A stretch of 37,646 bases of DNA from a virus (lineage: Duplodnaviria; Caudoviricetes): the IMG/VR virus record IMGVR_UViG_3300046807_000001, positions 1-37,646 of that record; one strand, given 5' to 3'. The stretch's first letter is position 1; each line of letters starts with the position of its first letter. The notes below the pieces were generated by a model. It saw only the letters and a program-made list of their open reading frames with translations. It made no database searches and was not told the DNA's origin. Shown piece after piece: positions 1 to 37,646 of this stretch. The position numbers were made by a program, and so were the translations under genes.

Positions 1-211
1 GACTTCACAATGAGCGCCACCGGTAAATACATCAACCCTTCACTGCAACAGCGGTGGGCCTACTTTGCAATGGGCTGGGAAATGAAGGAGGCAACGACAT
101 GAAATCCACCATAGAAATGGCCCGTGATGCATGGGCAAAAGCAGGTGAAGGTTGGGTTGACCAGCATTGGTATGCAGACCGCGAAAAGGCATTCAAGGAG
201 TTTGAAGCCCT
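1..211. repeat. Terminal direct repeat / circular assembly overlap, copy 1
   Basis: 1-211 matches 37436-37646 except T128 vs G37563. Confidence 0.95.
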
Positions 212-707
212 TGTTCGTGCTGATGAGCGCAACAAAGTCTGGTCGCAAAAGCACTGGACTGAGTACGAACAAGCCATCGTTGCCGCAGAGCGTGAGCGAT
301 GCAATTCAGAATGTTTTAAAGCACCTGTGCAGGAGCCTGTGGCGTGGATGTGCCATCCATTCGGAGACAGTGAGGTCGAATACGGACCGCATCAGCAATG
401 CGAAAACTGCATGCCCCTCTACACCACCCCACCCGCAGCACAGCGGCAATGGGTTGGGCTGGACTGGCTACCAAAACATAAATGCGGCTTGCACCTAAGC
501 CACAACGAACACCGTGATGTCTACGAAACTGTTGAGCAGTTTTATGACGCTGACGATTTCATCTCGGAAGAAGAATGGTACAAGGCTGTTGCAGAAGATA
601 GCGTGTGGGTGCTGCATTGGTATCCAAACACGCCCGTTGGTTTCACTCGCATTGCCGCATCAACACTGGAAGCCATCGAAGCCAAACTCAAGGAGAAGAA
701 CACATAG
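99..707 (+). CDS. Mosaic phage hypothetical protein with QEPVAW/PLYTTPP linker motifs (Ea22/EaA-like modular type)
   Basis: ATG at 99 overlaps the upstream stop (ATGA), SD AAGGAGG; short motifs LVRADER, AAERE, QEPVAW, PLYTTPP, AIEAKLKEKNT that recur in phage early proteins. Confidence 0.75.
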   Translation: MKSTIEMARDAWAKAGEGWVDQHWYADREKAFKEFEALVRADERNKVWSQKHWTEYEQAIVAAERERCNSECFKAPVQEPVAWMCHPFGDSEVEYGPHQQCENCMPLYTTPPAAQRQWVGLDWLPKHKCGLHLSHNEHRDVYETVEQFYDADDFISEEEWYKAVAEDSVWVLHWYPNTPVGFTRIAASTLEAIEAKLKEKNT

Positions 708-729
708 AAAAAGGGGCCAGAGGCCCTTT
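708..729. terminator. Intrinsic terminator between convergent genes (best on minus strand)
   Basis: AAGGGGCC-AGA-GGCCCTTT; on the minus strand the stem is followed by 5 U, just after the primase stop at 732. Confidence 0.65.
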
Positions 730-731
730 GA

Positions 732-3209
732 TCAATCCAGCAACTCGGCCCCGTACACACGGGGCTTTTCTTTTCTGGACAGCCTGTAAATATCATCCAG
801 TTGACGCTGTTTGGCATCGATCACGGCCTTACGGTGGTCCTTGAACTGCACAGCCAGCGCGGGGTTGATGGCCCACTGGGCATGGTGTTGGTTCTCTTTT
901 GACCCATCGTCCATGCGCATGACCCATCTGCCCTGCTCCAAAGGATACATAGCCCCGTAGATCATCTGATCCTGCTGCCATACGTTGACCTTTTCAATCT
1001 GACGGCGTGCTGACCGTTTGATCTCGGCCAGCGTGATTGTGGGCTCATCGGCGTGCTGGATGATGTAGTCCCGCAGCCAGGTGTCGAAGTTGGACGCACC
1101 GGACAACTCGCTCAGGGCATACCGGTAAGCTGGAACCACGTAGGACTGGACCAAGTGGATTACGCGCTTGGCCAGGTCTGCGGACACTGTCATGCTGAAG
1201 GGCGATTCGATCAGGTGGAACATGAGCATGATGCGCCCGGCCAAGCCCTCGATCTTGCCGAAGGCAGTCATGAACGTGTCGTCAGACTGGAGCAGGCGTT
1301 CATCGTGGCGCTTGGCGTCGTACCAGTCTTGGAACTCCTGATACACGGCCTTGGCCTCGGGGGACAGCTGGTAAGTCATGGGAGGCAGGGCGAACACGAT
1401 GCGCAAGGTCTGCTCCCATTGCTGCTTGTTAAGCAGGTAATCGGGGATCTCCACGGGCTTGCGGGTCAGGTCACCGTTCAAGATGCATGGCACGAACCGC
1501 TGCACCAGACCATCGGCGCTCAGGTTGTGCAGGTTCTCACGGAACACACGGGGCTGGATGTTGCCGTAGATGCTGACAGCCAGGTTCTCGGCAAAGATCG
1601 AGCCACTGCCCACACGGTCCATCTCATAGCTACTCGACTCATATGCCTTGACCCATGCCGAGCGATCCTCGCCGCTGGCCTTGTCTGTCAGCTTGCGCAC
1701 CCAGCTGTTCATTTCGTCAAGGGCGCACAGCAGGCCCCGTGGGCGGTCAGCTGCCAGGCGCACCAGCTTCTGGCTGGTCACGTCATCGACGGTGATGCGC
1801 AGGGGTACGGGTTGCGGTGGCAGGTCATGCACTTGGGGTGCTTGATCAGCGCCAAGCATGGCGTCAGGGCTGGCCGAGAACTCAAGGAACGCCTTTTTGC
1901 TGCTGGCGAACATGGCCTCTTGACCTTCCCAGTCGAGCAGCTCCTTTTTAAACCGTGGACGGTCTTCCATCTCGAGGTTCTTGAGTGGGGCCAGCATGGG
2001 CGCAGAGCCTGGCGTTTTCTTGTCCGCGGGCGCTCCGATGGTCATGAGCCAAAGCACCGGTGGCACCTTGAAGTCCTTGATCAGCTCGAGGCGGGTGCGG
2101 GCATCCACGACACCACAAACAGCCGCCAAGCCTGCGAACAAAGGCACCAAAGGGTCACAGCCCACTGTCTGGCCGATCTCCTCGGCCCGGCGGGCAATGA
2201 CAGCAGGCCACAGGGACACATCCATCATCGGTGGCCGTGGCCGCAGGTCAACGATGACCGACTTTGGGTCGGCGGGTGCCTCTACAGCCGCGAACATGGA
2301 CGAGATGTCGGGCAAAGGCTTGACCCAGCCGTGCTGCTTGGCGATGTGGAACAGACTGCCCAGTTTGACCGCTGTGGCCTTGTCATTTCTGAAGCTGACC
2401 CACTGGTTGACAATTTCCTTTTCACCAGGGTATTTGTCAACCGACTGCTGACTCCAGTCGTGCCAGAGCGTCAGGCCCTGATCCAACTGATCCGTTTGGT
2501 CACCGGCCCACTTGAGCGCCATGCCCACGGTGACCCACTCCTCACGGGAGCAGTTGGCGGGGATCGCCTCGAGGGCTGATCGGATGTCGGACCATGATGC
2601 ATCGATGGCCTCACCTGTGCCAATGGTGCGCTCTTTGTCCTGCGCCAGCATGCCCTGCCACAGATCAAGCAGGGGCTGGGGGATCATGGGCAGACGGGTC
2701 CAGTGGCCTTTGCCAGCCCATCGGTAGGGCTGGAGCGTGTCGGGGTGAATCGATGGGGGCATGACATCCTGCACCGTCAGGCCGTTGGCCGTGGCGCAGC
2801 GCAACTCATAGGCTGTGACGCTGTTGATCAGGATCTTCTTGGACGGCAGGGCCAGACCGAAGGGCATCTGGTACAGCAATTTGCCGTGACCAGCCCTGCC
2901 CGAGTCCACGATGACAGCATTGTTTGCATCATACAACGCTTGCAGATCGATCCCGTGTTGCTTGAGCGCAACAGTGGTGTTGTCCCACTCGTCAATGTCT
3001 AGCGCCATGGTGCCACTGTAGGCATGGGCCAAGCCGATGCCGTAGCCTGCGGGCAGATCACCTTGGGACTTCAGTGCGTTGGCCTTGACGTTCCATCCTG
3101 CTGTGCGTGGCCCCTTGGTGCCTGCTGGGATGGGCACAAGTGACCAGCCGTGACGGATGTACGCATCAATGGATGCGGGGTGTGCTTGAACGGTTGGTAT
3201 TGCTGTCAT
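732..3209 (-). CDS. Bifunctional primase-polymerase (Prim-Pol + PriCT-2) fused to DUF3987-type helicase-like domain
   Basis: 825 aa; N-terminal GWSLVPI..GTKGP..GW, ALDID, GHG, MPPSIHP; PriCT-2 REEWVTVGMAL..WHDWS..KY; degenerate P-loop GAPADKKT and LCALDE. Confidence 0.88.
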   Translation of the reverse strand: MTAIPTVQAHPASIDAYIRHGWSLVPIPAGTKGPRTAGWNVKANALKSQGDLPAGYGIGLAHAYSGTMALDIDEWDNTTVALKQHGIDLQALYDANNAVIVDSGRAGHGKLLYQMPFGLALPSKKILINSVTAYELRCATANGLTVQDVMPPSIHPDTLQPYRWAGKGHWTRLPMIPQPLLDLWQGMLAQDKERTIGTGEAIDASWSDIRSALEAIPANCSREEWVTVGMALKWAGDQTDQLDQGLTLWHDWSQQSVDKYPGEKEIVNQWVSFRNDKATAVKLGSLFHIAKQHGWVKPLPDISSMFAAVEAPADPKSVIVDLRPRPPMMDVSLWPAVIARRAEEIGQTVGCDPLVPLFAGLAAVCGVVDARTRLELIKDFKVPPVLWLMTIGAPADKKTPGSAPMLAPLKNLEMEDRPRFKKELLDWEGQEAMFASSKKAFLEFSASPDAMLGADQAPQVHDLPPQPVPLRITVDDVTSQKLVRLAADRPRGLLCALDEMNSWVRKLTDKASGEDRSAWVKAYESSSYEMDRVGSGSIFAENLAVSIYGNIQPRVFRENLHNLSADGLVQRFVPCILNGDLTRKPVEIPDYLLNKQQWEQTLRIVFALPPMTYQLSPEAKAVYQEFQDWYDAKRHDERLLQSDDTFMTAFGKIEGLAGRIMLMFHLIESPFSMTVSADLAKRVIHLVQSYVVPAYRYALSELSGASNFDTWLRDYIIQHADEPTITLAEIKRSARRQIEKVNVWQQDQMIYGAMYPLEQGRWVMRMDDGSKENQHHAQWAINPALAVQFKDHRKAVIDAKQRQLDDIYRLSRKEKPRVYGAELLD

Positions 3210-3214
3210 ACAAT
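3186..3214 (+). promoter_or_regulatory. Sigma70-like promoter antisense to the primase leader
   Basis: TTGAAC (3186-3191) - 17 nt - TACAAT (3209-3214). Confidence 0.65.
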
Positions 3215-3250
3215 GGACTCGCTGGTGATCGCAGTTGCCAGTTTCTTCAT
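3206..3250 (-). CDS. 14-aa leader peptide MKKLATAITSESIV translationally coupled to the primase
   Basis: SD AAAGGA upstream of ATG 3250; its TGA overlaps the primase ATG (ATGA); the primase has no good SD of its own. Confidence 0.6.
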   Translation of the reverse strand: MKKLATAITSESIV

Positions 3251-3300
3251 GGTGTTTGTCCTTTAAAAGCCCTGACTCACAAGGTCAGGGCTTTTTCTTT
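3221..3300 (+). ncRNA. Predicted ~80-nt cis-antisense RNA with two stem-loops
   Basis: Promoter upstream; 5' hairpin 3221-3242 using G-U pairs; unpaired linker complementary to the leader SD and AUG; terminator hairpin plus U-tract. Confidence 0.55.
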
Positions 3301-3301
3301 T
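3265..3301 (+). terminator. Intrinsic terminator
   Basis: AAAAGCCCTGAC-TCACAAG-GTCAGGGCTTTT followed by TCTTTT. Confidence 0.8.
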
Positions 3302-3320
3302 GCAAAAATATTTTGTTGAT

Positions 3321-3361
3321 GTTGCACATCGTATCACAAGTTGTGATACACTTTGTGCAAC
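3321..3361. promoter_or_regulatory. Palindromic operator with overlapping divergent extended -10 promoters
   Basis: GTTGCACA..GTATCACAA-G-TTGTGATAC....TGTGCAAC; TGaTACACT on + (3344-3352) and TGaTACGAT on - (3328-3336). Confidence 0.7.
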
Positions 3362-3378
3362 CGATCAGGAAATAAATC

Positions 3379-3576
3379 ATGGCAACCAAATCCAAATCAA
3401 AGTTTCTGACCATTCGGGTGACACCCGATGATCACAAGAAATTTCACACAAAGGTCAAGAAGTTCGGGCAACCGTCTGAGGTCTTGCGTGAAATCATTCA
3501 GGCGTTCATTGACGACCGCCTGACTATTCAACCTCCCGTTACCGTAAAGGAATCTCTCTATGTCACTCGAAGCTGA
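3379..3576 (+). CDS. Ribbon-helix-helix (CopG/Arc-like) transcriptional regulator
   Basis: 65 aa; FLTIRV beta-strand then helices, G.PSEVLREII; SD AGGA. Confidence 0.7.
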   Translation: MATKSKSKFLTIRVTPDDHKKFHTKVKKFGQPSEVLREIIQAFIDDRLTIQPPVTVKESLYVTRS

Positions 3577-3994
3577 AATCAAAGCACTGGCTCAAGCCGT
3601 GATCAACCTGACTGCCAAAATCGAAGGCATCAATGTAACAGCCCCTGCCACTGTTGCGCCAACACCCGCACCCGTGGTACAAGCTGCCCCCGTGGTTGTG
3701 TCTGTCATTGACACCCCTGTTGCCGCACCTGCCCCAGTAATGACGGCTCCCGCGATGCCAGCGCCTCCTGCATTCGTGACCCCTGCTCCTGTTGCTGCCC
3801 CTGTGGTCACTGGCGCACCGTTCACTGACGGCAAGGGTCTGATCGATTACGTCATGGGTGCATACAAGGCTTTGGGTGCTACCAAGGGCGCACAGATCCA
3901 GAACGTGCTGGTGAATCTGGGTTACCAGAACATCAACGATGTCAAGCCTGAGCACTACGGTCAATTGTTCGCTGGTGTGGAAGCACTCAAGTGA
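3560..3994 (+). CDS. Hypothetical protein with Ala/Pro-rich linker, typical upstream of DUF2800
   Basis: 144 aa; SD AAGGA; N-terminal helix, AP-rich linker, small C-terminal domain. Confidence 0.8.
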   Translation: MSLEAEIKALAQAVINLTAKIEGINVTAPATVAPTPAPVVQAAPVVVSVIDTPVAAPAPVMTAPAMPAPPAFVTPAPVAAPVVTGAPFTDGKGLIDYVMGAYKALGATKGAQIQNVLVNLGYQNINDVKPEHYGQLFAGVEALK

Positions 3995-5298
3995 GCACAC
4001 ACGCCCAACTGTCTCCATCAAAGCGTAGCCGCTGGGCCTTGTGCCCTGGCTCGATTCGAGAGGAAGCCAAGTACCCCGATACCGGTAGCGGCCCCGCTGC
4101 CGTTGACGGGACGCACAGCCACACGCTGCTGGAGCGATGCATTGGTTCATCCGAGCCAGCCGCAGCCTACATTGGCGCATCGCTGACTGACCACGAAGGT
4201 GACTTCATCGTGGACAAGGCCCGTGCAGATCGTGTGCAGGTCGCTCTTGACTACATCGCCAAACGAGTGGTCGAGGAGTCCACACCGTTCTTGGTGCCCA
4301 AGGTCATCAGCGAAACCCGTGTGGACCCTGCACACCTGCTCGGTCGTGACGACTTGTCGGGCACCGTGGACATCCAGATCCACGGGTACGACATGCTTGA
4401 GCTAATCGACTACAAGGATGGTATGGGTGTCGTTAGCGCAGAAGGCAACATGCAGCTTGAGCAGTACGCCTACGGTGTACTGGCTGGCTTCAAGTTGCCC
4501 GTTAACGGCACCTATCCCTTCAAGACGGTGCGCATGACCATCATTCAGCCCAAGTTGGCGCTGCGCGGGATGCCTGCAATCACGTCGCACGATGTGGCTG
4601 TAAGCGAACTGTTGGCCAACATGGGTACAATCGTGGCTCAAGCTGCTGCAACTGACAAACCAGATGCACCGCTTGTGCCGGGTGAAAGTCAATGTAAATT
4701 CTGCCGTGCCAAGGGTTCCTGCTCTGCACTGGCAAACAACGTAATGAAAGAGGTCGGGATCATGTTCCAACCAGTCGTAACGCAAACACTCGATGTCGCA
4801 CAGCAAAGTGCCGACAAAGATCCATCCACGATGGACGATGCCCAGATCGCTCAGATCATGGAAGCTGCTCCCCTGATGCGTCAACTTCTCGAAGGTGTCG
4901 AGGCTGAAGCGCTGCGCCGCATGCAAGCTGGTCAAACCATCCCCGGCCTCAAGCTGGTCAATGGTCGTGGCTCCCGTGCATGGGCATTGCCTGAAGCCGA
5001 GATGGCCGAGAAGCTGGTGAAGATGGGCATTCCCAAGGGCGCTGTCTACGAAACCAAACTCGTGTCCCCTGCCAAGGCTGAGAAGCTGACGTGGGAAAAG
5101 CGTGATGGCACCAAAGTCCAACTGACCGAGCGCCAACTCAAACGCATGGATCAAGAGTACGTGGCCAAGATGGCTGGCAAGCTCACCGTGGCCCCCGAAT
5201 CTGACAGCCGCCCCGCTGTCATCATGAATGCTGCGCCGCTGTTCAGCGCAGTAGAGGCAGCACCCGCTGCCGAATCCCTGCCCTCGTGGCTTTCTTAA
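3991..5298 (+). CDS. Cas4-like PD-(D/E)XK nuclease, DUF2800 family
   Basis: HAQLSPS..RW..CPGS, GT..H, GTVD, IDYKDG, QLEQYA, C-terminal CKFCRAKGSC, GLKLVNGR. Confidence 0.9.
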   Translation: MSTHAQLSPSKRSRWALCPGSIREEAKYPDTGSGPAAVDGTHSHTLLERCIGSSEPAAAYIGASLTDHEGDFIVDKARADRVQVALDYIAKRVVEESTPFLVPKVISETRVDPAHLLGRDDLSGTVDIQIHGYDMLELIDYKDGMGVVSAEGNMQLEQYAYGVLAGFKLPVNGTYPFKTVRMTIIQPKLALRGMPAITSHDVAVSELLANMGTIVAQAAATDKPDAPLVPGESQCKFCRAKGSCSALANNVMKEVGIMFQPVVTQTLDVAQQSADKDPSTMDDAQIAQIMEAAPLMRQLLEGVEAEALRRMQAGQTIPGLKLVNGRGSRAWALPEAEMAEKLVKMGIPKGAVYETKLVSPAKAEKLTWEKRDGTKVQLTERQLKRMDQEYVAKMAGKLTVAPESDSRPAVIMNAAPLFSAVEAAPAAESLPSWLS

Positions 5299-5313
5299 AC
5301 TGGAGTAAATGTA

Positions 5314-5985
5314 ATGTCCGAAATCATCTTCCTGTCCGATGTCCGTTTGTCTTTCCCCCACCTCGCTGAACCCCAGCGCCAGGTTAACGAGGCCACCGGC
5401 AAAGAGCGCATCAGCTACAACTGCGAGTTCATCATGCCGCAGGATCATCCTGGCTTTCAGCAGTTCATGGCCCGTTACGGTGCCTTGGCACTGGAGAAGT
5501 GGAAAGAGCACGCCCAGACTGTCATGGGCATGATCCAACAGGATCGCAAGACCCGCTGCTTCGGTATGGGTAACGAGAAGATCAACAAAAAGACCTTCCA
5601 ACCCTATGACGGCTACGTCAACAACGTGTTCATCACTGCTGGCCGCGATAGCGCACCTCAGATGATCCAGGCTGACGGCTCCCCTGTGGACCCCAGCAAC
5701 ACGATGGCCTACCAGCAGCTGGCCCGCAAGATGTACGGTGGTTGCCGTGTCAACGCAGCGATTAAGCCTTGGCCACAGGACAACAAGCATGGCCGTGGCA
5801 TCCGCTGCGACTTGATTGCTGTTCAGTTCTTCAAGGACGACACACCATTTGGTGAAGGTGCCGTGGACGCATCGAACCTGTTTGGCGCTGTGGCCGGTGC
5901 TGCTCCTGCTGGCTTTGGTGCTGTGGCTCCTGCGATGCCCGCTGCACCGTTTGCTGGCCTGCCATCCTTCCTGGGTGGTCAGTAA
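5314..5985 (+). CDS. Single-stranded DNA-binding protein, DUF2815 family
   Basis: VRLSFPHL, YGGCRVNA, GIRCDLIAVQFFKD..PFG; lies between DUF2800 and the polymerase. Confidence 0.88.
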   Translation: MSEIIFLSDVRLSFPHLAEPQRQVNEATGKERISYNCEFIMPQDHPGFQQFMARYGALALEKWKEHAQTVMGMIQQDRKTRCFGMGNEKINKKTFQPYDGYVNNVFITAGRDSAPQMIQADGSPVDPSNTMAYQQLARKMYGGCRVNAAIKPWPQDNKHGRGIRCDLIAVQFFKDDTPFGEGAVDASNLFGAVAGAAPAGFGAVAPAMPAAPFAGLPSFLGGQ

Positions 5986-5992
5986 TTAAATC

Positions 5993-6070
5993 GGGGCTGA
6001 AAGCGGATGCTGTGACCGAAAGCCGGTTCAACCAAGTTGTTCCAAGCCACAGACGCAGCGAGTAGGCCCC
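5993..6070 (+). ncRNA. Candidate structured RNA with loop-E/S-turn internal loop
   Basis: GGGGCU/GGCCCC closing stem, GAAA/GAGUA internal loop, further pairings, inner hairpins ACCG/CGGU and CAAC/GUUG; no U-tract. Confidence 0.55.
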
Positions 6071-6091
6071 ACTTTGTAAGGAGTAATAGTA

Positions 6092-6586
6092 ATGGTTACG
6101 CAAGAAAGATTGAAGCAGTTGCTTCATTATGATCCTGTGACCGGAGTGTTCACACGGATTCAATCCAGTCGATCAGATCGCTTAGGCCAACAACCTGGAT
6201 CGCGCAACACCAAAGGTCACATTCAAATACGAATTGACGGTAAGTTGTATGTCGCCCATCGACTTGCGTGGTTGTATGTCAATGGTCAGTTTCCAATCAA
6301 TCAGCTTGACCATATTGATGGTGACAAAACCAACAACAAATTTGGCAATCTTCGCACCGCTACAAATAAACAGAACCAAGAAAATGTGCCGCTTCAAACG
6401 AACAACACTTCTGGTTATAGAGGTGTTTCTTTTGACAAACGGGTAAACAAGTTTCGGGCTTACGTTTGTCACAACAGAAAGAACATTACGATTGGTTTGT
6501 TCGCAACTGGTGAAGATGCTGCAATTGCAGCACGTTCGGTTCGTGATCAATTGTTCACCCACCACCACACGGAATACGCAGCATGA
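6092..6586 (+). CDS. Free-standing HNH homing endonuclease with AP2-like DNA-binding domain
   Basis: YDP.TG.F, AHRLAW.Y, DHIDGDKTNN..NLR, NTSGYRGV, IGLF; more AT-rich than neighbours. Confidence 0.92.
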   Translation: MVTQERLKQLLHYDPVTGVFTRIQSSRSDRLGQQPGSRNTKGHIQIRIDGKLYVAHRLAWLYVNGQFPINQLDHIDGDKTNNKFGNLRTATNKQNQENVPLQTNNTSGYRGVSFDKRVNKFRAYVCHNRKNITIGLFATGEDAAIAARSVRDQLFTHHHTEYAA

Positions 6587-8436
6587 AAAACGACTGGGTG
6601 TATGACACTGAGGAATTTCCAAATGTGTTCACGATTGCGTTTGAACACGCTGAAGCCCCAATCCGACTGATGTTTGAAATCAGCGATTGGCGTAACGACT
6701 CCAAAGAAATCATTGCGTTCCTTCAGTACCTCAAGGACACGAATGCAAGAATGGTGGGATTCAATAACGTAGGATGGGATTACCCTATTTTGCATACGCT
6801 GATCCGCATGGGTCACAGTGATGCCTTCACGCTGTACCAGAAGGCCATGGCCATCATCAACTCGCAAGATGACAGCGACCGATGGATGCACATGGTCAAC
6901 CCGAGTGACCGATTCGTTGAGCAGGTAGACCTGTTCAAGATTCACCACTTCGACAACAAGGCCCGCGCCACCAGCCTCAAGGTGCTCGAGTTCAACATGC
7001 GCTCTGACAACATCGAGGATCTGCCGTTCAAGGTGGGCACCGAGTTGACCGAGGAGCAGGCCGTCAAGCTCAAGCAGTACAACGCGCACGATGTGGCGCA
7101 GACCAAATTGTTTCTTGGGCACACGCTCGACATGATCAAGTTCCGCGAGGAGCTGTGCCGCCTGTATTCAGGCAAGGACTGGATCAACTACAACGACACC
7201 AAGATCGGCAAAGAGTTCTTTGCTATGAAGCTCGAAGAAGCCGGTGTCACGCTGTACGACTTCGGCCCCAATGGGCGCACACCTCGGCAGACCCCGCGCC
7301 CCCAGTTGGCGCTCAAGGATGCCGTCCTGCCTTGGATCACATTCGAGCAGCCCGAGTTCACACGGGTGCTGGGCTGGCTCAAGGACCAAGTGATCACTGA
7401 AACCAAAGGGGTCTTTGATGACGTTGTTGCTCGGGTTGATGGTTTTGAATTTGTGTTTGGCCTTGGTGGCATTCACGGCTCTGTTGAGTCGGAGGTTATT
7501 GAGTCCGATGCTGACCATGTCATTGTTGATCTGGATGTCAGTTCTTACTACCCTAACCTTGCGATCAGCAACCGGTTCTATCCTGCCCATTTAGGTGAGT
7601 CGTTCTGCGACATCTACAAAAATTTGTACGAACAGCGCAAAACCTACGCCAAAAACAGCGCAGAGAACGCCATGCTGAAGCTGGCGCTCAACGGTGTGTA
7701 CGGTGACAGCAACAACCCGTTCAGCGTGTTCTACGACCCGCTGTTCACCATGAGCATCACGCTCAACGGGCAACTGCTGCTGTGCGTGCTGGCCGAAGGG
7801 ATGATGCACATCGACGGGTTGAAGATCATCCAGGTGAACACGGACGGCATGACCGTGCGGGTGCCCCGCGCCAACAAGTGGCTGGTGGACACGGCCCGTG
7901 CTGCATGGGAGTCGCGCACCGGCCTGCAACTGGAGGAGGCGATCTACTCGCACATGTTCATCCGTGATGTGAACAACTACATTGCGCGGTACGAGGATGG
8001 CAAGGTTAAGCGCAAAGGTGCCTACGAATACAAGATGGGCTGGCATCAGAATGCCGGTGGTCTGGTGGTGCCCAAGGTGGCCGAGAAGGTGCTGATTGAT
8101 GGCGCACCGATCCGCGAGACTGTGGAGCAGTGGTCGCACATCATGGACTTCATGCTGCGCACCAAGGTGCCACGGTCGAGCTATCTGGCCATCGAGCACG
8201 ATGGTGTGGCATCACAGCTTCAAAACGTCACGCGCTATTACATCGCCAAGGGTGGTGGGCACTTGTTCAAGTGGATGCCGCCCCTCAAAGCCAAGCCTAA
8301 TGTATGGCGCAAGATTGGCGTGGAGTCTGGCTGGGGTGTTCAGCCCTGCAACGACATTCGAGATGCTGGCAAGTTGCCGGTGGACTTTGACTATTACGTG
8401 AGAGAAGTGGAGAAGCTATGTCTGGGATTGGCGTGA
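6583..8436 (+). CDS. Family B DNA polymerase with 3'-5' exonuclease
   Basis: Exo motifs YDTE, GFNNVGWD, YNAHD; polymerase motifs DLDVSSYYP, KLALNGVYG, NTDG; KRKG. Confidence 0.92.
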   Translation: MKNDWVYDTEEFPNVFTIAFEHAEAPIRLMFEISDWRNDSKEIIAFLQYLKDTNARMVGFNNVGWDYPILHTLIRMGHSDAFTLYQKAMAIINSQDDSDRWMHMVNPSDRFVEQVDLFKIHHFDNKARATSLKVLEFNMRSDNIEDLPFKVGTELTEEQAVKLKQYNAHDVAQTKLFLGHTLDMIKFREELCRLYSGKDWINYNDTKIGKEFFAMKLEEAGVTLYDFGPNGRTPRQTPRPQLALKDAVLPWITFEQPEFTRVLGWLKDQVITETKGVFDDVVARVDGFEFVFGLGGIHGSVESEVIESDADHVIVDLDVSSYYPNLAISNRFYPAHLGESFCDIYKNLYEQRKTYAKNSAENAMLKLALNGVYGDSNNPFSVFYDPLFTMSITLNGQLLLCVLAEGMMHIDGLKIIQVNTDGMTVRVPRANKWLVDTARAAWESRTGLQLEEAIYSHMFIRDVNNYIARYEDGKVKRKGAYEYKMGWHQNAGGLVVPKVAEKVLIDGAPIRETVEQWSHIMDFMLRTKVPRSSYLAIEHDGVASQLQNVTRYYIAKGGGHLFKWMPPLKAKPNVWRKIGVESGWGVQPCNDIRDAGKLPVDFDYYVREVEKLCLGLA

Positions 8437-8657
8437 ACGCATTGGACAAACAGGTCGCTGGCGACCACTACAAGGATCAACCGATCCAGCCAGTCGAGTA
8501 TATCTACGCCAACGCGATTGGCTATTTCGAGGGTAACGTGATCAAGTACGTTTCCCGATGGCGCAAAAAGAACGGCATCGCTGATTTGGAAAAGGCCAAG
8601 CACTACATCGAATTGTTGATTGAACTGGAGACACGTAATGCTGGAAAAGGACATTGA
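8418..8657 (+). CDS. DUF3310 family protein (putative nucleotide kinase)
   Basis: QVAGDHY, EGNVIKYVSRW..KNG..DLEKAKHY. Confidence 0.88.
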   Translation: MSGIGVNALDKQVAGDHYKDQPIQPVEYIYANAIGYFEGNVIKYVSRWRKKNGIADLEKAKHYIELLIELETRNAGKGH

Positions 8658-8922
8658 AAAAAAGGTCTGCGACTACGCCAAGACCAAGGGTGTGCTGGCG
8701 TACAAGTTCACAAGCCCTGCCCGTGCCGCTGTGCCTGATCGTCTGTTCATTGGACCCGATGGGCGTATGTGGTTCTGCGAGTTCAAGCGCGAGGGTCAGG
8801 TGCCCACGCCAGCGCAGTACAGAGAGCACGACAAGCTGCGTCAGCAAATGGTCAATGTGTTTGTGATTGACAACGTGATCGAGGGTAAATTGATGATTGA
8901 TGTAATGGTGATGGGATGCTAA
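8638..8922 (+). CDS. VRR-NUC domain nuclease
   Basis: EKDIE, KFTSP...VPDR, FCEFK, TPAQ; ATG 8638 with SD GGAG. Confidence 0.9.
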   Translation: MLEKDIEKKVCDYAKTKGVLAYKFTSPARAAVPDRLFIGPDGRMWFCEFKREGQVPTPAQYREHDKLRQQMVNVFVIDNVIEGKLMIDVMVMGC

Positions 8923-9509
8923 AAGTTCTTGTTGCATGCGAATACAGCGGCAAGGTGCGCGATGCGTTTACCCGTATGGGTCACTTTGCAATGTCGTGCG
9001 ACCTATTGCCGACTGATGCACCAGGTCTGCATTATCAAGGTGATGTGACCGACATTCTTAACCAAGGGTGGGACATTATGATTGCTCACCCACCTTGCAC
9101 ATATTTGTCCGTGTCTGGGATGCACTGGACCACTCGTGGTTTGCGCGATCCTCAATTAACAGAAGACGCACTCGATTTTGTTCGATTGCTGATGGACGCA
9201 CCAGTGCCACGGATTGCAATCGAGAACCCGATCAGCGTGATCTCCAGCCGCATTCGTAAACCTGACCAAATCATTCAGCCGTGGTGGTTCGGTCATGACG
9301 CCAGCAAAAAGACATGTCTGTGGCTCAAGAATCTGCCATTGCTGACACCAACAAACAAAATGCAAGGTGATGACAAAACGCGCCGTGGTAATCAAACAGC
9401 GAGTGGTCAAAACAAACTGCCACCGTCAAAAGACCGATGGAAGATTCGCAGTGAGACATACCAAGGAATTGCCGATGCAATGGCCGCACAGTGGGGTGGA
9501 TCATGCTAA
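8916..9509 (+). CDS. Short phage DNA cytosine methyltransferase-like protein
   Basis: VLVACEYSG, SCDLLP, catalytic-type HPPC, IENP, KKTCLWL. Confidence 0.8.
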   Translation: MLKVLVACEYSGKVRDAFTRMGHFAMSCDLLPTDAPGLHYQGDVTDILNQGWDIMIAHPPCTYLSVSGMHWTTRGLRDPQLTEDALDFVRLLMDAPVPRIAIENPISVISSRIRKPDQIIQPWWFGHDASKKTCLWLKNLPLLTPTNKMQGDDKTRRGNQTASGQNKLPPSKDRWKIRSETYQGIADAMAAQWGGSC

Positions 9510-10909
9510 CCCCTGACCTGCTCCACGGCTACCAGCAAAAAGCTGTCAACTTCCAATGCACCCACCCCAACTCGATGCTGTGGCTCGACATGGGGCTGGG
9601 CAAGACCGTGATCACGTTGACCAGCGTGGCCCATCTGATCAAGACCCAGTTCCTGCGCGGCGTGATCATCGTGGCCCCGATCCGAGTCATCCGCCTGGTG
9701 TGGCGTCAAGAGGCTGCGAAGTGGGAGCACACTAAGCACCTGCGGTTCAGCATGGTCACGGGCACCAAGGATCAGCGCACCCGCGCTTTGCTGCGCCCTG
9801 CTGACGTGTACATGATCAACTACGAGAACTTGGGCTGGCTGGCCGAAACTCTCCAGACCTACTTCGTCAAGAAGGACAAGCCCATGCCGTTCAACGGTGT
9901 GGTCTGGGACGAGATCAGCAAGTGCAAAAACTCAGCGACCAACAGGGTCAAAGCGGTCAAGAAAATCTTGGACCAGTTCGACTGGACCACGGGCCTCACT
10001 GGCACCCCTGCGTCCAACGGCTACAAAGACCTGCATGGCCAGTTCCTCGTGGTTGACAAGGGTCAGCGACTGGGCACCAGCAAGACCCAGTTCAAAACAC
10101 GGTTTTATCGCAAGGTGGGTCCGTACAAGGAGTTACCTTACGACGACACCGAGGACACCATCAAAAAGCTGATCGGTGACATCACGCTTGAGATGAGCGC
10201 AGAGGACTACAACCCGCTGCCAGACCTCATGGTCAACAACATCGAAATCGAGATGCCCGACGATCTGCGGGCCAAGTACGAGAAGATGGAAAAAGAATTC
10301 TTCATCCAACTCGACAGTGGCACCACGGTTGAAGCGTTCAATCAGGCATCGCTGACCAACAAGTGCCTCCAGTTCTCCAACGGTGCCATGTACCCGATCC
10401 CCGGTATGCCTCTGTGGGAACCAGTGCATGACCTGAAGCTGCAAGCCCTTGAGGACATCATTGATGAGGCCAACGGCTCACCGATCCTGTGCGCCTATGC
10501 CTATCGGTCAGACGCTGCGCGGATCATGGAGAAGTTCAAGCACCTTGACCCGATCAACTTGACCGAGTGCAAGAGCGAGGTGTCGCTGACCAACGCCATG
10601 CATCGGTGGAAGACGGGTGACTGCCAATTGATGATCGGCCACCCCGCATCGATGGGTCACGGGATCGACGGCCTGCAAAAGAATGGCCACATCCTCGTGT
10701 GGTATGGCCTCAACTGGTCGCTGGACCTGTACGAGCAGTTTAACGCCCGTGTGCGCCGCCAAGGTCAAGGGGTGCCGGTGATCTGTCACCGCATCATGTG
10801 CCAGGCTACGCTGGATCAGGCGCAAGCACTGGCACTGGATGACAAGGCCACCACACAGGCTGGATTGCGAAACGCCATCAAAGAATACCGCATTTCCAAA
10901 AATGTGTGA
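9503..10909 (+). CDS. SNF2-like superfamily 2 helicase
   Basis: DMGLGKT, WDEIS, GLTGTP, GHGIDGLQ, QFNARVRRQGQ. Confidence 0.93.
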   Translation: MLTPDLLHGYQQKAVNFQCTHPNSMLWLDMGLGKTVITLTSVAHLIKTQFLRGVIIVAPIRVIRLVWRQEAAKWEHTKHLRFSMVTGTKDQRTRALLRPADVYMINYENLGWLAETLQTYFVKKDKPMPFNGVVWDEISKCKNSATNRVKAVKKILDQFDWTTGLTGTPASNGYKDLHGQFLVVDKGQRLGTSKTQFKTRFYRKVGPYKELPYDDTEDTIKKLIGDITLEMSAEDYNPLPDLMVNNIEIEMPDDLRAKYEKMEKEFFIQLDSGTTVEAFNQASLTNKCLQFSNGAMYPIPGMPLWEPVHDLKLQALEDIIDEANGSPILCAYAYRSDAARIMEKFKHLDPINLTECKSEVSLTNAMHRWKTGDCQLMIGHPASMGHGIDGLQKNGHILVWYGLNWSLDLYEQFNARVRRQGQGVPVICHRIMCQATLDQAQALALDDKATTQAGLRNAIKEYRISKNV

Positions 10910-10922
10910 TACACTGTGTAAC
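10905..10922 (+). promoter_or_regulatory. Putative promoter/operator sharing TGTGATACACT with 3342-3352
   Basis: Exact 11-nt match containing TGnTACACT, located before SD AAGGAG. Confidence 0.55.
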
Positions 10923-10940
10923 ACCAACTAAGGAGTAACT

Positions 10941-11129
10941 GTGATGATTGAACAACTGAAGAAATTATGGGCGACGCCCAGTGCCGAGATGCTGGCCATC
11001 CGTGAGCTGGAGGACGCCAAGCGCAAGCTACTCGAGGCCCAGACCAGCCGTGAGTACGCCGACTCGATGGTCAAGTTCCGTGAGCAGCAGATCAAACGAC
11101 TGACAATGTATCTGAAGGGCATGGAATGA
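10941..11129 (+). CDS. Hypothetical small coiled-coil protein
   Basis: 62 aa; SD AAGGAG; ATGA overlap with the next gene. Confidence 0.75.
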   Translation: MMIEQLKKLWATPSAEMLAIRELEDAKRKLLEAQTSREYADSMVKFREQQIKRLTMYLKGME

Positions 11130-11353
11130 AGATCGTTGTGTACACCAAGAGCAACTGCCCCAACTGCACGAGCGCCAAGCAACTGCTCAAGTCCAAAAAC
11201 CTTGAGTACAAAGAAATTTGCTTGGACAACGAGGCCGAGCGTGCTGCGTTCACGGTCATGTTTCCAGACCTGCGTCAGATGCCTCAAATTTTCATCAACA
11301 GCCAGCGTGTCGGTGGATTCGCTGGACTTCAAGCAGCATTGGAAAAATCATGA
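11126..11353 (+). CDS. Glutaredoxin
   Basis: YTKSNCPNC, AKQLL, MPQIFI, VGGF. Confidence 0.92.
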   Translation: MKIVVYTKSNCPNCTSAKQLLKSKNLEYKEICLDNEAERAAFTVMFPDLRQMPQIFINSQRVGGFAGLQAALEKS

Positions 11354-11505
11354 CCAAATCACAAAGACTATTCGAAGCCATCATGCGCGTGAAGGGTCAC
11401 AGCGACTTCAGAATGAGCGCCACCGGCAAATACCTCAACCCTTCACTGCAACAGCGGTGGGCCTACTTTGCCATGGGTTGGGAAATGAAGGAAGCAACAG
11501 CATGA
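11350..11505 (+). CDS. 51-aa hypothetical protein, paralogue of 37382-37537
   Basis: ATGA overlaps at both ends; about 89% nt identity to the second copy. Confidence 0.8.
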   Translation: MTKSQRLFEAIMRVKGHSDFRMSATGKYLNPSLQQRWAYFAMGWEMKEATA

Positions 11506-11951
11506 AATCAAATTTCCAACGTACTGCCGAGTGGCTTAAAGCCTGTGGTAAAAAACCAACACCTGAGAACCTGAGCGTCCAGATCGGGTGCGACATCGAA
11601 GAATACTGCGAGTTCCTGAAAACCTTGCGCACTGACAGCGAAGGGTACGCCAAGCTACTCGAGCGCACCCGCATCGACCTCGAGTGGTTTGCCAGCAAGC
11701 TCAAGCGCCGTGAGCAATCGGTCTACATCCCGACCCATTTGCGCACCGATGCACTGGATGCCCGATGCGATATTCAGGTTACTGGTGACGGTGTGTCGTA
11801 CCTGGCTGGGTTCGGCAAAGACGCCGCAGACCAAGTGGTGCTGGACAGCAATGACGCCAAGCTGGTGGACGGCAAGCCGGTGATCCTCGATGGTGGCAAG
11901 ATCGGCAAGCCCGAGGGGTGGAAAGCACCAAACCTGAAAGGGTTTGTGTGA
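11502..11951 (+). CDS. MazG-like / PRA-PH-like NTP pyrophosphohydrolase
   Basis: IEEYCE, DALDA.CD, SNDAK, GKIGKPEGW..P.L; start at ATGA overlap 11502. Confidence 0.8.
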   Translation: MKSNFQRTAEWLKACGKKPTPENLSVQIGCDIEEYCEFLKTLRTDSEGYAKLLERTRIDLEWFASKLKRREQSVYIPTHLRTDALDARCDIQVTGDGVSYLAGFGKDAADQVVLDSNDAKLVDGKPVILDGGKIGKPEGWKAPNLKGFV

Positions 11952-12205
11952 GCAAATCGCGACACCCTGAGATTCGTGCGTTGTTGCGTGAACATGAGGA
12001 CGGAATGACCGTAGACGAGCTGGCGCTGATCTTGCGTGTTGATATGTCAAACGCTGTGCGCACCGCCCTCAAACAGATGCCAGACGCTTACATTGATCGC
12101 TGGCGAAAGGCTGCGCTAGGACCATGGACCGCAGTGTGGTGCGTTGTCGTGCCACCGGAAAATTGCCCCAAACCCTCGGATGAACAAGATGACCAACTGC
12201 TGTAA
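11948..12205 (+). CDS. Putative winged-HTH DNA-binding protein
   Basis: GTGA overlap start; IRALL...GMTVDELA..L. Confidence 0.65.
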   Translation: MSKSRHPEIRALLREHEDGMTVDELALILRVDMSNAVRTALKQMPDAYIDRWRKAALGPWTAVWCVVVPPENCPKPSDEQDDQLL

Positions 12206-12497
12206 CGGAAACTGCAATCAGGGTCGGGACTGTCCAGTCCGTGTGGCAACATCCCGTCCGGTGATGCGTGCCGCTGATCCACTACCACCGTCCGTGTGGC
12301 GGGTGTACTTGCGCCACTTGGCCAAGTGGATGCTACTGAGCATCTTTGGCCTGCTGTGGTTAGGTTTTATATTGGCGTTTGCCGCTTCTATCGATGATCA
12401 GCGCTTGCCTGCGCACCGGTGTGTCAACTGTGCTCGCCACGCTGATGTGGGTCCAACGGTCAAACTCGCGGATGATCTGGTCAAACCGAATCGATGA
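12180..12497 (+). CDS. Hypothetical Cys-motif membrane protein; 3' end overlaps the endolysin antisense
   Basis: CCNGNCNQGRDCP motif and a hydrophobic segment; start could be 12180 or 12189. Confidence 0.55.
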   Translation: MNKMTNCCNGNCNQGRDCPVRVATSRPVMRAADPLPPSVWRVYLRHLAKWMLLSIFGLLWLGFILAFAASIDDQRLPAHRCVNCARHADVGPTVKLADDLVKPNR

Positions 12498-12791
12498 GAT
12501 CATGATTGCCCGCACCACTTGGTCGGGCGTCATGCCTGGCACACGGATGTCAGCAGCGCACCCGAGGCGGTGCTGGCTGGTATCTTTGGACCCCACGGCA
12601 TCATTGACCTGCTTGGATCGAAATGCGCTGTTGATCATGATGGGTTTACCACCCAGCACCACTTTCACTTGCTCCAACAGATCGGCCAATCGTTTCAGGT
12701 TGGCCAGCTCCACCTCGTTCGGCGTGTTGTCGAACTTGCGGTGATCCGTGTGAGTCAGCTCATCGTAAGTAAAGTGAGGCGTGATGTTCAT
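12360..12791 (-). CDS. Endolysin, peptidase M15A family
   Basis: PHFT..EL, INSAFRS, SQH.LG.AADI, WTHIS zinc-peptidase motifs. Confidence 0.9.
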   Translation of the reverse strand: MNITPHFTYDELTHTDHRKFDNTPNEVELANLKRLADLLEQVKVVLGGKPIMINSAFRSKQVNDAVGSKDTSQHRLGCAADIRVPGMTPDQVVRAIMISSIRFDQIIREFDRWTHISVASTVDTPVRRQALIIDRSGKRQYKT

Positions 12792-12955
12792 TTGTCAGGT
12801 GTTGCAACACCAAGGGCACCAGCGATGCCCAGACCCACGATGATGATGGCGTCTGCCATCTCAGGGGCCACGGGGATGCCGATGGCGGTCAGCAAAAGGA
12901 ACAGGCCACGCCAGCTCGATGGCTCTTTGGCGCGTGCAATGAGATAGTCTTTCAT
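12788..12955 (-). CDS. Putative holin (55 aa; not in the ORF track)
   Basis: MKDYLIARAKEPSSWRGLFLLLTAIGIPVAPEMADAIIIVGLGIAGALGVATPDK; two hydrophobic segments; ATGA overlap with the endolysin. Confidence 0.75.
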   Translation of the reverse strand: MKDYLIARAKEPSSWRGLFLLLTAIGIPVAPEMADAIIIVGLGIAGALGVATPDK

Positions 12956-12962
12956 GTCATTC

Positions 12963-13145
12963 TCACTTTGGAAGATGGGTAATCGATGCCCAAATCACAC
13001 CCGACATGGCCAACAGCATGACACCGCTGGCTTTCATCAAGATGCCCTCAAGGCGCTTGAGACGTGAATTGATCTGTTCGTAGCGTTCAGCACAAACTGC
13101 CTCATGTGAGTTCAATCGAGCTTCTGTTTCAGGGATGTTGGCCAT
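12963..13145 (-). CDS. Small lysis-module membrane protein (coiled coil plus C-terminal TM)
   Basis: HEAVCAERY..I..RLKRLE then a hydrophobic helix. Confidence 0.7.
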   Translation of the reverse strand: MANIPETEARLNSHEAVCAERYEQINSRLKRLEGILMKASGVMLLAMSGVIWASITHLPK

Positions 13146-15220
13146 TACTTCACCAATGCGTTTTGGATTTCTTCGTCTGGAGCTAAAGCATTTTTAGCAC
13201 CTGTGACAGCGGCAGCACCTGCGCCAGGTTTCCACTGTTGCGGGTTGGACAATATTTTAACCACGCGACTGCGCTCATTGGCGGGCAATGTTTCCAACAA
13301 ATTGGCTGCGCCTTGCGGTGTTTTCATGGCCTCAGTCAACTGAGTCATGGTTTTTGTGCCAAGACGTTGCTCCAACTCGCTCAAAGTCTTGTTACCCGCA
13401 GAAGCCCAAAAGCTCAGAAACGAAGGGAACCGGAAGCGCGACGTCTCTTGCTTGAGCAGCTGCGACAACGCCGCACCACCTTCGCCAACTTGCTCCTTGA
13501 TAGAAAGTTCGGTCAAGCGTTTTTCGGCTTGCTTTTGCAAAACGGACATGGTGCTGTCGGCCAGTTCCGTGGCAATGTTGTAGTTGCCAGGACCGAGGAA
13601 CTTTTCCACAACGTCGGGCGATTCGTTTTGCACCAGACGCACAAATGCGTCTTTGTCCGATTTCCACAACCGCGCAGCTTCGCCGGTCAACTTTTGCTCG
13701 TTCAAGCGTTGCATGCCTTTGGCGTGCGTTGACAAATAATCTTTCCAACCTGCACCGCCTGCGCCTTCAATGGCTTCATCGATCATTGGTTTGATCTTGG
13801 ACATTACGCCAGCAGCCAAATTACGTTGCGCGGTTGCGTCCACGCCAGGACGCAGTTGAGCGATCGCGGCGTTGACCGAGTTTTTACGAATGGCCTCAAG
13901 TGCTTTTGCGTCAATGACGCCGCCATTGTTAGTCCACTTGGCGATGTCGTCAGCCACGTTCTTAACTGCGCCCGCCAAAACATCGTTGCCCGCAAATTCG
14001 GGTTTGTTAGCCAAGGTCGAAATAGATTGCGTCAGTTTCTGACCTTCCAGTGGCTTGATGCCAACCGATCGCAACGCGTTTGCTGCGCTTTGTGCAAACT
14101 GAGCACCTTGACCCAAGTCAAGTGAAGCGTTAGCGGCCTGAGACGCCCACTCATCGGACATCTGCGCCAGCTTGCCAGGATACGTGAATGTCGCAGCCCA
14201 TTTATCGGAAAAACCGGCTTGCGATTTGGCAGGTGCAGCGGCAGAACTTGCAGGCAGTCCGGCTTTGATGGTCTGCAACCGCGCAGCAGCTGCGGCGTGA
14301 TCGCCCAAATCAATTAAGCGGCGAACTTCCTGAACTTTTGCGGCTGCTTCGCCGCTAAGTTTTCCGGCCTGCGCTTCGTATTCAGCAACCGCTTTGCCCA
14401 AATTAGCGCGAGTAAGTGCAGTGTCTCGCATAGGGCCAGTCAGCGCGTTTAACGTGTCTTTGGCGGTTTCACCAGCCGCACGAATATCGGTGGCCGTTGT
14501 ACCACCTGCCAACTGGGCCAAAGCGTTGCGCGACTCGCGCTCACTCAACAATTGTGCTTTACGAACAAACTGAGGATCTTTTTCAAGGGCGTTTTTGACC
14601 AACGCTTGCCATGCGGGGTTTTCGATTCCGGCTGTCAATTCGGCAACGCTTGCGTTTGCTGGCGCGTTGCGCAATGTGTTCAGCACAGCAGGCAGGTCTG
14701 CCCCCATTGCTTTTTGAGCAATTGCGGCGGCTTTTTGTTTGGGAAGTTGACGGATGTCCATCAGCTTACCGCCCACGTACCCAAGCGCTTGACCGGCAAC
14801 CTTGCCGCCCGCTTCCATCGTAGCGCCTTCCAGAACATCTTTGGCGCCTGTAGCCAACGCTTCGCCTGCGGATTGCGGGCCTTGCTCATAGCCAAGCGCT
14901 GTCTTAATAGTACGCAGACCACCTTTAGCCAAACCGTAACCCAAACCTGCACCGCCCACTACACCGGCAGGGCCAAGAGGTGCGCCCAGCAAACCACCGC
15001 CTGCGGCACCCAGCATTTCTACTGTGGGCTCGACAACACCCATCACCTTTTGACCAAATGATGGTGCAGCAGGCGCAGGCGCGGCGGACGTAGGCATAGC
15101 GGCAGGCGCAGGCGCTGATCTCATGCGTCGAATCTCATCAGCAAAGGCTTTGGCGTCGGCGGCGTTGCCAGCCGCATCGGCCTTGATCAACGCTGCGCTG
15201 AGTTGTTCGAGTGTGGCCAT
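13145..15220 (-). CDS. Large DNA ejection / internal virion protein (P22 gp16 position)
   Basis: 691 aa, Ala/Gly-rich helical, glycine-zipper segment; synteny. Confidence 0.7.
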   Translation of the reverse strand: MATLEQLSAALIKADAAGNAADAKAFADEIRRMRSAPAPAAMPTSAAPAPAAPSFGQKVMGVVEPTVEMLGAAGGGLLGAPLGPAGVVGGAGLGYGLAKGGLRTIKTALGYEQGPQSAGEALATGAKDVLEGATMEAGGKVAGQALGYVGGKLMDIRQLPKQKAAAIAQKAMGADLPAVLNTLRNAPANASVAELTAGIENPAWQALVKNALEKDPQFVRKAQLLSERESRNALAQLAGGTTATDIRAAGETAKDTLNALTGPMRDTALTRANLGKAVAEYEAQAGKLSGEAAAKVQEVRRLIDLGDHAAAAARLQTIKAGLPASSAAAPAKSQAGFSDKWAATFTYPGKLAQMSDEWASQAANASLDLGQGAQFAQSAANALRSVGIKPLEGQKLTQSISTLANKPEFAGNDVLAGAVKNVADDIAKWTNNGGVIDAKALEAIRKNSVNAAIAQLRPGVDATAQRNLAAGVMSKIKPMIDEAIEGAGGAGWKDYLSTHAKGMQRLNEQKLTGEAARLWKSDKDAFVRLVQNESPDVVEKFLGPGNYNIATELADSTMSVLQKQAEKRLTELSIKEQVGEGGAALSQLLKQETSRFRFPSFLSFWASAGNKTLSELEQRLGTKTMTQLTEAMKTPQGAANLLETLPANERSRVVKILSNPQQWKPGAGAAAVTGAKNALAPDEEIQNALVK

Positions 15221-15222
15221 GA

Positions 15223-16518
15223 TTATTTGTATTTGTTAAGAAGGGCGTCGATGTTGCTTGCGGGGGCTTCTGCGCCAGACTTGTACGAGTAGGTCGAATC
15301 ATACGCTTCGCGCATGCGAGTTTTGGCGCCTTGTACGCTCCCGATAGCGTCCTCAATTGCCGCCCGCACATCTTTGGCGTCTTGGCGGCGATCAATAGCC
15401 GCAAACGATGCAGTAAGCTGTTTACCTTCTTGGTTTGACACGTTGCCCAACGCGCCGCCAGTTTTGGATGCGTCTCGCAAGTCTTGCAACGCTTGAAAGC
15501 CGCCTTTAGCAACCACTTTGTCGTACAACGCTTGAGCGGCGCGGCCATCTGCGGTAAGCGCCGGTGCGCGGCCAGCGACAAGCCCCGTAATTTGCGACAG
15601 CCCTGGATGATCGCGCAACTTTTCAAGGTCTTTGACAAACGAATCCGATTTGCTTTCAAAACCTTTAATGACTGACGTGGCTTGCGGATATGCAGCTTCA
15701 CGTTTCTGGATTTCTTTGGGCGGCAGTGCTTCCAGTCCTTGCGTTTTACGATCCGCCTCTGCGCGGGCAAGACCAACACGTTCGCGTTCAAGATCAACGC
15801 GCTGGCTCTCAAGCCCAAGCCGTTGGCGGTCACGCTCGTCTTGTTTAATTTGCGCTGGCGTCATCTGAAACGCAGCGTCAGTACCAGATACCACAGTGGC
15901 AGGGCCCCCCAAACCAGGAATTTGAATAACACCTGTCGGTCCAACATTTGTCGTAGGCTTATTCAATTCCATAAACTTTTCAGTGCCCAATTTTGACTGG
16001 TTAATCAATTGAGCGAATGCTTGCGGGCCGGCCTGAATAGCTTGCTGAATACGGGCCATCGATTGTTCTGCCGTTACGCCTCGCGCAGCCAAAGCAGGGC
16101 CAAGAACGGGATCAGCATGGTTTGCTTGGTGCCAAGCCAAATATTGTTCCGGCGCTTTAGGATCAGCAGGATTAATGGTGTCAAGAAATGATCGCGACTG
16201 TTTTAATTTTGCATCAACTAACTCTACGTCCGCCTTTTGTGTTTCACGGCGTGTTTTAACAAAGTCAGAATATCCTTTGAGGTCACCCGATTTCAACAAA
16301 GCGTTTGCGATTGCTGTGTCGTCTGTACCGGCTTGCGCCAGCATGTTGGTGCGAGCCACATCCTTGGCTTCGGCACGCTGGGCCGCACCCAACTGATATT
16401 GAGCCAGTGAGTTCTGATTCTGCGCATTTTGAATCTGCGCGATCTGACCATACTGTACCAACGGGTTGGCCAGCTCCATGGGTCGTACACCCAGTGCAAT
16501 GTTTGGGTCAAGTGCCAT
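15223..16518 (-). CDS. DNA ejection protein (P22 gp20 position)
   Basis: 431 aa, Gln/Ala-rich helical; synteny. Confidence 0.7.
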   Translation of the reverse strand: MALDPNIALGVRPMELANPLVQYGQIAQIQNAQNQNSLAQYQLGAAQRAEAKDVARTNMLAQAGTDDTAIANALLKSGDLKGYSDFVKTRRETQKADVELVDAKLKQSRSFLDTINPADPKAPEQYLAWHQANHADPVLGPALAARGVTAEQSMARIQQAIQAGPQAFAQLINQSKLGTEKFMELNKPTTNVGPTGVIQIPGLGGPATVVSGTDAAFQMTPAQIKQDERDRQRLGLESQRVDLERERVGLARAEADRKTQGLEALPPKEIQKREAAYPQATSVIKGFESKSDSFVKDLEKLRDHPGLSQITGLVAGRAPALTADGRAAQALYDKVVAKGGFQALQDLRDASKTGGALGNVSNQEGKQLTASFAAIDRRQDAKDVRAAIEDAIGSVQGAKTRMREAYDSTYSYKSGAEAPASNIDALLNKYK

Positions 16519-16527
16519 GATTTGTCC

Positions 16528-17253
16528 TTAGTCCGCGATACCGCCAGTACCACCGTATGTTTGATTCAATGATGTACCTGACCAACCATAGTTTGGCGTC
16601 CCATATCCGCCACGATTGTTCAGCGCATTGATCAAGTTGTTACCTTGGCTGTAATTCATGTACGTGCCCAAACCACTAGTCAAAGCATTTGCGCCGCCAA
16701 CATAACCAGCTGCTTGCGCTGCCGCACCGCCGGTCATCAGGTTGCCGATGTTTGCAGCATTGGCTGCGCCCGTTTGACCCAATGATTGAGCTGTTGTTTG
16801 ACCAACACCTGCCAATGATTGCAATGGTCCAAGTTGCGCTTGCCGTTCAGCTTGGTAGCGGTTAAATGCGTTGGTGTATTCTTGCGAACCCATCTCTTGA
16901 CCATAGCGTTGAGCCGCTTTGAGCGCCCCACCGGAGATCAACCCACCCCGAGCGGCTGCTTGCCGATCCAGTGCCTTTTGACCTTCGGACAGTCGAAAAG
17001 CGTAACCAGGATCGGCGCGAAATTGGTCCATGCCAAACTTTTGATAGTTTGTGGCCAGCGGCGTCAGCGCATTCAACGCGGTTTTACCAGCCTCCATCCA
17101 CGGCATTTGATCTTGCCGAGTCTGTTGATACTGTTCATTTTGAAGTGCGGCTGCATCGCGTGCGGCCCCCGCTTGCGCACCAGCTGCTTTGCTAGACGCA
17201 TTTGCTCCAATTGCCGAACTTACGACTACGGCACCCGCTACCCAAAATGTCAT
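16528..17253 (-). CDS. DNA ejection protein, P22 gp7-like
   Basis: DPGY.FRL.EG, AAARGGL.SG.ALKA, Gly/Ala/Gln-rich. Confidence 0.8.
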   Translation of the reverse strand: MTFWVAGAVVVSSAIGANASSKAAGAQAGAARDAAALQNEQYQQTRQDQMPWMEAGKTALNALTPLATNYQKFGMDQFRADPGYAFRLSEGQKALDRQAAARGGLISGGALKAAQRYGQEMGSQEYTNAFNRYQAERQAQLGPLQSLAGVGQTTAQSLGQTGAANAANIGNLMTGGAAAQAAGYVGGANALTSGLGTYMNYSQGNNLINALNNRGGYGTPNYGWSGTSLNQTYGGTGGIAD

Positions 17254-17714
17254 GGCAGCACCTCGACTGGTTGATGTTTGATTTGATTACCGGAACTATA
17301 CATGTTCTCAGGTTCGGCTTCAACCAATTCGGCTTCAGCTTCCTCGATAGTTTTTGCCCCGATTGCGTGGAAAGTCATGCAAAGCGCGTCCGTAACTGCA
17401 TACACTGCGCGTTTTGTGCCTGGCTTACTTGAGAACAAGTGAGGGCCAGTGACCTCTTGTACCCCGTCGTCTGTGGTGATGGCCACCGTACCAGACACGA
17501 TAAGGTAGAAATGCTCTTTTTTGTGGACTGCGCCCACGACCAATACTCCGGCATGACGAAACACCTCGCGGCAATACATTCCGCCATGAAAATAGTGTTT
17601 CGTCTCAGGTTCGTATTGAGGCAACTTTGACACCTCAACTTGCAAGGCTTTGACCTTGTCAATCATCGAGGTGGGTCGGTCAATTTCAAACCCTTTACCG
17701 TAAGCTACTCTCAT
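17250..17714 (-). CDS. Cupin-fold hypothetical protein
   Basis: HYFHGGMY.R, GAVHKKEH, GTKR. Confidence 0.7.
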   Translation of the reverse strand: MRVAYGKGFEIDRPTSMIDKVKALQVEVSKLPQYEPETKHYFHGGMYCREVFRHAGVLVVGAVHKKEHFYLIVSGTVAITTDDGVQEVTGPHLFSSKPGTKRAVYAVTDALCMTFHAIGAKTIEEAEAELVEAEPENMYSSGNQIKHQPVEVLP

Positions 17715-18049
17715 CAGGTCACCTCGCGACCAGAGACGCGAATGTTGATTGCGCTGGCCGTACCAGCAATTGTACTGATGAAGTCGCCAACACCCAAGAC
17801 CTGACCCACCAGTTCAGGAAACGTGTAGACCTCGGACGGCTGAAGCGTCTTGGTCTTGGTGATCAAGTTGGTGTTGCCAGCCGATCCAGTGGTCGTGACC
17901 AAGTTCACCGAGATCGTTGCAGCCGACGCACTGATGTTTGTGGCTGTGAACTTGTCGATGATGGTGGTCACACCGTTGGCGGTGTATTGGGTGGTCTGGC
18001 TGTTTTCGGCGTATTTTGCCGGTACCAGGACGCGGACGGTGACTGTCAT
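17714..18049 (-). CDS. Small beta-rich virion-module protein
   Basis: 111 aa, Thr-rich; in operon. Confidence 0.75.
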   Translation of the reverse strand: MTVTVRVLVPAKYAENSQTTQYTANGVTTIIDKFTATNISASAATISVNLVTTTGSAGNTNLITKTKTLQPSEVYTFPELVGQVLGVGDFISTIAGTASAINIRVSGREVT

Positions 18050-18052
18050 GGA

Positions 18053-19552
18053 TTACTCCAAAAGAAGGATGTTGTTAGGCACGTATTGTGTCATCAGCCA
18101 ATTAGAGCCATCAGACACAAGTGTCGCAGAATCTCCAGCAACTGCCAAGAGGATCGAAGTGCCAGCAGCACCGCCAGCCAAGGGTACGACGTTGCTCGAT
18201 GCGGACACCAGCGCCTGAGCCTGGTAGTTCTGGAAGTGCAACACTCGGCCAGAATACGAGGAGGCTGCTGGTAGCGTCGCCGTGCAGGTCGAACCCGATT
18301 TGTTGTTGATCAACCAAAGGTCAGTTGCTGCCACGCTGAAGTCGGCAGTTTTGGTGACTGGGGCAGATACGCTCTGTTTGTTGTTGAACGTGTTCCAGTC
18401 TGTGCTGCTCAGGTAGCCGTTCGTGGACGTAGTTGCCTGGGTGATGGCCAAAGTGCCAGCCGAGTACGTCAGCGGGGCGCTAACTGTGGCTCCTGCCAGC
18501 GCGGTGCCGTTACCGTACAGCAGACCGCTGATCGACGTGGTAAGCGTAAAGGATGGCGTTGTGCCACCGCTGGACGTACCAGCGAACCCGTTGGCAGATG
18601 CCACCGACACAGCGGTTACATACGACCCAGCGGGCTGTTTGCTGTTGAACGTGGTCCAGTCGGTCGAGCTCAGGTAGCCGTTGGTTGACCCGTTAGCCGC
18701 TGCCATGCTGATCGCAGGCGTTGTGCCACCCGAAGATACGACAGGGGCTGTGCCCGAAACGGACGTGACGTAAGTGCCAGCAGGCTGCTTGTTGTTGAAC
18801 GTGTTCCAGTCAGTCGAGGTCAGATAACCGGACTGGCTGGTGGTGGCTTGCTGGATCGTCAGGTTTGGCGTTGCACCGCCGCTGGACGCCAATGGTGTGG
18901 TGGCCGTCACCGATGTGACAGTACCGCCGGAGCCTGTGGCTGACAGCGTACCACCTGCAAAGCTGACACCCGTGCCAATCGTGACGTTGCTGAACCCACC
19001 GCTGCCGTTGCCGTACAAGATCGACGTGCCACTGGTGGCTGGCGCTTTGCTGTTAAACGTGTTCCAGTCCGTCGAAGTCAGGTAGCCGTCAGTCGAGGCG
19101 CTGGCAGCAGCCATGCTGATGTTGGGCGCAGTACCCCCGCTGGACACGACTGGTGCAGTACCCGTGACTTCAGTCACCGTACCTTGCAACGGTGGGGGCG
19201 TCATGTTCAGCGCATCGACTTGCTTTTGCAACTCGGCAATCTGGGACAGCAGCGCGGACGACTGGTCCACCAGGCCAGCAGCTTCAATCTGCTTGGTCAG
19301 CTCGGCGCTCAGGTCCACGGGCACCGGCTGGGTGTCCACGTTCTGCGCCAGCGCTTGCAGGGCAGCGTCGTAGGAAGCGATCAGCGACTCAGCGCTGGGG
19401 CCAATGTTTGGGTTGTCGTCAATCGTCGTGGCAGCATTGAGCAACGACAAAAAGAACAAATACCACGCCCGGTCGATCAACCCTGTGCGAGGGTCGATCA
19501 ACGGCACCCGTGGGGGCGTGATGGGGGTGGGCGTTGCGTTAGGACTAGGCAT
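18053..19552 (-). CDS. Tail needle/fibre protein with internal repeats
   Basis: Follows the gp10-like gene; coiled coil then four GYL(T/S)STDW.TFN.K repeats. Confidence 0.75.
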   Translation of the reverse strand: MPSPNATPTPITPPRVPLIDPRTGLIDRAWYLFFLSLLNAATTIDDNPNIGPSAESLIASYDAALQALAQNVDTQPVPVDLSAELTKQIEAAGLVDQSSALLSQIAELQKQVDALNMTPPPLQGTVTEVTGTAPVVSSGGTAPNISMAAASASTDGYLTSTDWNTFNSKAPATSGTSILYGNGSGGFSNVTIGTGVSFAGGTLSATGSGGTVTSVTATTPLASSGGATPNLTIQQATTSQSGYLTSTDWNTFNNKQPAGTYVTSVSGTAPVVSSGGTTPAISMAAANGSTNGYLSSTDWTTFNSKQPAGSYVTAVSVASANGFAGTSSGGTTPSFTLTTSISGLLYGNGTALAGATVSAPLTYSAGTLAITQATTSTNGYLSSTDWNTFNNKQSVSAPVTKTADFSVAATDLWLINNKSGSTCTATLPAASSYSGRVLHFQNYQAQALVSASSNVVPLAGGAAGTSILLAVAGDSATLVSDGSNWLMTQYVPNNILLLE

Positions 19553-20984
19553 TAGTGCCGCTCAGGATGAGTTCAGCGCCCATGATCGCAATCTTCACGG
19601 GGTCAGTGCCCGACACCTCGTACACCCGGTCACGCAGCTTTAGGGTCATGCCCATGCGACGCCAGAACACACGGCGATAGTATTCGCCGATCTTGCCCAT
19701 CTTGGACCAGTGCTCGTTTGACCAAGTGTGGCCACCATCGTCAGACCAGCGCAGCATGATCTCAGGATCGCTGCCTTGGCCAAAATTCAGGCCAGTGCCC
19801 GACTCAATGTCGAGTTGGAGGCTGTGCTGCGCGGTGCGCTTGAGGTTGTTTTGCCCGGGGGGCAGGGCACGCCAGGTGCGCAGCCATTTTTGGATGCTAC
19901 CGTTGTCCGAGTAGTCTTCCAGATCAAAGGCGTAAATGTTACCGTTCTCAAAGTCGCCCACGACGATTTTGTTGTTGAACGCCATCTGGCAGTTGCTGCG
20001 GTGGCGAGTGAACGCACCGTTGACAAACCCTGCACGCTCATGCCAAGCCTGAGTCGCTGCGTCGTACACCCAAGTGGTGTTGGCCGATGGGAAGATCAGG
20101 ACGTAGAAGCTGTGACCGTCTTGCTGGTAGGTGTAGGCAATGGCATCCGAGATGTCGGAGTATTGCTGGATCTGCCACTCGACAGCATGAGTCGAAATGC
20201 GCACACCCGTGTAACCGTTGGCACGGTAAACCATGCCTTGACCACGGCGGTCACGGCCCAGCCAGAACAGACCGTTGTCCATTTTGGCCACCGAGAACGG
20301 GGCAGCGCAGCCCAACTCGTTGAACGCGCCCTGGATGCGCTGGAGCGGAAAGTCTGACGCACCAGTGTCGTACCAGACCTCAATCGAGTTGGTGCCAAAA
20401 GCCCAAACTTCGCGGAAGTTGGACGCCACGGCAACCAGACCGTCAGGGGAGCCTTCAGTGCTGGCAAAGTCCAGCGGGTCGATTGACGTGCCGTCCAGCA
20501 ACTGCGTTACCCACATCTTTTGGCTGTTCGGCTCGTTGAACACAAAGTAGCCGTCCAGATAGCACACGGTCACAGCGCCAGGAAAGTCGGGGTCAGTGAT
20601 TTGACCAAACGCATTGGTGGTGGCGTTGTAAATGTAGCTTGGACCGTTGCAGGCGATGAACAGCTGGGTGCCGTTGTCGGCCATGCTGACAGGGCCAGTG
20701 CCGCTGACGTTGCCGATTTTGGTGGCAGCGTAGGCGTTGTCGATCTTGTACAGCTCGGTGCCCGACACCACAAAGCCCACGCCGTCATTGGACGAGAACG
20801 CCCACAGGCCACGGATCGGACCAAAGCCGACCGAGTTGAGCAGCCTGAGGCCGGGGGCGCGGTTCAGAAACGCAGGCTCTTTGCCTGCCTCCGGCACGAT
20901 CTCGGGGAACAAGTTGACCATCCGGGCATCCGCAGCGTTGACGCTGCGGGCCACGTAGCTGGAGCCGAGGATCGGGGAGTCCAT
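19545..20984 (-). CDS. Packaged DNA stabilization protein / tail hub, P22 gp10-like
   Basis: 479 aa beta-propeller-like; LDGYFVF, LDFASTEGSPD, FGTNSIEVW, WSDDGG.TW. Confidence 0.9.
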   Translation of the reverse strand: MDSPILGSSYVARSVNAADARMVNLFPEIVPEAGKEPAFLNRAPGLRLLNSVGFGPIRGLWAFSSNDGVGFVVSGTELYKIDNAYAATKIGNVSGTGPVSMADNGTQLFIACNGPSYIYNATTNAFGQITDPDFPGAVTVCYLDGYFVFNEPNSQKMWVTQLLDGTSIDPLDFASTEGSPDGLVAVASNFREVWAFGTNSIEVWYDTGASDFPLQRIQGAFNELGCAAPFSVAKMDNGLFWLGRDRRGQGMVYRANGYTGVRISTHAVEWQIQQYSDISDAIAYTYQQDGHSFYVLIFPSANTTWVYDAATQAWHERAGFVNGAFTRHRSNCQMAFNNKIVVGDFENGNIYAFDLEDYSDNGSIQKWLRTWRALPPGQNNLKRTAQHSLQLDIESGTGLNFGQGSDPEIMLRWSDDGGHTWSNEHWSKMGKIGEYYRRVFWRRMGMTLKLRDRVYEVSGTDPVKIAIMGAELILSGTNA

Positions 20985-21697
20985 CAGTAGTTACCGGCGT
21001 AGATGTTGAAGCGCTGGCGGTTGGCAACCAGTGCGTATGGCATGGCCATCACATCGTCAGGGTTGTTGATGCGCTTGAGGTCACGCTTGCTGGTCATGGC
21101 GATGCGCATGACCTGTGGGCTTGGCTCAACGCCAAACTCGGGGGCGATCTCCATCGCCAAGTTGTACGTGAACGCACGCAGGTAGCCTGGTGGGAAGTAC
21201 AAGTTGGTGGCAAGATCAGCCGGTTGATTCAATTCTTCAATCGACACGAAATGCCACTCCAGATCCTGTGTGGGACGTGGATAAATGAACATCTCGGCGT
21301 CGGGGTACGTCATGTTGACGAAGATCACCTGCGGGTAGGTAGACGTCACGGTCTTGACCGCGATGCCGTCGTACTGCTGCTGGTTGATGAACTTGATGCC
21401 ATACGACACGCCGTTGGGCGCTTTGAAGTACGTGGCGTCGTCAAACAGAACGGGGCGATTGCCCACGAAGTCGCCCGAGGGGCCAAGGGTGCGACTGATG
21501 AAGCCAGATGGCCAAGTAAACACCTGGTCTTGAGTGGAGAACACCGACAAACGCTCAGTGTTCCACGACTCGATCATCTGGTTCAACGCCATCAAGGCGT
21601 CTTGAGACATTGAGGCAGACGGCGTTTCACCTTCGGCAAGAATGCCAAGCAAGCGGAATGCCCTGTTGATCTGGTCGCCCGCGCTGTAAGTAGTCAT
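20984..21697 (-). CDS. Head-to-tail adaptor, P22 gp4-like
   Basis: I.RA.RLLG....GE.P, L.ALN.M..SW, YNLA.EIAPEFG. Confidence 0.8.
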   Translation of the reverse strand: MTTYSAGDQINRAFRLLGILAEGETPSASMSQDALMALNQMIESWNTERLSVFSTQDQVFTWPSGFISRTLGPSGDFVGNRPVLFDDATYFKAPNGVSYGIKFINQQQYDGIAVKTVTSTYPQVIFVNMTYPDAEMFIYPRPTQDLEWHFVSIEELNQPADLATNLYFPPGYLRAFTYNLAMEIAPEFGVEPSPQVMRIAMTSKRDLKRINNPDDVMAMPYALVANRQRFNIYAGNY

Positions 21698-22236
21698 ACC
21701 TGAGCCTTTTTTGGTGTTTTAGCCGCTGCGCGTTTGTTCCCAATTAAGGAAGCTGAAATTTTGGCGCGAGTTTCAGCAGAATAAACTTTACCTGTGTTCA
21801 TCACAGACAATCGTTTTTTCTGTTCTTCCGATGTTGTACAAATGCCCTTTTTGGCTTTTGAAATTTTTTGCCGATGAGCTTCAGTAAACACTTTTTTCTT
21901 TGCGGCGGCGCTCATTTTAGCCCGTGTTTCCGCTGAATGTTTGGTTCCGAGAGGTGAATTGGCAATCGGACGTCCGTTGTACACGGGCTTAAAAAAATCC
22001 ATCCAAAACTGCTCGCGAGAGATCAATTCAGTCTTGTCATCAATAAACTGAACAATCTCCCAATCAAACGCGCTTGGACCATATTTGTCATACGCCCGTT
22101 GAAGTCGAGTGTTGTAATGACATTGTTTAGCCAAATCCCGGCGATGAGCCGACCATCTGCGATTGACAGCCACGGCAGAGCCAACATACATGTCATGAGT
22201 GACATTGTTGACAATGGCGTAGATGGCAGATGTCAT
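21694..22236 (-). CDS. GIY-YIG homing endonuclease with NUMOD3 repeats
   Basis: AIYAI...MYVGS, RRW..H, REQ, YN; KHSAETRAKMS, FTEAHRQKIS, YSAETRAKIS. Confidence 0.92.
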   Translation of the reverse strand: MTSAIYAIVNNVTHDMYVGSAVAVNRRWSAHRRDLAKQCHYNTRLQRAYDKYGPSAFDWEIVQFIDDKTELISREQFWMDFFKPVYNGRPIANSPLGTKHSAETRAKMSAAAKKKVFTEAHRQKISKAKKGICTTSEEQKKRLSVMNTGKVYSAETRAKISASLIGNKRAAAKTPKKAQV

Positions 22237-22238
22237 GC

Positions 22239-22433
22239 TCAGACTCCTTCAGATTCAGCTTCAACTTTGCGCGTGTATTTGCGCTTCACAACGAGTGTGT
22301 TGGCCGCTTCTTCGGGAGCCGAAGGCGTGTCTGGATTGTAGCGTGTCCAGCCGTTTCTTTCATCAGCTTCAGCTTCGAGGTCCATCGTTGCCACTTTGGC
22401 ACCGTGAACTGGGTGTGTGAGGTAAATGACCAT
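22239..22433 (-). CDS. Hypothetical small protein
   Basis: 64 aa; in operon after a terminator-like hairpin. Confidence 0.7.
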   Translation of the reverse strand: MVIYLTHPVHGAKVATMDLEAEADERNGWTRYNPDTPSAPEEAANTLVVKRKYTRKVEAESEGV

Positions 22434-22438
22434 GATTT

Positions 22439-22461
22439 AAAAAGGCCCCCGAAGGGGCCTT
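22439..22461 (-). terminator. Intrinsic terminator with UUCG loop
   Basis: AAGGCCCC-TTCG-GGGGCCTTTTT on minus strand. Confidence 0.8.
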
Positions 22462-22465
22462 CCTT

Positions 22466-22873
22466 TTACACTGCGCCGTGGATGATGGCGTAATTGATGA
22501 CAACAGCTTCAGACAGCGTGCCGCCGGAAATGTTTCGCAAAGTGATGCTGACACTACCTGTTTCCAAGGAGTTAGCAAACACGTTGTAAGAACCAGCCGT
22601 GGCTTGACCACCAGAAATGGTCAAAATCACGCAATCGTTTGCGCTAATCAAGCTGTTGTTCAGGGTGAACGTGGCGTTAGTGGCAGTAGCCAAAGACGCA
22701 TTGTTCATTGTGATTCGACCAGCCGACTTGTTCAGCGTAACCGCTGTTGACTTGTTGGTAGCCTGAGTCACAGTACCTTGAGCAGCAGAAGCGTAACCGA
22801 TCTCCTCAGTTGCGTACATCGTGCTGAACTCGGGGTCCAGATATGCAACGCCAGTAGCTTTGGTGTTTGACAT
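22466..22873 (-). CDS. Putative capsid decoration / head fibre protein
   Basis: 135 aa, Thr/Ala/Ser-rich, downstream of coat. Confidence 0.65.
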   Translation of the reverse strand: MSNTKATGVAYLDPEFSTMYATEEIGYASAAQGTVTQATNKSTAVTLNKSAGRITMNNASLATATNATFTLNNSLISANDCVILTISGGQATAGSYNVFANSLETGSVSITLRNISGGTLSEAVVINYAIIHGAV

Positions 22874-22884
22874 GATTGTTCCTT

Positions 22885-22908
22885 AAAAAAGCCCCCGAAG
22901 GGGCTTTT
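22885..22908 (-). terminator. Intrinsic terminator with UUCG loop
   Basis: AAAAGCCCC-TTCG-GGGGCTTTTTT on minus strand. Confidence 0.8.
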
Positions 22909-22912
22909 AGGT

Positions 22913-23323
22913 TTAGGCCAAGCGGTACAGAGTCCAAGTGCCGTCGCCGGTTTTACGGGCGCGGAAAGCACCAGTAGTACCTGCGGTGGCAGCAATCGTG
23001 GCCAAGCCAACGATGGTCCAACCAGTGCCAGCGGTCATGGTGATGACGCCAGAGCTGGAACCGTCCACGTTGGTCACGCTGAAGTCGAACGAGCTGTTGA
23101 CTTTGGCGCTGGACACCACTGCATCCAAACTAGAGCCGGAGGGCAGAGTGTAAGCAGCAGCCGAGCTACCGGGCGAACCCAGCAGAATGCCACCAGTGAT
23201 TTGAGCGACCGACAGAGTTGCAGTAGCAGTTGCGGTTTGGGGAGCGGGTTGGACGTCGAGTTGAACTTCGTTCAGGTTGCCGTCACCAACTTGGTAACCG
23301 CCTGCGCCGTTAGGGAGTGCCAT
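22913..23323 (-). CDS. Putative capsid decoration protein
   Basis: 136 aa, beta-rich, directly after coat; SD AAAGGA. Confidence 0.65.
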   Translation of the reverse strand: MALPNGAGGYQVGDGNLNEVQLDVQPAPQTATATATLSVAQITGGILLGSPGSSAAAYTLPSGSSLDAVVSSAKVNSSFDFSVTNVDGSSSGVITMTAGTGWTIVGLATIAATAGTTGAFRARKTGDGTWTLYRLA

Positions 23324-23352
23324 GATAATTTCCTTTCAAGATTGAGATGCGA

Positions 23353-23377
23353 GAAAGGGGACCGAAGTCCCCGTTTC
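23353..23377 (-). terminator. Weak terminator / stabilising hairpin after coat gene
   Basis: GGGGAC-TTCG-GTCCCC-TTTCTC. Confidence 0.65.
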
Positions 23378-23380
23378 AGA

Positions 23381-24589
23381 TTAGCCCCACAGACGAACGC
23401 CCATTTGAGGACGGATCGTGCTGTAGCCGTACAGAACGTCGATACGGCAAGGCAGGCGGTCGTTGTTGATGTCGTACTGGCGCACAACACGCAGGCTGAT
23501 GCCATTGTGGACAGCGCGAGCGGCCATGTCAACGCCCTGGGGCAGCAACAGGTCGGCAGTAGCGAAGGTGATGGCATCTTTGTGGTACACCAAGTTCTGA
23601 GCGTACTGGCTGGAGGCGGCACCGTAGAACACGACTGCTTTGCCGGAGGCAGGCAGGCTGTCCACAGTGGCCAAAGCGTTGGCAGCAGAGTAGATTGGGG
23701 CAACAGTGATGCTACCAGCGCCGGAACCGTTCAGGGTCACGTCAGCAGCGGCCACGAACTGGAACAGCGAACCAGTGGATTCACGGGTCTGTGGGTTCAC
23801 AGCGTAGCAGTCAGCCACGGTGAACACGTCGCCTTGCTTCACGGTAGCGTTGGCACCTGCGCCGGTGATGGCGATGGTGGTAGCACCTTCGGAAGTCACA
23901 GCAGCCGACAGGGTACCGCCGGTGGCAGTGCGCGAACCGGTGGTGAACTGTTTGATCGACTGAGACATGTTGATCTCGTCAAAGCCCAACACGCCAGTGC
24001 CCATCATGCCGTTCTTGAACTGCTTGCTGATGGTGTCGGTGGGGTTGAACAGACCTTTCATGCCTTCGACCAGACCGGCGTTGGCAGCAGGGTTCACGGT
24101 GGCGTAACGTGGGGACATCACGGCAGCGTTTTCGTTCAGCTTCTGCTGGGCTTGCAACAGCACCAAAGAAGTCGAAGGAGTGGTGCCAGGAGTACCAACG
24201 GAGTTACCGATGTACTTGTATGCGTTGGCAACGTCAGCGTCGATACTGGAGGCCAGCTGGCTGATACGAGGCTTCAACACACGCTCTGCGAAGTCGTCCA
24301 ATTGCATGGTCAATTCAGCAGATGTGAAGTTGACGCCGATGTGCTTTTGGCTGGCCACGGTCAAAGTGGTGTACTGTTCGTTGTCGTCCTGGACTTGCAG
24401 GGCGGCACCGTCAGTCACCAGAGCGCGGTCGGGCAGGCGGATACGCAGGGTCGAACCGATCTTGGCACCTTCAACAGCGAAGCTGTCGTCGTACTGGCGG
24501 TTCACGTTGCGAGTAAGGACCAAGTTATTTTCAAGGATCTCCAAACTCTTTCTTGTGATCATGTCGATCGTGAGAATACTGTTGCTCAT
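23381..24589 (-). CDS. Major capsid protein, P22 gp5-like
   Basis: 402 aa; LENNLV, KIGSTLRIRLP, GDVFT insertion domain, RIDVLYG; strong codon bias. Confidence 0.92.
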   Translation of the reverse strand: MSNSILTIDMITRKSLEILENNLVLTRNVNRQYDDSFAVEGAKIGSTLRIRLPDRALVTDGAALQVQDDNEQYTTLTVASQKHIGVNFTSAELTMQLDDFAERVLKPRISQLASSIDADVANAYKYIGNSVGTPGTTPSTSLVLLQAQQKLNENAAVMSPRYATVNPAANAGLVEGMKGLFNPTDTISKQFKNGMMGTGVLGFDEINMSQSIKQFTTGSRTATGGTLSAAVTSEGATTIAITGAGANATVKQGDVFTVADCYAVNPQTRESTGSLFQFVAAADVTLNGSGAGSITVAPIYSAANALATVDSLPASGKAVVFYGAASSQYAQNLVYHKDAITFATADLLLPQGVDMAARAVHNGISLRVVRQYDINNDRLPCRIDVLYGYSTIRPQMGVRLWG

Positions 24590-24608
24590 TTCAATTTCCT
24601 TTCAAAGT

Positions 24609-25124
24609 TCAAACAGATTGGTGAGGACAAACGCCACCGTTTTTATGCTTTCCCGTGTTGCAGTTCATACAGAGAACTTGGTAGCCTGGAGGAAATCCCG
24701 ACTTCCTAAGCCACTGATAAAAACCAATACCAGAACCTGCGTACAGACCTGATCTTCGTTCCTCAGCGCCATTGTTGTCAATATGATCTATCGAGAGAAA
24801 CATCGGTTCATTTTCACCGCAGCAGTTGCATTTGTATCCGCCATAGGCTTCAAACACTTGCGCCTTGCAAACCGCCTGTGCGCGTTTGGTTTTTTCTGAC
24901 TCAGCCTTGCGTATTGCAGCGACTTCTTCAGGTGTTCCATTCGCTAACTTGCGGTTGCGGTGTTCACGTTTATGCTCTCGGTCTTTTTCCCGATTTGCTT
25001 CACGCCAGTCCCGCATGCGTTGGTTAAACCGTTCCCGGTTTCGTTCTCTATATCTGGCAGATGCTTCCCTGTTGCGTTGCCGCTTCAGTTCCTCAGGTGT
25101 CAGATTTAAATTGTCACTCTCCAT
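24609..25124 (-). CDS. Zinc-binding HNH-type homing endonuclease between scaffold and coat
   Basis: Basic N-terminal helix; CNCCG, LSIDHI.N, QVLCMNCN.GK. Confidence 0.82.
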   Translation of the reverse strand: MESDNLNLTPEELKRQRNREASARYRERNRERFNQRMRDWREANREKDREHKREHRNRKLANGTPEEVAAIRKAESEKTKRAQAVCKAQVFEAYGGYKCNCCGENEPMFLSIDHIDNNGAEERRSGLYAGSGIGFYQWLRKSGFPPGYQVLCMNCNTGKHKNGGVCPHQSV

Positions 25125-25130
25125 TGTGGT

Positions 25131-25171
25131 TCTCCTGATTTCGGGTAATCATTGTACCCAATTTCAGGAGA
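25131..25171 (-). promoter_or_regulatory. RBS-sequestering hairpin of the HNH gene
   Basis: UCUCCUGA..GGGUA-loop-UACCC..UCAGGAGA ending 6 nt before AUG. Confidence 0.7.
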
Positions 25172-25179
25172 TTTAGCGG

Positions 25180-25965
25180 TTAACGAGAGGCTTGCAACTT
25201 TTTCAACTGTCGGGCACGTTCAGCTTCAATCCACTGCGAGGTCGTCATGCTCTTGATGGAGCGTGGGTCCGTAGTGTCAAGTGCTGGCGCTCCAGTGGAG
25301 CGTGCAGAAACAGGAGAAATCGGCGCAGGCGCTGACGTGGTTCTTTTTACGGGAGGTTCAGCTGCCAATTTGGCTTCGATCTTCCCGATTTCTTTCGCCT
25401 GTGCGAGTGGTGACATGCGTGAGATACGTTCCGCATCTTTGGGATTGGAGCCGAGGTAGTAAGCCAACTCGGGGCCAATGTCCGAAGACTGGATCGTTTC
25501 GGCCATCACGTTGGTGATTGGGAGCTTGGGGTTGTAGGCGACTTGTTCGAAGTCATCGTACTTGTCCCGTGCTGCTTCTTCACGTTCCTGATAGCTTTCG
25601 AGGACTTGCGACTGCTGCCGGGCGGCTTCACGCTTGGCGATCAGTTCTTCAGCTTTTTGAAGGGCCAGTGCTTCCGCATAGGCTTCAGGGCTTTCAAACT
25701 GGTCAGCGGTGGCTGCTGAGGGAGCTTTCAACACCTGCTGTTCGGCCTGGCGTTGCGCTTGTTCTCGTTCCCACTTACGTTGCTCTCTTGCGAGGCGCTT
25801 GCCGATCATCGCATCGATTTCAGCCTGGGAGTATTTCTTCTCCTCGACCGTTTCGGGTTGACTTTCGACGACTTCCGGCGCGTTTTCAGCATTCTCAGGA
25901 GTGGCCGTCACTTCTGGTGCAGGCGCGGAGTCTACTTCCGCTAAGGCTTGGACTTCTTCAGTCAT
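25180..25965 (-). CDS. Scaffolding protein
   Basis: Acidic N-terminus, coiled coil, GPELAYYLG.NP, upstream of coat. Confidence 0.85.
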   Translation of the reverse strand: MTEEVQALAEVDSAPAPEVTATPENAENAPEVVESQPETVEEKKYSQAEIDAMIGKRLAREQRKWEREQAQRQAEQQVLKAPSAATADQFESPEAYAEALALQKAEELIAKREAARQQSQVLESYQEREEAARDKYDDFEQVAYNPKLPITNVMAETIQSSDIGPELAYYLGSNPKDAERISRMSPLAQAKEIGKIEAKLAAEPPVKRTTSAPAPISPVSARSTGAPALDTTDPRSIKSMTTSQWIEAERARQLKKLQASR

Positions 25966-26013
25966 TTAAATGAACCTTTCGATTCCCCGGTCTACTGGGC
26001 CGGTACAGTCCTT

Positions 26014-26042
26014 AGATTATGCGCTAAGAAGTCGCTTGTCAA
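26014..26042 (-). promoter_or_regulatory. Sigma70-like promoter for scaffold/coat
   Basis: TTGACA (26037-26042) - 17 nt - TAATCT (26014-26019). Confidence 0.55.
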
Positions 26043-26048
26043 GATGGG

Positions 26049-27614
26049 TTACATCGCTGTGATTTCAGCATCATCGAAATACAAATCGCCAGGTCCAGCA
26101 AAATCAGCCATGTTTACAAGAACAATACTGTGCGTTGCCCAAGGAGGCGCAACAAGAACAGGATCAGCAGATTGCAACACTGTCCAATCCACAGTTGCAG
26201 ATGTAAATGTAATTGTGGTAGCGCCAGAGTCAAGTTGTTTGTACACGTACGGAACGCCAGTGGTAGGGCTTGACTGAATGTTTGCGTAGCCGAAGGATAC
26301 ATAAACAGTTCCGGTCTCTGTACCGGGTTTTTTGTAATACAGCTTCTTGTTCGATGCGCTGGATTTGTCTTGCAACGCACCAAGGATCACAAAAGAACAA
26401 GCCGATCCAGCGCCAAATGTTTTGGCAGCTTTGAGACTTTTTGTTCCGGTTCTGGCATATGTGGAACTGTTTGTGAGCGCAATGTTTGCACCAGTAACGC
26501 GAGATGTGATCGCAGCAGTGTCGGCGGAAATAAAAGCATCTGCGACAACCGTGCCCTCAAAACCACCATCAGTCAACAAATTGCCAGCCGCAGAGAGCAA
26601 CAACGGGTTTTGACGAGTGTCGTAAGAAAACGTATTGCTGACGGTGCATCGGCCTGCACCTGTTGCAAAGTAAGTGGCAGAACCAAGATTGTTCATGCTC
26701 ACATCACGAAACACCGCGCCGCCGCCCTTGTTTGCGGTTGTGTTGACGCTGACCGCACTTGTTGTGTTTGTACCAGTGCAAAGCATCCAGCCGCCCTGCA
26801 TTACGAATGTGCCGCCGTCCGCACTTCCAATGTAAATTGGTTCTGCTGCGTAAGTGCTGGCTTCAATGTGGCAGTTGTTCAAGTTGACACGGCCACCATT
26901 GATGTAAAAATGCCTGACGTTATAGTCAAACGAACACTGTGAAAACACAAACTCACCGCTTGCGTTTTGCATGTCAACCGCAGTCACCGTGCAATTGAAC
27001 AAGGTGCTGCCAAAATATGCAATGCGTTCACCAAAATTGGAGCCGGACGATGGTTGCGTTGTGGCAGTACCGCAAGCACCAATGTCGCAATTGAAGAAAT
27101 CAATGCAGTAAGCATTGCTGTAAATGGTATGACCAACGTAAAAATTTAACGTGCTTACGTTGACAAGTGAAATATGCGACGGTCCTGCTTCCACATCATT
27201 GTAAAACCGAATGCCGGATACAGCGGTAGTGGAAGCGCCTGGTCCCGTAACCAAAGCATTTGAGATTTGAACTTTACCGTTTGCATATGGACTTGCCGAA
27301 TCAGCGCCCGTGACATTTAACGCAAACCCCGATGTCATGTTTTCAAAATTCAGCGTGGCTCCGCTGAAGTCAATCGACATATACGTGATATTTATCGTCA
27401 ATCCACTGTCAAACCGGTATGTCCCAACGGGAAAAACAATGCGCTTGAATTCAGCGGCTTCGACAATACTATCCAACGCAGCTTGAACCGATGAGGTGAG
27501 ATCGAGAGTGGACGTATTGGCTTGGATGTCGGCAATTTGTGCTGCGCTTAAATAGTCAAAAATGTTGACTGGAGCACCAGAAATCATGGAGTACGAAACT
27601 TTTGTGAGCGACAT
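26049..27614 (-). CDS. Tailspike, parallel beta-helix (pectate-lyase-like) with C-terminal CBM-like domain
   Basis: VQAALD, FPVGTY, N/C/F ladder repeats, NLL.DGGFE, LYFDD. Confidence 0.82.
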   Translation of the reverse strand: MSLTKVSYSMISGAPVNIFDYLSAAQIADIQANTSTLDLTSSVQAALDSIVEAAEFKRIVFPVGTYRFDSGLTINITYMSIDFSGATLNFENMTSGFALNVTGADSASPYANGKVQISNALVTGPGASTTAVSGIRFYNDVEAGPSHISLVNVSTLNFYVGHTIYSNAYCIDFFNCDIGACGTATTQPSSGSNFGERIAYFGSTLFNCTVTAVDMQNASGEFVFSQCSFDYNVRHFYINGGRVNLNNCHIEASTYAAEPIYIGSADGGTFVMQGGWMLCTGTNTTSAVSVNTTANKGGGAVFRDVSMNNLGSATYFATGAGRCTVSNTFSYDTRQNPLLLSAAGNLLTDGGFEGTVVADAFISADTAAITSRVTGANIALTNSSTYARTGTKSLKAAKTFGAGSACSFVILGALQDKSSASNKKLYYKKPGTETGTVYVSFGYANIQSSPTTGVPYVYKQLDSGATTITFTSATVDWTVLQSADPVLVAPPWATHSIVLVNMADFAGPGDLYFDDAEITAM

Positions 27615-27622
27615 GTCGTTCC

Positions 27623-27979
27623 TTAAATGGCTGTAAATTCAGTTTCCCACGGCAACTTTTGTTGGTTTGTCGCCAAAAGAAACATTTTCAATGCTGTGTC
27701 AGCGTCATCATAAAATGCTTGCATGCTCAATGGATTGTAATGATTTGTAATCCATTGAATAACTTGTTCTTTTGTCAAGTTTTTGAATTCTGTAAATTCA
27801 ACAAGATTATCTAATACAAGATGCAGTGTTTTTTCAATTGCCGCACAATTGTTGTCGGAATCTGTTGCAACAATTAAAAAATCAATTGACTGCGCGACAT
27901 TCTGCTTTCCTTGAAATTCAGGAAGGCATTGAATTTTCACAATGTCAATACTATGTGCGTTGGGCATGATTGACGCCAT
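27623..27979 (-). CDS. Putative tail fibre assembly chaperone-like protein
   Basis: ATG 27979 overlaps the upstream TAA; F..F..LT.EQV..W and LPW motifs; AT-rich. Confidence 0.6.
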   Translation of the reverse strand: MASIMPNAHSIDIVKIQCLPEFQGKQNVAQSIDFLIVATDSDNNCAAIEKTLHLVLDNLVEFTEFKNLTKEQVIQWITNHYNPLSMQAFYDDADTALKMFLLATNQQKLPWETEFTAI

Positions 27980-28695
27980 TACAATGTAGTAAAAGATGCA
28001 GCCACAAGAGTTTTCCCCACACTGCTGGGATTTGGATATTGCATACCGTACCACGTAACAGTTGCGGCTGAACTTACTGTCATGTAGTTAAAATCAACGT
28101 ACACGTTACCGCTTCCGTATGTTCCCACATTGAGCCAAATTTCAACTGTTCCGTTGGTTGTGTTTTTGTAAACACTGATCGATAACTGGCTGGCTGGGTT
28201 ATATGTTTCATAACCCCAAGATGTACCAATGTTTGCGGTAGGTGAAGCTGAAGCGCCCACAACACCTTCGGCACGCACATACGTACGCAAACCACCGCCA
28301 TCACCAGTGTTAAATGCTTGAAACCAAAATGCGCTTTCTCGATACGCCACATTTTGTGTAAATTTTGCAATTAAATATGAGGTGCTTGAAGATGCACCAA
28401 CAATAGTGTCATTTTGACCAACAACGGCACTTGACGCATCTGGAAGAGTGACGCCGGTTGTTCCGTTAACCCATGCATTTTCTTTGAAATAATAACCATT
28501 GACCCCTTTACCAGCTGTGCTGATAGTAAGGTTTCCTGTACTAAGCGTCGCATCTGCCATGCTGACAGATCGACCCGCAGTCAAATTTGCAACCGTTACT
28601 TGTTTGGTTGTGCCACTTTGAACAACCGGCAAAGTCTCCGTGCCCGCCAACGGTGTCGTTGCGGAAGTTAATGCGGAGATCTTGCTGTTGCTCAT
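27979..28695 (-). CDS. Short tail fibre / receptor-binding protein
   Basis: KISAL.SATTPL.GTE.LPVVQSG.T N-terminus; variable AT-rich C-terminus. Confidence 0.7.
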   Translation of the reverse strand: MSNSKISALTSATTPLAGTETLPVVQSGTTKQVTVANLTAGRSVSMADATLSTGNLTISTAGKGVNGYYFKENAWVNGTTGVTLPDASSAVVGQNDTIVGASSSTSYLIAKFTQNVAYRESAFWFQAFNTGDGGGLRTYVRAEGVVGASASPTANIGTSWGYETYNPASQLSISVYKNTTNGTVEIWLNVGTYGSGNVYVDFNYMTVSSAATVTWYGMQYPNPSSVGKTLVAASFTTL

Positions 28696-29210
28696 GAATA
28701 GCTAACTTCAATTGTCGCGTTCAAAGGAGGTGCTTCGGAAAAAACCAAATTTGCGCCAGACAACGAGTATGTATTCTTTTGCTGGTAAATGCCGGTGATA
28801 TACACATCGGTCGTGTTTTCATTTGTGGGCGTGCCGCCCAACGCAAATGTGGTGTTTGAACCAGTGCCCGATGAATTGAAAATCACAGGCACTTGAACAG
28901 CTGTGCCGCCCGCTGCACCAATTCCCCAGATATTGTCCCAAGTGGCAATCAACACATCGCTGGAGTCTTTTAACACAAACTTATATTGCGCTGAAGTAAG
29001 CCAAATTTCGCCGCCATCTCCCACTCGCCCAGCGGAATCCAGGACAATTGGATTTGTGCGTGCTGTGTTTCCTGCAATCGTTGTGTACGTGGCCGCAGGC
29101 GTTGTTGTACCCGCAGCGTAGGTGTACAACTTGCCGCCGGACAACGGGACACCGTTGTTGGAAAAGAACTGGGCCGCAACGCCGCCCACGGGGGAGAGAA
29201 ACACGGCCAT
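28692..29210 (-). CDS. Tailspike attachment (head-binding-like) domain protein
   Basis: GVPLSGGKLYTYAAGTTTP, NPIVLDSAGR, YKFVL. Confidence 0.7.
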   Translation of the reverse strand: MAVFLSPVGGVAAQFFSNNGVPLSGGKLYTYAAGTTTPAATYTTIAGNTARTNPIVLDSAGRVGDGGEIWLTSAQYKFVLKDSSDVLIATWDNIWGIGAAGGTAVQVPVIFNSSGTGSNTTFALGGTPTNENTTDVYITGIYQQKNTYSLSGANLVFSEAPPLNATIEVSYS

Positions 29211-29219
29211 TTCTGATCC

Positions 29220-29486
29220 TTATTCGTAGACGATAGTGTATTCGATGGTGTTGGCAATGTCGATGTACAGACCCTTGCTAAACCAGATACCTGCGGGGAA
29301 GCTGAGGTACTGAGTGCCTGCGGCCACAGTCACCGTGTTGGCGATCTTGGGATCGCTGGTGCTGGCCGTGGCGCTGTCGTACAGGGCAAATGTGCCACTG
29401 GAGGTGCTGGAGATGAAGATGCCGTACAGCTTGCCTGCACCAACTTTGACTTGCGAGTCTGCGTTGCCTTGTTTGTAGAGGGCCAT
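29220..29486 (-). CDS. Hypothetical small virion-module protein
   Basis: 88 aa, beta-rich; SD AAGGA. Confidence 0.75.
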   Translation of the reverse strand: MALYKQGNADSQVKVGAGKLYGIFISSTSSGTFALYDSATASTSDPKIANTVTVAAGTQYLSFPAGIWFSKGLYIDIANTIEYTIVYE

Positions 29487-29495
29487 GATTTGTCC

Positions 29496-29858
29496 TTATG
29501 CCAAAAAGCGGAGTTTGTAGAGGGTCGTGAGGTACAGCTCCACGATATTATCGATCAACTGCTGCAACGAAGAGTCCGTCTTACTCGCCACATCGTAACG
29601 GCCTTTTTCGATCTCATCAAGCTGGTCTTGCAGGAACTCGATGATGTTGGTCGTCTTTTTGGCGGCAGGAATGGCGATGGGGCCAATCAAGCCATGACGG
29701 CCCTGGTACGCTTCGGCAAATGCGTCAGCGTGCTCAATCACTTGCTCGTAAAACGTGTTCAGAGCCATGTGTTTGGAGAAACTGCGGGTGTTCAAATGCA
29801 CTGAATGGGCCACATTGCGGCCCAAAAACAGCAGTCCTACGAATTGTGCTGCGTTCAT
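29496..29858 (-). CDS. Ferritin/Dps-like four-helix bundle protein (DUF5856-like)
   Basis: H..HL.T.SF..H.AL..FY....EHAD..AE.YQG; YKL. Confidence 0.75.
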   Translation of the reverse strand: MNAAQFVGLLFLGRNVAHSVHLNTRSFSKHMALNTFYEQVIEHADAFAEAYQGRHGLIGPIAIPAAKKTTNIIEFLQDQLDEIEKGRYDVASKTDSSLQQLIDNIVELYLTTLYKLRFLA

Positions 29859-32026
29859 TGCTGCTGCTCCATTTGCTCAGGCATCATCTCAGGCCCGACA
29901 TCCACGTCTTGACCAGGCATCTCGGCAACCAGGTCGCCCGATGTGATCATGCCATGCACGGTGCCAAGCACGATGTCTTGAATCTGCTCGGGCGACATGC
30001 TGGCTTGCACAGTCGAAATGCGCTGTGTTTCGGCTTGATAAGCCTTGACCTGCGCCTCGAAGTCCTTGCGCTCCAGATCCCGCATTTCGATGGATTTGCC
30101 CACGTTTTGGATCATCTGGTGCATGTTTTCCATCTCTGCACCCATCGCTTGGATCTGCTGCTCGGCAGCTTGCAGGGCTGGAGACTTGTCGTCGTCGGCC
30201 AAAATCTTCGGATCGATGGTCTTGGCAAAGCGCTTGGACATCTCCTGAGCGCCTGGCCAGTCCATGTTCTTGACGAACAGGTCGCCAGCAACTTGCCACA
30301 GCTGTGGGTTGCCTTGCAGCAATTGAGCCATCGCTTCCAGAGCCTCTTGGCGCTTGGTGGCGTAGCCTGGGCCAGTGATTGCCACCACGTCGTATTTGCC
30401 GACGCCGGGGTTGTAGATCTTTTCGATCACAATACCGCGCTCGTCTTGGATCTCGTTGACTGGCTGAGGCTGGTCAGGGTTGATTTTGACCATCTTCGTC
30501 TCGCCGTCTTCACCAATGATCCGGGCGATACGCTGGGTATCGTAGATCTTGGGGATCAGGTCGATCAGCTGACGAGCAATGTGACGCACGCCACGGGCCA
30601 GGTTGTCACCGTAGTGGTATGTGCCCACGTCGCCTTCACGCTGGCGGGCCAAGATGGCCTTACCAGAGCGCTCGTTGCCGCCGATGCCCAACGATGCGTT
30701 GTACTGGCCGGTGGTCGCCTTGATGTCCTCGGCAGCGCCCGATTTGGCTTGCAGCAGGCCAGAAGACGCCATTGGAGGCTGCGCACGCTGTGGCAGTGGC
30801 AGAACAGCGCCTTGACCATCTGTAACGTCAGGATTGACCTCCAGATAGGGCCAGTTGGTGGTGTTGGCAGTCTTCCACTTGTCTTCGTAACCCTCGAACT
30901 GGCCACCGTAGCCAATGAACGGGGCCTTGGGTGCCAACGCCAGCATCTCGGCTTCCTGCGACACCCAGTAGTTGTACATGCGCTGGGCGTCTTTGGCGTT
31001 GCGCACCAAACCGCTCACGTACAGACGGCCATCAACCTCAAACTCGTTACCGACAATGCGGATCACCGGAATCCACTTGCCAGCCCACTCGCGTTCTTCG
31101 AGGATCTCGTAGCCATTGATCTTGCAGTACCGCACCTTCGGGCGCTCGGACACACGATTGCGCTTGGGCTTGCCGTACACAGCACGCAACTGCTTGTCTT
31201 CGGGCGTGCCCTCAAACGCAGTCTGGTTGCCTGGGTACAGGTTGAGCGTGGCTTTGTCGTAGTCGATGTAGTAATAGTCCGCGATGCGGACTGTGTCCTC
31301 ATTCAGCCAGTTGCTGATCGACTGATCGCCCACGCCCAGCGACTGGAGAGTCGAGATGGGCGCTGCATCGGGGTACATGCGCTCATATTCCGCTTTGGTC
31401 ACGTCTTCCGTGATAAAGCACCACTTGGCGTCAGCACCAGTGGGGTCTTGGATCAGGGGGTCCATGTAGACCGAGAAGCTGTTGCGGATACGGCCGATCT
31501 TGATGTCCTGATCGAAGGTGTCGTCGTCGCAGTACTCGGTCAGCAGACGGATGTAGCCTTCACCATAGGCCACCTGGTTCTCGCAGGCGGTGTCGTAGGC
31601 CACGTCAGCATCGGAGATGTACTCGATGTGACGGATCATGCCGTTGAACACCTCGGCCACCTGCACATCAGCGTTGTCATCCACAGGGATGACCTTGGCA
31701 CCGGGCCGGTTTTGACGCTGGTCGTTGGTGACCTGGCGAACGTGCTGAGGCAGCTTGTTGATCGTGAGCGTCGGGCGGGCGTTGATGGTCTGGCCTTGGA
31801 CCGCACCACGGGTCGCCAGCACGTCGGCTGGCCACTGCCAATGGTTATCAGGCGAACCGGCATAAAACCGCAGGTCATCGATCTCGTCTTCACGGGACTC
31901 GGCAAGCGCCGAAACCGCCATATCGAGGCGGGCACGGGCGACAGTCAGAATGTCTGAGTCGGATTTCAGGGGTTTGCCACCAGCGGCTACGTTAGCTGCG
32001 GCAACGATGCCAGTTGGGTCAGCCAT
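29855..32026 (-). CDS. Portal protein, P22 gp1-like
   Basis: 723 aa; RF..G...QW, LTINK, GEGY.R, DAQRMYN, SGKAI.ARQ, GKYDV...GP; C-terminal coiled barrel. Confidence 0.93.
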   Translation of the reverse strand: MADPTGIVAAANVAAGGKPLKSDSDILTVARARLDMAVSALAESREDEIDDLRFYAGSPDNHWQWPADVLATRGAVQGQTINARPTLTINKLPQHVRQVTNDQRQNRPGAKVIPVDDNADVQVAEVFNGMIRHIEYISDADVAYDTACENQVAYGEGYIRLLTEYCDDDTFDQDIKIGRIRNSFSVYMDPLIQDPTGADAKWCFITEDVTKAEYERMYPDAAPISTLQSLGVGDQSISNWLNEDTVRIADYYYIDYDKATLNLYPGNQTAFEGTPEDKQLRAVYGKPKRNRVSERPKVRYCKINGYEILEEREWAGKWIPVIRIVGNEFEVDGRLYVSGLVRNAKDAQRMYNYWVSQEAEMLALAPKAPFIGYGGQFEGYEDKWKTANTTNWPYLEVNPDVTDGQGAVLPLPQRAQPPMASSGLLQAKSGAAEDIKATTGQYNASLGIGGNERSGKAILARQREGDVGTYHYGDNLARGVRHIARQLIDLIPKIYDTQRIARIIGEDGETKMVKINPDQPQPVNEIQDERGIVIEKIYNPGVGKYDVVAITGPGYATKRQEALEAMAQLLQGNPQLWQVAGDLFVKNMDWPGAQEMSKRFAKTIDPKILADDDKSPALQAAEQQIQAMGAEMENMHQMIQNVGKSIEMRDLERKDFEAQVKAYQAETQRISTVQASMSPEQIQDIVLGTVHGMITSGDLVAEMPGQDVDVGPEMMPEQMEQQQ

Positions 32027-32261
32027 TCAGGACTCCTAGTACGTGAGGCTCACGCATGACGACGTATTCTTTGCCCTCATGCTTGAATTCTTGCCCTACG
32101 CCGAAGTATAGATGATCACCGACTTTCAGCTCTTTGCAATCAGGGCCAGCAGACACGACTATACCCGTTTCCTGCTTTTCTGTCGAAAGAAGCTCGAACA
32201 TGGCGTGTTTTTCGACATCCACCTCGATGATGAGGCAGTTTTGCATGGCTTTGAGGGTCAT
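32019..32261 (-). CDS. GroES-like co-chaperonin (Cpn10)
   Basis: GIVVSAGP, LKVGD.LYF, EGKEYVVMRE..VLGV. Confidence 0.8.
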   Translation of the reverse strand: MTLKAMQNCLIIEVDVEKHAMFELLSTEKQETGIVVSAGPDCKELKVGDHLYFGVGQEFKHEGKEYVVMREPHVLGVLNG

Positions 32262-32407
32262 TTTTTGCTTTTCGGTGCTGATTTCTGGGCTTCACGCTTG
32301 ACGGAATAGGCAATCGCCACGGCCTGTTTGACCGGTTTTCCGGCTTTCACCTCGGCTTTGACGTTGGCGCTGAAGGCCTTGGGCGATGCAGATTTCTTCA
32401 GTGGCAT
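32258..32407 (-). CDS. Small basic protein (49 aa)
   Basis: MPLKK...GKP.KQAVAIAYS; ATG 32407 just after the terL stop. Confidence 0.75.
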   Translation of the reverse strand: MPLKKSASPKAFSANVKAEVKAGKPVKQAVAIAYSVKREAQKSAPKSKK

Positions 32408-32408
32408 T

Positions 32409-33941
32409 TTATGACCCCATCCATCCAGTTGATGCAGCGCTGCGGTCATATGTGACTTGGCGCGTTGTGTTACGAGAATTGTACTCCCCACGGCTGGCCA
32501 CGGGGAACGCAAACGTCACGGCCAGTGCGTCAGCCGCATCAGGAGAGGCCAGCCCACGGGCTTTCATCTCCTTTTTCCCTTCCAAAAAGATCGTCCCAGC
32601 CGAGTTGGGCTTCTTCATTGGGCCAATCAGATCGTTTCTGAGCGATCTGTCGTTGGGGATCGACGCCGTGCGCAGCCAATCGCGCATCGCACCCCAGATT
32701 TCAGCTCGTTTGTTGCCCCACATTACCGGATTTTTCGCTTTCCATGCAAAGTTGACCCCGCGCACTTTGTAACGCTGCTCGGTCAATCTGTCAAGGATGC
32801 CGTAGCCCAGTCCCCCCTCGTCAATCACGGTCAGCGCAGGCTTGTATTCCTCGATGGCGTCGATGACGTGCCCCACAACGCTCATGGTGTCTTCACCCTT
32901 GAGGCGCTTGATGGCCACGATGTCCCGCCCTTGGCGCACAAGGATCACGGTGCTGTCCATGCCGCCCCGCGCAGGGTCTACGCCGATCACGATCGGTGCC
33001 GTTTGGTCTTTCCAGCGCTCACGCTTCATGGCGTCCTCGACCACCACGGGCGAGATAAACTGGTCTTCACCGGCAGCGGGGAACTCACCGTAGACCTCGA
33101 CGCGGGCCTGTATCGAGTCTTCACCGTATTCAGCGATGATCTGGTCGTAGACGGCCTTGTCGGTGCCCTCGACGGTGCGGGCGTCGATGATCTGACCGCG
33201 CCAGAAGTCCCGTTTGCCATGGAATGTCTCGAAAAAGTACCCCGTGTTGCGCCGTGGGTTGGAGAACGCGAGCCAGTACCGGTCGAGGATCTTCTCTGTA
33301 AAGAAGCCCGCAGCCACTGACCAGATGCCGTCAGGGATACCGCTGGCCTCGTCAAAGATCACCATCATGCCGTCGTGGTTGTGGACACCGGCATACGAGT
33401 CGGGGTTCTCCTCGCTCCACAGCTTCCCCTCGGCAGACCAGTAGCGCGTGCCCTTCTTGAGGTCACGCTCGACCAGCTCGGTCAGCCACTGCGCGGGCAC
33501 CAGCTTCGTGGCCGAAGGCTCCCACCAGTGCGAGTTGATGGCCATCGTGGCCCATTTGGTCAGTTCGCCCCAGGTCACCGTGCGCAACTGGTTCTCGCTG
33601 TTGGCCGACACGATGACGGATGACCCGATCCTGGTAGACAGCATCCACAGGATCAGCCAGCTCACCAGTGCCGATTTGCCGATACCACGACCAGAGGACA
33701 CCGCGACGCGCAGGGCGTCCATGTCCAGCTTGCCCTGGTTGTCCTTGATGTGCGCCGTGATCTCGCGCAGCACCTTGCGCTGCCACTTACGAGGACCACT
33801 GAACTTCTCAAGTGGGGTGTTCTTCTGACCCCATGGGAACGCGAACAGGACGAATGTCTCAGGGTTGTCCTTGACCTGCGGACCCCACAGCTGGGTCATC
33901 AAGACCTGTTCGTCTTCAGGCGAGTAAATGGGTTTCTGCAT
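32409..33941 (-). CDS. terL: Terminase large subunit
   Basis: Walker A SSGRGIGKS, Walker B IFDEA, SNP, nuclease GVDPARGG.D, SPD.ADAL. Confidence 0.95.
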   Translation of the reverse strand: MQKPIYSPEDEQVLMTQLWGPQVKDNPETFVLFAFPWGQKNTPLEKFSGPRKWQRKVLREITAHIKDNQGKLDMDALRVAVSSGRGIGKSALVSWLILWMLSTRIGSSVIVSANSENQLRTVTWGELTKWATMAINSHWWEPSATKLVPAQWLTELVERDLKKGTRYWSAEGKLWSEENPDSYAGVHNHDGMMVIFDEASGIPDGIWSVAAGFFTEKILDRYWLAFSNPRRNTGYFFETFHGKRDFWRGQIIDARTVEGTDKAVYDQIIAEYGEDSIQARVEVYGEFPAAGEDQFISPVVVEDAMKRERWKDQTAPIVIGVDPARGGMDSTVILVRQGRDIVAIKRLKGEDTMSVVGHVIDAIEEYKPALTVIDEGGLGYGILDRLTEQRYKVRGVNFAWKAKNPVMWGNKRAEIWGAMRDWLRTASIPNDRSLRNDLIGPMKKPNSAGTIFLEGKKEMKARGLASPDAADALAVTFAFPVASRGEYNSRNTTRQVTYDRSAASTGWMGS

Positions 33942-34501
33942 CAAACGTCCCTCGAGTCCACATCAATCACTTCAGCTTCAATGATCCGAGCCTGCGCCGC
34001 AGCCAGCGCATCGGTGATCGAGATCGACCCGCCAAGCTCCACGGTCTTTGTTTCGCCGTACTTCTTCCGATTGTGTGCGCCCATGAGCCACTTGCGAGTG
34101 TCGATCTTGAGGCGCGAACGCTGGACGTCTTCCAGTGAGTCATCGCCGTCGGCAATCTCAATGATCTCACCGGCCATAAACTCGGTGCGCATCTCCTGGG
34201 CTTCGTCAAACAACTGCTTACGGCTGGGGTCTTTTTTGATCCACCGGTAGAAGTCGTTGTAGTCGATGTCCCGCTGGTCGTCTCGCAGCACTTGGGACAG
34301 GGACTTGCCGTGGGCAATCGAGTCGATGGCACGCATGAACACCTGCTCGTACTGCACGAGGGTGAGTGCCTTGACCTCAGCGGGCAATTTGGCCAACGGG
34401 GTGTCGGATCGTGGCGCAGGGTCGAGCCAGTCTGGTAGCTCGAGTTGAGTTGGTTGATGTGCGACATCTGCGCCTACGGGATTGGGGTTCAATGTGTCCA
34501 T
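33941..34501 (-). CDS. terS: Terminase small subunit
   Basis: IAHGKSL..V, FYRWI, EIIEIAD, RSRLKIDTRKW...KYG; coupled to terL. Confidence 0.85.
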   Translation of the reverse strand: MDTLNPNPVGADVAHQPTQLELPDWLDPAPRSDTPLAKLPAEVKALTLVQYEQVFMRAIDSIAHGKSLSQVLRDDQRDIDYNDFYRWIKKDPSRKQLFDEAQEMRTEFMAGEIIEIADGDDSLEDVQRSRLKIDTRKWLMGAHNRKKYGETKTVELGGSISITDALAAAQARIIEAEVIDVDSRDV

Positions 34502-34555
34502 AGTGGTACTGAGTCTATCACTGTGTGGGAGTTTGTGGAATATGAGGAGCAATGC

Positions 34556-35080
34556 ACCCATTGGGTCTAGGTGTCATTTGAAAAAATAAAAAATTGTTCG
34601 TGGTACCGCCGTAGCCGTGACCCTTGGTCCGTCGGCCCTACCCCCTCCCCCTCGGCACCAGGTCAACCCACGGCCACCGATTAGCCCACTGGGTCACGGG
34701 ATCACGGCCACCAATGCACCACCCAGCGGGTGACAGTTAGCCCACTGGGTCACTGAATCAGGGCTTCACGGGGCAAACCCAGCGGGTGGATCATGCACCC
34801 AGAGGGTTAAAACCCAGCGGGTAGCAGTTAGCCCACTGGGTCACGGGATCGGGAAAAACGGGTGCGAGTGGTACACCGGTGACATCGCGCAGGCGAGGGG
34901 TCGGAAATGACTTTTTTGAAAAGGGTCTTTTATTTTGGAATCCCAGAATCCCTCTACCCTCTGTAAGTCACAATTGACGCACCGCACCAGTGAGCAAACC
35001 CAGCGGGTAGATCCGTGATAATTTGCCCCAGTGGGTTAGGGAAAGCACTGATACAAATAATTGTTGCCCCAGTGGGTTAG
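34556..35080. repeat. Array of 11 CCCANNGGG pseudo-palindromes in the divergent intergenic region
   Basis: 11-mers start at 34556, 34684, 34721, 34740, 34777, 34797, 34812, 34831, 34998, 35026, 35067. Confidence 0.88.
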
Positions 35081-35094
35081 ATCTGTGGTATGAT
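35064..35094 (+). promoter_or_regulatory. Putative early promoter (extended -10)
   Basis: TGgTATGAT at 35086-35094; TTGCCC 19 nt upstream; one repeat copy overlaps the -35 and spacer. Confidence 0.55.
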
Positions 35095-35144
35095 GTGGGC
35101 ACCGGATCAAACCGGCCTTGTAACCCGTAATCGAAGGAACTCAA

Positions 35145-35234
35145 ATGATCAAAGATGCCGCCCTCGCCGTGTTTATCGGCCTTACCCTCGCCGCTGTTTT
35201 GCTGCACTCGCTGGGTGCTTTGTTTCCCTTGTAA
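35145..35234 (+). CDS. 29-aa single-TM peptide (not in the ORF track)
   Basis: SD GAAGGA; MIKDAALAVFIGLTLAAVLLHSLGALFPL. Confidence 0.6.
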   Translation: MIKDAALAVFIGLTLAAVLLHSLGALFPL

Positions 35235-35260
35235 CCCGTAACCTTGAAAGACCTGTAACC

Positions 35261-35578
35261 ATGAAAACCACTCTTGACTTCAACGATTTCCGCGATGCCT
35301 TCCGCCGTTATGACCGGATGGACAACTTCAGCCGCGAAGGCATGCAATTGCTGTTCGACTATTGCGAGGAATGTGACCCAGACATGGATCTGGACGTGAT
35401 CGCGCTGTGCTGTGACTATGACGAGCTTCAATGGGATGACATCGCCGCAAACTACCGGATTGATCTGGACGACTGCGAAGATGAGGACGACAAGATTGAG
35501 GTAGTCCGCGAATACTTAGAAGCGAATACCCAGTTGATCGGCGAAACCGCTACAGGTTTCGTTTATGCCGTGTTTTGA
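35261..35578 (+). CDS. Highly acidic early protein, candidate DNA mimic
   Basis: 105 aa with 30 D/E vs 9 K/R by manual count. Confidence 0.7.
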   Translation: MKTTLDFNDFRDAFRRYDRMDNFSREGMQLLFDYCEECDPDMDLDVIALCCDYDELQWDDIAANYRIDLDDCEDEDDKIEVVREYLEANTQLIGETATGFVYAVF

Positions 35579-35581
35579 GGA

Positions 35582-35902
35582 GTGACCACCATGACTGACA
35601 TTTACACAACACCCATCAAAACCGAAGCAGACGCGCAAGGCTTCTTTTTCCAGTTGCACCAACTCGGACGACTGTTTCACCCCGAGGACAACCCCGCAGA
35701 AGTGGTCAACGGTGCAAGCGGTCAATGGCTGTTTACTGACCAACAAGCCCAGCACCTGCGAAACCGCCTCAATGAGGTTTTTGAAGTGATGGATGACCCT
35801 TGTCAATATTGTTTAACTCTGACTCAGCCTGAGAGTGACCGCGAAGACGACACCGACAACCCCGACTATTCAACCGCCGACCGCTTTCAGCTTGGAGAAT
35901 GA
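35582..35902 (+). CDS. Hypothetical acidic early protein
   Basis: SD GAGGAG favours ATG 35591; FHPED motif. Confidence 0.7.
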   Translation: MTTMTDIYTTPIKTEADAQGFFFQLHQLGRLFHPEDNPAEVVNGASGQWLFTDQQAQHLRNRLNEVFEVMDDPCQYCLTLTQPESDREDDTDNPDYSTADRFQLGE

Positions 35903-35905
35903 ACC

Positions 35906-36097
35906 ATGAAAACCGATTTCAAAGTGTATCCCCGCAAAATCCATGTTTACTGCAAAGGCGCACCAAAAACAGCCCCGCACCTGTCGCAGTTCTATGCATG
36001 GTCAACCAACGCTTACCGCACCTGCCGCGATGCGGTGGCCGCTGCAAAGGCGTTGCACCCTTCCCAAGAATTTACAGCCCGTTTTGCAAAGGATTAA
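35906..36097 (+). CDS. Hypothetical early protein
   Basis: 63 aa; SD GGAG; tight operon packing. Confidence 0.65.
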   Translation: MKTDFKVYPRKIHVYCKGAPKTAPHLSQFYAWSTNAYRTCRDAVAAAKALHPSQEFTARFAKD

Positions 36098-36101
36098 CAC
36101 C

Positions 36102-36317
36102 ATGATCGACCTATTGACACTTGAACCCAGCGAAGCGGAGCGCATTGCTTACGCCGAGGGCTTCACAATGGCCGCTGAACTGTTCAAACGGATTGATGAA
36201 CTTGAATCGCGGCTCTTGTCGTATGAATGCGCCCTTGAAGCTATCCGCGATGCAGGGCGCAATGGCACCATGACCGCCCGCCAGTGTGCGGGCGCTGCCT
36301 CTGAGGTGCTGCCATGA
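36102..36317 (+). CDS. Hypothetical early protein
   Basis: SD AAGGA; MIDLLTLEPSEAERIAY; ATGA overlap downstream. Confidence 0.65.
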   Translation: MIDLLTLEPSEAERIAYAEGFTMAAELFKRIDELESRLLSYECALEAIRDAGRNGTMTARQCAGAASEVLP

Positions 36318-36424
36318 AAACCTGGCCATTTCCACCACCTAGCGGGCCGATCCCCTGGACACCTGAACAGGTGCGACAACATGCCCGCCAGCAACGCGAA
36401 GCCTTACCAGAGGCCCCGTTATGA
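36314..36424 (+). CDS. 36-aa Pro-rich peptide (WPFPP motif)
   Basis: SD GAGG; ATGA overlaps at both ends. Confidence 0.55.
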   Translation: MKTWPFPPPSGPIPWTPEQVRQHARQQREALPEAPL

Positions 36425-36480
36425 GCGCCTTGATCGTTTCCGCCCTTGTCGCCCTGATCCTGGCCGCGTGGGACAGTTAA
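36421..36480 (+). CDS. 19-aa hydrophobic peptide MSALIVSALVALILAAWDS
   Basis: SD GAGG, ATGA overlap, last ORF before the terminator. Confidence 0.4.
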   Translation: MSALIVSALVALILAAWDS

Positions 36481-36503
36481 CCCAGCGAACCCCGTAACCC
36501 TGA

Positions 36504-36534
36504 GCCCCTAGGTTAGATCCTAGGGGCATTTTTT
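36504..36534 (+). terminator. Intrinsic terminator of the early operon
   Basis: GCCCCTAGG-TTAGAT-CCTAGGGGC-ATTTTTT. Confidence 0.8.
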
Positions 36535-36557
36535 GACCCTCACCCTGACTGACCCCT

Positions 36558-36851
36558 ATGAATGACAAAAAACCCCCGCAAAACCCCGATTTCATGGCCG
36601 CATTGGCCGCTCTGACAACCCGCCACCAGTTGACCGAGACCCAGACCGCCGGTCTATTGGGCGTGCCCGTGTTCACTTTGCGCAAATGGCGCACGGGTAC
36701 TCGCGCCCCCAGCGCCGCCGCTGTTCGACTGGTCGAGGTGCTCGACTTGTTGGGCGCACTGGCCCCTGCCCTCTTGGGTGGCCTGATCCCCGAGCCAGTC
36801 CCACCGAAACCCCCTAAGCGAAAAGCAAAAACGGAAAAAAGCCCTTTATAA
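36558..36851 (+). CDS. XRE/Cro-like helix-turn-helix protein
   Basis: LTETQTAGLLGVP..TLRKWRTG.RAPS. Confidence 0.8.
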   Translation: MNDKKPPQNPDFMAALAALTTRHQLTETQTAGLLGVPVFTLRKWRTGTRAPSAAAVRLVEVLDLLGALAPALLGGLIPEPVPPKPPKRKAKTEKSPL

Positions 36852-36888
36852 GGCGTTTGGAACTTTTTTGAAATTGGAATGACCCAAA

Positions 36889-37068
36889 ATGAATCACACT
36901 GAATCCGAATACATCAGCGAAGGCGCACGCTACGAGCGGGCCAACAACACCGAGGTGGCCAGGGCCATCGCCTACAAGCTCAGGGCCATGCTGGCCAGTG
37001 AACGAATCGAAGACCAATCGTATGCCCGAGATCTGATCGAGCAAGGCCGCAAGGAGGCACGGAAATGA
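36889..37068 (+). CDS. 59-aa hypothetical protein (not in the ORF track)
   Basis: MNHTESEYISEGARYERA...; ATGA overlap with the next gene. Confidence 0.6.
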   Translation: MNHTESEYISEGARYERANNTEVARAIAYKLRAMLASERIEDQSYARDLIEQGRKEARK

Positions 37069-37385
37069 AAAAACTGATCGCAATCACCGCACTGATGTGT
37101 GGCACCGCACATGCTGAGTTCTTGACCGGCAACGACTTGCTTACCAAATTCAATGGTAGCGACATCCAGCAAATGGTCGGGCTTGGGTACGTTATGGGCG
37201 TGTTTGACGCAACGATGGATGCCACCCACTGCCCACCTGCCAACGTGACCGCCGGCCAGGTTCAAGACGTCGTCAAGAACCATTTGACCGCCACCCCTGC
37301 CACGCGCCATTACGTGGCCGATGTGCAAGTGCGGTACATCTTGAGCCAGACATGGCCCTGCAAAAAGAAAGGAACAGCATTATGA
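37065..37385 (+). CDS. Secreted Rap1a/Tai-family immunity-like protein
   Basis: Signal peptide ending AHA; TGNDLL, GYVMGV.D, C.P..VT.GQ..DVV, P..RH..A, WPC. Confidence 0.78.
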   Translation: MKKLIAITALMCGTAHAEFLTGNDLLTKFNGSDIQQMVGLGYVMGVFDATMDATHCPPANVTAGQVQDVVKNHLTATPATRHYVADVQVRYILSQTWPCKKKGTAL

Positions 37386-37537
37386 GCAAATGTCAAAAGA
37401 TGTTCGAGGCCATCATGCGCGTGAAGGGTCACACCGACTTCACAATGAGCGCCACCGGTAAATACATCAACCCTTCACTGCAACAGCGGTGGGCCTACTT
37501 TGCAATGGGCTGGGAAATGAAGGAGGCAACGACATGA
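37382..37537 (+). CDS. 51-aa hypothetical protein, paralogue of 11350-11505
   Basis: SD AAGGA; ATGA overlaps. Confidence 0.8.
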   Translation: MSKCQKMFEAIMRVKGHTDFTMSATGKYINPSLQQRWAYFAMGWEMKEATT

Positions 37538-37646
37538 AATCCACCATAGAAATGGCCCGTGAGGCATGGGCAAAAGCAGGTGAAGGTTGGGTTGACCAGC
37601 ATTGGTATGCAGACCGCGAAAAGGCATTCAAGGAGTTTGAAGCCCT
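37436..37646. repeat. Terminal direct repeat / circular assembly overlap, copy 2
   Basis: Matches 1-211 with one mismatch. Confidence 0.95.

Follow-up and report, generated by a model that had tools for sequence, protein, structure and literature searches.

A candidate antisense-RNA control cassette at the primase-helicase start in a family of freshwater phages

Antisense control of replication genes is a hallmark of plasmids because it measures copy number, and to our knowledge a strictly lytic phage would not be expected to need such a measurement. Does a tailed phage carry control of this kind, and what would it do there? We analysed a 37.6-kb tailed-phage virus record (the window, meaning the whole stretch of DNA), for which a first-pass annotation had proposed that an antisense RNA sets the dosage of a replication initiator by blocking a coupled leader peptide. 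Comparative evidence supports a real, previously uncatalogued control cassette at this locus, which we describe here from its sequence and from its relatives.

Layout of the cassette and its surroundings

The window contains portal, head closure and ejection genes of P22 type. Its likeness to P22 is confined to the head and tail genes, and the earlier description as P22-like holds for these and not for the rest; the replication region is distinct from the P22-type part and forms its own set. A reading of the gene product as an origin-binding replication initiator is not supported: it is a PrimPol-PriCT2-DUF3987 primase-helicase, in a phage that has its own DNA polymerase. Divergent from it runs an operon consisting of a 65-aa gene, a DUF2800 exonuclease, an Enc34-type SSB, the DNA polymerase and an SNF2 helicase. 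The elements of the locus are as follows.

732..3209, minus strand: primase-helicase of 825 aa, with Pfam PF09250 (Prim-Pol), PF08707 (PriCT_2) and PF13148 (DUF3987) above cut-off; the putative regulated gene
3186..3191, plus strand: -35 box TTGAAC of the predicted antisense promoter, inside primase codons 7-8
3206..3250, minus strand: 14-codon leader ORF, running from an ATG at 3250 to a TGA at 3208-3206 that shares bases with the primase ATG at 3209 (ATGA)
3209..3214, plus strand: -10 box TACAAT of the predicted antisense promoter, on the junction of leader stop and primase start
3221..3301, plus strand: predicted antisense RNA of ~80 nt
3221..3242, plus strand: 5' hairpin of the predicted RNA, with a 9-bp stem and a GCAGUUG core
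3243..3264, plus strand: single-stranded linker in the predicted fold, complementary to the leader SD and AUG
3259..3264, minus strand: leader Shine-Dalgarno sequence (SD) AAAGGA, 8 nt ahead of the leader ATG, read from sequence
3265..3301, plus strand: predicted intrinsic terminator, antisense-facing, with a 13-bp stem at 3265-3295 (12 Watson-Crick pairs and one U-G) and a U-tract to 3301
3328..3352, both strands: predicted back-to-back extended -10 promoters in a palindrome (TGn-TACGAT on minus, 3336-3328; TGn-TACACT on plus, 3344-3352), read from sequence
3379..3576, plus strand: 65-aa protein, likely a ribbon-helix-helix (RHH) regulator, whose gene heads the replication operon that diverges from the primase; conserved in the 10 relatives and the phage DSL-LC05 that were compared

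The leader ORF, its SD and the overlap of its stop with the primase start all lie where the first-pass annotation had placed them. Its view of the primase start as SD-poor also holds, with a computed anti-SD pairing of -3.1 kcal/mol against -5.3 kcal/mol for the leader. Its two promoter boxes are present at a spacing of 17 nt; the -10 box, which it had set on the primase start codon, shares only its first base with that ATG, the remaining bases lying over the last leader codons. The predicted RNA begins with its hairpin 7 nt past the -10 box, and the region 3221-3303 folds into the described 5' hairpin, open linker and terminator (z = -3.41, with 0 of 200 shuffles as stable), the terminator stem having 13 bp, of which 12 are Watson-Crick pairs. 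A full duplex between this RNA and the leader transcript would end 12 nt ahead of the primase AUG.

The primase mRNA likely starts from the back-to-back promoters at 3328-3352, whose palindrome is a possible operator. A similar layout was seen, by eye and by regular expression, in many relatives with and without the cassette; a consensus promoter scan did not report the pair. For the 65-aa protein, the nearest named Atlas cluster is RHH_1 (at 0.92), Pfam matches to HicB and NikA fall below cut-off, the structural model has two helices (pLDDT 66), and Foldseek gave no match. The protein probably regulates the 3328-3352 promoters, with an RHH fold that these signals suggest weakly.

Occurrence and conservation among relatives

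A consensus scan of positions 1-8000 found 5 promoter-like sites against 3.6 expected, so that the antisense promoter of the window is by itself at chance level and the case rests on conservation in relatives. In a first comparison we collected 78 IMG/VR loci, 76 of them with a primase start and 70 distinct, and added the window to give 71. The cassette is found in 62 of these and is fully absent from the other 9, which fall into two separate groups of the tree. The spacer to the divergent gene measures ~170 nt with the cassette and 86-89 nt in the 8 cassette-less loci measured, and complete genomes without the cassette lack it cleanly, with a spacer ~82 nt shorter. For the features of the RNA and leader we used 96 distinct cassettes, made up of the first set and of loci picked up by a hairpin-motif scan, a method biased towards one hairpin type. 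A wider set of 318 fetched loci was reduced to 178 upstream regions that are distinct and include a complete primase start; their primases are 53-97% identical. An automatic finder identified an antisense terminator in 142 of these and 10 bulged stems were added by eye, for 152 cassettes; 4 regions with the cassette or terminator further upstream, behind inserted DNA, were set aside. The loci are near-copies in places, and the counts are not independent.

The earlier expectation that promoter, leader and hairpins would be conserved in relatives is borne out, and the parts are kept and lost together. Both promoter boxes occur in 149/152 cassettes and in 0/22 cassette-less regions, and an SD-led leader ending in ATGA occurs in 140/152 and 1/22, respectively. 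The shared presence and absence of promoter, leader and terminator suggests one unit, gained or lost as a whole, of which the predicted promoter and terminator are the most constant core. Presence and absence switch ~7 times on the tree, with 5 switches forced by strong branches and the direction unrooted; on this comparison the cassette is dispensable, having been lost or gained about that many times.

The -35 box is the reverse of primase codons 7-8. In the first comparison, all 62 cassette loci have a TTG -35 at 17 nt from a TANNNT -10, and the -35 is missing from all 9 cassette-less loci. Accordingly, primase codon 8 is CAA in 62/62 cassette loci and ACG, ACA or ATG in the 9/9 without, whereas the other 16 conserved Gln columns of the primase use CAA at 5-78%, and just 2 of the 109 invariant two-fold columns use a single codon. 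Positions -5, -3 and -1 are likewise invariant in 62/62. In the wider set, codon 8 is CAA in 149/152 cassettes, TTG at -35 is missing in 3/152, and the -10 reads TANNNT in 152/152. In one locus (L368) a two-codon insertion displaces the VQQHP motif and codon 8 is still CAA, in a sequence picked up by a pattern that demanded CAA there. The predicted antisense promoter thus visibly constrains the codons of the gene that it would regulate.

The cassette stays with the primase when the locus is rearranged. It remains on the primase in 13 loci with extra DNA between the divergent promoters and the cassette, and its parts are still present where inserted genes put 300-640 nt between it and the start of the divergent gene. 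A foreign gene lies between cassette and primase in 3 loci, starting at the ATGA site. One of these inserts, an HNH gene (L247), supplies a TTGACA -35 at 16 nt, and the other two (L542, L553) supply none, so the inserted-gene test comes out at 1/3. We found no second copy in the window, in DSL-LC05 or in 10 fetched genomes; the cassette occurs once per genome, at the primase site only. A promoter-plus-core pattern, scanned over 39 of 64 database parts, gave no cassette before other genes: among 120 loci (93 distinct), the 1 with a terminator belongs to the same primase family. Distant Novosphingobium homologs (30% identity) were without the cassette, and attempts to reach primases of less than 50% identity brought back, for the most part, members of this same family. 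A 71-aa gene was considered as cassette-linked and rejected, since the correlation seen in one comparison was gone in another.

The predicted RNA is 67-96 nt long across the 96 distinct cassettes. In the window its 5' hairpin has a folding energy of -9.0 kcal/mol on the plus strand and -3.0 kcal/mol on the minus strand, and 14 distinct 9-bp stems contain 73 Watson-Crick pairs, 45 G-U pairs, 0 A-C pairs and 8 mismatches. As first proposed, the wobble pairs of the predicted hairpin work on the antisense strand only. Double changes occur at pairs 2-4 of these stems, and an A-U to G-C change occurs at pair 8 in L544. A hairpin at +1/+2 is present in 127/152 cassettes and absent from 25/152; five loci (L183, L482, L484, L528, L555) have unrelated hairpins at +1, and the GCAGUUG core is found in 117/152. 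The linker is the open part: over 123 short-leader cassettes its unpaired probability is 0.71, compared to 0.47 for the RNA as a whole. Past the terminator stem, the U count is higher on the antisense than on the sense side in 96/96 cassettes (7.6 against 2.1 of 9), and the automatic finder detected a sense-direction terminator in 0/142. All four pairings of terminator-loop type with 5' hairpin type are seen, and the two features change 9 and 7 times, respectively, on a 62-row tree, which suggests shuffling of cassette parts. In U-turn kissing-loop antisense systems the YUNR motif lies on one partner loop; here it occurs in 24/38 on the sense loop and 24/38 on the antisense loop, with no asymmetry between the two. 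Neither the window nor 8 related loci gave an Rfam match at gathering score.

The leader, in turn, is conserved as a frame and not as a peptide. An SD-led start that stays open to the ATGA stop is found in 95/96 cassettes, compared to 7 and 6 in the control frames, and mean anti-SD pairing is -7.9 for leaders and -3.7 for primase starts. Leaders come in nine lengths, of 12-15 codons in 77 cassettes and 30-34 codons in 19, and in two loci (L037, L077) the peptide is frameshifted with its stop kept. Because lengths and frames differ between loci, we rejected a conserved function of the leader peptide. A frameshifted, longer primase start is not supported either, as the leader frame ends in ATGA in 95/96 and database primase proteins begin at the same residue as the window primase. 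Counting against the coupled-leader reading, one locus (L500) has the leader fused in frame to the primase, and 4 loci have an in-frame SD-ATG 12 codons upstream.

Action of the predicted RNA and competing readings

In our preferred reading, the cassette probably encodes an ~80-nt cis-antisense RNA that would reduce production of the primase-helicase, chiefly by covering the ribosome-binding site of a short leader ORF to which primase translation is likely coupled. Sequence and conservation point to a sigma-70-type antisense promoter embedded in the leader stop and in primase codons 1-8, and show a leader with a strong SD and an ATGA end whose length and peptide are free to vary. This promoter sits where a primase SD would be, which would have moved ribosome entry to the stretch opposite the linker. 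Host RNA polymerase would make the RNA, its linker would pair with the leader SD and AUG and then zip into a full duplex, and leader initiation would stop, passing fewer ribosomes on to the primase. The duplex may also impede direct primase initiation and invite RNase III cleavage. Phage DNA replication would be capped or delayed in proportion to genome copy number, and transcriptional control by the divergent RHH-like protein probably acts alongside.

Leader coupling is likely the main but not the sole route of this control. The first-pass annotation had made primase translation strictly dependent on the leader, a claim that is not supported: the primase SD is no stronger without the cassette (mean -2.6 kcal/mol, against -3.6 kcal/mol with it, in the wider set), and 12/152 cassettes have no detectable ATGA-frame leader. 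Six distant members (L530, L538, L546, L547, L559, L564) have a 2-codon leader or none and keep promoter and terminator. The primase start has an unpaired probability of 0.55 both with and without the cassette and is not sequestered in a stem; equally poor SDs and equal accessibility mean that coupling need not be obligatory. In the 19/96 cassettes with long leaders, the best leader start lies 8-14 nt past the 3' end of the RNA, so that direct SD masking cannot apply there.

These same observations favour a real RNA that represses without the leader, its duplex blocking the 30S footprint upstream of the primase AUG or triggering RNase III, with the leader merely boosting basal translation. Lambda OOP acts on cII in such a way. 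The promoter and terminator, the most constant parts here, persist where distant members have a 2-codon leader or lack one; primases without the cassette function despite poor SDs, and long-leader starts fall outside the RNA. We nevertheless regard this as unlikely, given that the leader frame is kept in 95/96 and 140/152 cassettes and that the most open part of the RNA faces the leader SD and AUG in the 123 short-leader cassettes. The high conservation of the promoter, together with the 25/152 cassettes that lack a 5' hairpin, could also be read as convergent transcription, in which the primase promoter, ~110 nt away, is damped through promoter interference or by colliding polymerases, and the RNA is a by-product cut short by the terminator. 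That terminator, however, would end the transcript ahead of the primase promoter, cassettes that inserted genes have placed 300-640 nt away from the start of the divergent gene still have their parts, and the conservation of the 5' hairpin is compensatory and strand-specific, all of which makes this explanation quite improbable.

An RNA acting mainly in trans, on host mRNAs through an anti-SD-like linker or on other phage genes through its GCAGUUG core, is very improbable. It would account for a core kept in 117/152 cassettes, where a cis-antisense RNA needs no fixed sequence, for the number of GCAACTGC sites in the window (11, where 3.55 would be expected), and for a weak Rfam likeness to suhB and MmgR (21.4 bits, cut-off 41). 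Such sites are also found in two cassette-less genomes (8 and 6, compared to 4-15 in others), the linker sequence changes along with its cis target, and the motif lies at the primase in 68/72 distinct matches. The position at the head of the primase gene, and the U4 past the hairpin on the sense strand of the window, are compatible with a replication origin, a ColE1 RNA II-like primer RNA or a sense-strand attenuator, and the pSYSA system of an asRNA and small ORF upstream of a primase-helicase Rep offers a primer precedent, as described in part of PMC9978351. The cassette is cleanly absent from complete genomes, which argues against an origin or primer, and at 2-kb resolution no skew switch is singled out; an attenuator was rejected because the U-tract is antisense in 96/96 and a sense-direction terminator was found in 0/142. 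We consider it highly improbable that any of these three is the function of the cassette, and masking of the leader by a cis-antisense RNA stays our preferred reading.

Known systems and the lifestyle of the phage

In plasmid R1 the rep start is sequestered in a stem. Unlike R1, no stem was found over the primase start here (unpaired 0.55 with and without the cassette), the predicted RNA in most members lies directly across the SD and AUG of the leader, the -35 lies inside codons 7-8 of the regulated gene, and what is targeted is not an IncFII RepA but the PrimPol-DUF3987 primase-helicase of a tailed phage that encodes a DNA polymerase itself. The predicted anatomy is otherwise much like that of the R1 (IncFII) CopA/tap/repA system with CopB: a cis-antisense RNA, a short leader ORF coupled to a replication gene and a small transcriptional repressor nearby, as described in part of PMC5717011. 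The R1 system is reportedly also the subject of a 1992 paper by Blomberg et al. As in R1, the predicted antisense gene has its own promoter and terminator opposite the leader, and the leader overlaps the start of the replication gene (here in 95/96 and 140/152). If the 65-aa protein is an RHH regulator, it would complete a CopB/CopA-like double control. CopA was absent among the 20 Rfam matches up to E = 10.

The closest parallels in modular build are the REx-C control modules of Pseudomonas RepA-PFP/RepJ replicons and ColE2; passages of PMC5304414 describe a portable module with a putative antisense RNA, a terminator stem and an optional leader peptide, a ColE2-class Rep that is a primase, and parts swapped between lineages as here. 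The phage cassette is smaller than REx-C (~80 nt), and a blastn search of 72,556 PLSDB plasmid records gave no DNA match. Among phages, P22 sar is a cis-antisense blocker of antirepressor translation in immI, and accounts in parts of PMC12197685 and PMC12111858 give an RNA of ~70 nt that blocks translation initiation beside a small repressor gene, with no coupled leader described there. The earlier statement that nothing of this kind had been described for a P22-like phage has to be narrowed accordingly, as sar exists and targets the antirepressor ant and not a replication gene (PMC12197685, in part), whereas the target here is the primase leader. The sar family (RF00262) scored 20.4 bits against a cut-off of 43 in our search. 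An immI-like switch would have an RHH repressor at divergent promoters, a layout that the signals for the 65-aa protein suggest here.

The P1/P7 c4 and P4 CI RNAs are small phage RNAs that gate a coupled small ORF (icd) or an operon with a primase-helicase (P4 alpha); these arise by processing of a same-strand transcript and recognise their targets through short boxes. The RNA predicted here differs in lying on the opposite strand, fully complementary, with its promoter and terminator antisense-facing, and no C4-type Rfam match was found in the window or 8 related loci. Judged by its predicted parts, the cassette works like R1 CopA/tap and P22 sar and belongs to neither family. We found no description of it in the literature searched, which was mostly open rather than subscription papers. 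The supplement tables 3-6 of Fremin et al. (PMC10690425) hold no candidate before a PriCT_2/DUF3987 gene; that study's alignments may contain an anonymous listing.

Among named records, only one is close: DSL-LC05, a metagenome-assembled phage whose primase is 72% identical and which carries the same cassette, unannotated. It was predicted to be virulent, and the word "antisense" is absent from the passages on this phage (PMC10611076). The first-pass annotation had noted that no integrase is visible and had raised a plasmid-like or carrier state. The former holds for tyrosine integrases, which were found in 0/26 related records; 23 of these have a completeness of 90% or more. The signs that could have favoured the latter did not appear: ParA-type ATPases were likewise found in 0/26, and a search of 185,579 species genomes returned as close matches three short contigs (429-3,638 nt) from MAGs of unrelated groups, with no prophage context or host-linked copy at any of them. 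A lone HTH gene lies at 36558-36851 of the window, and no antirepressor was found among the 53 ORFs scanned there. Metatranscriptome contigs gave small shares (0.04-0.15) and, being unstranded, speak neither for nor against the predicted RNA.

A plasmid or carrier state of this phage family is a speculative possibility. By analogy with R1, and with rather low probability, this abundant family, which has neither integrase nor ParA, might persist as a copy-controlled episome in slow-growing hosts, where the antisense RNA and the RHH protein would set primase dosage as CopA and CopB do, and the reshuffled linkers and loops would sort these phages, although they are classified as virulent, into groups of incompatibility or of superinfection immunity. 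The predicted RNA represents an uncatalogued RNA family, and natural pairs with and without the cassette make antisense control testable in a simple reporter. That 152 of the 178 variants carry the cassette, with strong comparative support and in freshwater phages that appear to be virulent, points either to carrier or plasmid-like states that have stayed hidden or to a brake on the timing of replication.

Putative promoters and repressor-like genes

The window carries two regions of regulatory appearance, one beside the primase-helicase gene and one near the end of the window:

3322-3360: palindrome holding a back-to-back pair of extended -10 boxes spaced by 13 nt
36504-36851: terminator-like hairpin (plus strand), followed directly by a 97-aa HTH gene

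Within the palindrome, the -10 boxes are flanked by TTGCAC/GTGCAA repeats, and the same layout is also retained by relatives devoid of the cassette (the predicted antisense-RNA unit preceding the primase-helicase gene). Judging from its sequence, this region is likely a mutually exclusive promoter pair with an operator. Apart from the RHH candidate, a 65-aa divergent gene product (3379-3576, plus strand), the 97-aa HTH gene alone looks repressor-like. Its homologs occur in 10 of the 11 compared genomes, and the corresponding region of the metagenome-assembled relative DSL-LC05 includes an annotated ‘repressor protein C’. The motif GCAACTGC occurs at 11 sites in the window versus 3.55 expected; one, at 3231-3238, lies in the 5' hairpin of the predicted antisense RNA, whose core is conserved, and two are spaced 28 nt apart (11151 and 11179).

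Accessory genes

6092-6586, 21694-22236 and 24609-25124: three free-standing homing endonuclease genes
8916-9509: DNA methyltransferase gene
37065-37385: Rap1a immunity-family protein (PF18602)

The homing endonuclease genes are patchily present among relatives. The methyltransferase is found in one of the 11 compared genomes, and none of the 11 contains a homolog of the Rap1a-family protein.

Insertions at the cassette junction

In the related primase locus L500, a single-base difference ~45 nt before the primase start shifts the leader into the primase reading frame, so that it forms an N-terminal extension; this is either a real variant or an assembly error.

Three other related loci carry a gene inserted between cassette and primase. 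That of L247 lies exactly at the presumed coupling site, where the leader stop and primase start overlap:

L247:972-1548 (contig shared with L445): HNH-AP2 endonuclease gene

This gene starts with ATGA, its codons supply a perfect TTGACA to the predicted antisense promoter, and the primase starts one base after its stop. In L542 and L553, a 144-aa gene (NADAR-like as judged by eye) and an HNH gene separate cassette and primase, 420-570 nt upstream of the latter; neither provides a -35 box. The cassette junction seems to be an insertion hotspot.
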